This document shows positions 1 through 64,000 of a DNA stretch of 64,000 nt, piece after piece. Made by a program: the position numbers and the translations under genes. Source of the DNA: an uncultured Armatimonadia bacterium (lineage in GTDB: Bacteria > Armatimonadota > Zipacnadia > CAVVLO01); assembly GCA_963749155.1 (NCBI GenBank), contig CAVVLO010000002.1, forward strand, positions 1,555,708 through 1,619,707, written 5' to 3'. How positions within the stretch are numbered: the stretch's first letter is position 1; every line of letters starts with the position of its first letter. The notes below the pieces were generated by a model that worked only from the letters and a program-made list of their open reading frames with translations, was not told the origin of the DNA and did not search any database.

Positions 1-1791
1 GCCCAGTTGCTGGTCGGGTGGGAGTTCTATCGAAGCGCTTTCAAAGCTGCGCTGAGCCGGACTTCGAATATGGACACGCTGGTCGCGCTGGGCGCCACTG
101 CGGCCTATCTCTATTCCGTCTGGGCGGTCTGGGCAGGAGAGCAGCAGCTCTATTTCGATGGCGCAATCGGCGTGATGTCTATCGTGCTGGTAGGCAGGAC
201 GCTTGAAGCTTTTGCAACTGGCAGGGCAAGTGGCGCGCTCAAAGCCTTGATGAAGCTTGCGCCCAAGCAGGCCAGCCTGCTTACCGCCGAGGGAGAACAG
301 GTGGTTGCGGCAGAGCTGCTCGAGCCTGGTCAGCGAGTTCGTCTGCGGCCTGGGGAGACCGTGCCAGTAGATAGTCGCGTGGTCGAGGGCGAGAGCACGG
401 TGGACGAATCGAGCCTCACTGGCGAATCCATACCCATCTCTAAGGTACCCGGCGATGAGGTGCTGGCAGGTACACTCAACCAGACAGGCGCCCTGGTGCT
501 GGAAGTCATGCGTCCGGCAAGTGAGTCTTTCATCAGCCAGATGCAACGACTTGTACGCGAGGCCCAGAGCTCCAAACCGCCCATCCAGCGACTGGCAGAC
601 CGCGTGGCAGCCGTTTTCGTGCCGGTGATGCTTGCAATCGCAGCGGTCACTTTTCTCGCCTGGGTTGGTTATGGGAGGTTAACCGGAGCCGAAGCTATAT
701 TGCGCGTGGCGCTTATCAACGCGGTCTCGGTTTTGGTGGTCGCCTGTCCTTGCGCTTTGGGGCTTGCCACGCCTGTTGCCGTGGTGGTCGCTCTTGGCAA
801 CGCGGCCAGGATGGGCCTGCTGCTGCGCGATGCAGGTGTGATCGAACGCACAGTCGCGCTGAACGCTATCGCCTTCGACAAGACAGGCACCTTGACCGTC
901 GGTCATCCCACCTTGCAGGAGATCGTCCCCTTCGGGGCTGAGCGAGTCGAGGCGCTTGCCGTGGCAGCCGCGCTTGAAGTGAATTCTGAACATCCTCTTG
1001 CGAAGGCTGTGGTTGAGCAAGCCAGGCGCGAAGAGGTCGCTTTCAAGCCATCAAAAGAATTCGAGGCGCTTAGTGGTCGCGGGGCGAAGGCCAAACTCGA
1101 GGGAACCGAGTTGTTGGTCGGCAGCCTCAGGTTGCTTGGCGAGCAAGGAGTGGAAGGCCTTGAAGGAGCAAAGGCAGCTTATGAGCGGCTTGCTTTGGAA
1201 GGGATGAGCGTTGCGGGGCTTGCCCGAGGGGGCCAACTGCTCGCGCTGCTTGGATTTCGTGATGAGTTGAAGCCCGAGGCGCCGGAGGTCCTTTCTGCCT
1301 TGCGCGCCAGAGGCCTTGCAACCTATATGCTGACTGGAGATAGCGAAGCCACAGGGATTGCACTCGGGCAGGCGGCAGGCGTAGACCAGGTGATGGCCCG
1401 GCTGCTGCCCGAGGAGAAAGTCCAGCGGATTGCCGAGTTGCAGGCCGAAGGCAAACGGGTCGCAATGGTTGGCGATGGAGTTAACGACGCCGCGGCACTT
1501 GCCCAGGCAGACCTGGGGATTGCCGTGGCCACTGGCACCGAAGTCGCCATTGAAGCGGCGCAGGTTACGCTGATCGCAAAAAGCCTCGAACCCGTCGAAA
1601 AGCTCTTCTCGCTTGCCGAAGTGACACTCAGAATCATAAAGCAGAACCTGTTCTGGGCCTTTGGCTATAACCTCGTGCTGGTGCCTGCCGCCGCTTTTGG
1701 GGTACTTACCCCGATGCTGGCTGCAACCTTTATGGCGCTCAGCTCTCTGGTAGTAGTGGGGAACGCCTTGCGATTGAAAGGCTGGAAGTAG
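1..1791 (+). CDS. copA: Heavy-metal (Cu+-type) P1B ATPase, 5' truncated by the window
   Basis: Motifs TGES, CPCALGLA, DKTGT, HPLA, GDGVND, YN and MALSS. Confidence 0.9.
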   Translation, partial: AQLLVGWEFYRSAFKAALSRTSNMDTLVALGATAAYLYSVWAVWAGEQQLYFDGAIGVMSIVLVGRTLEAFATGRASGALKALMKLAPKQASLLTAEGEQVVAAELLEPGQRVRLRPGETVPVDSRVVEGESTVDESSLTGESIPISKVPGDEVLAGTLNQTGALVLEVMRPASESFISQMQRLVREAQSSKPPIQRLADRVAAVFVPVMLAIAAVTFLAWVGYGRLTGAEAILRVALINAVSVLVVACPCALGLATPVAVVVALGNAARMGLLLRDAGVIERTVALNAIAFDKTGTLTVGHPTLQEIVPFGAERVEALAVAAALEVNSEHPLAKAVVEQARREEVAFKPSKEFEALSGRGAKAKLEGTELLVGSLRLLGEQGVEGLEGAKAAYERLALEGMSVAGLARGGQLLALLGFRDELKPEAPEVLSALRARGLATYMLTGDSEATGIALGQAAGVDQVMARLLPEEKVQRIAELQAEGKRVAMVGDGVNDAAALAQADLGIAVATGTEVAIEAAQVTLIAKSLEPVEKLFSLAEVTLRIIKQNLFWAFGYNLVLVPAAAFGVLTPMLAATFMALSSLVVVGNALRLKGWK

Positions 1792-1845
1792 CAGGGCTAC
1801 CTTCCGAGGACGCGAAGTCCATCTCACCAAACAAAGGGGACGCCC

Positions 1846-3766
1846 GTGAAGAGGCTGATTCTGGTGGCACTCGTATTTCTTGCGACCTATTCTGTGGCTG
1901 GCGCGGCTGCAGAGCAAGGCAAACCGCCCACTGTGCTGATGGGCAACCTCAGTGTGGGTTATCTCCAGTGGGTGGTCGCAGGCCGGCAAGGCGATCCGCC
2001 CCCGCTCGATTATGCGACTCCAGAAGCCCTGGCCGAACTCAAAGCAGCCGGCGTGACCTCCATCGAGGATTACATCACCTTCCTGGCCGCCTCACCCATC
2101 GAAGAGCGCCTCGATTTCGGCTATTACCGGCGCAATGCCGAGGTGCTCGAGGCCGCGGGGATGGAATACACTGTCTATCCCTGGCTGCATTTCGTGCCCC
2201 CCTGGTTCGAGACTTCGGGCAAGTATTTCCCCTATGAGTGCCTTGAGCATAACGAGGCGACTTTCTCGACCAGCATCTGGGCGCCTCAGACCCTTGATTT
2301 ATGGGACTGGTTTTACAGTGAACTCGCTCGCCAGCTCGGAAGCCACATCAAAGGTGTCTACCTGGGGATGCCGGCCGATTATGGCGAGGTCGGGATGCCC
2401 GTCGGGATGACCGACTGGCTAGTGCCGGAAAGGCATTTCCACAGGGGTTTCTGGTGCGGAGACCGGTACGCAAGGCGCGCCTGGGTAAAGTGGCTCGAAA
2501 CCACCTACGAGGAAGTTGCAGTCTTGAATGAAGCCTGGGGCGAGGACTTTATCGACTTCAACGAGGTCGAGTATCCAGGCTCTCCTGAAGAGGGCCGGCA
2601 GCGCTGGCTCGATTTCATCTCCTTCTATATGGACAGCGAACTGGACTTTTTGACCCAGGCAACTGGCGTGGTGCGCAAGCATTTTGGGAAGGAGTTGCCT
2701 CTCCAGATCAAGCTGGGGTATGGAGGCGAGTTCGTAGAGTATGGCGTGGACAATGGCGCCACTTGCAAGCTGGCTGCCCAGCTCGGCATCACCGTGCGTT
2801 CGACCCATGGCAAGCTGCCTTACTATTTCGCAAAGCGCATCTCGACCCCATGCAAGTTTTATCAGGCGGAATACCTGACCGAGCCACCTTCCAACGTTGA
2901 CAGGCGAGAGGAGGTCTGGCGGCTCTTCTCGGACGCCTCAACAGGCGCCAGGGTGTATTTCGATTATCCTCAGAACATCAAACCTGCGGCAGACCTGCTT
3001 GCCGAGTATGGCTTCCTGCTGACTGGAGAACAGCCACTTGTCTCTGTTGCGGTGCTCTTCCCGACCACCGACCACCGCCTGAAGCCCGACCAGGCCAATC
3101 CGCCCAAACTGCTAGAGGTCGCCAATGGGCTACGCGAATTCGTGGACTGGGATGTCGTGGACGAGCAGCTGGTGCTCGACGGCGCGCTTGAGAACTATCA
3201 AGGTACTGGTCTGGCCCGAGGGCAAGGTGATACAGGTAGAGGCGCAAGAGAAAATTGCCAAGTGGCTGCGTAGTGGGGGCATCCTGCTTAAAGGCTTCGA
3301 AGAGCCCGCTGAAGCTGTCAGCGGTGATGCTCACACCTGGAATATAGTCGAGTCGGCCATCTCAACCGAGGTAGAGCTGCCCGGTTTCAAGGTCGTCATC
3401 AAGCCCTATGGCAAAGGTGCGACGGTGGTTCTGCCTTCAACGGGCGAAGCCGCGACCCAGGTTCTCCTCGCCCTCGAGGAAGGCCGACTGGGATCGTTTG
3501 CCGCGCGCCCTGTGATGCTGGACCATCAGGCTGATAGAGTGCTGGTGACACTGTTCGCTGACCGAGTGCTGCTGTACAACGCAAGCGATGCGCCCGTAGT
3601 CAAGCACCTGGAGCTTGAACAAACGCGCCTGAAGGCCCTCGGAGTCAAGTCGCCGGGGAAGAGACTGCCTGGTGAAGTGACACTGGCGCCTCATTCCATG
3701 GCGCTTGTATACTTGAATAAGGGCGATATCTTCTCAGGCAAGAGCGCTGATATGGGAGGGAGCTAA
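1846..3766 (+). CDS. Secreted GH42/GH14-like glycoside hydrolase; apparent frameshift near 3199
   Basis: Signal peptide; 'WLETTY..VAVLNEAWG' motif; ORF 3125-3766 continues the C-terminal domain (KVLVWPEG) in another frame. Confidence 0.6.
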
Positions 3767-3768
3767 TA

Positions 3769-4629
3769 GTGAGCCTTCACCTTTCGTTTATGGCAGAGGC
3801 CTATATCGGCAACCGCGAGCTAATCCTTACAATAAAGCGACATTTTGATGAGGCTTTCGACAACTGGTCCTTGATACTGGAAGCCGACCAGCCTCCGATG
3901 AAACGCTGGGAAGATTTTTTGGATACGGCTGCCTGGCTTGAGAAGGAGGGCATACGCTTCCTGCTCGATGGGCTGCAATATTCAAAGCCCCGGGGCACTC
4001 GTGACTATGAACTCCTGGTCTCCTCACAGCTTGCCCAACTGCGGGAAGCAGCCCCGAAAAGCTGGCTGGGACTGCGCGCGTATACTCCCCTCGATACTCG
4101 CCTCAGCGCCCCCGAATACTTTGTTGAGGCTTTCGAATACTGCAACCGCGAGCAGTTGGCAGTCCACGTGGTACTTCATCGGCATGCTTTTTTTGCCGAG
4201 GGCTGGCGCGAAGCTCTACTGCTTTATATGACCGATAATTGGGCAGTGCTTCACGAGGGGATGGAAGGCAACTACCTGTTCGAGGATTCGGCTGATTATC
4301 TGGCCGAATTCGCCAAAGAACAGTCGCTAAAACACTGGGGCCAGTCCCTGGTCGCCCACCAGGTGGAGCTCAGATGGGAGACCGCCAAGCTGGATATTGA
4401 AACCTGGCTCAGTGTTGAGTTAGCCGAGGGCGCCTCGGTCTTCCATTTTGTTCCGCTGTCCGCTTTCGTTACGGGGGATGAGTTGAAGCCTCTGCCGACA
4501 GACCTTCATGGTTGGCCAAAACTCGATTTCGAGAAGCTCTACAAGCCAGGTTCGGAGCTGCGCCTTTCTCCACTTGGCAAGGTACTGGCCAGCAGTAAAA
4601 GCCGTCGAACCCGAACCAATCCACGTTAA
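3769..4629 (+). CDS. Hypothetical protein
   Basis: 286 aa ORF tightly packed in the same-strand run; no motif recognised. Confidence 0.6.
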   Translation: MSLHLSFMAEAYIGNRELILTIKRHFDEAFDNWSLILEADQPPMKRWEDFLDTAAWLEKEGIRFLLDGLQYSKPRGTRDYELLVSSQLAQLREAAPKSWLGLRAYTPLDTRLSAPEYFVEAFEYCNREQLAVHVVLHRHAFFAEGWREALLLYMTDNWAVLHEGMEGNYLFEDSADYLAEFAKEQSLKHWGQSLVAHQVELRWETAKLDIETWLSVELAEGASVFHFVPLSAFVTGDELKPLPTDLHGWPKLDFEKLYKPGSELRLSPLGKVLASSKSRRTRTNPR

Positions 4630-4650
4630 GACTAGCTGGGAGGAATCTGT

Positions 4651-5931
4651 ATGCGTTATCTGGTACTTGTAGTCTCGCTTTTGATTTGCTTTTCAATGAC
4701 GTCCTGGGCTCAGGGGGGAACCAATTTGACACAGGCAGGCCAAACCGTTTGGAACGCTTTCGACTTTGGCGCCATACCCGACGGTAAGACTGACGCAACG
4801 CCGGCCATCCAGGCCGCGCTGGACGCTTGCGCGGCAGCAGGAGGAGGCCAGGTGGTGCTGCCGGCTGGCACCTATTTCACCACAGGGACGCTAAAAGTCG
4901 CCCCTCATGTCGAGTTCGTCGGCGCGGCGCGGATCCTCGATGGCGCAGGCGAAGGCACCATCCTGCTGGTTACGAACCGGGAGGCGCCTTTTGTCACGCT
5001 CAACTCCAGATGCGCGGTCGAGTATATGGAGTTCCGTTATCCGGAGCAGCCCGAGGCGCCCCCTTATATCGAATACCCCTGGACCATCGACTGCAAGGGA
5101 GATAACTGCCAGGTTATCGGTATCTCACTGCCCAACTCCTACGATGGCATCCAGCTTGTTGGCGCTGGCAGGCATCTGGTGCGCGATGTGCACGGTTGCC
5201 CCCACCATATTGGTATCTACGTGGACCAGATTTACGATGTGGGGCGGATAGAGAACGTCCATTTCTGGCCTTTTGCGGGAGTATTCCGTCCCGAAGAACC
5301 GCGCTGGCAGTGGATTAGCGAGCATGGCGAGGCCTTCATCATTGGCCGGACCGACTGGCAGTATATCTACAACTGTTTCGTCTTCGGCTACAACGTTGGT
5401 TACCACTTCATAAAGACCGAAGCTGGCGCCTGCAATGGCAACTTCGTAGGGCTCGGAGCCGATTACAGCCGGACCGCGGCGGTGCTGGTGGACGATTGCT
5501 GGATGTATGGACTGTTGTTCATAAACGGGCAGTTTGTAGCCGTACCTGGCGACGATCCGACAGCGGTCAAAGTCAGCGCGACCAATACCGGCACGGTCAA
5601 CTTCACCAACTGCGCCTCCTGGGGTTCTTTCAACCAGATTGCAAACATCGAAGGGAAGGGCTTCGTCTCTTTCAACAACTGCAACTTTATGCACTGGGAC
5701 AAGAATAAGCGTAACAGGGCAGCTATTCGCGTGGCAGGGGGGAATCTCACGGTCACAGGGTGCCAGTTTATGATGCCGATGAGGAAGAACTCTCCCCAGG
5801 TGAGCATCGAGCAGGGCGCCCAGGCTGTGACGATTGGACTGAACACTTCCGAGACACCCTGGAACATAAAGAACACGAGCGATATCGAGCCTGAAGTCGG
5901 GCTCAACAGCGCTCGCAAGCCAGCCGAGTAA
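4651..5931 (+). CDS. Secreted beta-helix protein (Pectate_lyase_3/GH28-related), copy 1
   Basis: Signal peptide; 'DFGAIPDGKTDATPAIQAALD..GGGQVVLPAGTY'; Asn/Cys ladder. Confidence 0.8.
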   Translation: MRYLVLVVSLLICFSMTSWAQGGTNLTQAGQTVWNAFDFGAIPDGKTDATPAIQAALDACAAAGGGQVVLPAGTYFTTGTLKVAPHVEFVGAARILDGAGEGTILLVTNREAPFVTLNSRCAVEYMEFRYPEQPEAPPYIEYPWTIDCKGDNCQVIGISLPNSYDGIQLVGAGRHLVRDVHGCPHHIGIYVDQIYDVGRIENVHFWPFAGVFRPEEPRWQWISEHGEAFIIGRTDWQYIYNCFVFGYNVGYHFIKTEAGACNGNFVGLGADYSRTAAVLVDDCWMYGLLFINGQFVAVPGDDPTAVKVSATNTGTVNFTNCASWGSFNQIANIEGKGFVSFNNCNFMHWDKNKRNRAAIRVAGGNLTVTGCQFMMPMRKNSPQVSIEQGAQAVTIGLNTSETPWNIKNTSDIEPEVGLNSARKPAE

Positions 5932-5967
5932 GGCAATAAAATAAAAAGTGAGAAGGGAGGGACCTCC

Positions 5968-7230
5968 GTGCGCTTTATAAGTGCAGGGATTGCGCTGCTG
6001 ATTGCCTTGTCAGCGTTAGTCCTGGCTCAGGGAGAAACCGAAATGCCACAGACCGGCCAGACAGTATGGAATGTTTCCGATTTCGGCGCCATGCCCGATG
6101 GGAAAACTGACTCAACTGCGGCCATCCAGGCCGCACTGGACGCTTGCGCGGCAGCAGGCGGGGGCAAGGTGGTACTGCCGGCAGGCAGTTACTTCACCTC
6201 GGGAACACTGAAAGTCGCCCCTCATGTCCAGTTTTCCGGCGCAGCGCGCATTCTCGATGGCGCAGGAGAAAGCTCTGTCCTGCTGGTTACGAACAAAGCA
6301 GAGCCCTTCCTCACCCTCAACTCCAGGTGCTCGGTCGAGTATATGGAGTTCAGGTATCCCGAGCAGTCAGACAAGCCCCCTTTCACCGAATATCCCTGGG
6401 CTATCGACTGCAAGGGCGATAACTGCCAGATAATCGGGTTGTCGTTATTCAATCCATACGATGCTATCCGCCTGGTAGGCGCGGGCAGGCATCTGGTGCG
6501 CGATGTACACGGCAGCCCCCACCATATAGGCATCTACGTGGACCAGATCTACGATGTGGGGCGGATAGAGAACGTCCATTTCTGGCCTTTCTCCCCTGGC
6601 CCTTACGGCCAGGACTCTTACAGCGCGGCCTTCGTATTTGGCCGGACCGACTGGCAGTATGTGGCCAACTGCTTTTCCTGGGGCTACAACATCGGTTACC
6701 ACTTTATCCGGACCGAGTCAGGCGGCTGCAACGGCAACTTCGTAGGGCTGGGCGCCGACTGGTGCCGGACAGCTGTGCAAATTGATGACTGCGCGCCTTA
6801 CGGCCTGTTGTTTTTAAACGGGCAATTCGTGGCGGTGCCGGGCGATGATCCCACGGCGATCAAGATCGGCAAGGCGAATACTGGGACTGTAAGCTTCGTT
6901 AACTGCTCGGCATGGGGGGCTTTCAACCACGTCGCAGAGGTTGAGGGTACGGGATTTGTTTCCTTCAACAACTTCAACTTTAGCTGCTGGGACAGAGAAA
7001 CGAAGGGGCTCGCGGCGGTCAGGGCGGCTGGCGGCAATGTGCAGGTGACAGGTTGCCAGTTCAGGTCGCCAAATCCCACAGCGCCTCAGGTCAGCATCGA
7101 ACCAGGCGCGCAGGCAGTGACTGTTGGATTGAACACCTCGGACACCCCCTGGAACATCCAGAACACGAGCGCCATCGTGCCTGAAGTCGGGCTCAACAGC
7201 GCGCGAATACCTGCCCCTCAGCCAGACTAG
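5968..7230 (+). CDS. Secreted beta-helix protein, copy 2
   Basis: Same motifs; long stretches nearly identical to copy 1 in DNA and protein. Confidence 0.8.
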   Translation: MRFISAGIALLIALSALVLAQGETEMPQTGQTVWNVSDFGAMPDGKTDSTAAIQAALDACAAAGGGKVVLPAGSYFTSGTLKVAPHVQFSGAARILDGAGESSVLLVTNKAEPFLTLNSRCSVEYMEFRYPEQSDKPPFTEYPWAIDCKGDNCQIIGLSLFNPYDAIRLVGAGRHLVRDVHGSPHHIGIYVDQIYDVGRIENVHFWPFSPGPYGQDSYSAAFVFGRTDWQYVANCFSWGYNIGYHFIRTESGGCNGNFVGLGADWCRTAVQIDDCAPYGLLFLNGQFVAVPGDDPTAIKIGKANTGTVSFVNCSAWGAFNHVAEVEGTGFVSFNNFNFSCWDRETKGLAAVRAAGGNVQVTGCQFRSPNPTAPQVSIEPGAQAVTVGLNTSDTPWNIQNTSAIVPEVGLNSARIPAPQPD

Positions 7231-7239
7231 CCTGGACAC

Positions 7240-7272
7240 GGAGCCAGGTCAGTTTTCCTATGGCCTGGCTCC
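7240..7272. terminator. Hairpin after beta-helix copy 2, possible terminator
   Basis: GGAGCCAGGTCA...TGGCCTGGCTCC inverted repeat; no clear U-tract. Confidence 0.35.
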
Positions 7273-7348
7273 GCCTACAAAAATATTTCGGAAAGCCTTC
7301 TCAAAAGGAACAAAAGGGGTTGCCTTCCTGTTGGCAATTTAGTAATAT

Positions 7349-7370
7349 ATACCCATACGGGTATGGGTAT
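7349..7370. promoter_or_regulatory. CsoR/CstR-family operator-like palindrome
   Basis: Perfect ATACCCATAC-GG-GTATGGGTAT containing TACCC-N4-GGGTA, in an AT-rich promoter region. Confidence 0.75.
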
Positions 7371-7403
7371 GTGTTAATGACACTGGCTCGGGGAGGAGTC
7401 CTG

Positions 7404-9102
7404 ATGTCCGCTGACCATGACGCTAACAAAGTGAAAGAAACCGAAGTCCTCATCATCGGGGGAGTAGCCGCTGGCACGAAGGCCTGCGCCAAAGCCAAGC
7501 GTCAGAAGCCAGAACTCGATATCACCCTGGTCACCGAGGACACGCATATCTCCTATGCGGGCTGCGGACTGGCTTATTACATCGGCAACCTTATTGACGA
7601 TGCGAGCAAGCTGATGGTCAGGACGCCCGAGACTTTCGAGGAAGACACCGGCGTCAACGTGCTCACACGCAATCGTGTCACCGCGCTTGACCTGGACGCC
7701 AAACTGGCCACCGTGCTGGACCTCAAGCATGATGAGACTTATCAGATTCACTATGACAAACTGGTAATCGCAACTGGCGCCAGGCCCATAATGCCGCCTC
7801 TTCCAGGTATCAACCTGGACGGAGTCTCACCTCTGCGTACTCTGATGGACGCAATGAAAGTGCGGCAGGCGCTGGATGAAGGCAAAATCAAGAAAGCCGT
7901 CGTTATCGGCGGCGGTTATATAGGCGTCGAAGTGGCCGAGAACCTCGTCCACAGGGGCGTTGAGACAGTCCTCGTAGAGCTTATGCCCCACGTGCTTCCC
8001 AACTTTGATGACGATGTCGCGATGATGGTGCAGCGTGAGATGGAAGACCAGGGGGTAAAGGTCTTCTGCAACACGAAAGCCGAGGCCATACTGGGCAATG
8101 AGAAAGGCCATGCCACAGGAGTAAAGACTACCGCAGGCGAGTTCGAAGCCGACTTGGTCATCGTCGCTGTTGGGGTTCGCCCCAATGTGCAGCTTGCGAA
8201 AGAGGCTGGCCTCGAGCTGGGGCCAACCGGCGCAATCAAGGTAAACGACCGGATGGAGACCAGCGCGCCAGGCGTTTTTGCTGCTGGCGACTGTGCGGAA
8301 AGCACGCATAGTCTCACAGGGCAGGCTTTCTGGGCGCCGCTTGGATCGGTCGCCAACAAACAGGGTCGCACTGTCGGCATCAATCTGGCTGGCGGCGATG
8401 ACAGGCAGCCCGGAGTGCTCGGTTCGATGATTGTGAAAGTGTTTGATTTCAACTGCGGACGCACCGGGCTTTCAGTAGAGCAAGCGGCTGAAGTCGGCAT
8501 TGAAGCCGTCAGTGTTACCGTCCCAACTCACGATATCGCGCATTATTATCCAGGCTCTCACGATATCATCATCCGCCTGACGGCCGAGAAAGCAACGGGC
8601 AGGCTGCTTGGCGCCTATGTGATTGGTCAGGGCGTGGTGGACAAGACACTGGATACGATAATCACCGCAATCAGCCTGGGCGCCACAACAGAGCAACTTG
8701 CGAAACTCGACCTCGCCTACGCGCCGCCCTATTCAATGGCCATCAGCGCTCCTCTGGTGGCTGCCAATGTGATGCAACGCAAGCTGGAGGGCGGCATCGA
8801 AGGGATTACGGCGCATCAACTGCAAAACAAACTGCAATCCGATCCGGACAATTTCTGCCTGATTGATGTGCGCGACGAGCTGTCCAATATGGTCAGGAGC
8901 ATCCCCGGTTCGGTGTGCATCCCGCTGGAGGAGCTGCCTGAGCGACTGAGTGAGCTACCAGCCGACAAGGGAGCTAGTGGTTAGCTGTAATATCGGGTAC
9001 AAGTCCACCAAGGCCTGCGCGCTGCTGCGCAGCAAGCAAATCGGTACAAGCGTGAAATCTCTCGACGGCGGCATCAACGCCTGGCCGTACGAGACCGAAT
9101 AG
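7404..9102 (+). CDS. CoA-disulfide/persulfide reductase with C-terminal rhodanese; apparent frameshift at GGG 8969-8971
   Basis: IIGGVAAG, SYAGCG, GGGYIG, LDLAYAPP; removing one G restores the rhodanese tail ELVVSCNIGYKS...SLDGGINAW. Confidence 0.85.
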
Positions 9103-9113
9103 GAGTGAGGGAG

Positions 9114-9338
9114 ATGGCAGAGCAGAAGCTGGATTGTAGAGGAATGCAGTGCCCAGGTCCGATTATGGCGGTAGCCAAGGCCCTGAAAGAGGCTGCGGTC
9201 GGCGATGAACTGGTAGTCGAGGTCACCGAGAAGTCGTTCGCCAAGGATGTAGAGTCACTGTGCAAGAAGCTGGGGCAAGAACTTGTCTCACTCGATAAGG
9301 GCGACACCGTTGTGGCCCGCATTAAAAAAGTGAAGTGA
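9114..9338 (+). CDS. TusA/SirA-family sulfur carrier
   Basis: LDCRGMQCPGP motif, about 74 aa. Confidence 0.9.
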   Translation: MAEQKLDCRGMQCPGPIMAVAKALKEAAVGDELVVEVTEKSFAKDVESLCKKLGQELVSLDKGDTVVARIKKVK

Positions 9339-9343
9339 TAGAG

Positions 9344-9820
9344 ATGGAAGGCCAAAAAAACACTATCGTCGTGTTCAGCGGCGATATGGACAAAGTTATG
9401 GCGGCTTTGGTCATAGGCTCGACTTCGGCTGCAATGGGCGATGAGGTGGTGCTCTTCTTCACCTTCTGGGGCATAAACGCCTTGCGCAAGGAGAAGCCGC
9501 CCAGGCTGCACAAGAAGCTGCTGCATAAAATGTTTGGCTGGATGATGCCACGCGGCATCAAGAAGCTGGCTCTCTCCAAGATGCAGATGCTGGGGATGGG
9601 TAAAGCCTTTATGAACCGCGCAATGGCGATGGCCGGCGTGGACACCCCTGCCCAGATGCTCGAACAGGCCCAGGCTGCCGGCGTGAAGCTTTATGCCTGC
9701 GAGATGTCTATGCAAGTTATGGGCATCCAGCCGGAGGAGCTAATCGACGGGGTTGAGCTGGCTGGAGCTGCGACCTATCTGTTCGAAGCCTCCGAAGGCC
9801 GAATCAACCTTTTCGTGTAA
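9344..9820 (+). CDS. DsrE/DsrF/DrsH-like (YrkE-type) protein
   Basis: SGDMDK, FFTFWG, ACEMSM, GAATYL motifs. Confidence 0.9.
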   Translation: MEGQKNTIVVFSGDMDKVMAALVIGSTSAAMGDEVVLFFTFWGINALRKEKPPRLHKKLLHKMFGWMMPRGIKKLALSKMQMLGMGKAFMNRAMAMAGVDTPAQMLEQAQAAGVKLYACEMSMQVMGIQPEELIDGVELAGAATYLFEASEGRINLFV

Positions 9821-9842
9821 GTAACCAAGTATAAAGTTCTGT

Positions 9843-9879
9843 AAAAAGCCCGGCGCAAAGGCGCTGGGCTTTTTCTTTT
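9843..9879 (+). terminator. Intrinsic terminator
   Basis: AAAAAGCCCGGCGC-aaag-GCGCTGGGCTTTTT followed by T-rich run. Confidence 0.8.
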
Positions 9880-9935
9880 GCAGGGATGAGGCGCAAGCTT
9901 GCGAACTAGCCGCCAGAACTAAAGGAGGGAGCTCA

Positions 9936-11241
9936 ATGAAAGCTTTGGCTCTAATAATAAGTCTGGCCGTGGCGTTAATGGCACTGCCTGCGCTCGCGGC
10001 AGAAGGGGGAGTCCCTGTGCAGGAAGGTATGTTCCCAGTTACCAATTATGGCGCGGTGGGAGATGGGGTGTTCGACTGCACCGAAGCTTTTCAGGACGCC
10101 GTCAATGCCGCCTCGGTTCAACGGGGGTATTGTCTGGGTGCCTGGCGGGCACTGGTTAATCAGCGGTTCTATTATGGTGAAGCCAGGCGTTGCCATCTGC
10201 GGGGTGAACCAGGCGCCTATGGCGATTGACGCGCTGGTCGGCTCGGTCATCTTCGCAACCGGCGGCCGTGACCTGGAAGAGGGGCCGGCCCTTTTCGAGA
10301 TGGGTCATAGCTCAACGGTCAAGGGAATCAGCGTCTTCTATCCGGCGCAGAGCCCGACCGATATCCACCCCTACCCCTGGACCTTCCATATGCAAGGCTT
10401 CGATAACACGGTCGAATATGTGACTCTGTATAACAGCTATCAGGGTATCAAGGTCGGCCCTGAGCCCAATGTGCGGCATCGCATCTTCCATGTATACGGT
10501 TGCGTGCTGAAGACGGGCATCTTCGTGGACGCCGTGACCGACATCGGGCGCATCGACAACGTGCAGTTCCACTGCCACTGGTGGTCTTCACCCCAGATTG
10601 GCGGTAATTGGGAGCCGGTCTTCAAGTATATGACCGACAACTGCGAGGCCTTCGTATTCGGCCGCACCGACTGGCAGTATGTAACCAACACCTTCGTCTT
10701 CCCAGCCAAGGTCGGCTACAAATTCGTCCAGACCGAGAAGGGCGTGTGCAATGGCAACTTCACCGGCATCGGCGCCGATGCGACTCAGCGAGGTATCCTG
10801 GTCGAGAACTGCGCCCCCTTCGGCGTGCTGGTGACGAATGGAGAGTTCGTGGCTTTCGGCGGGGATGATCCAGTGGCCATCGAGGTTGAGGAGACCAATG
10901 GAGGCAATCTCACCCTGACCAACTGCGCGGTGTGGGGGCCTGCCAGGCAAGTCGCAAGACTCGCTGGGGGACGCACCTCGATGAACAACTGCAACTTTAT
11001 GCACTGGTCGGCAGGCGAGGAACTTCTGCCGGCAATAGACGTGAGTGGCGGCAACTTCACAATGTCAGGTTGCCAGCTCTTCGCGGCTGGCAAGCCCGAT
11101 GCCCCTTATGTAAGGCTGAACAAGGGCACCCGCGCGGCAGTTATCTTCGGCAACACGACCGACAGGCCGCTGGATGTAATCAACGAGAGCGGCATCGAGG
11201 CGCAGATCGGCCTCAACGCCACCGAAGTCAAACCGCAGTAA
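9936..11241 (+). CDS. Secreted beta-helix protein, copy 3; apparent frameshift near 10115
   Basis: Signal peptide and YGAVGDGVFDCTEAFQ in one frame; GGIVWVPGG...GRTDWQY...CNGNF in another. Confidence 0.75.
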
Positions 11242-11254
11242 CAGCCACTCGGGC

Positions 11255-11292
11255 AAAAAAAGAGCCTGGCGGCCTTGCGCCGTCAGGCTCTT
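11255..11292. terminator. Terminator between convergent genes
   Basis: A7-GAGCCTGGCGG...CCGTCAGGCTCTT; T-tract on the minus strand after folD. Confidence 0.75.
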
Positions 11293-11315
11293 GTGCTAAC
11301 CGGGGAAAGACTGCG

Positions 11316-12176
11316 CTAGACGAAATCGTTGTGCAATTTGTAGGCATCCAGTGTATTGGAGAGCAACTCGGCGCGGGTCATAGGGCCAACTCCGCCGGGC
11401 ACGGGGGTAATCAGCCCTGCGATATCTACTACGCTTGCGAAATCCACATCGCCTGCCAGCCCGGCTTCGGTGCGGCTGATACCGACATCTATAACCGTCG
11501 CTCCGCGTTTTACATAATCGGCGTCAACCATCCCCGCCCGGCCGATTGCGACGATGAGGACGTCCGCCTGCCGGCAGACACCTGGCAGGTCCACCGTGCG
11601 AGAATGACACATCGTGACCGTCGCGTGGCGCGCAAGCAGCAACTGGGCGATTGGCTTGCCGACGATTGTGCTGCGGCCGACAACGACAGCGTTTGCACCC
11701 TTAAGAGGCACCTGATACTCATCCAGCAACCGCATAACGCCTTTCGGGGTGCAGGGGGCGAATTTGGGGGCGGCGCTAATCAGCAACTCGCCCATATTCA
11801 TCGGATGGAAACCATCTACGTCTTTATTTGGATCGAGTTCCTGGATGACCTTGGCGGTGTTGATTTGCTCGGGCAGGGGTAGCTGCACGAGAATGCCGTC
11901 CACCTTCGGGTCGAAGTTGAGCTCGCTGATCAGAGCCAGCAGCTCGGATTCGCTGGTATCCACAGCCAGCTTGTGGGTGTGAGAATCGAAGCCAACCTCG
12001 ATGGCGTCCTTCTCCTTATTGCGCACATAAACCTGGCTTGCGGGATCTTCGCCAACCAGGATTACGTGCAAACCTGGCGGGCGTCCGATGCGCTGGGCAA
12101 GCTGACCGGTCTCATCTGCTATCTCAACCCTGAGCCTGGCGGCCGAGGCCTTGCCATCAATTAGCGTCGCTGGCAT
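11316..12176 (-). CDS. folD: Methylene-THF dehydrogenase/cyclohydrolase
   Basis: YVRNK, GILVQLPLP, KDVDGFHP, TPVPGGVGPMT. Confidence 0.97.
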   Translation of the reverse strand: MPATLIDGKASAARLRVEIADETGQLAQRIGRPPGLHVILVGEDPASQVYVRNKEKDAIEVGFDSHTHKLAVDTSESELLALISELNFDPKVDGILVQLPLPEQINTAKVIQELDPNKDVDGFHPMNMGELLISAAPKFAPCTPKGVMRLLDEYQVPLKGANAVVVGRSTIVGKPIAQLLLARHATVTMCHSRTVDLPGVCRQADVLIVAIGRAGMVDADYVKRGATVIDVGISRTEAGLAGDVDFASVVDIAGLITPVPGGVGPMTRAELLSNTLDAYKLHNDFV

Positions 12177-12609
12177 TGCTCTTTCCCTCCACTTGAAGCT
12201 TGCCGGAAGCTATCTCATCTTTGAGATTCCCCAGCAAACCATTTACGAAACTGGCCGACTTTTCATCTCCGTATTCGCGCGCAAGACCAACCGCCTCGCT
12301 GACGCTTACCACCAGCGGAATCTCGGGCTTGAACAGCATCTCGAAAACCGCCAGGCGCAGCACATTCTTGTCCGTGTTGGCTAGCCGGTCGAAATCCCAG
12401 TTTACTAGTAACCGCCGAAGCACAGCATCGCATTCGCTGACTCGGGAGGCAAGTTCGACGATAAAATGCCTGGCCTGATTCTGCTCGCCAGCGTCAGGCT
12501 GGGCGCCATCTTTTTCGGCAGGAAGCAGTTCTTCCAGGGGCTGCCCTCCGACATCCCATTGGAAGAGCAACTCGAAAGCAAGCCGCCTGGTTGAGCGACG
12601 ACTGGACAA
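12157..12609 (-). CDS. nusB: Transcription antitermination factor NusB
   Basis: Arg-rich N-terminus, DKNVLRLA, EAVGLAREYG, FVNGLL. Confidence 0.95.
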   Translation of the reverse strand: MSSRRSTRRLAFELLFQWDVGGQPLEELLPAEKDGAQPDAGEQNQARHFIVELASRVSECDAVLRRLLVNWDFDRLANTDKNVLRLAVFEMLFKPEIPLVVSVSEAVGLAREYGDEKSASFVNGLLGNLKDEIASGKLQVEGKSNASDAN

Positions 12610-12631
12610 AGGGGATCACCTCTAAAGCAGT

Positions 12632-12955
12632 CTAAAGAATCCTCGATAGCACGTAGGCCACAAGCACGAATAAGAAAATGACAATAAGCTTGAAGCCGAG
12701 GTAGATCCACAAGGGCGCCAGGGCCATTGCCGCCGCCGCGCCGATGGCTTGCCAGGCCAGTGGGATTGGCTCGTCCAGCCGTTCGATGGGAGCGAACAGT
12801 ATAAAGTAGAGCGATGCCAGACCCGCGCCAACAGCCGCAAGGACGATCAACCACAGGCCCAGCGCCAGGCTGCAGGAAGTAACTATCCCCAGCCCGAGTC
12901 CAGCCAGTACAAAGACAAGAGTCTTGGTGGAATCCTGAGATGCCACTCTCTCCAT
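12632..12955 (-). CDS. Small hypothetical membrane protein
   Basis: About 107 aa, several hydrophobic segments; start MERVAS chosen because the longer ORF overlaps the accC tail. Confidence 0.6.
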   Translation of the reverse strand: MERVASQDSTKTLVFVLAGLGLGIVTSCSLALGLWLIVLAAVGAGLASLYFILFAPIERLDEPIPLAWQAIGAAAAMALAPLWIYLGFKLIVIFLFVLVAYVLSRIL

Positions 12956-12975
12956 TCCGCTCACCCTCGTAGCTA

Positions 12976-14327
12976 CTACTTGCCCAGCAAATTGTCTCCG
13001 AGGAAACTTGTGGTCGCCTGGCCCTGCACGAAAACAGGATGGGCGATTATCTGCTTTTGGAAGGGCAGACTTGTCTTGATTCCTTCCACTACACTTCATC
13101 GAGGCAGCGCGCCATCCTCGCAAGTGCTTCACGTCGGTCGCCGCCCCAGACAATAAGCTTGGCGAACATTGGATCATAATAGGGGGACACCTGCACACCA
13201 GGCCCCAGGGCATAGGTATCCACGCGGACGCCCATCCCACCAGGCCAGCGCAAACCTGTGATGGTGCCAGGCGACGGCTTGAAGCCTTCGTTTGGGTCCT
13301 CAGCCGAAAGCCGGCACTCGATAGCGTGACCCATCAGTTTGACCTCTGCCTGGGTAAAGCCCAGCTTTTCGCCTGCCGCGATGCGAAGTTGCAGCTTCAG
13401 CAAGTCCAGCCCGGTCACTGCTTCGGTCACCGGATGCTCGACCTGCAGGCGGGTGTTCATTTCCATAAAGTAGAAGCGCTCTTTTTCGTCCACCAGAAAC
13501 TCGATTGTGCCCGCGTTGGCGTAGCCAATCGCTTTGGCGGACTTCACCGCGGCAGCGCCGAGTTTTTTGCGAGTCTCGGGTGAGATGCCTGGCGAGGGAG
13601 ATTCTTCTACCATCTTCTGATGGCGCGGGGTCTGCACCGAGCAGTCGCGCTCGCCCAGGTGAACGACCTCTCCATGCTCATCACCGAGGATCTGCACTTC
13701 GACATGGCGAGGATTGACGATAACTTTTTCCATATACAGCCCGTCATTACTGAAGGCCGCTTTGGCTTCTGCCCTGGCCAGGTCAAGCACAGCCTGCAAT
13801 TCTGAGGCCGCGTTAACGATGCGGATGCCTCTGCCGCCTCCACCCGCTACCGCTTTCACCATCACAGGATAACCCAGCTCGGAGGCCAGTTTTTCGGCCT
13901 CGCGGGTATTGCGGATAAGCCCCTCAGAGCCCGGTATCAGTGGCGCGCCGGCCTTGCCTGCTGAAAGACGCGCTTCGGCCTTGTCGCCCATCCGCTCGAT
14001 GACCTCGGGGCTCGGGCCGATGAACTTGAGCCCTGTCGCGCGGCACTGGTCGGCGAAACTGGCGTTCTCCGACAGGAAACCATAACCGGGATGGATTGCT
14101 TCGGCGCCGGTTATGTGAGCGGCGCTGAGCACATTAGCTACATTGAGATAGCTCTGCGGAGCCGGCCCCGGGCCTACACATACGGCTTCTTCCGCAAGTT
14201 GCACATGCAGGGCATCACGGTCGGCCTCCGAGTAGATGGCCACCGTAGCTACGCCCAGCTCGTGGGCCGCGCGGATGACGCGGACTGCTATCTCGCCCCT
14301 GTTGGCTATCAGGATCTTCTCGAACAT
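12976..14327 (-). CDS. accC: Biotin carboxylase; apparent frameshift near 13093
   Basis: ANRGEIA, HPGYGFLSENA, GGGGRG, EMNTRLQVEHPVTE; tail VVEGIKTSLPFQ... lies in a shifted frame. Confidence 0.93.
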
Positions 14328-14337
14328 CCGGACTTCC

Positions 14338-14694
14338 TTAAAAGGTAGGATGGGTGGGACATTGCACGGTGCCCGTGCTCGGATCATAAAGATAAGGTTG
14401 GTGAGACTCGGGGCAGGCCATCTGTTTTTCTCCGAGCTGCAACTGACCGAGGTCAGTTGGTGGAGTATCGCTGTCCACCATAAAAATCTGGATGGCAGAG
14501 CGCACCTGCTGGAGATTGGCGCGACAAGCCGCCGCCTGGCCTGAACTGACAGCCTGGTTCATCACATTGGTCTTCTCGCCGGCTGGCCCGCCCTTGTTCA
14601 GCCCGCCAAAATAGACATAGCCGACGAAAGCTCCCATTATGATGAGGGCCACTACGAAACTGACCATACCGAATCCGGCGCGTGGATTATTCAT
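14338..14694 (-). CDS. Pilin/pseudopilin-like protein
   Basis: RAG|FGMVSF followed by a hydrophobic helix; CRANLQQVRSA; C-terminal CP...Y...VQCPTH. Confidence 0.6.
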   Translation of the reverse strand: MNNPRAGFGMVSFVVALIIMGAFVGYVYFGGLNKGGPAGEKTNVMNQAVSSGQAAACRANLQQVRSAIQIFMVDSDTPPTDLGQLQLGEKQMACPESHQPYLYDPSTGTVQCPTHPTF

Positions 14695-15134
14695 CACTGC
14701 CCCTCCCCAGAGGCAACCTCTACCCTCAAGACGGGCTCTCCAAATTCGACTGGCTGGCCATCGGTCACGAGCACCTCGACCAGTTTACCTTCGACATCTG
14801 ACAGCAGGGGATTGACGATACCGATGGAGACGATGCAACCCACCTGGCTCTTGCGGGCGATATTTTCTCCAAGCAGTATGACAGGCTCTTCTCCAGGCGA
14901 GGCGCCGTGGTAGAAAACACCCACCCGGTCAGAGCGGACTACAACTCGCGCCGGCTCAGGCTGCTCGCCAGCTTCGGTGTCCTGCGGCTCCGGCTCAGGC
15001 TGTGGGGTTGCAAAGACGCCTCGTGCGCGTTTGGCCTTTATGATGAGCCCGCCTGTCTCCAGCTTCAGTTTTTTTGCTGAAGAAGCGGCAAACACTTGCA
15101 GCACGCCTTCGAGCTTCTCGAAATCCAGCTCCAC
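14694..15134 (-). CDS. AccB/BCCP-fold protein lacking the biotinyl-lysine
   Basis: Position between efp and accC; Pro/Glu linker; SDRVGVFY, GQPVEFGEPV; the EAMKMMN motif reads VSIGIVN. Confidence 0.85.
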   Translation of the reverse strand: MELDFEKLEGVLQVFAASSAKKLKLETGGLIIKAKRARGVFATPQPEPEPQDTEAGEQPEPARVVVRSDRVGVFYHGASPGEEPVILLGENIARKSQVGCIVSIGIVNPLLSDVEGKLVEVLVTDGQPVEFGEPVLRVEVASGEGQ

Positions 15135-15146
15135 GTAGCGCCTCCG

Positions 15147-15707
15147 CTAGTTCGCGCGTTCGATGTAGTTGCCGTTGCGCGTATCTACCTTGATTTTGTC
15201 GCCCTCGTTCACGAAGAGCGGCACCTGAACCACCGCGCCAGTCGAGAGCTTGGCCTGCTTGCTGGCCCCGGTAACGGTATCGCCCTTGACACCAGGCTCG
15301 GCCTCGACTACCTCGGCGATAATGGCAGCCGGTAGCTCTACCCCGAGCAGCGTGCCATCGTGCACAATGGTCAGGACTTCCAGGTTGTCGACCAGCCAGC
15401 GCGCATCATCGCCCAGCGCCGCAGCGGGGATACTCATCTGGTCATAACTTTCGTTGTCCATAAAGACATACTCATCGCCCGCGCCATATTGGAACTGCAC
15501 CATCCGCTTGTCGAGGATGGCCTGCTCCATTTTTTCGCCAGCGCGGAAGGTCTTCTCCAGCACCTTGCCCGAGCGCACCTGCTTGAGCTTGGTGCGAACG
15601 AAGGCGCCGCCTTTGCCGGGCTTCACATGCTGAAACTCGACCAGCGTGTAAATCTCATTGTCCAGGATGATGCTTATGCCGTTCTTGAAATCCGAAGTCG
15701 AAATCAA
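15147..15707 (-). CDS. efp: Elongation factor P
   Basis: HVKPGKGGAFVR, EPGVKGDT, VPLFVNEGD. Confidence 0.97.
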   Translation of the reverse strand: MISTSDFKNGISIILDNEIYTLVEFQHVKPGKGGAFVRTKLKQVRSGKVLEKTFRAGEKMEQAILDKRMVQFQYGAGDEYVFMDNESYDQMSIPAAALGDDARWLVDNLEVLTIVHDGTLLGVELPAAIIAEVVEAEPGVKGDTVTGASKQAKLSTGAVVQVPLFVNEGDKIKVDTRNGNYIERAN

Positions 15708-15769
15708 ACCTTGGTTCCTCCTGCCGACTAGCTTGCTTGTGTCAGTTTAACCGAGCCGCGCAAGGCGGG

Positions 15770-16258
15770 TCAATTGCGCTCTGTTTCATCAGGTGAGGTA
15801 GTACTTTCGTCCTCGACCTTGTTTCTTGCGATATTGCGCGTTCTGGGCAAGCGCTTTGCCAGCGCTGATAGCAATTCTTCATTGGCTTCAGACTGCCCCC
15901 AGAGTATGCGCGCCGTGTGATCGGCAAAAAGCACAACATATTTGGGGTCGGCAAAGAAGCCGCTGTAATCTTCCCAGTGTCCAATCAAGCGCCCGTTCAG
16001 AGCGAGGCCTTCTTCTGTCAGTGTATATTTCTGCGGCAGCAACACCAGGAAAAGCACTGAGGCCATAAAAATCATACCGGCCTCTGGCTCCTTCTGCAGA
16101 CCAATAATCAGCAGTCCAGCCACCAGCCCGGCCAGCAATCCCCAGAAACCTTGCCTGGCTCTGCCCCAAAAATCGAGTTCCAGCACAAGCTCAGGCTCGG
16201 AACGCTTTGCCCGCAAGCCACTGAAAAAAGGCCAGGCCAAACGCAGAACGCCTAGCAA
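15770..16258 (-). CDS. Hypothetical membrane protein, start uncertain
   Basis: Hydrophobic segments followed by a 'YTLTEEGLALNG..W' PH-like pattern. Confidence 0.55.
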   Translation of the reverse strand: MLGVLRLAWPFFSGLRAKRSEPELVLELDFWGRARQGFWGLLAGLVAGLLIIGLQKEPEAGMIFMASVLFLVLLPQKYTLTEEGLALNGRLIGHWEDYSGFFADPKYVVLFADHTARILWGQSEANEELLSALAKRLPRTRNIARNKVEDESTTSPDETERN

Positions 16259-16311
16259 GGCAAGTATTGTAGCTACAGGATCAACCCACGCTAGTTGTAT
16301 CGTGAACCTAA

Positions 16312-18706
16312 TCAGCTCGCTGTGAGACCAAGGTCACGTTCAAAGGCGAGTTTGAAGACTTCTACCGCATGATCCACAAGCACCAGTTTGAGGCCGCGTC
16401 GGACTTCGGCTGGCAGGTCGGCCAGCTCATGCTCGTTAGCTTTCGGTAGTAGAACGGTGCGCACGCCTTCGCGCTGCGCTGCCAGCAGCTTGGTTTTCAA
16501 TCCGCCTACAGGGAGTATTCTACCACGCAGCGTTATCTCGCCAGTCATCGCCAGGCGAGGCCGCACTGGCTCTTTTAGCAAGCGCCGATAGCAGCGCTGT
16601 CGCCAGAGTGATCCCGGCCGAAGGCCCGTCCTTGGGCACCGCGCCCGCGGGCACGTGGATGTGGATAGAGTGTTTTTCGAACAGCTCTGGCTCCAGTCCA
16701 AGTGGCTCAACAAGCGAGCGCACATAACTGGTCGCGGCTTCGGCGGACTCTTTCATTACCAGGCCCAGGCTTCCAGTCAGTTTGAGTTCGCCCTTGCCAG
16801 GGGCCAGGTTGACCTCGATAGGCAGCAGATCGCCGCCGACTTCAGTCCACGCAAGGCCCATAGCCACGCCGTTTTCTCCCTCGCGTAGCTGGCTTTCGCT
16901 GAGGAAAGGCGGCAGGCCGAGGAGCTGCTTCACCAGCTTGCCTGTCACCTGCTTGGGGGGCTTCTGGCCACTGGCGATCTGCTTGGCCAGCTTGCGACAG
17001 ACCGAGCCTATCTGCCGGTTGAGGTTGCGCACGCCCGCCTCGCGAGTATATTCGCGCACAAGCACCTGCAAGGCTGTCTTTTCGAATTCGAGCGGACGCT
17101 TCTTCAGCCCGTTGGCCTCGAGTTGGCGCGGTATCAGATACTTGTAGGCAATTTGCAGCTTGTCGAGTTCGGTATAACCTTCGAACTCGATGACTTCCAT
17201 CCGGTCCAGCAAGGCCGGCGGCAGATTTTCAAGATCGTTGGCTGTCGCGATAAACATCACCCGGGACAGGTCGAAGGGCACTTCCAGGTAATGGTCGCGG
17301 AAGGAGTTATTCTGCTCTGGGTCGAGCACCTCGAGCAGGGCCGAGGCTGGGTCACCCCGAAAATCCGCGCCCAGCTTGTCTATCTCGTCTATCATAAAAA
17401 TTGGGTTGGCCGAATCCACATTGCGCAGGCCCTGGATTATCTTCCCAGGCAGAGCGCCAACATAGGTGCGCCTGTGGCCGCGGATTTCGGCTTCATCTCG
17501 CACGCCGCCGAGTGAGATGCGAATGAACTTGCGCCCCATCGTCCGGGCGATGGACCGACCCAGACTTGTCTTGCCGGTGCCCGGAGGCCCAACGAAGCAC
17601 AGGATTGGCCCGTGCAATTGCTTGTTGAGCTTGCGCACTGCCAGATATTCAAGAATGCGCTCTTTGGCTTTTGCCAGCCCATAATGGTCTTCTTCGAGGA
17701 TCTGATTCGCCTTCTCGATACTCAGCCGGTCCCGCGTATACTTGCTCCACGGCATATTCGCGAGCCATTCGAGATAGGTAATAGCCACCGAATACTCAGG
17801 CGACATCGGGGCCAGTGTCTCCAGCCGGTTGGCTTCGCGCTCAGATTTCTCTCTGGCCTCTGCTGGCAGCTTCGCGCCTTCGAGTTTTTCGCGCAACTCG
17901 TCAAGCTCGCCCGACCAGCCGCGCCCCTCGCCCAGTTCTTCCTTTATGGCCGAAAGCTGCTCGCGGAGGAACATCTCGCGCTGGTGATCGTCTATCTCCT
18001 GCCGCACTCGCTGGTTGACGCGCTGCATAGCTTCGCTGATCTGGCGTTCGCGTTCAAGCAGCGAGAGGGTCATAGCCAGCCTTCGAGGCACCTGCAAGGT
18101 CTCCAGTAAACGCTGCTTGGGTTCTTCCTCGACTGGCAGGTAGAAAGCGATAAGGTCGGCGGCATGCCCCGCGTCCTGGGCGTTCATAACCGAAACAAGC
18201 GACTCGGGCTGAAGGCCCGCGCCCGAGTTGGCCAAGGTAGCGAAAGCGTCCACCATCGCCCGATATTGGGCCTCGATTTCGAGTTCCAGTTCGGCCGGAC
18301 GGGATTCGGTCTCGGTCTCAATCAGTTCGGCCAAAGCTTCGAGATGATCGTTTATCGCGACAACTTCGATCAGGCGGGCGCGTTCAAGCCCTTCCAGTAC
18401 GACGCGCATCGTGCCATCGGGCAATTTCATCCCCTGCATAACTCGGGCAAGACAGCCCACCTGATAGAGGTCATTCGGGCCAACTTCCTCGAGCCCCCGG
18501 TCGCGCTGAGTCACGACAAGCAGCAGCCGGTCGCCCTCCAGCGCTTCGGAAAGGGCGGCAAGTGACGCGTCGCGTCCCACGATAATTGGCGCGGCGGCGC
18601 GCGGGAAAAGGACGATGTCGCGCAGAGGCAGCAGAGGCAGTCTTACCGGGCCGCCGCCATCTTCAGGCGATACTTTCATCGCGTCCTGTTTTTTTCTGGG
18701 AGACAT
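16312..18706 (-). CDS. lon: ATP-dependent Lon protease; apparent frameshift at homopolymer 16573-16576
   Basis: LPLRD, GPPGTGKT, PKDGPSAG; AMTGEITLRG..VGGLKTK lies in a shifted frame. Confidence 0.95.
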
Positions 18707-18892
18707 CTCCAAAACATCCTTTCGCTCGATGCCAGGTTGTTATCTGGCTTCCGAGGCACACAAACACCACCAGGTTTCGAGTGGGCAACCCTTGCGCGCA
18801 AAATGCAGGGAAGCCTGCTACTGACCAGGCTGTGACAATACCTTCTCCGTCCAGGGGCAGCGTCCTGCCTGCCCAGGGCCGGTCCGGCAACG

Positions 18893-18921
18893 CAAAGAGC
18901 GCGGCCACAGCCGCGCCCTTG
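18893..18921 (-). terminator. Probable terminator after clpX
   Basis: Minus strand AAGGGCGCGGC-tgtg-GCCGCGCTCTTTG. Confidence 0.55.
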
Positions 18922-18945
18922 AAAACTAGCCTCTACCCTTTTGCC

Positions 18946-20223
18946 TTAAGCGCTGAGTTCGCCCTTATGCCGAGCTAGCTCGTCTGCGGAGAGCAGCAGA
19001 GGAGAGGTGCTCTCGTTAATGGCTTCCGCAGTCCAGACCACACCGGCGATGTCATCGCGCGAGGGGATGTCGAACATTATATCCAGCATCCGCTCTTCTA
19101 CTATGCTGCGCAGGGCGCGGGCGCCAACCTTGCGCCCCATTGCATGCTCGGCGATTGCGTCCAGTGCTTCAGGCTCGAAGATGAGCTCTACCCCATCTAC
19201 CGCGAATATGCGCTGGTACTGCTTGACCAGCGAATTGCGCGGTTCTGTGAGGATGCGCTTGAGCGCTTCCTGGCTTAACCTGTGCAAAGGCGCGATTACG
19301 GGCATCCGGCCGACGAACTCGGGGATAAGCCCATACTTCAGCAAGTCCTCGGGGATAACATAATGCAGCACTTCTTCATCCTCGAGCACGGCTTCCTGCT
19401 CGGAGGACCTGAATCCGATGGTGCGCTGGTTGACGCGATGCTTGACGATGTCTTCCAGCCCCTCGAAAGCGCCTCCACACAGGAAGAGTATATTGCGCGT
19501 ATCGAGCTGGATGAATTCCTGCTGGGGATGTTTGCGCCCGCCTTGAGGTGGCACATTGGCGACGGTGCCCTCAAGAATCTTGAGCAGTGCCTGTTGCACG
19601 CCCTCGCCCGACACGTCGCGCGTGATAGAAGGGTTCTCCGACTTGCGCGCGATTTTGTCTATCTCATCTATATAGATAATGCCGTGCTCGGCCTGGCGCA
19701 CATCTCCGTCAGCCGCTATCAGCAGCTTGAGAAGGATGTTCTCCACGTCCTCGCCGACATAGCCGGCTTCGGTCAGGCTGGTCGCGTCAGCGATTGCGAA
19801 GGGCACTTCGAGCATCCGGGCCAGGGTCTGGGCCAGTAGCGTCTTGCCAACGCCCGTCGGTCCGAGGAGCAACACGTTGGTCTTGTCGACCTCGACGTCT
19901 TCTCCGCCAGGGGCGCCCGCCTGGAGCCGTTTGTAATGGTTGTAGACGGCGACCGAGAGGACCTTCTTGGCCTTTTCCTGTTGTATGACGTAGTCGGAAA
20001 GGAACTGGTAGATTTCCCTGGGCTTGGGTACGCTGGTGGAGACAGGCGCCGTAGCCTCCCGGCGCAGGTCTTCTTTCACCACGCGCGCGCAAAGCGCTAC
20101 GCACTCATCACAGATGTATGCGTCGTTGCCCGCTATCATCTTCCGGACGAAATCCCGCTTCTTGTTGCAGAACGAACAGCGGATGCCTTCGCCGAAAGTA
20201 TTTTCTCCGTCCTTGGTAGTCAT
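18946..20223 (-). CDS. clpX: ATP-dependent Clp protease ATPase subunit
   Basis: CSFC..CDEC zinc finger, [20 protein letters not shown] loop. Confidence 0.98.
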
Positions 20224-20828
20224 TAGCTGGCGTCAGTCGCGGGCAGAACGGGACCAGTGAGGATCTCGTCGACAAGCCCGTACTCTTTCGCTTCCTCCGG
20301 CGACATATAGTAGTCGCGGTCTGTGTCTTTCTCGATACGCTTGAGGGGCTGGCCAGTATGCAGTGCCAGGATGTCATTCAGCATAGAACGCGTCCTGAGC
20401 ATCTCTTTGGCCTGGATCTCGATGTCGCTGGCCTGCCCGCTGGCATTTGACAGATAGGGCTGATGGATCAGCACTCGCGCGTGAGGCAGTGCGAAGCGTT
20501 TGCCAGCTGCGCCGCCCGCAAGCAGCACCGCTCCCATACTGGCCGAAAGGCCAATGCAGTAGGTTGCGATCTTCGGCCTTATGGTCTGCATCGTATCGTA
20601 GATGGCAAGGCCGGACGAAACCGACCCGCCCGGCGTATTCAGGTACAGGTCGATGTCCTTTTCAGGGTCTTCCTTCTGCAGGAAGAGCAACTGCGCGACG
20701 ACCAGATTGGCCACATCGTCATCAATCGGCCTGCCAACGAACACAATGCGCTCCTGCAGCAGGCGCGAAAAAATATCATGCGCGCGTTCGCCGCGGGGCG
20801 TCTGTTCAACTACGGTTGGGATCAGCAT
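20223..20828 (-). CDS. clpP: Clp protease proteolytic subunit
   Basis: [23 protein letters not shown]. Confidence 0.98.
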
Positions 20829-20879
20829 CGCTCAAGCCACCTCCTAGGGGTAAACGGTCGGTTCGCCCGCCCTTGTTCC

Positions 20880-22250
20880 CTAATCGTGATCGTGACCTTC
20901 ATGATCGTGACCTTCGTGATCGTCCATCTCTTCGAAGTCGGCGTCTGTCTCGATAAGTTTGGCCTGATCAGCCAGCCACTCGAGCGTCTTCTGCTGGGTC
21001 ACGGCATAGTCCAGCGCTTCCAGGCGGCCCTCCTCGCGGAGGATCTCCTTCATACGCCAGTCCTTCACATTGCGCTCCTGGGCCATCTGCTGGATGGCGG
21101 GAGCCAGGTCCTCTTCGCTGGCGTGGATATGCTCGAGCTTGGCAACCTCGTCAAGCACCATCGAACGCTTGACGCGGAAGCGCCCCGCTTCGGCCAGTTC
21201 GGCGAAAAGCCCCTCTGCGCCGTTTTCCTTGGCTTCCAGATAATCGGAAAGCGACATCCGCTCATGCTCGAGGCTGTGCAGCAGATCCTCGGCCAGGCGC
21301 AGCACTTCGCGTACGACCATCGCTTCAGGCACACTTACCTCGGTGGCGTCGGCTAGCTTTTGGACGATGGCCTGACGCGCGGCGTTCTGCTGCAGGCCCT
21401 TTTTCTGCTCGGTAATCGCAGTCTCGATGCGCTTGTAGAGGCTCGCAACGTCAGTGACTTCGGGATCGCCCAGACCAGCGGCGAACTCGTCATTTATCTC
21501 GGGAGTCTTGCGCTCGTAAGCTTCTTTGACTTCAAGCTCGATCTCGACGTCTTTGCCAGCCAGGTCCGCATTGGCATAATCGCTGGGGATGGTCTTGATG
21601 GCTTTCGCGGTGTCGCCAACGTTTTTGCCAATCAACATATCGTCGAAGGAAAGGCCCGCAAGGCCTTCCTGTCCAAGGCGGATAAGGGTCTCATCACGAG
21701 TCAGCTCGTCCACGGGAGCGCCGTCTTTGCTGGTCTTGATAGCCCCGCGCACCATATCGCCTTCGGCCAGCGGCTTCAGCGCTATCTTGTCGAAGCTGGC
21801 GCGCTCCTGCTGGATGTGCTCGAGCTGGTGATTTACTTCGGCCTCGGTCACAGTGGCTTTCGGCACTTCGACTTCAAGGCCCTTATACTCGCCCAGCTTT
21901 ACTTCGGGCATCACCGGCACGACGGCGCGGAAACGCAGCGGCTGATCTTCGGCCAGTTGCAAAACCTGGATCTGCGGCGATTCGATAGGTTCGAAGTTTT
22001 CCTGCCTCACGGCGGCGCGATAGGCGTCCGGCACCAGCGCTTCGTAAAGCATCCGGTTGAACTCGCGCGGATCAACATACTGCCGCAGCATATCCTTGGG
22101 CACTTTGCCCTTGCGGAAGCCTGGCACGTCTACCTTGTTCTGAAGGCCATGATAGAGCGATTCATACGCGCCCTTCACGGTCAAAGCGTCTACTTCGATC
22201 TCGAGCTGGAACTTGTTCTCGCCGACGACGGTCTTGGTCACCTGTACCAC
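20880..22250 (-). CDS. tig: Trigger factor
   Basis: VPGFRKGKVP ribosome-binding motif; GTG start after GAGGAG; tig-clpP-clpX-lon order. Confidence 0.95.
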   Translation of the reverse strand: MVQVTKTVVGENKFQLEIEVDALTVKGAYESLYHGLQNKVDVPGFRKGKVPKDMLRQYVDPREFNRMLYEALVPDAYRAAVRQENFEPIESPQIQVLQLAEDQPLRFRAVVPVMPEVKLGEYKGLEVEVPKATVTEAEVNHQLEHIQQERASFDKIALKPLAEGDMVRGAIKTSKDGAPVDELTRDETLIRLGQEGLAGLSFDDMLIGKNVGDTAKAIKTIPSDYANADLAGKDVEIELEVKEAYERKTPEINDEFAAGLGDPEVTDVASLYKRIETAITEQKKGLQQNAARQAIVQKLADATEVSVPEAMVVREVLRLAEDLLHSLEHERMSLSDYLEAKENGAEGLFAELAEAGRFRVKRSMVLDEVAKLEHIHASEEDLAPAIQQMAQERNVKDWRMKEILREEGRLEALDYAVTQQKTLEWLADQAKLIETDADFEEMDDHEGHDHEGHDHD

Positions 22251-22374
22251 GGTATTGCTCCTCTTTCCGAATCGATTTATGGGCCAATAGTAAAACACCC
22301 TGCGCAGGCTGCGTGTCAGTATGCCATGCTGCAGGGCCCCGTAACCTGGCTTCAGTTGGTCGCACGGTACTACT

Positions 22375-22459
22375 TGGTGGGCGAGGAGAGACTTGAACTC
22401 TCACGGGCTAAGCCCACATGGTCCTAAGCCATGCGCGTCTGCCATTCCGCCACTCACCC
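22375..22459 (-). tRNA. tRNA-Leu (anticodon TAG)
   Basis: GGGTGAG/CTCGCCC acceptor with ACCA; CATGG-CTTAGGA-CCATG arm; long variable arm; GTTCAAGTC. Confidence 0.95.
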
Positions 22460-22500
22460 GTCCGGGCGCTGATGCAGTCGCGGACACTTGCGAAAAGGTT

Positions 22501-22577
<77 letters not shown>

Positions 22578-22590
22578 GCCAGCACCGCGG

Positions 22591-22618
22591 ATTATACCAG
22601 CCTGCCCCGGCAAGTCAA
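22591..22618 (-). promoter_or_regulatory. Sigma70 promoter for the tRNA-tig block
   Basis: TTGACT-16 bp-TATAAT followed by a GC-rich discriminator. Confidence 0.75.
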
Positions 22619-22720
22619 GGCCGGAGAAGCCCTCCGCGCGCCCCTCAATGGTATCAGAAAGGGCAGGCCGGCAGGAAGGGCAGGCTGGCGTTGGCAGAAC
22701 GAAGGCCGAGGTGGTATGAT

Positions 22721-22780
22721 TGATTCGTATTTGAATCATATGATTCATTTTCGAATCATGCGATTCGCAGACGGATCACT
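22721..22780. promoter_or_regulatory. Three tandem 20-bp palindromic operator-like units
   Basis: TGATTCGTATTTGAATCATA / TGATTCATTTTCGAATCATG / CGATTCGCAGACGGATCACT. Confidence 0.75.
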
Positions 22781-22803
22781 ACGCGTACTTGGAGGTGGAC
22801 GCC

Positions 22804-23448
22804 GTGCGGCTCATCAGGCCACTGGACGACCTGCTCTCCTCGCCAGCGAAGGTTGCCCTGATGAGGGTAATGTGCCAGGTGCAGGCGCCGCTCGCGGGGC
22901 GCGAAGCGATCAGGCGAGCCGGCCTGCCTTTCACGACCGGTTGGCGGGCCTTGCAGGCGCTTGCCGCCGCGGGGGTGCTGGTCAGGACGGACCACGGCAA
23001 GGTTGTGACTTTCCGACTGCCCGAGACAGGGCCACCGCTGCTCGCGAAGCTCCGCGAGTTGTTCGCCGAGGAAGACAGGCGCCGTAACGCCTTTGCGCTG
23101 GCCGTTGCAGAGCGTTTCCCTGGCTTGCTCTCTGCCCACCTTTTTGGTAGCGAGGCTCGTGGGCAGGCGACTACTGGCAGTGACACCGATCTGCTCATCG
23201 TTGTTGAGTCTCGAAATGCAAAGCTTGATCGTCAGTTGCAACGCGTTGCGGGGGAGCTCGGAACTGAGTATGGCCTGACCCTCTCAGCGCATGTGGCAGA
23301 CTTGGATACCGTACACACCTGGGAGACTGAGGATCATCCTTTCTGGCGTGAAATCCGGCGTGACGGCGTCAGGATAGCAGGCGATTCCCTACAGGAGTTG
23401 ATGAGCCGGTGGCGGAAACTTGGAGGGCACACCTCGAACAGGCTCTGA
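22804..23448 (+). CDS. HTH plus minimal nucleotidyltransferase (MNT), antitoxin-like
   Basis: LFGSEARG...SDTDLLIV (GSX10DXD); N-terminal HTH-like region; GGAGG before GTG 22804. Confidence 0.85.
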   Translation: MRLIRPLDDLLSSPAKVALMRVMCQVQAPLAGREAIRRAGLPFTTGWRALQALAAAGVLVRTDHGKVVTFRLPETGPPLLAKLRELFAEEDRRRNAFALAVAERFPGLLSAHLFGSEARGQATTGSDTDLLIVVESRNAKLDRQLQRVAGELGTEYGLTLSAHVADLDTVHTWETEDHPFWREIRRDGVRIAGDSLQELMSRWRKLGGHTSNRL

Positions 23449-23801
23449 AGTGGATGACCTATGCCACGATGACAAATGAGGGCACGTTCTCAAATCAGCG
23501 CGTCAGTTGCGCTGTGGAGGCAGTAATACATGCATGCGATGCCTTGTGTATGCAGCGCTTGGGAAGGAGGTCTGCCAACCCAGACCATCCGGCAGCTGCA
23601 AGCCTGCTCGAGGAGGCGTTCAGGGGCACCGATCATGAGAAAGAGGCGAGCAAAAAGGCTGATGACCTGCGAGAAATCCTTGCGAACAAGAACAACGCCC
23701 AATATTACGCTGAGGAGATTGCCGTCAAGAAGGCCGATAAACTTGTGGAGAAAGCTGCACGCTTGGTCCGCTGGGCACAAGCTGTGCTGGATACCCCCTA
23801 G
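23409..23801 (+). CDS. HEPN-like protein, partner of the MNT
   Basis: 130 aa helical ORF overlapping the MNT; AVIHACDA..GRRSANPDH..LL..KNNAQY pattern. Confidence 0.7.
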   Translation: MAETWRAHLEQALKWMTYATMTNEGTFSNQRVSCAVEAVIHACDALCMQRLGRRSANPDHPAAASLLEEAFRGTDHEKEASKKADDLREILANKNNAQYYAEEIAVKKADKLVEKAARLVRWAQAVLDTP

Positions 23802-23965
23802 CCACTAGCTCCATCACGCCAGCGACCCGCGCCCCGGCACCTTCCCCAGGTGCGACCTGGTGGCAGCCACTTCCACTATATCACCCTGGACCAGGCGTCA
23901 AGAGTTTTAGTTCCTGTTTAGACTTTCTGATACCTGATGCACAAAATAGGGGGCTTAACAGGACT

Positions 23966-23994
23966 TTGACCGCCCTTCTCCGGCGTTGTATACT
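23966..23994 (+). promoter_or_regulatory. Sigma70 promoter for xseA
   Basis: TTGACC-17 bp-TATACT. Confidence 0.7.
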
Positions 23995-24025
23995 CGCCGA
24001 AAGCACTCCGGAGGTCGCCCCAACC

Positions 24026-25258
24026 TTGTCCGAGTCGGCCAAACCGCTCTCTGTCAGCGATGTGAACGCCAGGGTGAGATACCTCATCGAGGGCGATCCA
24101 GCGCTGCAACAGGTCGAGGTCGCGGGCGAACTGTCCAACTTCAAGCTTTATCCCTCTGGCCACGCCTATTTCAGCCTGAAAGACGAACACTCGATACTGA
24201 AAGCGGTCGCTTTCGGGGCAAAGGGCTGGCTGAAGTTCAAGCCCGAGGATGGGATGCGCGTCATTGCGACGGGGCGCGTGGGCGTCTACGAGCAGCGCGG
24301 AGAGTTCCAGCTTTATGCCACGCGGCTGGTGGAGGATGGCCTGGGCGCGCTGTGGGAGCGCTTCCTCAAGCTGAAAACCGAGCTGGAGCAGGAGGGGCTG
24401 TTCGAGCCCTCGCGCAAACGGTTGCTCCCGGCCTGGGTGAGGAAAGCCGCCATAATCGCCTCGCCCGAGGGCGCCGCGGTTAAGGACATCATCAAACGCG
24501 CCGAGGACCGCGCGGTCGAGCTCGAACTCATCATCGTCCCGAGCCTGGTGCAAGGGCAGGCCGCGATCGCCGACCTCGTGCGGGCAATTGATGCGGCGGA
24601 GCGCATACCGGGCCTCGATTGTATCGTGCTTGCGCGCGGCGGAGGCTCGCTCGAAGACCTGTGGGCCTTCAACGAAGAGGCGGTCGTCAGGCGTATCTTC
24701 GCCTGCAGAGTGCCTGTCGTCAGCGCTATCGGCCACGAGCGAGATGTCTCGCTGTCTGACCTGGTGGCGGACTATCGCGCGGCAACGCCCACGTCCGCGG
24801 CGGAACTGATTACCCCTGACAGAGAAGATATCGCCGATCACCTGGCCGATTTCCGCGAGCGACTGGGCAGAGCGCTGGTGCAGAATGCTTTATATAAAGA
24901 GGAAAGAGTGCGCGCGCAAGCCGGCAGGCTGGAGAGAGCCCTTAGCCGGCAGGTCGAGGGCGCCCGGCAGAGGCTGGATTACGCCTTCGAAGGGCTCGAG
25001 CGGCAGGTGAGTCATCGGCTGGAACAGAAGACAGACCGGCTGGCCTCGCTTGGACGCCGGCTTGACACACTGAGCCCACTTTCTATTTTGAGACGCGGTT
25101 ATAGCCTGGTAGAGCGGCAGGCCGATGGGGCGTTGGTCGCCTCGATAGAGCAGGCGCCGCCCGGCGAGAAACTGGTCGTGCGGGTGCGCGATGGGCGGAT
25201 ATTTACCGCGGTGGAAAGCGCGGAGGAGGAGCCACTGGATGTCACAGGACAAGCCTGA
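24026..25258 (+). CDS. xseA: Exodeoxyribonuclease VII large subunit
   Basis: GELSNF..SGHAYFSLKD, ARGGGSLEDLWAFN, SAIGHE, TPTSAAE. Confidence 0.97.
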   Translation: MSESAKPLSVSDVNARVRYLIEGDPALQQVEVAGELSNFKLYPSGHAYFSLKDEHSILKAVAFGAKGWLKFKPEDGMRVIATGRVGVYEQRGEFQLYATRLVEDGLGALWERFLKLKTELEQEGLFEPSRKRLLPAWVRKAAIIASPEGAAVKDIIKRAEDRAVELELIIVPSLVQGQAAIADLVRAIDAAERIPGLDCIVLARGGGSLEDLWAFNEEAVVRRIFACRVPVVSAIGHERDVSLSDLVADYRAATPTSAAELITPDREDIADHLADFRERLGRALVQNALYKEERVRAQAGRLERALSRQVEGARQRLDYAFEGLERQVSHRLEQKTDRLASLGRRLDTLSPLSILRRGYSLVERQADGALVASIEQAPPGEKLVVRVRDGRIFTAVESAEEEPLDVTGQA

Positions 25259-25478
25259 GCAAGGCCAGGAGCCGACTTTCGAAGAGGCTTATACGCGACT
25301 CGAGCAGGTCGTGGCGGCGCTTGAGAACTCGCAGCTCCCCCTCGAAGAGGCAGTGAAGTTGTTCCAGGAAGGCGCGGAGCTGTATAAACTGTGCAGCGCC
25401 AGACTTCAGAAACTGGAATTGGTAGTAAAACAGCTTTCCGAGCAACTTCGGACCGAGTCTGAAGCCGCTTCGGACTGA
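25239..25478 (+). CDS. xseB: Exodeoxyribonuclease VII small subunit
   Basis: FEEAYTRLEQVV..LE...LPLEEAVKLFQEG. Confidence 0.93.
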   Translation: MSQDKPEQGQEPTFEEAYTRLEQVVAALENSQLPLEEAVKLFQEGAELYKLCSARLQKLELVVKQLSEQLRTESEAASD

Positions 25479-25535
25479 GACCGAAGCCGCGCCGGACGAA
25501 GAGGAAGAGGAGGCTTAGGCCTCAGGCTTCCGGAT

Positions 25536-25544
25536 TGTTATAAT
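25536..25544 (+). promoter_or_regulatory. Extended -10 element upstream of dxs
   Basis: TGT-TATAAT. Confidence 0.55.
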
Positions 25545-25637
25545 AACCTTGCTTCTGCGGGTGGGCTGGCCGGAGTGCCAGGCTGCTAGCGGCGGCGTTG
25601 CCTGGGCTGGACAAGCCTTTTTTCGTCAGGAGAATCA

Positions 25638-27542
25638 ATGCTGCTCGAGAAAATCAAAAGTCCCAGAGAGCTGGATGCGCTGACCCTCGAAGAGCTGGAT
25701 CAGCTTGCCGAGGAGATACGCGCCTTCCTCATCGAGTCGGTGCAGTCAACGGGAGGTCATCTCGCCTCCAACCTGGGCGTGGTAGAGCTTACTATCGCGC
25801 TGCATCGAGTCTTCCGCACGCCCGAGGACAAGCTGATTTTTGATGTCGGCCATCAGGGGTATGTGCACAAGCTGTTGACTGGCAGGTGTGATGGCTTCGC
25901 CAAACTGCGCCAGTGGGGCGGGCTTTGCGGTTATCTCTTGCGGGAAGAAAGTGAACACGACGCCTTCGGCGCGGGACACGGCAGCACGTCCATCTCGGCG
26001 GCAGTCGGTTTTGCTTGCGCGCGCGATTTGCGCGGCGGCAAGGAGCATATTGTCGCGGTCATCGGCGATGGCAGCCTGACCGGCGGGATGGCCTTCGAGG
26101 CGCTCAACTACGCCGGCCAGCGCAAGACGCGCCTGCTGGTGGTGCTTAACGAGAACGAGATGTCCATCGCGCCCAATGTCGGAGCGATGTCGGAGTATCT
26201 CAACCGCCTGCGGACAAGTACTTCCTATCAGGATATGCGCCGGCGCACGCGAGACTTGCTGGAGCAGCTTCCCCTGGGTGGGTCGCTGGCTTCTCTGGCT
26301 GACAACGTGGCGGATGGCCTCAAGCATCTCGTGGTGCCAGGGATGCTTTTTGAAGAATTGGGCTTCACCTATATCGGGCCGGTCGACGGGCATGACCTCA
26401 GGCGGGTTATTGATGCCCTGCACCGGGCGAAGGGGCTGGAGGGGCCTGTCCTGCTGCATGTGCGCACGCAGAAGGGCAAGGGCTTCGCCCCTGCCGAGCG
26501 CGATGCGACAAGTTATCACGGGGTGACAGGTCGAGGGAGCGAAGGCGAGCCGGACGCTGGCAAGCCAAGGCCTGCGAGTTATACAGCGGTTTTTGGTGAA
26601 GCGGTCAAGCGCCTGGCAGATGAAGATCCCCGGGTTGTGGCGATTACCGCTGCGATGCCTCAGGGCACGGGACTGACAAAATTCGCCCAGACACATCCGG
26701 ACCGGTTTTTTGATGTCGGGATGGCCGAAGAACACGCCATCACAATGGCGGCGGGCCTTGCAGCGGGCGGCTACAAGCCCGTGGTGGCTATCTACTCAAC
26801 CTTTATGCAACGCGCGATTGACCAGATGCTTCACGATGTGGCGCTGCAACAACTGCCGGTCGTGCTGTGTATGGACCGCGCGGGGCTGGTGCCCGAGGAT
26901 GGCGCCACCCACCAGGGGTTGTTCGACCTGACATACCTCAGGATGATCCCGGACCTTACGCTTATTGCGCCAAAAGACGAGGCTGAACTCGTTACGGCGC
27001 TGCGGTGCGCGCTGGCCTCGAAGGGGCCGGTGGCAATCCGGTATCCCGAGGGCGAAGGCCAAGGGGTCGAGGTGGACTGGGACGCGCCAGCACTCGAGTT
27101 CGGCCAGGCCGAGGTGCTGACCGAGGGCGAAGAGGTGCTGCTGCTTGCGGTGGGCAATACCGTCTATCGCTCGGTGGACGCAGCCAGGCAACTCGCCCGA
27201 AGAGGGCTTTCTGCAACGGTTGTGAACGCCCGATTTGTGCGTCCACTAGATGAAGCGAGGCTGCTGCCCCTGCTTGCTTCCCACAAACTGGTAGTTACAG
27301 TGGAAGAGAACGTGCTGGCAGGGGGATTTGGCTCGGCCATAAGCGAGTTGCTGCACCGAGCCCGACTCGAGACTCCACTCGTCTCGCTGGGCATCCCCGA
27401 TGAATTCGTTACCTTCGGGTCACTTGCCGACCTGAGGCGCCATTATGGACTTACCGCTCCCCAGATTGCCTCCAGCATCGAAGAGGCCTGGACTGCCCGT
27501 GCTGGAAGTCCTTCTGAAGCGGCCAAAGGTGATGCTGTATGA
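25638..27542 (+). CDS. dxs: 1-deoxy-D-xylulose-5-phosphate synthase
   Basis: GGHLASNLG, DVGHQ, GDGSLTGG, YSTFMQRA, DRAGLV..DGATHQG. Confidence 0.97.
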   Translation: MLLEKIKSPRELDALTLEELDQLAEEIRAFLIESVQSTGGHLASNLGVVELTIALHRVFRTPEDKLIFDVGHQGYVHKLLTGRCDGFAKLRQWGGLCGYLLREESEHDAFGAGHGSTSISAAVGFACARDLRGGKEHIVAVIGDGSLTGGMAFEALNYAGQRKTRLLVVLNENEMSIAPNVGAMSEYLNRLRTSTSYQDMRRRTRDLLEQLPLGGSLASLADNVADGLKHLVVPGMLFEELGFTYIGPVDGHDLRRVIDALHRAKGLEGPVLLHVRTQKGKGFAPAERDATSYHGVTGRGSEGEPDAGKPRPASYTAVFGEAVKRLADEDPRVVAITAAMPQGTGLTKFAQTHPDRFFDVGMAEEHAITMAAGLAAGGYKPVVAIYSTFMQRAIDQMLHDVALQQLPVVLCMDRAGLVPEDGATHQGLFDLTYLRMIPDLTLIAPKDEAELVTALRCALASKGPVAIRYPEGEGQGVEVDWDAPALEFGQAEVLTEGEEVLLLAVGNTVYRSVDAARQLARRGLSATVVNARFVRPLDEARLLPLLASHKLVVTVEENVLAGGFGSAISELLHRARLETPLVSLGIPDEFVTFGSLADLRRHYGLTAPQIASSIEEAWTARAGSPSEAAKGDAV

Positions 27543-30119
27543 GAGAAAACCGCAAGCTTGCTCTGGCAGGTCTTTGCCTGTTGCTAGTTGGATTGGTGGC
27601 ACTGGTAGGCGCGCAGGCAGTGACAGACCAGGCACCTGATAATCCTCTCGAGCAGGCGCTTGCTCTGCTGGAGGCGGGCAAATTCACCGAGGCAGAGCCT
27701 CTCCTTCTCACGGCGACCGAGCAAACCCCCGACCTGGCCCAGGCCTGGGCTTATCTTGGTTTCTGCAAGCTGAAGTTGGAGCAATTCCCGGAGGCGGAGC
27801 AGGCGGCGGCCAAAGCCGTAGCGCTCGATCCAAAACTGGAATTCGCCCAGCACACGCTGGCGACGGCTATCTATAAACAGGGCGACTGGGAACGAGCCGG
27901 AGACACTGCGCGCGCGGCGCTTGAGGAGCTGCCTGGCTCCACCGAATTGCTGAGGGCAATGGCTGACGGCTACATATCGGCCCTCAAGCCTGCCGAGGCT
28001 CGCGAGGCGCTCAAGCAACTGCTGCGCAAGGACGCCAATAATCCTTATTATCTTGTCAACCTGGCGCTTACATATGAATTACAAAATGACCACGAATCGG
28101 CTCGCAGCGTCGCCGAGAAAGCCGTGAAGGCCAATCCGAAAGATTTTTACTGCTGGCAGATGCTTGCGACGGTCGCTTACAACCAGAAGGACTGGCAGCG
28201 GACCATCGAAGCCGTGGACCAGTGCGAGGCAATCGATGCGCGAGGGGCAGGGGTGCTGTTGAAGGCCGAAGCGCTGCTTGCACTTGGAAAGCGCCCTGAA
28301 GGGCTGGCCATGTTCGAGCGCTGGGTTGGGATGCTCGAGGGGCCTAACAGCGTGCCCTGGCGCCTCAGACTGGGAAAAGAATATCTGAACGACAAGCAAT
28401 ATGCGAAAGCAATTGCGACACTTGAACCGGCGCAAGAACTGGCTCCTGACGACCTGCAATTGCTGTATGCGCTCGGGGTAGCCTATTTTGCGGGCGAGCA
28501 GTTTGAGAAATCCGAAGAGGCCTTCCGGCATTTCCTGGAACTCGAAAGCACCAACTCGGATGTGCGCTCGCTCAGAGCAATGACTTTGCGCTACCTGGAC
28601 CGCAAGGCCGAGGCGGCGGAGGAGTATCTCAAGGCCGTCGAAGGCGCTACCCCCGAAGATGCGGCCGAGTATCAACTCTGGGCGGCGCGGCTATTTATGG
28701 AATTGAAGCAACCAGAGCGCGCCGAGCCTCTGCTCGAGGCGCTGGCTGCCAGTAGCGCAGGGGATGGCGAGGCTTTTGACTTGCTTATCGCCTGTTATGC
28801 GGCCCAGGGCAAGCAGGAGAAGGTTGCGGCGCTTGGCGCCTCGGTCAAGACTTCGGGCACTCGCGCGCTGGTGGTCGGCGAGGCCTTGCTGGCTGCGGGC
28901 AAGGTCGAAGAGGCGCTCGCCAAATTCGAGGAAGCCGCTCAGGCCAATCCCAAAGATGCCGCCGCTCATAACGATGTGGGCGTTGCCTATATGCGACTGG
29001 GCGACTGGGAACACGCGCTGGGGGCTTTCGAGCGCGCCTGGGAGCTTGATAACGCCTGCACCCTCTATTTGCAGAATCTCACCGCCGCCGCACTGGCCGC
29101 CGGGCAACAGCGAGAGAGCGCTTCAGACTGGCACGAAGCTCTCCCGGATGGCGCCGGACTCTCCCGAAGCAGGCTTGCTATTTGGACGGGCCTTGCTTGC
29201 CGCGGGGCAATTCGACAAGGCAAGCGCCCAGCTTGAGCCCTTGCTGGCCAAGCGTCCCGCCGATTTGCAGCTTGCACTCGCACTGGCCGAAGTTAGAAGG
29301 AAACAGGGCAATCCCACCGGACAGGCAGAGATTCTGGCCAAAGCGGTAGAGCTTGCTCCCAAGTCCGCTACGCTGAAGAGCGCCCTGGGGCTTGCCTTCC
29401 TGGAAGCCAAACAAGCAGAAAAAGCTGTCCCTGTGCTTGAAGAGGCGCTGGCGCTCAATCCAAGTGACAACACGGCCAGACGCAATCTCGCCGCCGCTTA
29501 CCAGGCGATGGGCGAGCCCACCAAGGCGATCGCCACTTTGAAAACCGTTTTGGCCACCGCGCCTGACCCCGAATTACTGCTGGCCTATGTCGGATTGCTT
29601 CAGCAGCAGGGAAGACAGCAGGAAGCCGTCCAGGAGCTAAGCGCCGCCTTGGCCGCCAATCCCGACAATCTGCCCCTGGCCAAGACCTTGATAGGAGCCC
29701 AGTTGCTTGCGGGGCTCTCTGGGCAGGCGCTTGTAGAACTCGACAAGGCGCGCAATGACCACCCCGAAGACCCCGAGTTGCTCGCGCTTAAAGGCCAGGC
29801 GCACTATGCGCTGAGGGACTACTCGCTTGCAGAGGTCTCCTACCTGGCGGCGCTTGCCAAGTCGCCAAATCAGGCGGACTGGCAGGCCGACCTGGGCCTC
29901 GTATACCTGGGCAGCGGCAAGTTCAACGAAGCCATACTGCATCTGAAAAAAGCCGTCGAACTTGCGCCCGGCGATGCGATGGCAATCAACAACCTCGGCG
30001 TCGCGTACGAGCAAGCGGGCGACCGAGCGGGGGCCGTAGAGCAATACCAAAAAGCCTTGCAGGTAAATCCTGGCTGTCAGGAGGCCCAGCGGAACCTCGC
30101 GCGGCTAGCCAGCGCCTGA
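27539..30119 (+). CDS. Large exported TPR-repeat protein; apparent frameshift near 29103
   Basis: Hydrophobic N-terminus; continuous TPR repeats across ORFs 27539-29236 and 28764-30119. Confidence 0.85.
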
Positions 30120-30132
30120 GACCGACTCTATT

Positions 30133-30993
30133 ATGAAACTGGCCTTTATTGCGCGAGTGGAAAAACCCGAAGCGGTAGAATACGCCGCTCGCCTGATGCA
30201 GGAAGCCAAATCGCGAGGGCATGACCTGGTGCTCGAGCCGGCCCTGGCTCGCTTCCTGGGTCAGGAGCAACTGGCCGGCGATGATGAGCAGCTCAAGTCA
30301 GCGGGGGTCATCATCGTACTCGGGGGCGATGGCACTTTCCTTGGCGCCACCAGGCGGCTCAGGGGCACGGCGGGCTATTTCCTGGCGGTGGATGTCGGGG
30401 GATTCGGCTTTATGTCCGAGGCGGCCCCCGATGACATCGAAGGCATAATGGGCGCGGTTGAGAATCCCACAGCCCATCAAGGCTTCCGCTCGATGCTCGA
30501 GGCCACCATTATCCCTCGCACCGGCGCCCAGCAGCGCTGGGTCGCCATCAACGATGTGGTGGTTTCCAAAGCCGTGGGAGAAGGCCTTATCGAGGTGGCT
30601 CTGGTCTCGCGCGGCCATCCTATCTGCAACCTGCGCGCGGACGGGGTAGTCTTCGCAAGCCCCAGTGGATCTACGGCCTATTCACTGTCGGCAGGCGGGC
30701 CGATAGTGCATCCTTCCCTTGAATGTATGATAGTTACGCCCATCTGCCCGCACACGCTGGCGACGCGCCCGCTGGTGTTGCCGACCGAGCACGAGATAGA
30801 AGTCACGCTGGGCCCTCAGGCCGAGATTGGCCGCAAAGTTATGTTCGTCGTGGACGGGCAAGAGCGCCAGGAGATAGCCGTCGGTGACAGGCTGCTTGTG
30901 CGCGGGGCGGAAGACCGCGTAAAAGTTTGTAAACTGGAACGAGGCAGTTTCTACCAGAAGCTGCGCGAGAAACTCAGGTGGGGGATGAGATAA
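30133..30993 (+). CDS. nadK: NAD kinase
   Basis: GGDGT, IND, ADG...SPSGSTAYSLSAGGP. Confidence 0.95.
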   Translation: MKLAFIARVEKPEAVEYAARLMQEAKSRGHDLVLEPALARFLGQEQLAGDDEQLKSAGVIIVLGGDGTFLGATRRLRGTAGYFLAVDVGGFGFMSEAAPDDIEGIMGAVENPTAHQGFRSMLEATIIPRTGAQQRWVAINDVVVSKAVGEGLIEVALVSRGHPICNLRADGVVFASPSGSTAYSLSAGGPIVHPSLECMIVTPICPHTLATRPLVLPTEHEIEVTLGPQAEIGRKVMFVVDGQERQEIAVGDRLLVRGAEDRVKVCKLERGSFYQKLREKLRWGMR

Positions 30994-30998
30994 GCAGC

Positions 30999-32714
30999 GT
31001 GCTGGCCCATCTCAGCATCAGAGAATTCGCGGTGCTGAAACGCCTCGACCTGGACTTCGGGCCGGGCCTTAATGTGCTGACAGGCGAGACGGGCGCGGGC
31101 AAGTCCATCACGCTGGACGCCCTTCAGGCCGCCCTGGGCGAACGACTCAGCACGGATGTGCTGGCCGCCGCGGCCGATAAAGCCCTGGTGGAGGCCGCCT
31201 TCGACCTCGGCAATAACAACCGACTGGTTGAAGCCATCGCCGAACTCGGTTTCGAACCTGAAGACGGCCTGCTGATCCTCTCCCGCGAGATAGCCCCCGG
31301 CCAGACCCGGTGCCGTGTAAACGGACGTATGGTGACCCTTTCAGCCCTGCAAGAACTGGGCACGTTGCTGGTGGACTTCCATGGTCAGCACGAGCATCAG
31401 TCGCTGCTGAAGCCGGCAAGCCATCGTCGCTATCTCGATTTGCTGCTTTCCCCCGAGGCGCTTGAATTGCGCGAGCAATACAGCGAGGCCTGGGCGCGGC
31501 TTCAGGCGCTTGGGGAGGAAGTCGAAAGCCTCCAGACCAGCAGTCGCGAGCGCGCTCAACGGCTGGATACACTGGGATTTCAAGTCAAAGAAATCCGCGA
31601 CGCCAATCTGAAGCCGGGCGAAATAGAAGAGCTGAACGCCAGGAAAAGCAAAGCGCGGCATTTTGAGAAACTGCGCGAAACCGCTGCCCTGGCCTGGAGC
31701 TTGCTCGAGGGAGATGAAGAAGCCGGACAGGCCTTGCCCAAAATCGAACAGGCCGCTCAGGAGCTACTAAAAGCTGCCGAATGGGATGAGACACTTGGCC
31801 CGCTGGCCGAACTAGTTGCAAATTCTGCGATGCAGCTTCAAGAGGCAACTTCGACAGTCAGCCTGTATCTTGAAGAGCTTGAATTCGATCCCAAGGAACT
31901 AGACAGGCTGGAAGCGCGGTTGGCCTTTCTGGAATTGCTTCAACGCAAGTATGGCGACACAATCGAGGCAATCCTCGAGTATGCGGCTCGCGCCGAGGCA
32001 GAGCTTGCAAAACTCGAGACCAGTGATGAACGGTTAGCCGAACTCGCCGCCGAGTTGGCCAGAGCCGAGAGCGAGACTTTTATTCTGGGCGAGAAGCTGG
32101 CAAGCCACTACCACGAGGTGGGCGACCAGCTTTCGGCAGCGGTGGAAGAGCGACTGGCCAGGCTCAATATGAAAGGCGCGCGGTTTGCGGCAGGCTTTAC
32201 TCCGGCGCGAAGTGGCTTGCTGGTGCAGGGGCCTGCTGGCCCAGTGCGACTTGCCAGAAAGGGGCTGGAAGAGGTCGAGTTCACCCTGGCTACCGATGGC
32301 AGTGGCAGCTTGAAACCGCTAACGCAGATAGCAAGTGGCGGCGAGATGTCTCGCGTGATGCTCGCAATAAAGGCTTCCTCCGCCGGTGGCGAAGTGCCCG
32401 TAATGGTGTTTGATGAGATAGACTCAGGGGTGGGGGGCGAAACCGCCCACCGAGTCGCCGACCAGCTTGAGGAACTGGCTCACAGGCGCCAGTTACTCGT
32501 CGTGACCCACCTGGCCCAGCTCGCTGCGAGGGCTGACAGGCATCTGGTGGTAGAAAAAGAAGCAGGACTTTTTGACCAGCCGGTAGTCGCCAGGCCGGTG
32601 GCCGATGAGGCGCGCGTCGAGGAAGTCGCCCGGATGCTCTCCGGCTCGCCCGAGAGCGACTCGGCACTGGCCCACGCTGCAGAATTGCTGAAGGCCAAAG
32701 GCGCTGCACGATGA
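30999..32714 (+). CDS. recN: DNA repair protein RecN
   Basis: TGETGAGKS, HGQHEHQ, ASGGEMSR, FDEIDSG, VTHLAQLA. Confidence 0.97.
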   Translation: MLAHLSIREFAVLKRLDLDFGPGLNVLTGETGAGKSITLDALQAALGERLSTDVLAAAADKALVEAAFDLGNNNRLVEAIAELGFEPEDGLLILSREIAPGQTRCRVNGRMVTLSALQELGTLLVDFHGQHEHQSLLKPASHRRYLDLLLSPEALELREQYSEAWARLQALGEEVESLQTSSRERAQRLDTLGFQVKEIRDANLKPGEIEELNARKSKARHFEKLRETAALAWSLLEGDEEAGQALPKIEQAAQELLKAAEWDETLGPLAELVANSAMQLQEATSTVSLYLEELEFDPKELDRLEARLAFLELLQRKYGDTIEAILEYAARAEAELAKLETSDERLAELAAELARAESETFILGEKLASHYHEVGDQLSAAVEERLARLNMKGARFAAGFTPARSGLLVQGPAGPVRLARKGLEEVEFTLATDGSGSLKPLTQIASGGEMSRVMLAIKASSAGGEVPVMVFDEIDSGVGGETAHRVADQLEELAHRRQLLVVTHLAQLAARADRHLVVEKEAGLFDQPVVARPVADEARVEEVARMLSGSPESDSALAHAAELLKAKGAAR

Positions 32715-33388
32715 TTCAACCGCTGATGACGGCGCCCCAGGTGCTGCTGGCTGGCAGTTTCGGCAGTGGCAAGACGGAAGTGGCGCTGAACCTGGCTTGC
32801 TGGCGGGCAGAACAAGGCGACCACGTGCGCCTGGTGGACCTGGATGTGGTGACACCAGCTTTTCGCGCGCGCGATCTCCTAGACGAACTGGCAAGTCGGG
32901 GAGTGGAGGTTATCTCTCCCCAGGGGGAGGTGGCGGTAAGCGACCTGCCCGCTCTCGACAGGCGGGTCGAAGCCGTGTTGACTGAGGCCCAGCCAGGGTT
33001 GATAATGGACGTCGGCGGCGATCCGGTGGGCTTGAAGGTGCTCGGAAGGCTGCGCCGGCTGCTGGCTCCCGCGCTGGTTTGCCTCGTGGTGAACCCTTAT
33101 CGTCAGACCTTCTCGCGAAAGCGGATCGAAGCTTTGATAGCGCAGCTTTACGAGGGGACGGGCCTCGCGCCAGCCGGGCTGGTGGCCAACCCCAACCTGG
33201 GCGCCGCTACGAAGGCAGAAGACGTGCTGGGAGCGCTGCCGGCGGTCTTCGAGCTGGCCGAAGCGCTTGCTCTACCTGTTTTTGCCGTGACTTACTGGCG
33301 ACATCTGGACCTGCCGCAGCCTGCTGGCGGTCCACCTTTTTTGCCGCTAGAGCGTTTCCTGAGTTTGCCCTGGGAAGCGGACGACTGA
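32711..33388 (+). CDS. P-loop NTPase of unknown function (MinD/ParA-like)
   Basis: GSFGSGKTEVALN, DLDVV, DVGGD. Confidence 0.8.
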   Translation: MIQPLMTAPQVLLAGSFGSGKTEVALNLACWRAEQGDHVRLVDLDVVTPAFRARDLLDELASRGVEVISPQGEVAVSDLPALDRRVEAVLTEAQPGLIMDVGGDPVGLKVLGRLRRLLAPALVCLVVNPYRQTFSRKRIEALIAQLYEGTGLAPAGLVANPNLGAATKAEDVLGALPAVFELAEALALPVFAVTYWRHLDLPQPAGGPPFLPLERFLSLPWEADD

Positions 33389-33416
33389 GCCGGTCTAACC
33401 GGCTGGAGGCCAGGTT

Positions 33417-33635
33417 ATGCCTTTTGTGAAAGTAAAGGAAGAGCGCTGCAAAGGCTGCGGCCTGTGCGTGCACTTCTGTCCCAAAGGGGTGCTTGAGCTG
33501 TCGCGCGAGATCAACCGCGAGGGCTATCATCCTGTAGTGTTCGCCAGGCCCGAGGACTGCACCGGTTGCACTTTCTGCGCCCTTGTGTGCCCCGACTGCG
33601 CGCTCGAGATATTCCGCGAAGCGAAAGCGCGCTGA
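33417..33635 (+). CDS. 2x[4Fe-4S] ferredoxin, oxidoreductase delta subunit
   Basis: CKGCGLCVHFCP and CTGCTFCALVCP. Confidence 0.93.
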   Translation: MPFVKVKEERCKGCGLCVHFCPKGVLELSREINREGYHPVVFARPEDCTGCTFCALVCPDCALEIFREAKAR

Positions 33636-33648
33636 GAGAGGAAGCCTT

Positions 33649-34719
33649 ATGGCAAAGAAACTGATGAAAGGCAATGAAGCGGTCTGCGAAGGCGCAATCG
33701 CCGCTGGAGGCATCTACTTCTTCGGCTACCCGATTACTCCGCAGAACGAGATACCCGAATATATGAGCTGGCGACTGCCCGAGGTGGGGGGCGTTTTCCT
33801 TCAGGCCGAAAGCGAAGTAGCCTCTATCAATATGCTCTATGGCGCGGCCTCGACGGGCAAGCGCGTAATCACCACCAGCTCAAGCCCAGGCATAAGTCTG
33901 ATGCAGGAGGGCATCTCCTACATCGCGACCGCGGAGCTGCCCTGCGTAATTGTGAACGTCCAGCGCGGGGGGCCGGGCCTTGGCAATATCGCCCCTGCCC
34001 AGTCGGATTATTTCCAGACCACGCGCGGTGGGGGTCACGGCGATTATCGCACTCCTGCGCTCGCGCCCTGGAGCGTCCACGAGATGTTCACTTTCACCGC
34101 CCGGGCCTTCGACATCGCCGACCTCTACCGTACCCCGACACTGGTGCTAAGTGATGGCACCCTCGGCCAGATGATGGAACCTGTTGATTTATCGGATGTG
34201 CCAGAGCCTGTCCACGTCGAAAAGCCCTGGGCGACGACGGGTACTGAAGGCAAGCGCCCGCGTAATGTAATCAACTCGCTGTGGATAGTCCCCGAGGTAA
34301 TGGAAGAGGTCAACTTGCGGCTTCAGGCGCGTTATCGCCAGGCCGCTCTGGACCTGGCCGGCGAGTGGGAAGGCTACTTCCTGGACGATGCCGAACTTGT
34401 TGTCGTGGCCTACGGAGTCGCGGCGCGCAATGCCTATACCGCGGTGAAGCAGGCGCGAGAGGCAGGCGTGAAGGCGGGGCTTTTCCGACCGAAATTCGTT
34501 TATCCCTATCCTTACGAGGCGCTTCGGTTTTACCTGGAACGCGCCAAAGCGGCTCTGGCGGTCGAGATGAGCCTGGGTCAGATGGTCGAGGACGTGCGCC
34601 TGGCCTCCGAAGGGCGCTGTCCGGTCTTCTTCTGGGGCAGAACAGCGGGCATCCCGCTCGCGCCAGAGGACATCCAGGACGCTATGAAAGCGGCGCTGGA
34701 AGGCAGGCAGGTGGTTTAG
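33649..34719 (+). CDS. vorB: 2-oxoacid:ferredoxin oxidoreductase alpha subunit (VorB-like)
   Basis: KGNEA, GYPITPQ, QAESE, SSSPGISLMQEG, RGGPGLG. Confidence 0.88.
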   Translation: MAKKLMKGNEAVCEGAIAAGGIYFFGYPITPQNEIPEYMSWRLPEVGGVFLQAESEVASINMLYGAASTGKRVITTSSSPGISLMQEGISYIATAELPCVIVNVQRGGPGLGNIAPAQSDYFQTTRGGGHGDYRTPALAPWSVHEMFTFTARAFDIADLYRTPTLVLSDGTLGQMMEPVDLSDVPEPVHVEKPWATTGTEGKRPRNVINSLWIVPEVMEEVNLRLQARYRQAALDLAGEWEGYFLDDAELVVVAYGVAARNAYTAVKQAREAGVKAGLFRPKFVYPYPYEALRFYLERAKAALAVEMSLGQMVEDVRLASEGRCPVFFWGRTAGIPLAPEDIQDAMKAALEGRQVV

Positions 34720-35490
34720 ATGAGTCAAGAGACTGGCGAGCTGAAGCAAGTCTTCGGCAGGCCGCATTCTTTATCAGATGTGCGTATGCATTATTGTCCT
34801 GGCTGCACCCACGGAGTTGGGCACAGGCTGGTCGCCGAGGCGATGGACGAACTTGGCATCGAGGGGAAAGCTATTGGTGTGTGCCCAGTAGGGTGCGCGG
34901 TGTTCGGCTATGAATACTGGGAATGCGATATGCTCGAGGCTGCTCACGGGCGCGCTCCGGCGGTCGCGACAGGTCTCAAGCGGGTGTTGCCCGACCGCAT
35001 CGTCTGGACCTACCAGGGCGATGGCGATATGGCCAGTATCGGTATGGGCGAGCTTGTCCACGCGGCGGCGCGCGGCGAGAATATCTGCATCTTCTTCATC
35101 AACAACGGGGTCTATGGGATGACCCAGGGCCAGATGGCGCCGACGACTCTGCTTGGACAGAAGACCAGCACCTCGCCGGCCGGGCGCACGGTGGAGACCA
35201 ACGGCTTCCCAATCGATATTTGCAAGCTGCTCAACGCCCTGGATGGGCCTGGTTATCTGGCGCGAGTGGCGCTTTCCAGTCCCAAGACCATCCTGCAGGC
35301 CAAAAAAGCCGTCAAAAAGGCCTTCCAGTGTCAGATGCAGGGCAAGGGCTTTGCGCTGGTCGAGATGCTTTCGACCTGCTCAACCTACTGGGGGCTCGAT
35401 CCTGTGAAGTCGATGGAGCGAATCGACGAGGAGCTAGTGCCGAAGTTCCCACTTGGAGAGTATCGCACTTTCGAAGGCGAGGCCAAATGA
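34720..35490 (+). CDS. 2-oxoacid:ferredoxin oxidoreductase beta (TPP-binding) subunit
   Basis: HYCPGC, HGRAPA, QGDGD, NNGVYGMT. Confidence 0.92.
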   Translation: MSQETGELKQVFGRPHSLSDVRMHYCPGCTHGVGHRLVAEAMDELGIEGKAIGVCPVGCAVFGYEYWECDMLEAAHGRAPAVATGLKRVLPDRIVWTYQGDGDMASIGMGELVHAAARGENICIFFINNGVYGMTQGQMAPTTLLGQKTSTSPAGRTVETNGFPIDICKLLNALDGPGYLARVALSSPKTILQAKKAVKKAFQCQMQGKGFALVEMLSTCSTYWGLDPVKSMERIDEELVPKFPLGEYRTFEGEAK

Positions 35491-36041
35491 GCGTTGTAGC
35501 TGAAGAAAGCCTCCTCATCGCGGGTTTTGGCGGTCAGGGAATTTTACTGGCGGGTCGCATCCTGGCCGAAGCAGCGCTCGTGGCTGGCAAAGAGGTTGTC
35601 TGGGTGCCCGCTTATGGGCCTGAGGTGCGCGGAGGCACGGCCAACTGCATCGTGAAGGTCGCCGAAGGCCAAATTGGCTCTGTCACTGTCAACGAGCCGG
35701 ATGTGCTGCTGGTGCTCAACCGGCCTTCCTTCCTCAAATACGAGCCTCTTGTGAAACCAGGGGGGTTGCTGCTAGTCAACAGCAGTCTGGTGCCTGATAA
35801 ATCCACTCGCACCGACATCACTATTATTGAAGTTGACGCCTCTCTTGTGGCGGAAGAACTGGGCACGGTGAAGGCTGCCAATATGGTAATGGTAGGGGCC
35901 CTTGCCGCCTGCAGAGACTGGTTGCAACTTGACCTGCTTGAAGAGACTCTAAAAACCGTGCTGTCCGGAAAGCTTGTAAAGCTCATACCACTAAACCTGG
36001 CGGCAATCCAGAAGGGTTACGCCCTCGCCGGCGGCAGGTAG
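35487..36041 (+). CDS. 2-oxoacid:ferredoxin oxidoreductase gamma subunit
   Basis: AGFGGQG, YGPEVRGG, ANMVMVGA. Confidence 0.92.
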   Translation: MSVVAEESLLIAGFGGQGILLAGRILAEAALVAGKEVVWVPAYGPEVRGGTANCIVKVAEGQIGSVTVNEPDVLLVLNRPSFLKYEPLVKPGGLLLVNSSLVPDKSTRTDITIIEVDASLVAEELGTVKAANMVMVGALAACRDWLQLDLLEETLKTVLSGKLVKLIPLNLAAIQKGYALAGGR

Positions 36042-36114
36042 CCTCGGCTCCTTCCAGGGCCTCACTTCGGTGAGGCCAGGCATAGGGCAGGCCCTGAAGC
36101 TGGGAAGCAGGAGA

Positions 36115-39100
36115 ATGGGAAGCACCACCACTGGTATGCATCGGTTCGGGCTAGTCGTTTACGTGATGTTGGGCCTTATTATGGCCTGCGTCGCGTGGCC
36201 TGACGCCAGCTACAATTTCGTGAAACACTTCAGCGAGGCCACGATTGTCGAGGGTCAGCAGATCCAGGCGCAACAGGCCTTCGCTGGCGGGATTGGCAAG
36301 CCGGCGCTCCTGCAAATCCCAAACGAGGGTGGCAGGGCCGAGTTGCGCTACAGCCTTACGCTGCCGACAGTTGCCGAAGGCGGCTTCCTCCTTCTGCATT
36401 TCTACTACTCCCTGGCTGACACCGCTTTGATGGTTCCCCCTGCCGATGGGGGCGAGTTGGAACTGCGCCTGGGCAAGGTCCCGGTTTTTCACCAGAAGGT
36501 CACCGAGCAGCGCTGGCGCGAAGCCGCCGTTGATGTGACTCGGCTGGGTGGCCAGACCGTCGTCTTCGATTTTATCGCCCTGCCAGGCGCCAATGCGGAA
36601 TCCGACCACCTGGTATGGGGCCAGCCGCGTATCTACCAGCTTGATGGCCCGCCAATGCCTGTCGAACTGCTTGCCCAGGGCGCCAGTCTGCGCGCCGATG
36701 GCGGTATGACCTATACGCCTCCGGGTGAGAGTGACGACTGGACGGCCAAGCTCAGTTGCCCAGTCAATCAGCCAGGCTCTTTGCATCTGGATTTGGGGCC
36801 TGGGGCCAGTTTCTCGGCGGGGTACCTGGTAGCCGAATACTCGGTCAACCTCGAGATGGCCAACCTGGGCGATGTGCCCGCAATTGAGGCGGCGGCACTG
36901 GACGCTTCGGGAGCGCCTCTTGCCACAGCAAGGGGGGCTTCTTCTCCCCTGCAAGGAGGAGCCGCGGGCGATAAACTGGTGGCACTGGTGCCCTTCAACT
37001 TTGGCGGCGTACCTTTCGAGAAGCTAAGTCTGGGTTTCATCTGCGAGGCCCTGGAAGCCCCCGCGACGGCGACCCCTGGCCGTACCATAACCCTGCGCCG
37101 GATCAGCCTGTTCAAAGCTCAGCCAGAGCTTGCGGTAAAAGTGCTGGGCGTTAGTCCCGCCGTTGCGCTTGCGGGTGAGCCGGTGCGCTTCACCTGTGTA
37201 ATTGAAAACGAGGGCACCGGCAACCTCGACAGGGGCCAGGTGCTGACGGCAAGTCTCAAACTGCCCGATGCGCTTGCTGCCGCGACGGCGGCTCCGGTTA
37301 CGGCGACCGATCTGCTTTCGGGCACAACGCGGAAGCTGACCTGGGAACTCGCTCTGCCTGAGGGCCTCCTTGCAAACGACTATCCGGTCGGCGTTTCGGT
37401 TATGCGCGGGGATGCCGAAGTTGCGCGCGGCGCCGCCACTTTGCGCGTATTCCAGGCGGCCGCCTGGCCGGAGCCGGTCGCCGAGGACCAGCCGCCCCAG
37501 TTTGTGGCGGACGGCGATTTGCCAGCGACCCTCGCTAATGACAAGCTGGCTATCAGTTTCGTTCGGGGCAAGGAGGGGGCCAGTGGCGCTCTGCTGCTGG
37601 TGAATCAGAACGGTCGCTTCGAGTGTATGGGAAGCCTCTACCCGCTTGCCAAAGTCGGCTACAAGGATGGCGCGGGCAACCTGGCCTGGTTCAATCTGCC
37701 CATCACCAAAGTCGTGAAGAGCGTCCCCCAGGGCAAAGCTCTGACCTTGCTGTTATCAGGCGAGGCTACCGACTCCTTCGGCGCCACCTGGCATCTGAAA
37801 TACTCGCTGACTCTGGAGGCTGGCTCAGGCCAGGCAGGATTTGGGGTCAGCGCCAACTGTGACAAGCCAACTCAGCTTTTCGCTTTCTACGGTCCCAGCC
37901 TGCTTGCGGGCGATCGCAGTTTTGGAGAGGCCAAGCAGAGCGCGGTCTTCCCTGGACTCGAGTATCTGGTAGGGCAGGAGGAATCCTCTTCCACCTATGC
38001 AGTGGCCGCGCCAGCCAACGAGCGGGTCTCGCCCCATCCCTTCAAGATCACACTGCCGGTAATGTGGGTAACGGCGCAAGGGTTCAGTGTAGGGCTGGCC
38101 TGGGATCCGCACCTGGACTACATACCAGGGCGTAAATATCCACTGCCGATATTCGCCTCGCCCAACTTCGTAACAGGGCAGGAGAACCATCTGCTCTCGC
38201 TGTTCGCGCCCTCGCTGCCCGAGCGCAAGACCGAGAACAAACTTTGGGCGGACGAACCGCTGCCCTGGCCTACAGGGGCGACGATCCGCCTGGCGGGTAG
38301 CCTTTTCGCTCTGCCTGATCCCTCCGGGATGGAACCCGCGCGCGACTGGGTGGCGCGTCATATGCTGCCCCAGGCGCCGACAGGGGGGCTGTGCGGTCCT
38401 GACCTTATCAACGCCTGCGTCAACACTTTCGCCAAAGAATTATGGGATCCGACAAGTTCTGGCTGGAGACTGGCTGCCGCCTGGCCTCCGGAATATGACC
38501 CCGAACTCGCTGCGGCGCTGCTCGCTTACGGGCTGACCGCTGGCAAGCAAGAACTGGTCGATCAGTCACTTGCCGCGGCGCAGGCTGCCGGGGTGCCAGG
38601 TCTTCCGCTGGCGTTGCTCTTGGGAGTGGATCGCGCCAGTCTCGAAAGCGAACGCGATTATGTCTACGCCTTGATAAGCTCTCAGCGAGAAGACGGCGCC
38701 TGGCCCTTCAGCCCAGATGCGCGCTTGCAGGTCTTCGGCGCTTCGGGAGATACCGCGACAGGCCTCACCGCCACGGTAGCGCGCGAAGTGCTTCAGTATG
38801 CCTCGGTAAGTCTCGACTCGGACGCACTGACCTCCGGGCTGAAGGCCCTGGACTGGCTGTCTGGGCAAACCAGGCCGGAGGGTGGCCAAAGCTGGGAAAG
38901 CCCTCTTCATACCCCTGACTTGCTCGCTGCCGCCGACCTGGTGAAGGCCTTCCTGACCGGCTACCAGATTACAGGCGCGCCTGAATACCTGGAACAAGCC
39001 AAGCTCTGGGCGGCGCGCGGATTGCCTTTCCTCTATCTTTGGCAAGCGGATGAACGGCCCAGAATGGCCTACGCGACCGTGCCGATGTTCGGCGCGACCT

Positions 39101-39705
39101 GGCTGGATGTGCAGCCCTGGTTCGGGCTTTCTTCCCCCTGGGTCGGGATGCAGTATGCGGACAGCCTGACCGACCTGGCCCGGTTTGACAATGCCGGCCC
39201 CTGGCGCAAGCTGGCAGAGGGGCTTTGCGCCTTCGCCTCGGGCTTGCAGATCCCGGCTGGTGAGGAACGCGCCGGGCTGGTGCCTGACGCCTGGGATGTA
39301 GTGGAGGGCGGCAAGCCTTACCAGTTTGATTTGGCGCCCAAGACCTTGCTCAAGCTGGCAAGCAACCTGGCTGGCAGGCCGCTGGAGGCTGATACCCGCC
39401 TCGTCCAGATGGACAGTGGAAGGGTCTCCATCACTGTCACAGGCCTGGTGTTGTCCGCAGAGTGCCAAGCCGATGGTTGCGTTGCCTGGAAGGCGCGGCG
39501 CAGAGGCGACATCAAGGAGACTCACCTCGTGGCGGGGCTTCAACCTCCCACCAGTGTAAAGGTAGATGGCGTCGCCGCCCAGGCGGGGCCTGCTAACGAC
39601 TCTGCGCCCAGTTGGGAGTATCTCGAAGACTTCGGCTTGCTGATGGTCCACGTGCCCCGAGGTCGGGGCCCTGTGACCGTTGAGGTCCAGGCCAGCCTGC
39701 GCTAA
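36115..39705 (+). CDS. Large secreted multidomain protein (Ig-like plus probable helical barrel), paralogue A
   Basis: About 1200 aa; N-terminal hydrophobic segment; C-terminal half shares motifs with the next gene. Confidence 0.75.
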   Translation: MGSTTTGMHRFGLVVYVMLGLIMACVAWPDASYNFVKHFSEATIVEGQQIQAQQAFAGGIGKPALLQIPNEGGRAELRYSLTLPTVAEGGFLLLHFYYSLADTALMVPPADGGELELRLGKVPVFHQKVTEQRWREAAVDVTRLGGQTVVFDFIALPGANAESDHLVWGQPRIYQLDGPPMPVELLAQGASLRADGGMTYTPPGESDDWTAKLSCPVNQPGSLHLDLGPGASFSAGYLVAEYSVNLEMANLGDVPAIEAAALDASGAPLATARGASSPLQGGAAGDKLVALVPFNFGGVPFEKLSLGFICEALEAPATATPGRTITLRRISLFKAQPELAVKVLGVSPAVALAGEPVRFTCVIENEGTGNLDRGQVLTASLKLPDALAAATAAPVTATDLLSGTTRKLTWELALPEGLLANDYPVGVSVMRGDAEVARGAATLRVFQAAAWPEPVAEDQPPQFVADGDLPATLANDKLAISFVRGKEGASGALLLVNQNGRFECMGSLYPLAKVGYKDGAGNLAWFNLPITKVVKSVPQGKALTLLLSGEATDSFGATWHLKYSLTLEAGSGQAGFGVSANCDKPTQLFAFYGPSLLAGDRSFGEAKQSAVFPGLEYLVGQEESSSTYAVAAPANERVSPHPFKITLPVMWVTAQGFSVGLAWDPHLDYIPGRKYPLPIFASPNFVTGQENHLLSLFAPSLPERKTENKLWADEPLPWPTGATIRLAGSLFALPDPSGMEPARDWVARHMLPQAPTGGLCGPDLINACVNTFAKELWDPTSSGWRLAAAWPPEYDPELAAALLAYGLTAGKQELVDQSLAAAQAAGVPGLPLALLLGVDRASLESERDYVYALISSQREDGAWPFSPDARLQVFGASGDTATGLTATVAREVLQYASVSLDSDALTSGLKALDWLSGQTRPEGGQSWESPLHTPDLLAAADLVKAFLTGYQITGAPEYLEQAKLWAARGLPFLYLWQADERPRMAYATVPMFGATWLDVQPWFGLSSPWVGMQYADSLTDLARFDNAGPWRKLAEGLCAFASGLQIPAGEERAGLVPDAWDVVEGGKPYQFDLAPKTLLKLASNLAGRPLEADTRLVQMDSGRVSITVTGLVLSAECQADGCVAWKARRRGDIKETHLVAGLQPPTSVKVDGVAAQAGPANDSAPSWEYLEDFGLLMVHVPRGRGPVTVEVQASLR

Positions 39706-39714
39706 GCGATTTAC

Positions 39715-39750
39715 AGCGGTCCGAAGAGGGTTTCGGGCCGCTTTTGTTTT
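39715..39750 (+). terminator. Intrinsic terminator
   Basis: AGCGGTCCGAAG...TTTCGGGCCGCT followed by TTTGTTTT. Confidence 0.75.
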
Positions 39751-39775
39751 CCACTGATTTGGGGGGGACACCGCT

Positions 39776-42700
39776 ATGACTCGCATCCTGCTACTGATTG
39801 CTTGCTGCCTTGCCGCGCTGACGCTGCCTCTTGCCGCCCAGCCCAATCCCATCACTAACGGGGGTTTCGAGCAGGTAGACGCTACCGGTGCGCCGGTAGA
39901 CTGGCAGTTAATGTATCCGGCGGAAGTCTCGATGGCCGACAAGCATTCAGGTCAGAGAGCGCTGCATTTCGTCTCCAAGACCAGACCAGAAGGCGACCCA
40001 GGCCTTAATCGTAGCTGGAACCTGCCCGGCAACGTCCAGGGCGGAATGATAGCCAAGCCGAAAGGGGCGCTCAGCTTCTGGTACAAGGCCAATTCGGCCA
40101 ATCCTGCGGACCAGATGGGTATTGTCATCATCCCGATGAATACTCGCCCCTCCGAGGTTAGTGGACGCTTGTTTTGGGTTATCCCAGAGCAGCATATTGG
40201 AGATGGCCAGTGGCATCGCGGCTTGTTTGCCTACGACTTTACAGGAACACCTGGCGCCGAGTGGATCCATGTTGGCGCGCGCCTTTACGCCGACAACGTG
40301 GATTTATGGCTGGATGACTTCGAGTGGCTGCCCGGCCCGATTGGCCCTGCTCCTCATGCCAGCAAGCTGGAACTAAAAGAAGTCGCCGGTCAGGAAGGCC
40401 AGGCGGCTGACGTGACACTCACCATATCCAACTTTGGAGATGCGCCACTGGAAGGCGCAACAGCGACGCTGGCAGTGCCGTCGGGGCTTACTGTCCAGCA
40501 GGCGACCGTGCCGGTGGAGTCAGTTGCTCCCGGCAAGGAAGGCAAGGCCCTCTGGCGCGTGAGGGGCGAACGCGCAACCTCAGGGCTCAAGCTAGTTGCA
40601 AGCCTGGGCGAAGGGGGCGCTGGCCAGGAGCTTGGCCTGCTACTGGCGCCCAAACTTGCCGGCCTGCGTCTCTCCAGTGACCAGATGGCAGTGATGAAAG
40701 GGGACAAGCTGGTCGTCAGGCTGATGGCGAAGAACAGTGGTACCTCTGCTCTGGTCACCTCCGCGGCGAGGCTGGAACTGCCCAAAGGTCTGACGGCGCG
40801 GCTCCTCTCCGAGCGCGGGGTTGTGCCTGCCGGCGACGAGGGCGTTGCGGCGACCTGGGAGGTTACCGCGACCGCTTCGCTGCCTCTTGCGCGGCTGAAA
40901 GCCAGCCTGGCGGGGCAGGACGAGACCGCCACGACGACGCTTGCGGTACCCGACAAGCTGCCCCCTGTATTCGGTGACCTGGGCGAGGTATACGCGGTGG
41001 AGCGCGATGGCGCGCTTGTGATTGGTACTGACAAAGCCAGGCTCGTAATCGCGAAGCAGAGCGCTGGCTATGGTTTCGGCGCGCTGGAGGCTCGCACTGC
41101 TGCCGGGTGGCAGCGGATGGCGCTACTTCCTCGTATGGGCCTCATCGCAGGCGAAGCAGAGCAGGTGCTTTTTGCCCAAACGGCCACTTGCTCGCAGCGC
41201 GGCGATACTGCAAGAGCGGTGCTGCGAGGCACAGCGGTGATTGATGGCGTAACCTGGCAGGCGCGCTGGGAGCTTTCTGCAACGCGTGGAGAGGACACGA
41301 TTGGCTTCTCTGTGCAGGCCGGGCCGCGACCGTCTGACCTCGGTAGCCGCCTTCGAGGGGCCGATGCTCTATGCTGGTGAAGGCCTGCCCGAGCGCGAGG
41401 ACGCCCTCCTGCCGGGCCTCGAATGGCTGGTGAAGGGAGAAGAGTCCTCCAACTCGCTGGACATCGTCTCCGAGCATCCGGACCGTATCCGCGACGTGCC
41501 GCATCCTTACAAGGTGACGGTGCCGGCAGTGGGTATGCGTTTCGGTGACAGCGCAGTGGGTCTGCTGTGGGACGTGCCGCAATACCAGCCCTTCTTATGA
41601 GGTGGCCGGAGCGGCCAGTCTGGTCTTCTCCTCGCCCAACCGGCTCGAGGGCCAACCCAATCATCTTATGGGGTTGCTGCTGCCGGCGGTCGGCAAGGGC
41701 CTCGAAGAGAACACAACTCGAGCCACCGAGCCGCTGCAGGTGGCGGCAGGCGAGGCGCTGGGGCTGAAGGCTGAATTGCTTGCGGTCGGCCAGGCCTCCG
41801 ACAGCCTGGTGGCGCTGGACCGCTGGTATGCGAGGTATAACTTCCCCCAGCCGCTGCGCCTTCCCACGCGGCGATGCGGCGGGCGAGACGGCCTTCAGCC
41901 TTAGTGGCTACTTCAAAGACCGGGCGCTGTGGAATCCAGAGTGGAACCTGTGGTATAGCGATCTCATCGTCGGCTTCAGCCCGACTGCTGGCCCGGCGAC
42001 TGAACTCCTCTACGGGGCGAAATTGCTTGGCGAGGGCCCAGTTGCCGATGAGGCGCGAGCTTTGGCTGCCGAGGTGCTTAAGGGCGATGAACACTCTCGC
42101 GCACTGGCTCTCGAATATCGTCCCAGCACCGGAGAGCTTACGGGAGCGGCGCGCACGGCACTCGGGCTGATCGCCAGCCAGGAAGCCGACGGCAACTGGG
42201 GCTTCAGCGGTGAGAAAGCAGGCGAGTGGGAAGGCGATGCCCCCGATTACAAATATCTTGGCAAGGTGGGCGAGCGCGCTTCAGGATTAACGGCCGACAA
42301 AGCTTTGCGGGTGCTGGAAGGGGCCGCGCTAACGGGCAAGCCAGAATTGCTGGAAGCTGGTCTAAAGGCACTGGAGGCGCTCAAGACCTTCCGCGTGCCC
42401 CGCGCCTCGCAGGTCTGGGAGGTACCCGTCCACACTCCGGATATCCTCGCCAGTGCCCACGGCGTGGACGCGAACCTGTGGGGCTATAAAATTACCCGCG
42501 ACCCGCAATGGCTTGATGAAGCCAGATACTGGGCGCGAAGCGGGCTGCCCTTCGTTTATGTGTGGAATCCCGCCGATCAGCCGGCGATGATGGGGGCTAG
42601 CATCCCCGTCTTCGGAGCAACCGGTTACGGGCTGAGCTGGTTCGCGGTTGCCGTCCAGTGGAACGGCATCGCCTATGCCAATTCGCTGTTTGAGCTGGCC

Positions 42701-43679
42701 GAATACGACAATTCCTTCCCGTGGAAAACGGTAGCTGCGAGTATCATCGTCAGTGGTATGTACCAGCAGGCAACCGAAGGCGAACGACTGGCCCAGTGGC
42801 CTGACGCACTCAACTTCATCGAGGGGCGGCCAGGCGCGCATGGCCAGACGCCCCCCTGTTTCCAGCCTTCGAGTGTGGTGCGCGGCCTGTGGCAGCTGCA
42901 GGGTGATGTGCTGCCGGTGCGCACCGAGGTCACGCGGTGGGGCGCCCAGAGCCTCGCTCTGCGTGGCGCGGCCTGGTTCAACAAGGTCGTATGGCGCGGT
43001 CCCGCTTTGACTTTCGAGGTGAAGCTGCCCAGGTTGCAACCGGGTTCTATTGGTGTGCTTGGCCTGGCTCATCCAACTGCGGTGCTGCTTGCGGGACGAG
43101 AATTGCCCGAGGTCACCGATCCCAGGGCCGAGGTCGGCCCGAGCTGGCGTTATTCGGAAGAAGGCTGCTTCATCGAGCTTCGACTGCCCGAGCCGGGAGA
43201 GTGGCCAGTCGAGGTACGCGGCGTCGCTATGAAACAGCCAGACCTGGTGCGGACCAATCTGGATTTCTCCTTCGAGGCTGATACCCAGGGCTGGGTCGCG
43301 GCTCACGACCTTACTCCCCTCGAATATGTCAGCCGGCGCTATCTCCACAAAGGCGACTGGCGGTGATCCGTATATGGTCTCTTCAGTCCTCTCGGTACCA
43401 GGCGAGCCAGGTGACGTGCTGGTTATCGTGATGTCAGGCAAAGGCACTAACGGCATGGGCAGCATCTACTGGGGCAACGAAATTGGCAGCCCTGCCCCTG
43501 AGCGCTTCGTGGACTTCAGTTATCCAGCCGATGGCGCCTTCCATGCTGTGCGCATCCCGATTGGCGAGCACACGCAGTGGGGGGGCCATACAATTACCGA
43601 GTTGCGGATTGATCCAGCTAATGGAGAACCTCTGGGCGAGGTGACACTCGAGAGCATCAGCCTCGAGCGCAGCGACTAG
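39776..43679 (+). CDS. Large secreted multidomain protein, paralogue B; four apparent frameshifts (~41325, ~41590, ~41860, ~43330)
   Basis: Signal peptide and NGGFE CBM-like start; five ORF pieces; the middle three are collinear with paralogue A. Confidence 0.7.
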
Positions 43680-43704
43680 CCGAAGCCCCAAAGTGCAGGA
43701 ATCA

Positions 43705-43740
43705 GGCCTGTCCGGACGAAACTCCGGACAGGTCTTTTTT
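43705..43740 (+). terminator. Intrinsic terminator
   Basis: GGCCTGTCCGGA...TCCGGACAGGTC followed by TTTTTT. Confidence 0.8.
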
Positions 43741-43769
43741 ATTGTGAGCAGGAGAAGGAGCGAGACGCT

Positions 43770-45773
43770 ATGTTCTACGGAGCCGATTACTACCCCGAAC
43801 ACTGGCCGGAGGAGCGCTGGGCGCGCGATGCCGAGTTGATGCAGCAGGCGGGGATGAACGTCGTCCGCCTGGCAGAGTTTGCCTGGAGCAAGCTGGAACC
43901 GAGCGAAGGCGTCTTCGACTTTGACTGGCTCGAGCGCGCCCTCGACACGCTGAACGAGCGCGGAATCAAGGCTGTGCTTTGCACTCCGACGCCCACTCCG
44001 CCCGACTGGCTGATGGCTGCTCATCCCGAGGCCTTGCACGTTAACCAGCAGGGCCAGACCAGCACCCTCGGCACGCGCCGTCACGGTTGCCTTTCCAGCC
44101 AGGCCTATCGCGTCGCCAGCCGGCGAATCACCGAGGCGATGGCAGAGCGGTTCGGCAAGCATCCAGGCGTCATCGGCTGGCAACTTGACAACGAATTTGG
44201 CTGCCATTACACCCACTGGTGTTTCTGCGAGACCTGTAAACGCGGTTTCCAGGAGTGGCTAAGGGCCAAATATGGCACGCTGGAATCGCTGAACGAACGC
44301 TGGGGCACCATCTTCTGGAGTCAGACCTACACTGCCTGGGAGAATATCCCTGTGCCCGGCTGGTCGGTGGCAGGTCATTCGCCCAGCCTGCAACTGGAGT
44401 TTCGCCGGTTCAGCAGCGACAACGTAGTGAGCTTTGCGAAAGAGCAAGTAGACCTCTTGCGCGAGCTGACCAGCGGCCAGTTCATCACCCACAACCTGAT
44501 GGGGATGTGGGATCTGATCAACGATTATGACTTGAGCGAGCTATTGGATTTCGTCTCCTGGGATAACTATCCCGGCATCGCGCCTGCGGGACAGGAAAGC
44601 TGGGACTGGCGACTGCGCGCTGGGTTGTCAGGCGACATAATGCGCGGCGCCAAAGGGCAGAATGTCTGGGTGATGGAGCAACAGAGCGGCCCGACAGGCG
44701 GTTACACGGCGACTCCACACCCGCGGCCAGGTGATATCCGCGCGCTGGCCTGGCAGCAGATCGCTCACGGGGCAGACGGGATGGTCTTCTTCCGCTGGCG
44801 AGTGGCCAGGTTCGGGTCAGAGCAGTGTTGGCATGGGATACTCGGCCACGATGGCCGGCCCAACCGGCGCTACAAGGAAGTCTCGGAACTGGGCGCTGAG
44901 CTGAAGCAGGCTGGCAAGCTCATCCAGGGCTCTACCCCGAGCGCACAGGTGGCCGTGGTCAGGTGCTTCAGCAACGACTGGGCACTGCAGATTGGCCCTC
45001 CAGCGGTCGGCTTCGACTGGAATCGGCAGGCGCTGACGGTTGCCGAGGCCGCGCGCAGGCAGGGACTTGGGCTGGCTTTCGTCTCCCCGATGGGCCCCTT
45101 TGAGGGATATCAGGCGGTCATCCTGCCGACTTTTATGCTCGCTAACGAGGCAATCGCAGGGCATTGCCGCCACTACGTGGAGAACGGCGGCACACTGATC
45201 GCTACCTTCCGCCTCGGCTCTCACAACAGAGAACTGGTCAGCACCGACCTGCCACTGCCTGGTGTTTTCGCCGAGTTGTTTGGCATTGAGATACCGGAAT
45301 ACGACCCCATGGGCACCTGGTTCAAGAACACCGTTGAGACCGATGAGGGCGAGTGGGAAGCCACTACCTGGGCTGATCTGGTGGAGCCGAAGACCGCCGA
45401 GGTGCTTGGCCGGTTCAAGCGTGATTATTATGCTGGAGTGCCAGCCATCACGCGCAACCAGATTGGGGCTGGTCAGGCCATCTACGTCGCCACCGAGCTG
45501 CCTGCGGGTTTCTGGCGGAGCCTGCTTGCCGCCGAGGCCTGCGCGCCAGAGGCAGTCAGGCCTTACTTGCCGCTTGCGGAACATCATTTCGTCGAGGTTG
45601 TCGCAAGGGTCAGCGGTTCGGGGGATTGGTATGTCTTCTGCCTCAACCACGGCGCCGAATCGGTGCGCCTGCCGCTGGTAGAGGGGAGCCTTGAAGTACT
45701 GGTCGGCCCCGAGCCGGGCGGTCAACTACCACCCAATGGCGTGCAGGTGCTCTGCAGGAGGGAACCAGGATGA
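43770..45773 (+). CDS. Beta-galactosidase, GH42
   Basis: GADYYPEHW, AEFAWS.LEP.EG, WQLDNE, SWDNYP, MEQQ, FFRWR. Confidence 0.93.
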   Translation: MFYGADYYPEHWPEERWARDAELMQQAGMNVVRLAEFAWSKLEPSEGVFDFDWLERALDTLNERGIKAVLCTPTPTPPDWLMAAHPEALHVNQQGQTSTLGTRRHGCLSSQAYRVASRRITEAMAERFGKHPGVIGWQLDNEFGCHYTHWCFCETCKRGFQEWLRAKYGTLESLNERWGTIFWSQTYTAWENIPVPGWSVAGHSPSLQLEFRRFSSDNVVSFAKEQVDLLRELTSGQFITHNLMGMWDLINDYDLSELLDFVSWDNYPGIAPAGQESWDWRLRAGLSGDIMRGAKGQNVWVMEQQSGPTGGYTATPHPRPGDIRALAWQQIAHGADGMVFFRWRVARFGSEQCWHGILGHDGRPNRRYKEVSELGAELKQAGKLIQGSTPSAQVAVVRCFSNDWALQIGPPAVGFDWNRQALTVAEAARRQGLGLAFVSPMGPFEGYQAVILPTFMLANEAIAGHCRHYVENGGTLIATFRLGSHNRELVSTDLPLPGVFAELFGIEIPEYDPMGTWFKNTVETDEGEWEATTWADLVEPKTAEVLGRFKRDYYAGVPAITRNQIGAGQAIYVATELPAGFWRSLLAAEACAPEAVRPYLPLAEHHFVEVVARVSGSGDWYVFCLNHGAESVRLPLVEGSLEVLVGPEPGGQLPPNGVQVLCRREPG

Positions 45774-47119
45774 AGGTCTGCGGCCTGTTGATGTTGGGGC
45801 TAATTTTGTTTGCTCTGCCGGCCTTGCCCATTGCACTGGAGGAGGGCAAGTTTGTCCACGACGGCCAGCAAGTGTTCCTCAAAGGCGCGATGTACTGGCA
45901 GCCGACCGCTTACCATCAATGGTTCTGGGATGGGATGGACCTCGAAAAGCTGGAGGGCGACCTCGACCAGATGAAGGGCGCAGGGATGAACCTGGTCATC
46001 CTCGGCGCGCAGTGGGGCGAGTTCGTCGAGAGCGTGGACCAGTCAGCCAGGACCTGGACACCGAAGGCAGACAACGTGGCGAAGTTCCTCACTGCGCTTG
46101 AATTGATACGCGAGCGCGGTATGTTCGCGATGCTGTGGTTCTCCATCTCCAAGACGCCTGAGGGAATTAACGCAAAGTGGCACGATCCGGCGCCCGACAA
46201 GAGCGGCTATGTGCAGCCGGGCTTTGCGGGCTTCCTTTGGCACGACTACCCCGCCTGCGCGCAATATGGCGAATATCAGTATCAGGCTTTTCTGGAGTTC
46301 CATACCTTCGTAGCGAGCCTCACCCGGCCCTTCGACAACGTGCTCTTCGATCCGCTGGACTGGCAGCATCTGTCAATCAATTACTGGGACTTCGCGCAGC
46401 CGAAGAACCTCGCGGCCTGGCGAGAGTGGCTGCAGGGGCAGAATCCTGACCTGGCTTACTGGAACGAGCGCTGGAGCGAGGCCAACGCGACCTGGGAGGA
46501 AGTGCTCTTCCCCGTGGATAGCTGGGTGCAGAACACGATTGGCCGCCATCCTGCCGAGCCGTATATCGGCCTGCCCGAGCAGGATTACACTGGGCCGAAG
46601 TGGCAGGATTTCCGCAGTTGGCATAATCCCCTGTTCAACCAAATCCAGGAAGGGGTCATCGAAGCGCTTCGGATGGGGGCTCCGGAAGTGCCAATCGGCC
46701 AGCGCTATGATATGTGGCATTTCGGCGATTTCCGCCAGGCCACCTGGGCGCCCGAGGGCGTGGACTTCCTGTGCTTTGGGTATTACCCTTATGAGGCTAG
46801 CGAGCTGGGTAGCGACGCCACGCTGGAGCGCGATCTGGGCAGAACGCTCGAGCGGTTGCCTCGCCCGTTGCCGATGATCTGCTGGGAGGTCGGCGCGGAA
46901 ATTGCCCGACTTATGCCTGAAGCAGACCTGGCAGGTTGGCGCGAGGCCCAGGCTACACAGGTCAAGGTCTATCTGGACTTCGCGCGCAAGCACGATATGC
47001 TGGGGATGGCCTGGTGGGTCTGGCGGGACTACTGGCTGGACCAGGGCGCCGACCAGTGGGGCCTTGTCGAAGTGGACGATACTCCGAAACCAGCGCTCAA
47101 GGTCTTCGGGGAAAACTAG
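45770..47119 (+). CDS. Secreted clan GH-A-like glycoside hydrolase
   Basis: Signal peptide; 'DLDQMKGAGMNLV'; 'WNERW'; 'ICWEVG' nucleophile-like motif; 'WWVWRD..WGL..KPA'. Confidence 0.65.
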   Translation: MKVCGLLMLGLILFALPALPIALEEGKFVHDGQQVFLKGAMYWQPTAYHQWFWDGMDLEKLEGDLDQMKGAGMNLVILGAQWGEFVESVDQSARTWTPKADNVAKFLTALELIRERGMFAMLWFSISKTPEGINAKWHDPAPDKSGYVQPGFAGFLWHDYPACAQYGEYQYQAFLEFHTFVASLTRPFDNVLFDPLDWQHLSINYWDFAQPKNLAAWREWLQGQNPDLAYWNERWSEANATWEEVLFPVDSWVQNTIGRHPAEPYIGLPEQDYTGPKWQDFRSWHNPLFNQIQEGVIEALRMGAPEVPIGQRYDMWHFGDFRQATWAPEGVDFLCFGYYPYEASELGSDATLERDLGRTLERLPRPLPMICWEVGAEIARLMPEADLAGWREAQATQVKVYLDFARKHDMLGMAWWVWRDYWLDQGADQWGLVEVDDTPKPALKVFGEN

Positions 47120-47287
47120 CTTCAAAGGACACGAGCCGGCCAAAAATCAGCCGGCTCGGGCCCCTGCAACGCAGGTTGGGTTGGTGTTACGGCAAGGGTT
47201 GCCTTGCCGCCTGGCACGTGCGACCGTGCCAGTTAAGAGACGCTTCGGCAACGTCGGAGTTCACTTATACCAGGGATGTGAGGGCAA

Positions 47288-48052
47288 ATGGCTGGTGACT
47301 GGACTGCAACTGGTTGCACTCGACCCTTGCTGGTGGCGCATCGGGGCTTTTCCAAAGTAGCGCCCGAAAACACCTTGGCAGCCTTTGAAAAAGCTCTTGA
47401 GCTTGGTATCGACGCCTGTGAGTGCGATGTCCACGTCAGTCGCGACCATGAGGTTGTGGTCATCCACGATGCCACGGTGGACCGCACAACTAATGGCACT
47501 GGGCGGGTGGCCGATTTTCGCCTCAGCCAGCTCCAGGAGCTGGATGCCGGCAGTTGGAAAGGGCTCGAATACGCCCGAGAGCCTCTGCCGACCTTGCGCG
47601 AGCTCTTGCTGCTGGTACAAGACAAGTGTCGCCTCTTGATAGAAGTCAAAGAGGCCGCAGCGCTTGACCCGACGCTGGAGCTGCTGCGCATCCACGATTT
47701 CTTCGAACAGGCGATGCTGATCTCCTTCGACTTCGACGTCTGCCGTATAGTCCGCAGCCGCGCGCCCCAGGTTGCTGTGAAATGGCTCTGGGTGCCTCAG
47801 CAGTTCGAGCCTGCCGAGCAGAAAGCGATGGTGCGCAAGGCGCTTGCTGGCGGCATCACTGGGCTTGGCCTGTGCGCCTCTGGCCTGACCCCCGAACTCA
47901 TCAGGTACGCCCATGAGCGCTGCCTGCCCGTCTGGACCTGGACAATTGATGATGCAGACCAGATGGTAGAATTGGCGAAGATGGGCGTAGATGGGCTAAC
48001 CTCCAACGATCCACTGCTTGCGCAACAGACCTTCGGGGTCGCTCCGGCTTAG
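47288..48052 (+). CDS. Glycerophosphodiester phosphodiesterase
   Basis: AHRG, PENTLAAF, ECDV, IHD..VDRTT, IEVK, WTID. Confidence 0.93.
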   Translation: MAGDWTATGCTRPLLVAHRGFSKVAPENTLAAFEKALELGIDACECDVHVSRDHEVVVIHDATVDRTTNGTGRVADFRLSQLQELDAGSWKGLEYAREPLPTLRELLLLVQDKCRLLIEVKEAAALDPTLELLRIHDFFEQAMLISFDFDVCRIVRSRAPQVAVKWLWVPQQFEPAEQKAMVRKALAGGITGLGLCASGLTPELIRYAHERCLPVWTWTIDDADQMVELAKMGVDGLTSNDPLLAQQTFGVAPA

Positions 48053-48102
48053 GCTGGGGCGGCCTTTGCCCTTCCCATCCCCTGAAAGTGTTTTTGGTCC
48101 TC

Positions 48103-48140
48103 TTGACAAACTGTAAGAAGTGTTATATATGTTATATAAC
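48103..48140 (+). promoter_or_regulatory. Promoter with overlapping palindromic operator
   Basis: TTGACA at 48103; GTTATATA-TGT-TATATAAC at 48122-48140. Confidence 0.75.
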
Positions 48141-48161
48141 GCAGTTGCAGGAGGCATCAGG

Positions 48162-48566
48162 ATGCTGCTCTCGATAGATGATCATGATCCAAGGCCCCTG
48201 TACCGGCAACTGGCTGGCGAGCTGAAACAGCAGATCCTCGATGGCCGGCTGAAGCCCGGAGAGGCCTTGCCCTCGGTGCGCGATGTGGCGGCGGCTCTGG
48301 AAATCAACCTGCACACCGTGCGGCGGGCCTACCAGGAGCTGCGGGACGCCGGGATGATTACCCAGCGGCTGGGGCAGAAGGCAAAAGTTGCCCCTTTGCG
48401 CCAGGTGAAAGCCACCAGAGAGACCATCGAAGAGCGAGTTACAGGCCCGCTTGCCGAGTTGATTGCCGAGGCCAAATACCTGGGATTGTCCAAAGATGAT
48501 TTTCGCGAGCTTCTGGAGAAGCTGCTCGCGACGAGTATGAACGGAGGGACCACCGATGAAGCCTAA
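48162..48566 (+). CDS. GntR-family (YtrA-like) regulator
   Basis: PLYRQL..LKPGEALPSVR..INLHTVRRAY; short C-terminus. Confidence 0.93.
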   Translation: MLLSIDDHDPRPLYRQLAGELKQQILDGRLKPGEALPSVRDVAAALEINLHTVRRAYQELRDAGMITQRLGQKAKVAPLRQVKATRETIEERVTGPLAELIAEAKYLGLSKDDFRELLEKLLATSMNGGTTDEA

Positions 48567-49566
48567 GCTTTACTTTCCACTTTGGGTGCATCTGCCGGCG
48601 GCTAGTCTCTTTCTGGTTTCGACAGCGCTGCTCGTTATCGGGCGCCCCTGGCCTGAAAGCCTGCCGATGCACTGGAACGGAGCTGGTGACGTAAATCGTT
48701 ACGGCTCGCCGTGGGAACTGCTCACCTTCCTTGGGATGATGCTGTTCTACCTTCTCGGCAGCTTTGTCGCGGACGAATACTGGGCCAGACGCGAGCGCGA
48801 GCGCAAGCGGTACAACTGGTTTTCACTGTTTGATGAAGTGCTGGTTGGACTGTTCAGCGCCATCATCATCGCTTATTACCAGGAGTACGTGCTGGGCAGA
48901 GAAAACACACTGCCTTTCGATGGGCCGATGACCTGGTCGATAATACTCGGCGCGGTAGCTGTAGCGGCCTGGCTCGAGTGGGTGCGTCCCTTTGTGCCGA
49001 AGCCCGCTGAGCCCGAACGCAAGCCCGAAGAACGCATGCTTGACAACACCGTCGTCGAGGAAGTGCGCGTTGCGATGGGCGCGAGCGAGCGCTGGGTGTA
49101 TATCGAAGGCCAGAATCCCTGGTGGATGAACCTGGTTCTCCTTGTTGCCATGGCGGCACTGGCCTGGGGCACCTGGCTCACGTGGCAAGCACCCGATGCC
49201 CGCTGGATTAGCTATGTCGAGGGCTTCTTCGTGCTGTTCACTTTGGTTTTCGTCGGTGGGCTGCGTGTTTATGTCAGCCGGACCCAGGTCAGGGTGAAGT
49301 GGGGCCTCTTCGGTATACCGGTATTGAAGCTGGCGCTCGCTGAGGTTGTCTCGGTGAAACCTCACGATTTCTCGCCTATCGCGGACTTCGGTGGTTGGGG
49401 CATCCGTATATCACTGCGCTCGGGCATGAAGGGGTATTACATCCGCGGCAGCAGGGGGGTGCTGATGGAGACCAAATCGGGCAAGAAATACCTGGTGGGC
49501 TCTGATGACGCCGACAGGCTGGCCGTGGTAATTGAGACGGCGAGGACGACGGGCGAGGAGCGTTAG
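48556..49566 (+). CDS. DUF1648-like membrane protein with C-terminal PH-like domain
   Basis: LPMHWNGAGDVNRYGS; multiple TM segments; FGGWGIR...YLVGSDD. Confidence 0.75.
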   Translation: MKPKLYFPLWVHLPAASLFLVSTALLVIGRPWPESLPMHWNGAGDVNRYGSPWELLTFLGMMLFYLLGSFVADEYWARRERERKRYNWFSLFDEVLVGLFSAIIIAYYQEYVLGRENTLPFDGPMTWSIILGAVAVAAWLEWVRPFVPKPAEPERKPEERMLDNTVVEEVRVAMGASERWVYIEGQNPWWMNLVLLVAMAALAWGTWLTWQAPDARWISYVEGFFVLFTLVFVGGLRVYVSRTQVRVKWGLFGIPVLKLALAEVVSVKPHDFSPIADFGGWGIRISLRSGMKGYYIRGSRGVLMETKSGKKYLVGSDDADRLAVVIETARTTGEER

Positions 49567-49571
49567 AGTGA

Positions 49572-50219
49572 CTAGCCAGGGGCCGGAACAGTTGGCGGTG
49601 TTCCCTGAGTCTCTAGTGCTGACTTGGGCTTCAGGATTGAGAAGCCGTGTTGTTTGTAGCGGACATAATTCCAGAAGGAATCATCCATCAGTACTGTCTT
49701 GTTGTACCAGGGGAAGTGCCCAAAAACTAGCGAGAGCTGCTTGCAGGCGGTGTCAGGTGCAAGACCAAGTCCATCCAACTGCCATAGCGAGGCGGCCAGG
49801 CCAGTGCGGTCAGCGCCGCTCTTACACCGGATAAGTAGCGGTTTGGGGGCTTTCTCGATGATGGAAAGGAGCTCTTTCAACTTCCACGGAGGCACGAACT
49901 TGCGCGCATTGAGCGAATAATCGATGCGCGTTACCCCATACTGGGCCGCGACACGGCCCTCTTCCAGGTACCATTCACGGTCAGTGCGTTCGCCTTCCAG
50001 ATTGAGGATAGTCTTGATGCCACAGTTGCGGAAATACCGAACAAGTTCGTCCTCATCCATCCGGGCTGACCGGTAAATCGTGCCTTGTTGTACCACGTGG
50101 AAGTTGCCTTGTTCTTCCCAGTATATAACCGCAGAAAGCACAGGCAGGCCCAGGAACAACAGGCCTGCCACGAGTATCTTTATTCGACGTCTGAAACGAA
50201 GGTTAGCCGATTTGTGCAT
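49572..50219 (-). CDS. Membrane-anchored Cys-based (DSP/PTP-like) phosphatase 1
   Basis: NFHVV..IYRS, CKSGADRTG (CX5R). Confidence 0.88.
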   Translation of the reverse strand: MHKSANLRFRRRIKILVAGLLFLGLPVLSAVIYWEEQGNFHVVQQGTIYRSARMDEDELVRYFRNCGIKTILNLEGERTDREWYLEEGRVAAQYGVTRIDYSLNARKFVPPWKLKELLSIIEKAPKPLLIRCKSGADRTGLAASLWQLDGLGLAPDTACKQLSLVFGHFPWYNKTVLMDDSFWNYVRYKQHGFSILKPKSALETQGTPPTVPAPG

Positions 50220-50275
50220 ACTGCATTGTAGACTATTCTGATATACAAAAGTTCATTTTTGGTGGTAAATAAAAA

Positions 50276-50905
50276 TCAGGCTTCCATCGGCAGCTTGGCT
50301 GGATGGCGCCAGTCGGGATGGGGTGTCGCAAAGGGTTTGTGATTTGCCTCGTGCAAGCCGGACACCTCGCGCCAAAGAGCATAATTCCAAAAGGACTGCT
50401 TCATGGCGCCAGTCTTGTTGAACTTGGGCAGATGGCCATACTGGGCTGCAAGCTCACGGCAGGCTTCCTCAGGCGCGGCGCCGTCGAAGACCAGGCGCCA
50501 GGCTGCGCACAGCAGTCCAGTGCGGTCGGCGCCTGCCTTGCAATGCACGAGTACAGGCTTGGGGCAGACTGCGAGCAAGGTCATCAGTTCATCGAAATCA
50601 GCGGCGGAGAGATACTTGCGGGCTGACAGACCAATCGCATAATGCTTTACGTCCCAGGCCTTGGCAATGTCAAGTTCGCGCCGGTACCAGGCAGCATCAG
50701 GATGTTCTCCCTGCAGGCAGACGATGGATTTGATGCCATAACGCCGCAGATAGCCACGAAGCAAAAGGGGTGACAACAGGCCAGAGCGATATAGCTTGCC
50801 AGGCGAAACAATATGGAAGTTGCCCTGCAGTAGCAGATACACATGAAAGCCTGCTAGAAATAAGGCGGGCAACAGAATCGGCGACAAAATGAGCAGCCAG
50901 AGCAA
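50276..50905 (-). CDS. Membrane-anchored Cys-based phosphatase 2
   Basis: NFHIV..LYRS, HCKAGADRTG. Confidence 0.88.
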   Translation of the reverse strand: MLWLLILSPILLPALFLAGFHVYLLLQGNFHIVSPGKLYRSGLLSPLLLRGYLRRYGIKSIVCLQGEHPDAAWYRRELDIAKAWDVKHYAIGLSARKYLSAADFDELMTLLAVCPKPVLVHCKAGADRTGLLCAAWRLVFDGAAPEEACRELAAQYGHLPKFNKTGAMKQSFWNYALWREVSGLHEANHKPFATPHPDWRHPAKLPMEA

Positions 50906-50975
50906 GTGCGCTCCCTCCCTGGGGGCATATAACTGAAGTATAGGGGTGCTTCGTTAGATTAGTGTGAACAGTTGG

Positions 50976-51530
50976 TCAAGGCTTTTTCAAATCAGCCTGG
51001 GCCTTCTCGCGATATTTTACATAATCCCAGAAGGACTGACGCATCCGCCACCGGCCCCGGTACCAGGGCAGGTGGCCTTTGAGCAAGCAGAGCTGCTTGA
51101 TGGCCTGGCTTGGCGGTATACCCTCGACTTCGTAAAGCCAGAGGGCAGCTAGCAGGCCCGAGCGATCAGAACCTCCCTTGCAGCAAACGAGGGCAGGCTT
51201 GGGCATCGAGCGCAGCAGCTCAAGATATTCGGCAAGACGCTCCGGCGGTTCGTACCGGGAGGCCCGCAAATTAACACTATGAAACTCCAGGCCCAATTCG
51301 GCAGCTTGAGCCTCGGCCTGACCATTGGCGCCTCGAAGCCGGAGCAAAGATCGAAGGCCATATTTTCCTGCATAGCGCTTAGCCAGGGCTGGGCGCAACT
51401 CGGACGACCTGTATAACACCCCTGGCACCACAACGTGGAAATTGCCCTGGATCCGTTGATAGAAACGGAACAGGTAGGCGATGATGATTGGGCCAACCAC
51501 AAGTGCGGCTGGCAGCAAGAGCCAATACAA
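50976..51530 (-). CDS. Membrane-anchored Cys-based phosphatase 3
   Basis: NFHVV..LYRS, CCKGGSDRSG. Confidence 0.85.
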   Translation of the reverse strand: MYWLLLPAALVVGPIIIAYLFRFYQRIQGNFHVVVPGVLYRSSELRPALAKRYAGKYGLRSLLRLRGANGQAEAQAAELGLEFHSVNLRASRYEPPERLAEYLELLRSMPKPALVCCKGGSDRSGLLAALWLYEVEGIPPSQAIKQLCLLKGHLPWYRGRWRMRQSFWDYVKYREKAQADLKKP

Positions 51531-51616
51531 AGAGAGTCTCCTTTATTGGGGAGATTGATCTCTCTAGAGGGTACTGTCAGCCCTGCTATCCGTCAACTGC
51601 GGTTATCTGGGCAAAA

Positions 51617-51646
51617 TTGACCTGCCCTTCTGGCCCCGGCTATAAT
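51617..51646 (+). promoter_or_regulatory. Sigma70 promoter for lysS
   Basis: TTGACC-18 bp-TATAAT. Confidence 0.7.
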
Positions 51647-51683
51647 CGGACTCCTACCGTGAAGCGTTCCCAGGAGGGGCAAG

Positions 51684-53150
51684 ATGGAGCAAGACCAGTT
51701 CCAGCAGAGGCTAGAAAAGCTTTCGTTGCTGCGCGAGCAGGGGCGCGATCCGTATGCCGTGCGCAAGGTCCTGACGACTTGCACGGCGGCGGAAGTTGAC
51801 AGTCGCTTCGAGGAGCTGGAGGGCACCAAACAACAGCTTGCTGGTCGCCTGATGGCAAAGCGCATCCATGGCAAGGCTGTCTTCGTTGACTTGCGCGATG
51901 GCACAGGGCAGGTACAGCTCTTCTTGCGCATTGACCTGATGGGCGAGGAGGCCTTCAACGACTTTATCGACATAACCGATGTCGGCGACTGGATCTGGAT
52001 TGAAGGCGTCATCTTCCTGACCAGGCGGGGCCAGCGCTCGGTCGAAGTCACCAGCTTCCAGCTCATCTCGAAAGGCCTGCGCCCGCTGCCCGAGAAGTGG
52101 CATGGCCTGTCGGATGTCGAGCAACGCTACCGCCAGCGCTATCTCGACCTGGTAGCCAATCCCGAGGTGAAGGAAGTCTTCCTCAAGCGCAGCAGGCTCA
52201 TTCTGGCAATGCGTCAGGAGTTCGCAGCCAGAGGCTTCCTGGAAGTCGAGACGCCCATCCTGCAGCCCATCTATGGAGGCGCAGCGGCCAAGCCTTTCTT
52301 AACGCATCATAACGCGCTGGATTGCGATCTTTACCTGCGCATCGCGCCGGAGCTTTACCTCAAACGTCTGCTGGTAGGCGGCTTTGACAAAGTGTTCGAG
52401 CTCAACCGCAACTTCCGCAACGAGGGCATCTCGCCCAAGCATAATCCGGAGTTCACGATGGTCGAGTGCTATCAGGCCTATGCGGATTATCACGATATGA
52501 TGAACCTGACCGAGCAGCTCCTCTACGCGTCCTTGATGGCGATAGATGGCAATCTGGAGATCAGCTATCTCGACCACCAACTCAACTTTACACCCCCTTT
52601 CCGCAGGCTCAAGCTGGTTGAAGCCATCCAGGAAGCGACTGGAGTGGACATCCTGGAAATCGAGACCGACGCTGACGCCGCGCGTGTGGTTAAGGAGAAA
52701 GGATTAGACCTTACCGCCAAGCCGACGCCCGCCAGCGTCATAGATGCCCTGTTCGATGAACATGTCCAGCCCGGGCTGCAGCAACCAACCTTCGTCATTG
52801 ACTATCCGGCAGTCATCTCGCCCCTTGCCAAGCGCAAGGCGGACGACCCCAGGCTGACCGAGCGGTTTGAGCTTTTTGTGGCGGGGATGGAACTTGCCAA
52901 CGCTTTCAGCGAGCTTAACGACCCTCTCGACCAGCGAGCCCGGTTCGAGGCCCAGATGGCTGACTACGCCGCCGGGGATGAAGAAGCGCATCAACTGGAC
53001 GAGGATTTCTTGCGCGCTCTGGAGGTCGGGATGCCCCCGGCCGGCGGGCTGGGTATCGGCATCGATCGCCTGGTGATGATCGTGACCGACCAGCGCAACC
53101 TGCGCGATGTTATCCTATTCCCAACGCTGAAGCCGAAGCCGGTCGAGTAG
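51684..53150 (+). CDS. lysS: Lysine--tRNA ligase, class II
   Basis: YRQRYLDL, GGAAAKPF, LRIAPELYLK, FRNEG, GIGIDRL. Confidence 0.98.
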   Translation: MEQDQFQQRLEKLSLLREQGRDPYAVRKVLTTCTAAEVDSRFEELEGTKQQLAGRLMAKRIHGKAVFVDLRDGTGQVQLFLRIDLMGEEAFNDFIDITDVGDWIWIEGVIFLTRRGQRSVEVTSFQLISKGLRPLPEKWHGLSDVEQRYRQRYLDLVANPEVKEVFLKRSRLILAMRQEFAARGFLEVETPILQPIYGGAAAKPFLTHHNALDCDLYLRIAPELYLKRLLVGGFDKVFELNRNFRNEGISPKHNPEFTMVECYQAYADYHDMMNLTEQLLYASLMAIDGNLEISYLDHQLNFTPPFRRLKLVEAIQEATGVDILEIETDADAARVVKEKGLDLTAKPTPASVIDALFDEHVQPGLQQPTFVIDYPAVISPLAKRKADDPRLTERFELFVAGMELANAFSELNDPLDQRARFEAQMADYAAGDEEAHQLDEDFLRALEVGMPPAGGLGIGIDRLVMIVTDQRNLRDVILFPTLKPKPVE

Positions 53151-53298
53151 GCCATCCAGTTTTCGAAGTTCACCTGGCGAGGGGGTGGGGGTAATACCCC
53201 CATGTCTTTCTGCTCTGGCTTTGGTCTTCCCGACCTGTTTGCAACGGGTTGTATTTCGGTCACAGGGCAAGAACCGTCCGAAGGAGAGCCTTCAAGCC

Positions 53299-54111
53299 GT
53301 GGTGGAGCTACTTTTCAAAGCTGGCGAGCAGTCTTTCGACTGGTGGCTGACCTGTGGCCGCAAGGTGAAGCAGGAGCGCCGCGACCTGGCCAAAACTTTG
53401 GCGGAGCGCTTCGGATTCGAGTATCTCCCCCGGCGCGAGAGGCCACTTGCAGAATTGCTGCAGCTTTCCCACGAACGCACTGTGCTGGTGATGGAGGGCG
53501 ACGAGTTATACGCTCTCACGCGCGGCACCCGGTACGCCTTCCACCCGAATATGGCCAGGCTCCGCATCGCCAACCTGCGTCGCGGCGCGCCTGATAAACT
53601 GATCGAAGCGCTTAAGCTCGAGCCAGGCGGCAGCGTGCTGGACGCCACGATGGGCCTGGGCGGCGAGGCGATCGTCTGTTCCTCAGTGGCTGGCCCGACG
53701 GGTCGCATCGTCGCTATCGAGCAGGTGCCAGAGATAGCCTTCGTCAACGCCTGGGGCCTGCAGACCTTCGTCGCCCAACTGCCCGCGCTCAATGAGGCGA
53801 TGCCGCGCGTCGAAGTCTGGTGCGGAGACCATCTCCACTGGCTGCCGCAGGTGGAAACGGGCGCTTTCGAGGCTGTCTATTTTGATCCCTTCTTTGACCG
53901 CGGCCTAAAAGGTTCCCAGCAATTGGAGCCACTGCGCGCTCTGGCGGGAGAAGGTGGGCTGCGAGCTGAAGCATTGACCGAGGCGCGTCGCGTCGCAAGC
54001 CGCCTGGTAGTCGTGAAGTTTCGCAAGGGCTCGGAGCTGGCCGACCTGCCTTACGATGAACTCGTCGGGGGCAAAGGCTCAAAAGTCGCCTACGGGGTGT
54101 TCGCGAGTTGA
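53299..54111 (+). CDS. SAM-dependent methyltransferase, RsmJ-like; start uncertain
   Basis: LDATMGLG, VYFDPFF, ARRVA..VVVK. Confidence 0.8.
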   Translation: MVELLFKAGEQSFDWWLTCGRKVKQERRDLAKTLAERFGFEYLPRRERPLAELLQLSHERTVLVMEGDELYALTRGTRYAFHPNMARLRIANLRRGAPDKLIEALKLEPGGSVLDATMGLGGEAIVCSSVAGPTGRIVAIEQVPEIAFVNAWGLQTFVAQLPALNEAMPRVEVWCGDHLHWLPQVETGAFEAVYFDPFFDRGLKGSQQLEPLRALAGEGGLRAEALTEARRVASRLVVVKFRKGSELADLPYDELVGGKGSKVAYGVFAS

Positions 54112-55058
54112 GTTATTTCTACTTGCTGTCAGGCACCGTGCCCGAACAGGAACTGGCTCTGGCAGAAGCCCGGGCGCTGATTACGACCGCCACCAGGCAA
54201 GATGGGCAGGTCATACTCGCCTCCGATTTTCACGAAATCGAGCACAGTGCCTATGTGCGCCTGGCAGCGGAATACTGGCTTTCCACCCCGACGGTAGAAG
54301 AGCTGTTGCAGCTCGTGCCTGGCCTGGACATCGAGGTCGAGGAATTCGCAATCGAAGTCCATCGCCGGCCTCGTCACGGGGTCCAGCAGTTCGACTCTCA
54401 GGCCTTATGCGCTGAGCTTGCGCGCCTCGTCAAGGGTTATCCAAATCTGGACAATCCGAAAACGCGCCTTGGGGTCGTGGTTACGCCGTCCCAGGTATAT
54501 TTTGGAAAAATCGTCGACTACTGCAACTATGGTTTCCGCAAGCAGGATGAGAAGCCGTGTATGTACAGCGGCGCTTTGCCCGGCCAGATGGCTCGCGCGG
54601 TCGTTAATCTTGTTGCGCTGCCCGGCCAGCGGGTGCACGACTTCTGCTGTGGCAGCGGCACGCTGGTAATCGAGGCGCTCGAGCTTGGCGCCAAAGCGAC
54701 TGGCTCGGATATAAGCTGGAAGAACGCCCGCTCCGCCAGCGAGAACGTCGAATGGTATGGTTATTCGCCAGAATTGATATCCACAGCCAACGCCTTCGAG
54801 CTGGAGCTTACCGCCGACGTGGTGCTGGGTAATCTCCCTTATGGCCGGGCGCTGCAGATCAGCGAGGAGGAGCTGCGCCAGTTCGCGCGCGCGGCGATGA
54901 GGATCGCGCCCAGGGCCTTGCTGGTCACCGCCCAGCCTCTGGCGCCCTTGCTGGCAGGCGAACCGATGCGAATCAGGACCTTGGCCCGGGTTGCCTGTAG
55001 CGGGTTCTACCGTCATTTTGAGTTATTGGAGCGCGTATCTTCGGCCGATGAGAGTTGA
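54108..55058 (+). CDS. RNA methyltransferase (UPF0020/Trm11-like)
   Basis: DFCCGSGT, GSDI, NLPYG. Confidence 0.78.
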   Translation: MSYFYLLSGTVPEQELALAEARALITTATRQDGQVILASDFHEIEHSAYVRLAAEYWLSTPTVEELLQLVPGLDIEVEEFAIEVHRRPRHGVQQFDSQALCAELARLVKGYPNLDNPKTRLGVVVTPSQVYFGKIVDYCNYGFRKQDEKPCMYSGALPGQMARAVVNLVALPGQRVHDFCCGSGTLVIEALELGAKATGSDISWKNARSASENVEWYGYSPELISTANAFELELTADVVLGNLPYGRALQISEEELRQFARAAMRIAPRALLVTAQPLAPLLAGEPMRIRTLARVACSGFYRHFELLERVSSADES

Positions 55059-56082
55059 CGAATTCGATTATCACCTGCCCCAGGAGCTGATCGCTCAGTA
55101 TCCGGCTGAGCCGCGCGACTCCTCGCGCCTGCTGGTTATCCACAGGGCCAGCGGAGAGCTGGAACATCGGCACTTTTCCGACCTGCCCGAGTATCTGCGC
55201 GCCGGCGATTGCCTGGCTCTCAACGACACGAAGGTCGTGCCTGCGCGACTTCTGGGAGTGAAACTGCCAACCGGCGCCCGCACCGAAGTGATGCTGGTGC
55301 GTCCTGTGGCTGAAGGTCGCTGGGAAGCTCTAATCAAGCGCAACGACCGCGTGAAACAAGGCGCAATAATCGAGTTTGGGGGCGGCCTGCTTAGAGCGAG
55401 GGTACTCTCCGAGACGCTGACACATCATCTGAGACTAGTGCAGCTTGAACACGAAGGCCCCCTGGCCGAGGCGCTTGAGGCCGTTGGGCACATCCCCCTG
55501 CCTCCCTACATCAAGCGCGAAGAGGACGACCCGCGCGACCGCGAGCGTTATCAGACCGTCTTCGCGCGCCAGCCAGGCGCAGTAGCGGCGCCGACCGCCT
55601 CGCTGCACTTCACGCCGGAACTACTTGAGAGTCTGCGGCGTCAAGGGATTGGCGAGGCCCACACGACCCTTCACGTGAGCCTGGGCACTTTTCAGCCTGT
55701 GCAGGTGGACGAAGTAGAACAGCATCAGGTGCATCCCGAGTGGTACACCGTAAGCCCCGAGGCGGCCGAGAAGTTGAACGCCGCGCGAGCCGCTGGTGGC
55801 CGGCTGATCGGGGTGGGCACGACGGTGGCCCGCACACTGGAGACCGTAAGCAGTTCGGGCCGGATTGAGCCAGGCTCGGGCGACACGACGCTATTCTGTT
55901 ATCCAGGTTTCGATTTCAAGGTACTGGATGCTCTGGTGACGAATTTCCACTTGCCCCGCAGCAGCCTGCTGATGCTGGTCGCGGCCTTCGCGGGGCTTGA
56001 TTTGATGCGCCACGCCTACGCCGTTGCCGTGGAGGAGGGCTATCGCTTCTACAGTTATGGAGATGCGATGCTGATTATCTGA
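55048..56082 (+). CDS. queA: SAM:tRNA ribosyltransferase-isomerase
   Basis: FDYHLPQELIAQ, PLPPYI, AAPTA.LHF, TNFHLP, YRFYSYGD. Confidence 0.97.
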   Translation: MRVDEFDYHLPQELIAQYPAEPRDSSRLLVIHRASGELEHRHFSDLPEYLRAGDCLALNDTKVVPARLLGVKLPTGARTEVMLVRPVAEGRWEALIKRNDRVKQGAIIEFGGGLLRARVLSETLTHHLRLVQLEHEGPLAEALEAVGHIPLPPYIKREEDDPRDRERYQTVFARQPGAVAAPTASLHFTPELLESLRRQGIGEAHTTLHVSLGTFQPVQVDEVEQHQVHPEWYTVSPEAAEKLNAARAAGGRLIGVGTTVARTLETVSSSGRIEPGSGDTTLFCYPGFDFKVLDALVTNFHLPRSSLLMLVAAFAGLDLMRHAYAVAVEEGYRFYSYGDAMLII

Positions 56083-58635
56083 TGAGCAACCTTCGACCGC
56101 TTCTAGTTGCCCTTATGCTGGTTTGCGCTACTGCGGCCTCTCCCTTGCCGACACTGAAAACACTGACAGTGCTGGCGCCCAGCAGCTTTGCTCAAACGCT
56201 TACCTCTGACCAGATCGCCCTTTTTTACGAAGAGCAGGCCCAGCTTGCGGTCTTCTACGAGGAGGCGCTTGGAGGCAAGCTGGCTTTTTCCGGAACCCTT
56301 CTTCAACTGCCGACTGGACTTGGTCCCTACGCCTTTACTCGCGTCACAGACAAAACTGTGCATTTGCTGCCCGAAGATCTGGCCCCGCTGCTTGGCGCCT
56401 TTGGCGTGAAGCCGCAGGACTACGGCCAGGTGAGTTGCTATTGGGCGATGAGCTACACCAATCCGCTTGGGCTCCAGCCAGCCTTCGGCGCGGGGGCGCA
56501 ACCGCCAGGGCCAGAGACAAAAGCTCTCGGCGAGGTGGCCTTCCTCTCGGAGCCTATCTTCTGCTGGGACGAGCAGCAGATAAGCCTGCTGGCAATCCAC
56601 GAGTGGATGCACCTCTTCGACGCCTGGCTAGCTGACCAGCCCGAGGTGGTTTTCCCAAGCCCCGATGATGAAGCCACCGAGTTGGCCGCGATGAAGACCT
56701 CAGGCGTCCAGTTGCCCGCGGGTATGACCTGGCAGCAGGCCCAGCAGCTTGCGGATGAGACTCTGGCTGGCCGGGGCCGTATCCCCTGGGCGCTGCAAGC
56801 ACTTTATTACAAGTGGGCGCTTGAGCGCGTCCCGGCCGAGGCCTGGGGCAAGCTGAAGGCCGCTATAGAAGCTCCTCCATCGCCCCTGAGGCCGCTCTTC
56901 TCTCGCTATCTGCTGCCCGAAGGCGCCGAGTGTATCCTCGCTTGCCTGCTGGACGAGCAGGCGGCGCCCGGTGGGTCGGTCGTTGCCCTGGCAGGGGCCG
57001 AGGAATTGCCTCTCCAGCGCGTGACGCGACCGGAAGTCGACTTTGGAGAGACGAGCGACGAGGCGACATACTTCCTGCTGCGCCTGCCTGCGACAACCGC
57101 CGATGCGCTGACCGAGCTAACTCTGGTCGCGCGGGATGCAAGCGGGGGAGAAGTCGCCCGAGCCCCGATTGCCCTAAATCATTATCAGGTGGCCTGGGTA
57201 GAAGGGCCTGAGGAAGCCTGGGCCTTCCCTGACCTCGAGCAACCTGCCCAGTTGGAAGTGGGGCTTGGTTCGACTGCTTCCCTCACCGGCGAAGTGAAAT
57301 TGCAACTCGAAGTCGCGGGCAAGAAGCTCCCCCTGACCTCGCTCTACGAAGGACTTTACCGCACCGAGCTGCCGCTGCTGGCGCAGGGCGAATATATCGG
57401 CACGGTAAGCGGGACGCTGGCCGGCAAGCCTGTGCTGCCAAAGCGCGTGGCCTATCATGTTACTCCCGCTTATGGAATCCAGACGCCCGCTCTCCTCGGC
57501 CTGGAGGTTGGCAAAGCGGGCTTCCTTCCGATTAGACCCTACTGTGTGGCTGGCCCAACCGGCAAAGTCACGCTTACCGCGAGCCTGGCCAGGCTGGACC
57601 TTCCCCTGGAGCTTACCGAGGGTGACCTGGGAGTGACCTGGGCCGCTCTGCCTGGCGATCTGCCAGCGGGGATGTACCTGGTCGAAGCTAGCCGCCAACT
57701 TCGAAAGCGCCCATAAGCAAGTGACCCAGACCGCTCAGGTACATATCGCGCTTAAGGGGCGGCTAGAAGCTTCAATTGAAGCCAGGCCCGAGGGCGATTT
57801 CGTCTGTGCAAAAGTGCTAAACGAGGCTGGAGAACCCCTCCCCCCTGGGCTGGTGACCTCGCTTTGGGCTTATGTAGACGGGAAAAACTACGATCTGAAG
57901 CCCGAAGAAGGCAAAGACTACCTTAGCGCCGCTCTCCCGCTGCCAGTGGGGGCCTCGAAGGTGGCGGTTTTCAGAGGGGGAGCGAACGTGCGGGCCGCCT
58001 GGCTAGAGGCTCCAGGACGCGGTCTGAGTGGCGCCGCGCCTCTGGTGTGGCCCACGCTGGTTTGTGGCCCCCGGGGGGAGGAACCTGCCTCGCCCTGGAT
58101 TGTGACTGGCGAGACCAGACTGCGACTGGCCTATGATGACAAAGCCCTTTATCTAACTGGCGAATCGCGTGACGCCCATCTGATCGAGGGCGATCAAGTG
58201 GTGCTGGCGCTGGATTTGGCTTCGGATTCGTTCAGACAGAGCTACCCTTCAGAGCAACCTGCGCGAGAGCAACTTCAGCCGGACGACGTGGTCGTAGTGC
58301 TTAACCTGGCCGCGCCGGCAGGTCAGAACACTCCCGAGCTGATGACGCGCGCCGCCTGGGCCGCAGTGCCTGGAGCCACGCTTGTCGTGACCCCGACCGC
58401 GACAGGTTGTGAGTTCGAGGCGCGCCTTCCGCTTGGCCCAGTGATGGGAGGGCCTGTGCCGGCAGGCTTCGTTTGCCAGGCAGCCCTGGGGCGCAACGAT
58501 GCCACGCCCGGCGCCCCGACGCAGCACAAATTTGCGGCGCTGCTGCCCTGGGACTATGTCTCCGAGCGTTCCTTCCAGCTTTGGAAAAATCTGCCCCTGC
58601 TTTTTATGCCAGGAGGCCTCGATGCGACTAATTGA
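56082..58635 (+). CDS. Secreted multidomain protein with HEXXH and C-terminal CBM9/DOMON-like region; apparent frameshift near 57690
   Basis: Signal peptide; IHEWMH; 'RLAYDDKALYL...D..EGD.V'; removing one base joins the two ORFs. Confidence 0.55.
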
Positions 58636-59395
58636 CACCCATGCTCATCTGACAGACAAGCAGTTTCGCTCTGACCTGCCCGAGACGCTGGCCAGGGCGC
58701 AAGAGGCGGGCGTTGAAAGGATTATCACCGTTGGCTATGACCTGCCCAGCAGCCAGGCTGCCGTGGAGCTTGCCAGGCAGGAGCCGATGATCTGGGCGAC
58801 TGTGGGCGTCCACCCCCACGATGCCGACAAGGTAGATGAGGCCGTCCTGGCCGAACTGGGCCAGCTTGCGGGCCAACCGAAGGTCGTGGCAATCGGCGAG
58901 ATTGGCCTCGACTTCTATCGAGACCTTTCGCCGCGTGAGGTACAGCGAGAAGTCTTCCGTAAACAGCTCGAGCTGGCGGTCGAGGTTGGCCTCCCCGTCA
59001 GCCTGCACGACCGCAACGCTACCGATGAGGTGCTGGCGATTCTGGAGGAATACTCCGGGCGCCTTGCAGGAGTTGCCCACTGCTTCTCGGGCAATGCCAA
59101 ACAGGCCCGAAAGTATCTTGCGCTGGGCTTCTATCTCGGCGTGGATGGCCCAGTGACCTACCCGAAGAACGACCCCCTCCGGCAGGTGCTGGCCAGTGCG
59201 CCGGCGAACCGGTTGCTCGTGGAAACCGACTGTCCCTATTTGCCGCCTCAGGAGCTCCGGGGCAAGCGCAACGAGCCAGCTTATGTTGCGCTAGTCCTTG
59301 CAGCCCTTGCCGAAGCGCTGGGGCTTCCCGCTGGCGAGCTTGCCGAAGGGACGACCCGCAACGCAGAGGAGTTGTTCGGTGTCTTACAGAACTGA
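58622..59395 (+). CDS. tatD: TatD-family hydrolase
   Basis: DTHAHL, GVHPH, IGEIGLD, HCFSG, ETDCPY. Confidence 0.93.
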   Translation: MRLIDTHAHLTDKQFRSDLPETLARAQEAGVERIITVGYDLPSSQAAVELARQEPMIWATVGVHPHDADKVDEAVLAELGQLAGQPKVVAIGEIGLDFYRDLSPREVQREVFRKQLELAVEVGLPVSLHDRNATDEVLAILEEYSGRLAGVAHCFSGNAKQARKYLALGFYLGVDGPVTYPKNDPLRQVLASAPANRLLVETDCPYLPPQELRGKRNEPAYVALVLAALAEALGLPAGELAEGTTRNAEELFGVLQN

Positions 59396-59417
59396 CGTTT
59401 TTTAACTGGAGGCTAAA

Positions 59418-60397
59418 ATGACAACTCGTATTCTGATGATACTGGCGCTGCTGTTCGTATCACTGGTTCCGGTGCTGGCGCAAGAGACGGCTCCCACCGA
59501 GGGTGTGGATCAGCCCGTTATCGCGCTTGACCAGTGGCTGGCGTATGACCAGACTCTTCCCCTGAACCCTGAACTGACTCCGCTCAGCGAGACGACTTCT
59601 TACACTGCTTACAACCTGCAATATGACAGCGCCCACGACCAGCGCGTACCGGCGGTCTACGTGTTGCCGAAGGGTGGCACTCCGCCCTATCCGGCAGTCG
59701 TTTTCTTGCATGGTTACGGCGGCAACAAGCTGGACGTGCTGGATTTCGCCACCTTTGCAGCTCCTCTTGGTTACGCGGCTATCTCGATAGATGCCGAATA
59801 TCACGGAGATCGCAAGCGCGAGGGCATCGACCTTTACGGCCCTATGCCCTACACAGCGCGCGATGGGATGATCCAGACCGTAATTGACCTCTGCCGGGCT
59901 GTAGATTATCTGGAAACCGTGCCCGCAGAGATTGACGCGCGTCGGATTGGTTACGGCGGGGGCAGCATGGGAGGCATCCTCGGCTGTGTTTTTACCGCAG
60001 TGGACAAGCGCATCCGCACCGCGACCTTGTGGGTTGCCGGCGCCGACTGGGCCCTGATGGCCAAGACCAGCCAGATAAGCGCGGGCAAGGAACTGCGTCA
60101 GACTGATCTCGACCTCGACCTGATGGGAAAGATCCTGGCCCCAGTTGATCCAATGTACTGGGTGGACAAGATCTCGCCGAGGCCCGTGCTCTTCCTGAAT
60201 GGCGACCAGGACGTCATCGTGCCGGTGCGAGACCAGACAAATTGCTGCACAGCCTGGCGAAAGAGCCCTTCAAGGTCGTCTGGTACAACTCCGGGCACGG
60301 CCTGCCTATGGAGCAAGCGGTACCGGAAACCCTGATGTGGCTGGAAACCTGGCTCAAGCCCCTCCCGCCCGAGCCAGCAGAGGGTGAAGGCGAGTGA
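59418..60397 (+). CDS. Secreted alpha/beta hydrolase 1; apparent frameshift near 60232
   Basis: HGYGG, GGSMGG, NGDQD; the His-containing tail WYNSGH is in a shifted frame ending TGA 60397. Confidence 0.82.
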
Positions 60398-61353
60398 AGC
60401 AAGGCCTGCCCTTTATGGCTCTAGCTTCAGGCTTGCTGCTGCTTCTTGCTGGAGCCGCGCTTGCCCAGCCCCCTGCGCCGCCGGAACTCGCACTTGACCA
60501 GTGGCTTGCCTATGACCAGCAACTGCCTCTGGACGCCTCGCGGACCTTGATATCGGAAGAAGGCGACCTGATTAGCTGGCGAGTGGAGTTCTCAACCGCC
60601 CATAACAAGCGCGTGCCGGCCTTGTTGATCGAGCCCAAGGGCGCCCTCGGGCCGCTGCCGGTCCTCGTGTTTATGCACGGCCACGGCGGCCAGAAAGAAG
60701 ACCTGTTGCCTCTGGCGCCGGCGCTTGTGCCCTTCGGTTATGCTCTGCTGGCTTTCGATGCCGAATACCACGGAGAGCGCCAGCGAGAGGGCTTCAACGT
60801 ATACAGTGCCAACGTGTATGCCTCGCGCGATGCGCTCATCCAGACCGTGATTGATGCCAGGCGCTGTATTGATTGGCTGGACTCGCAACCTGAAGAGTTC
60901 GATGCCGCGCGCACCGGGCTGCTCGGAGGCAGTATGGGGGGCATCCTGGGCGCGGTCGTCGCAGGGGTAGACAAACGGGTAGAGGCCGCGGCCCTTGTTT
61001 CTGCGGGAGCGGACTGGACCGAGATGCTTCGACTGAATAATTCGGGCGCCAGTCTCGAGGTAAAACAAGCCGGCCTTGAGCCCGAAGTCTTCGGCGCGGC
61101 GCTCAGGCCAGTCGATCCGCTTTACTGGGTGATGGAAATCTCTCCCCGGCCCGTGCTGATGCTAAATGGCAACCAGGACACTATCGTCGCCGTGCCGACC
61201 TGCCAATTGCTCCACGACCTGGCGGAAGAACCGAAAAAAGTCGTCTGGTACGATTCGGGCCATTCGCTGCCCCTGCCCCAGGCCTTTGCTGAGATCGTAG
61301 CCTGGTTCGGCGCGTGGCTGAAGCCAGCCTCTGAAGCGCCACCGGAGGGTTAG
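60394..61353 (+). CDS. Secreted alpha/beta hydrolase 2
   Basis: HGHGG, GGSMGG, NGNQD, WYDSGH. Confidence 0.88.
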   Translation: MKQGLPFMALASGLLLLLAGAALAQPPAPPELALDQWLAYDQQLPLDASRTLISEEGDLISWRVEFSTAHNKRVPALLIEPKGALGPLPVLVFMHGHGGQKEDLLPLAPALVPFGYALLAFDAEYHGERQREGFNVYSANVYASRDALIQTVIDARRCIDWLDSQPEEFDAARTGLLGGSMGGILGAVVAGVDKRVEAAALVSAGADWTEMLRLNNSGASLEVKQAGLEPEVFGAALRPVDPLYWVMEISPRPVLMLNGNQDTIVAVPTCQLLHDLAEEPKKVVWYDSGHSLPLPQAFAEIVAWFGAWLKPASEAPPEG

Positions 61354-61373
61354 GGAAAGCTCCCGCTGCGGGT

Positions 61374-62213
61374 ATGGGTGTAGCTTATGCGCTGGGGAGC
61401 CTGGCTTTCGCCGGGCTCAATGACTTCTTCTTCAAACTCTACATCGGCCCGTCTGGCCGGCGGCTCGGGCCTTTTGTGGCCGTGACAGGCTTCGTCTGGG
61501 CGGGCTTCTATCTTGTAACAATGCGCTTCCAGTGGTCGCTTGACGCTACCGGCTGGGGGCTTTCTCTAGCGGCAGGACTTGCCAGCCTTATTGGCAACCT
61601 GCTGCTTGTCGAGAGTATGCGCCATCTGCCTGTCGGCGTCTGTGCGACCGTTTACCGCCTCAACCTGGCCCTCGTGATGGTGTTGGCTTTCTGGCTGCTG
61701 GCTGAGCCTGTCACCCCGCTCAAGCTGCTGGGCCTCGTTTTCGCCATCGCCGCAGTGTTGCTGCTTTATCAGCCGAACGGGCCAGGTAAAGAGGACGGCA
61801 AGCGCAAAATCGCCTACGGCTTGCTGGCGGCTGCGACCTGTTGCCGGGCGGCGATGGGATTGCTCTACAAGGTGGCTGAAGACGTCCCTCAGGCGGATTT
61901 CCTCTGTGTAAGCGGCCTTTGCTGGCTCTTTGGCGGTCTGCTATATACCCTTATTCGGCGCGAGCCCCTGCTCCCCGAGCGACCTGCGGTGGGCTTTGGC
62001 GTACTTAGTGGAATGGCGATTGTGGGACTGGTCTACTTCCTCAGCCAGGCTACCCGGTTTGGCGAGGCCAGCATCGTGGTGCCCATCTCGCAGCTCTCCT
62101 TCGTGATGACGGTATTCCTCGGTTGGCTATTTCTGAAAGAGGCACTGACAAACCGCAAACTGGCTGCGTTAGGACTGGCCTCTGGCTGTGTGGTTGCGCT
62201 GGCCTTTGCTTGA
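61374..62213 (+). CDS. EamA/DMT-family transporter
   Basis: About 10 TM segments in two repeats ending L.E..T..KL. Confidence 0.85.
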   Translation: MGVAYALGSLAFAGLNDFFFKLYIGPSGRRLGPFVAVTGFVWAGFYLVTMRFQWSLDATGWGLSLAAGLASLIGNLLLVESMRHLPVGVCATVYRLNLALVMVLAFWLLAEPVTPLKLLGLVFAIAAVLLLYQPNGPGKEDGKRKIAYGLLAAATCCRAAMGLLYKVAEDVPQADFLCVSGLCWLFGGLLYTLIRREPLLPERPAVGFGVLSGMAIVGLVYFLSQATRFGEASIVVPISQLSFVMTVFLGWLFLKEALTNRKLAALGLASGCVVALAFA

Positions 62214-62238
62214 CGCTGGCCCAATGGCGCGGTATAGT
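62210..62238 (+). promoter_or_regulatory. Sigma70 promoter upstream of purA
   Basis: TTGACG-17 bp-TATAGT. Confidence 0.65.
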
Positions 62239-62271
62239 TAATTGCAACAGGGGATCGCTGTTGCCGTGGGA

Positions 62272-62305
62272 AAAGACTCAAGGGGCCCAGCCCTTTGGGT
62301 TTTTT
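62272..62305 (+). terminator. Terminator-like hairpin in the eamA-purA spacer
   Basis: AGACTCAAGGGG-CCCA-GCCCTTTGGGTTT followed by a T-run. Confidence 0.65.
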
Positions 62306-62362
62306 CGTGTGTGTCCGAAGGCTGGTTAGCATAACGGACAAGCAGCACCTGGGAGGTTCACA

Positions 62363-63670
62363 ATGAGTGTTACAGTGACCGTGGGATGCCAGTGGGGCGA
62401 TGAGGGCAAGGGGCGAGTAGTAGACGCCCTGGCCGCTTCGGCCGATGTGGTTGTGCGTTTTGCCGGGGGAAGCAATGCCGGCCATACCGTCGTAGCCGAA
62501 GGCAAGACAGTAAAACTGCATCTGGTGCCTTCGGGCATCTTGCGTCCGAAAGCTTATTCGCTCATCGGCGATGGCGTCGTGGTGAATCCCGGCGTCCTTT
62601 GCAAAGAGCTTGATCAGGTCGAAGCCGCTGGCTTCTCGACAGCCAATCTGCGTATAGCAGGCGGCGCGCATGTCGTGCTGCCCTGGCACATCCGGATAGA
62701 TGGCCTGGAAGAAGAACGCAAGGGCAAAGGCGGAATCGGCACCACCAAACAGGGGATCGGCCCGGCCTATGCCGATCGCGCCTTCCGCACCAGTATGCGC
62801 GTCTTCGACTGGACGAGTGAGGCGCGTTTCCTGGCCAAGCTGGATGAGTTGCTACCGCTGAAGAACAAGCAAATCGAAGCCGTCTACGGGGGACAGCCTT
62901 TCACCAGAGACGAGATCGCCGACGAGTTGCTGCCCTTCATCCAGAGACTGCGCCCCTATGTTGTGGATGGAGTGGCCTTCTTGACTGACCAAATTGCCAA
63001 GGGCAAGCGGGTACTGATGGAAGGCGCTCAGGGCCTTATGCGCGATCTCGACCATGGCACCTTCCCTTATGTGACCAGTTCGCACGCGGTCGCGGGCGGG
63101 GCCTGCCTGGGCACCGGCGTTGGCCCGATGGGTATCTCGCGTGTCGTTGGCGTGGCCAAAGCCTATCCGAGCGCGGTGGGAGTATCGATTTTCCCAACCG
63201 AACTCAAGGACGAGACGGGTCAGTATATCCGCGACAAAGGCGTAGAATATGGCACGACGACAGGCAGAGCGCGCGATGTGGGCTGGCCGGACCTTGCGGT
63301 GTTGCGCACGGCAGCCAGAGTCAATTCGCTGACCGATGTAGCCGTGACCAAGCTGGATACGCTGGCCGGGCTGGATATGCTAAAGGTCTGTACCCACTAC
63401 GAAGTGGAGGGGCAGCGCTGGAATATCTTCCCAGGCGATCCGGAAGTTGCAGCGAAAGCTGTGCCGGTATATATCGAGCTTCCTGGCTGGGGCGAGGAGA
63501 TTTCCGATGCCCGCAAACCTGAGGAACTGCCCAAGGCTACGGTGGAGTTCCTTAAGCTTGTGGCAGAGGCAACAGGCGCCCGGATTGCAATGGCGTCGGT
63601 AGGTCCTGAGAGAGATCAGATGGTCTTCGACGAGACCAGCCCGCACGGAGTACTGGAAAGCCTTCTCTAA
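62363..63670 (+). CDS. purA: Adenylosuccinate synthetase
   Basis: QWGDEGKG, GGSNAGHT, IGTT..GIGPAY, EGAQG, TTTGR, TKLD. Confidence 0.97.
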   Translation: MSVTVTVGCQWGDEGKGRVVDALAASADVVVRFAGGSNAGHTVVAEGKTVKLHLVPSGILRPKAYSLIGDGVVVNPGVLCKELDQVEAAGFSTANLRIAGGAHVVLPWHIRIDGLEEERKGKGGIGTTKQGIGPAYADRAFRTSMRVFDWTSEARFLAKLDELLPLKNKQIEAVYGGQPFTRDEIADELLPFIQRLRPYVVDGVAFLTDQIAKGKRVLMEGAQGLMRDLDHGTFPYVTSSHAVAGGACLGTGVGPMGISRVVGVAKAYPSAVGVSIFPTELKDETGQYIRDKGVEYGTTTGRARDVGWPDLAVLRTAARVNSLTDVAVTKLDTLAGLDMLKVCTHYEVEGQRWNIFPGDPEVAAKAVPVYIELPGWGEEISDARKPEELPKATVEFLKLVAEATGARIAMASVGPERDQMVFDETSPHGVLESLL

Positions 63671-63748
63671 GAGGGCGCTGGCTAGCGAGATGTTCTTTAC
63701 AGGCCAGGCGCGGCTATGCTAACATCGCGCTTGCCAACAAGGCGGAGT

Positions 63749-63824
63749 GGGTCGTTAGCTCAGCTGGCAGAGCACCTGACTTTTAATCAGGGGGTCGAAG
63801 GTTCGATCCCTTCACGACCCACCA
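63749..63824 (+). tRNA. tRNA-Lys (anticodon TTT)
   Basis: GGGTCGT/ACGACCC-ACCA; CCTGA-CTTTTAA-TCAGG; GGTTCGATCCC. Confidence 0.97.
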
Positions 63825-63831
63825 AAAGCGT

Positions 63832-63908
63832 GGCCCCGTCGTCTAACCTGGTTAGGACGCTGGCCTTTCAAGCCGGTAACACGGGTTCAAATCCCGTCGG
63901 GGCTACCA
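63832..63908 (+). tRNA. tRNA-Glu (anticodon TTC)
   Basis: GGCCCCG/CGGGGCT-ACCA; CTGGC-CTTTCAA-GCCGG; GGTTCAAATCC. Confidence 0.96.
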
Positions 63909-63921
63909 CTCTTAAGGAGAT

Positions 63922-63949
63922 GGGAGCGCATCCAGGTGCGTTCCCTTTT
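63922..63949 (+). terminator. Terminator after the tRNA pair
   Basis: GGGAGCGCA-tccagg-TGCGTTCCC-TTTT. Confidence 0.75.
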
Positions 63950-64000
63950 GCTTTGCAGCGGCCAGCAGAGCTAGTAGGGTTGCTGCTGGCAGAAGCTTCG

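Follow-up and report, generated by a model that had tools for sequence, protein, structure and literature searches.

Heteromeric acetyl-CoA carboxylase (ACC) catalyses the committed step of fatty-acid synthesis and is a target for antibiotics and for engineering, and the assembly of its subunits is still under study. The stretch of 64,000 nucleotides analysed here (the window), from an uncultured Armatimonadia bacterium, contains in the position of accB a gene, designated accB', that encodes an AccB/BCCP (biotin carboxyl carrier protein) paralogue without the biotinyl lysine. The locus raises the question of what such a protein does next to biotin carboxylase, and of where the true carrier is encoded.

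The accB' gene and its hairpin site

The accB' gene is placed between efp and accC, from which it is separated by a small prepilin-like gene (Table 1). Its frame is open over 146 codons from a GTG start, with GGAGG 8 bases upstream, and begins 12 nt past the efp stop; the start of the small gene (GTG ATG) overlaps the accB' stop, and accC follows 10 nt past the small gene, from 14327. The packing of efp, accB', the small gene and accC is tight and operon-like. The first-pass annotation of this DNA had described an intact in-frame gene in the accB position with BCCP architecture, and the open reading frame, the fold and the profile matches agree with this description.

Table 1. Features of the accB' locus, ordered from efp to accC (window coordinates)
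Feature	Position	Strand	Remarks
efp (elongation factor P), upstream neighbour	15147..15707	-	Pfam EFP_N, EFP, Elong-fact-P_C
accB', 146-aa AccB/BCCP paralogue without biotinyl Lys	14694..15134	-	ORF; TIGR00531 68.8 bits; profile and Foldseek matches to E. coli BCCP
N-terminal alpha/beta/beta motif, residues 1-36	15027..15134	-	Model helix 5-17, strands 22-27 and 30-35
C-terminal biotinyl-type barrel, residues 62-140	14715..14951	-	pLDDT 95-98; thumb-length insert kept
Gly105 codon GGT, biotinyl-Lys position, beta-hairpin tip	14820..14822	-	Direct reading and column alignments
Small membrane-anchored prepilin-like gene, 119 codons	14338..14697	-	Between accB' and accC; slot homologues
accC (biotin carboxylase), main frame from MFEKILIANRGE to premature stop	13089..14327	-	TIGR00514 638.6 bits, positions 1-409/449
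accC last 39 codons, -1 frame, SVVEGIKTSLPFQ...LLGK*	12976..13095	-	One-base gap relative to relatives

The accC gene is read in two frames, and its PF02785 match breaks into two parts at profile position 74/75. In all four public runs the contigs have one extra base behind 13091 or 13092, so that the frame break is either a one-base assembly error or a change private to the strain. The nearby lon gene likewise looks split, probably by a one-base error. Neither break has an effect on accB'.

At the hairpin of AccB' the canonical E-A-M-K is replaced by VSIGIVN, with S-I-G-I at the site itself (surrounding sequence QVGCIVSIGIVNPLLSDVEGKLVEV). The codon GGT (14822-14820) had been assigned to the Lys position in the first-pass annotation; direct reading and column alignments concur. 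Gly105 falls in the biotinyl-Lys column both in the alignment with the canonical BCCP of the same genome and 74 relatives and in the match between the family profile and E. coli BCCP (4hr7_B), and in the structural model it lies between strands 97-103 and 106-111. The change from E-A-M-K to S-I-G-I implies that AccB' is not biotinylated at the canonical site and does not carry CO2.

The same variant motif is present in P0001, a protein from another assembly with 99% identity to AccB', and closely similar residues are found in P0002 (65% identity; LSIGVVNPLISNVEGK, LSIGVVN), while a third representative, P0051, has the variant motif SIVAIGVVNPLY. A shifted biotinylation site was considered and rejected for AccB': there is no Lys within 9 residues of the site, and the nearest ones, K95 and K117, are both beyond the hairpin tip. 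Many relatives of AccB' have a K at position +1 of the site (EALRK); according to Reche and Perham, a Lys displaced by one position is reportedly not biotinylated.

The AlphaFold2 model of AccB' has a mean pLDDT of 83.8 and comprises the full AccB architecture. The N-terminal motif, which E. coli BCCP requires to assemble with biotin carboxylase, corresponds to residues 20-55 of the E. coli protein (numbering of the tagged chain), residues 39-65 form a linker rich in P, E and Q, and the thumb region aligns without gaps to E. coli FYRTPSPDAKAFIEVG. The top Foldseek matches were structures of E. coli BCCP (4hr7_G with TM 0.93 and rmsd 1.1 Å; also 1bdo and 1a6x). In agreement, the family profile matched E. 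coli BCCP 4hr7_B over its full length, aligned from position 2, with an E-value of 1.7e-35; the profile consensus has an Arg opposite the E. coli biotinyl Lys.

The score of AccB' against TIGR00531 (68.8 bits) is below the cut-off of 115.2, which says little alone, since the canonical BCCP of the genome (101.2 bits) is also under this cut-off. AccB' likewise falls short of the gathering threshold of PF00364 (Biotin_lipoyl; 19.9 against 22.1 bits), and 33 of the 34 members of alignment A1 match this family at E <= 0.001, with a best value of 3.2e-18. With respect to the AccB/BCCP family (TIGR00531), AccB' thus possesses the ACC-type barrel with the thumb, the alpha/beta/beta motif with the linker and the linkage to accC, and lacks E-A-M-K with a biotinylated Lys as well as the curated score. 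It also shares with the BADC-type functional class a Lys-less BCCP-like fold and the coexistence of a true BCCP.

The second carrier and the distribution of Lys-less copies

A family search of the source genome revealed a single biotinyl domain above the Pfam cut-off. The canonical BCCP, of 164 codons, is encoded on contig C5; it contains VEAMKVFNEV, scores 101.2 bits against TIGR00531 and is followed by hom (homoserine dehydrogenase). The genome also encodes BirA (TIGR00121, 114.6 bits), as well as accD and accA, which are adjacent to each other, and the accC of the window is the sole match to Biotin_carb_C in the genome. With a single accC and one canonical BCCP, the genome has no biotin-dependent carboxylase other than ACC, whose real carrier is encoded away from accC. 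The expectation of the first-pass annotation that the true carrier would be found elsewhere, together with birA and accAD, is therefore borne out. The BCCP-hom-thrC setting was found in 6 of the 8 loci of this kind in which downstream genes were scanned, and its conservation argues that contig C5 comes from the same organism.

For the comparison with other genomes, gene copies were sorted by their neighbours and not by their motif: a copy with efp, the small gene or accC as a neighbour was classed as SYN, and a copy with none of these as ALONE. The nearest genomes were taken from the same class only (41 including the source genome, G000). With AccB' as the query, a match was found in 40 of the 41 genomes, mostly two per genome. 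Among the 40 SYN copies of the class the Lys site is occupied by K in 7, R in 24, G in 7 and N in 2, so that 33 are Lys-less, while E[AV]MK is present in all 35 ALONE copies. The order efp-accB'-small gene-accC was observed in most of the 40 SYN loci, contig ends and short flanks hiding some of the neighbours. Five genomes of the class seemingly had no ALONE copy; in three of them the TIGR00531 model revealed an EAMK copy, and under this model no second carrier was found in G038 (83% complete, with a Lys-less SYN copy) and G011 (with a SYN copy that has Lys).

A sample of the phylum gave the same picture. A match was present in all 121 genomes, and 81 further loci were classified. The 53 SYN loci outside the class have K (23), G (17), R (8), T (2), S, D and N (1 each), making 30 of them Lys-less; one of the K loci (G042) has an ALONE-type motif in a different gene order. 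Outside the class K is also present in 23 of 23 hom-linked copies and in 5 of 5 others, and over class and phylum together the copies located elsewhere in the genome have E[AV]MK in all 63 cases. Lys is retained in 29 of 92 SYN copies, and the SYN copy is therefore not always non-catalytic. Within individual families the site residue is stable, as shown by EALR (f10, f11) and AMG (f26). Most SYN loci of the phylum have a homologue of the small gene in the corresponding position; the prepilin N-terminal domain (TIGR02532) scores above the cut-off in four of the six copies tested, the copy in the window being below it. The two-paralogue split holds across the phylum, which is probably Armatimonadota.

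Searches of wider scope extended the family. A word-based protein search with AccB' gave 11 matches. A search for related loci with the two-row alignment A2, in which one pattern (DGQPVE[FY]G) is shared with ordinary BCCPs, gave 80 loci; 78 of them proved to be canonical accB from other phyla, and two (L132 and L150) were informative. The first, from a record titled 'Armatimonadota bacterium', has the order efp-accB'-small gene and a Lys-less motif. When the family profile was compared with 1.84 billion representatives, at least 36 Lys-less clusters were present among the best 150, mostly high in the list, with R in 25, G in 6, N in 2 and D, S or Q in the remainder. The second informative locus, titled Chloroflexia, led to a second class, which we take to include the cultured Chloroflexus and Roseiflexus. 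A match was found in 41 of 41 genomes of this class, mostly two in each, and the best 30 loci are all Lys-less (N 26, R 2, A 1, Q 1). None of the 30 has accC adjacent, and 26 are beside efp; neither neighbour was found in the other 4. The family thus extends past one phylum, and linkage to accC is unnecessary. The collection of Lys-less AccB homologues suggested in the first-pass annotation has in this way yielded them across the phylum and in the second class.

The origin of the two copies was addressed by a quick maximum-likelihood tree of 100 carrier domains. SYN copies form one clade (SH-aLRT 96), which includes AccB', P0002, P0010, L132 and the Chloroflexia-titled L150 and inside which AccB' and P0002 group together (SH-aLRT 96). 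ALONE copies form a separate clade (99) with a long stem, and ordinary accB genes of other phyla are located on the SYN side of this stem, outside the SYN clade. The arrangement efp-accB-accC with a canonical accB is found in many other phyla, which indicates that by position the SYN copy descends from the ancestral accB, and that it is the copy to have lost the Lys.

Predicted docking, proposed role and alternatives

Prediction of the AccC-AccB' complex gave an ipSAE of 0.75 (0.75, 0.75 and 0.74 in individual runs), the highest of three controls scoring 0.00. Of 157 solved complexes, 116 reached the mark used for docking, as did 2 of 215 mismatched pairs; this calibration is only rough, since the alignments were self-made. 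At least 74% of contacts are shared between the runs, and the partner has a pLDDT of at least 71. The predicted contacts involve residues 70-73, 103-104, 128 and 130-133 of AccB' and residues 34, 49-53, 59, 64-69, 71-73 and 98 of AccC, and the contact region covers three of the four invariant columns of the family (V71, G72 and V129). The model thus docks AccB' on AccC, an interaction on which the first-pass annotation depended, and this result may show likeness only, since the similar complex of E. coli biotin carboxylase (BC) and BCCP (4HR7) is already solved.

The reading that we favour, with moderate confidence, is that accB' encodes a functional, non-biotinylatable AccB paralogue that occupies the ancestral slot and would serve as a non-catalytic subunit of ACC, the carboxyl group being carried by the second, BirA-biotinylatable BCCP (EAMK, beside hom-thrC). 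AccB' would bind AccC and may influence its activity, in line with the earlier suggestion of a scaffold or regulator of biotin carboxylase. Two observations on the E. coli protein, reported in the accessible part of a preprint on ACC tubes (PMC11160672), give a possible outline of how this could work: the barrel of BCCP occupies a non-catalytic site on BC, and the first 30 residues contain an alpha/beta/beta motif that was proposed to oligomerise and retain BCCP. By this scheme the C-terminal barrel of AccB' would park on the non-catalytic site of biotin carboxylase, and its N-terminal alpha/beta/beta motif would mediate association with BC and among BCCPs. AccB' would then occupy or organise the BC module and tether or gate the true carrier, with the separately encoded, BirA-biotinylated BCCP carrying the carboxyl group. 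The outcome might be an assembly 'glue' or a competitive brake, as in the debated roles of BADC.

The locus itself would also allow a different employment. Since most SYN loci of the phylum have the prepilin-like gene inserted between accB' and accC, with its start overlapping the accB' stop in the window, and since in 26 of the 30 loci of the second class the Lys-less copy is next to efp but not to accC, AccB' could have been recruited outside ACC, as a partner of the prepilin-like protein or as a generic barrel-sandwich adaptor, and its adjacency to accC would be inherited gene order. We consider this unlikely, given that the full AccB architecture is kept, including the N-terminal assembly motif that is exclusive to ACC-type BCCPs, and that the predicted interface with AccC scores far over the controls.

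Slightly less probable again is that AccB' is mainly a regulator of expression or signalling within ACC biology, acting through its N-terminal domain in autoregulation of efp-accB'-accC, in the manner of E. coli AccB, or as a decoy for PII/GlnB. Between AccB' and P0002, conservation is highest in this domain (30 of 39 matching columns), and precedents are available: the accessible text of the same preprint describes negative regulation of expression by the AccB N-terminus (residues 1-68) and sequestration of AccB by GlnB in E. coli (PMC11160672), and a study of Arabidopsis, as far as its available text goes, reports that PII interacts with BADC and BCCP (PMC12706156). Against such a role, conservation of the C-terminal barrel is just as high (56 of 81 columns, pLDDT >95), the predicted surface for contact with AccC is in this barrel, which a purely N-terminal regulator would not need, and no DNA-binding feature was seen in AccB'.

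It could also be supposed that accB' is a functionless relic, drifting to loss once its work had passed to the second BCCP. Variation at the Lys site is indeed wide (R, G, N, T, S, D), and on a tree of 94 SYN sequences, with the motif columns excluded, at least 12 changes between K and non-K are needed, a number taken only as 'several times' in view of the roughly 85 columns and their poor resolution. SYN copies are on longer branches than the canonical copy, and AccB' is the most diverged of its clade, with a stem branch of 0.87 and with E and A of the motif gone as well, so the motif is most eroded here; the own lineage of AccB' may be under weaker constraint than its R-type relatives. Opposed to this are several lines of evidence. 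The carrier domain is open in 40 of 40 SYN copies of the class, in one of them only to the contig end. The dN/dS ratio of Lys-less SYN copies, calculated by the Nei-Gojobori method on pairs of R-type relatives, is 0.18-0.38 in 10 of 12 pairs, the other 2 being saturated, which is on par with the working carrier (0.14-0.44 in 8 of 10 comparisons of the canonical copy in the same genome pairs). The N-terminal motif and the barrel are conserved between AccB' and P0002 at the column counts given above, while the linker is not (9 of 27), and at least 36 Lys-less clusters are found among the best 150 representatives, with the residue stable within families. Lys-less SYN copies are under purifying selection and form a maintained family, so that the neutral decay which would have spoken against the first-pass annotation is not what the orthologues display, and the relic reading is very improbable.

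That the assembly is in error and the true gene has AMK can be given practically no weight: one-base errors are apparent nearby (accC at 13091-13095, and probably lon), but in accB' seven motif residues differ with the frame unchanged, the variant is shared by P0001, P0002 and P0051, and contigs from four public runs of four studies span the gene, in which they show 7-16 base differences but not a single indel, which is evidence on the frame and not on codon 105. A sequencing slip had been judged unlikely from the outset, and the Lys-less motif is genuine, resulting neither from a sequencing error nor from a decaying gene.

A broader proposal is put forward tentatively, with chances that we would place somewhat short of even. 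Armatimonadota and Chloroflexia would share an old family of pseudo-carrier ACC subunits, in which the positional accB lost biotin repeatedly after a second BCCP had arisen. The protein would now be an obligatory structural subunit that fills the non-catalytic dock of BC and tethers the catalytic carrier via its N-terminal motif, in convergence with the 'glue' function of BADC and possibly together with the prepilin-like protein.

Relation to known systems

To our knowledge, non-biotinylated BCCP look-alikes serving as ACC subunits are known from plants and algae only. In the available portions of two papers, BADC is described as a BCCP-like, non-biotinylated protein without AMK that mediates the assembly of BC and BCCP (PMC11926652, PMC11889953). 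Its interaction with BC and BCCP is reported, and whether it is a glue or an inhibitor is disputed, in the accessible text of these papers and of a third (PMC11926652, PMC11889953, PMC12706156); a passage of one of them, from 2025, terms BADC 'unique to the plant htACCase' (PMC11926652). The first-pass annotation knew of no characterised bacterial example, and the literature searched gave none: no paper on a bacterial Lys-less BCCP paralogue was found in a search whose coverage ended short of most subscription journals and of supplements, and the accessible part of a paper on the Chloroflexus ACC mentions no Lys-less BCCP (PMC11077971).

The BADC (biotin attachment domain-containing) proteins of plants and algae, among them BADC1-3 of Arabidopsis, resemble AccB' in being BCCP-like, in the absence of the biotinyl Lys and in their presence beside the true BCCPs of a heteromeric ACC. 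In contrast to them, AccB' is bacterial, occupies the ancestral accB slot beside accC and falls within the accB genes of its phylum, Lys being retained in some of them. AccB' therefore probably arose independently of BADC, and the term 'BADC-like' is best understood as an analogy that implies no membership by descent. AccB' would be a bacterial counterpart of a type of protein described in plants, its function being inferred from sequence comparison and structural models.

If this is true, a bacterial family that follows the logic of BADC would provide a simpler system in which to address the dispute between glue and inhibitor, and the split of BCCP into carrier and structural subunit would have evolved more than once. 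There is also a consequence for annotation, as the Lys-less genes are likely to be named accB, by which the biotin carrier of a genome might be misplaced to this locus while the real one is elsewhere.

The closest structural counterpart, E. coli AccB (4HR7, ACC tubes), has the same full architecture, fold, linker and thumb-length insert, with accC downstream; AccB' differs from it by S-I-G-I in place of E-A-M-K and by the prepilin-like gene inserted before accC. A more distant parallel is provided by the actinobacterial epsilon subunits (AccE), which as far as we know have an unrelated sequence and fold and did not originate from BCCP. Like the role proposed for AccB', they are small non-catalytic proteins that assemble or activate a biotin carboxylase complex, according to the accessible text of a paper cited above (PMC11926652).

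A frame break in accC and an apparent one in lon

Reading of the window frames showed that a one-base gap divides accC, the biotin carboxylase gene near that for the AccB homologue lacking the biotinyl lysine (accB'), into two frames. The frame is restored by one extra base behind position 13091 or 13092 in the contigs of all four public runs compared, and the gap probably reflects either a mistake in assembly or a difference peculiar to this strain. For lon, the window has a frame of 730 codons that closes with ...SAGITLATALLSALAKRASAASPGDDWRDNAAW; the sequence that should follow (MTGEITLRGRILPVGGLKTK...) is found in an overlapping 137-codon frame. Since lon appears split in the same way as accC, further single-base indels are suggested to be present in the assembly.

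Coordinates of the features discussed (window positions unless a contig is named)
Feature	Position	Strand	Remarks
accC, main frame	13089-14327	-	stops at 13089
accC, last 39 codons (SVVEGIKTSLPFQ...)	12976-13095	-	continue in -1 frame
lon protease	16312-18712	-	two overlapping frames; apparently split like accC
Small prepilin-like gene	14338-14697	-	slot between accB' and accC
Frame for small protein (MERVASQDSTKTLVFVLAGLGLGIV...)	12632-12966	-	between accC and nusB
Canonical BCCP of the same genome (G000), contig C5	62021-62431		downstream genes included (L001, L012)

Small genes flanking accC

At most loci of the phylum where the carrier copy adjoins efp, the small prepilin-like gene or accC, a small gene lies between accB' and accC (L016, L020, L029, L044 and others). 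Its product has a prepilin-type N-terminus (GF-x-L-x-E), with four of the six copies tested exceeding the TIGR02532 cut-off, and a C-terminal motif, CPVSGxPYxYDPxTGxVxCxTPGHE, which resembles a metal-binding knuckle. In the copy found in the window, the prepilin motif no longer has its Glu. The predicted small protein between accC and nusB contains several hydrophobic stretches and had no Pfam match.

Canonical carriers and lysine-less homologues elsewhere

The canonical BCCP of the phylum, with the E[AV]MK motif, has a conserved BCCP-hom(-thrC) setting (L001, L012, L046, L047, L055, L060, L079); nothing obvious links this neighbourhood to fatty-acid synthesis. The top match of the accB' family profile in a large protein library, P0012, comprises 546 residues with four matched stretches, the best of them containing EAMK, and may be a tandem multi-BCCP protein.

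A second class, that of the genome with locus L150 (record titled 'uncultured Chloroflexia bacterium'), was searched in 41 genomes. All 30 best loci (L273-L302) encode a Lys-less AccB-like protein, in most cases with the motif E-[AS]-L-N; efp usually adjoins this copy, and accC is adjacent at none of the 30. Most of these genomes contain a second match.
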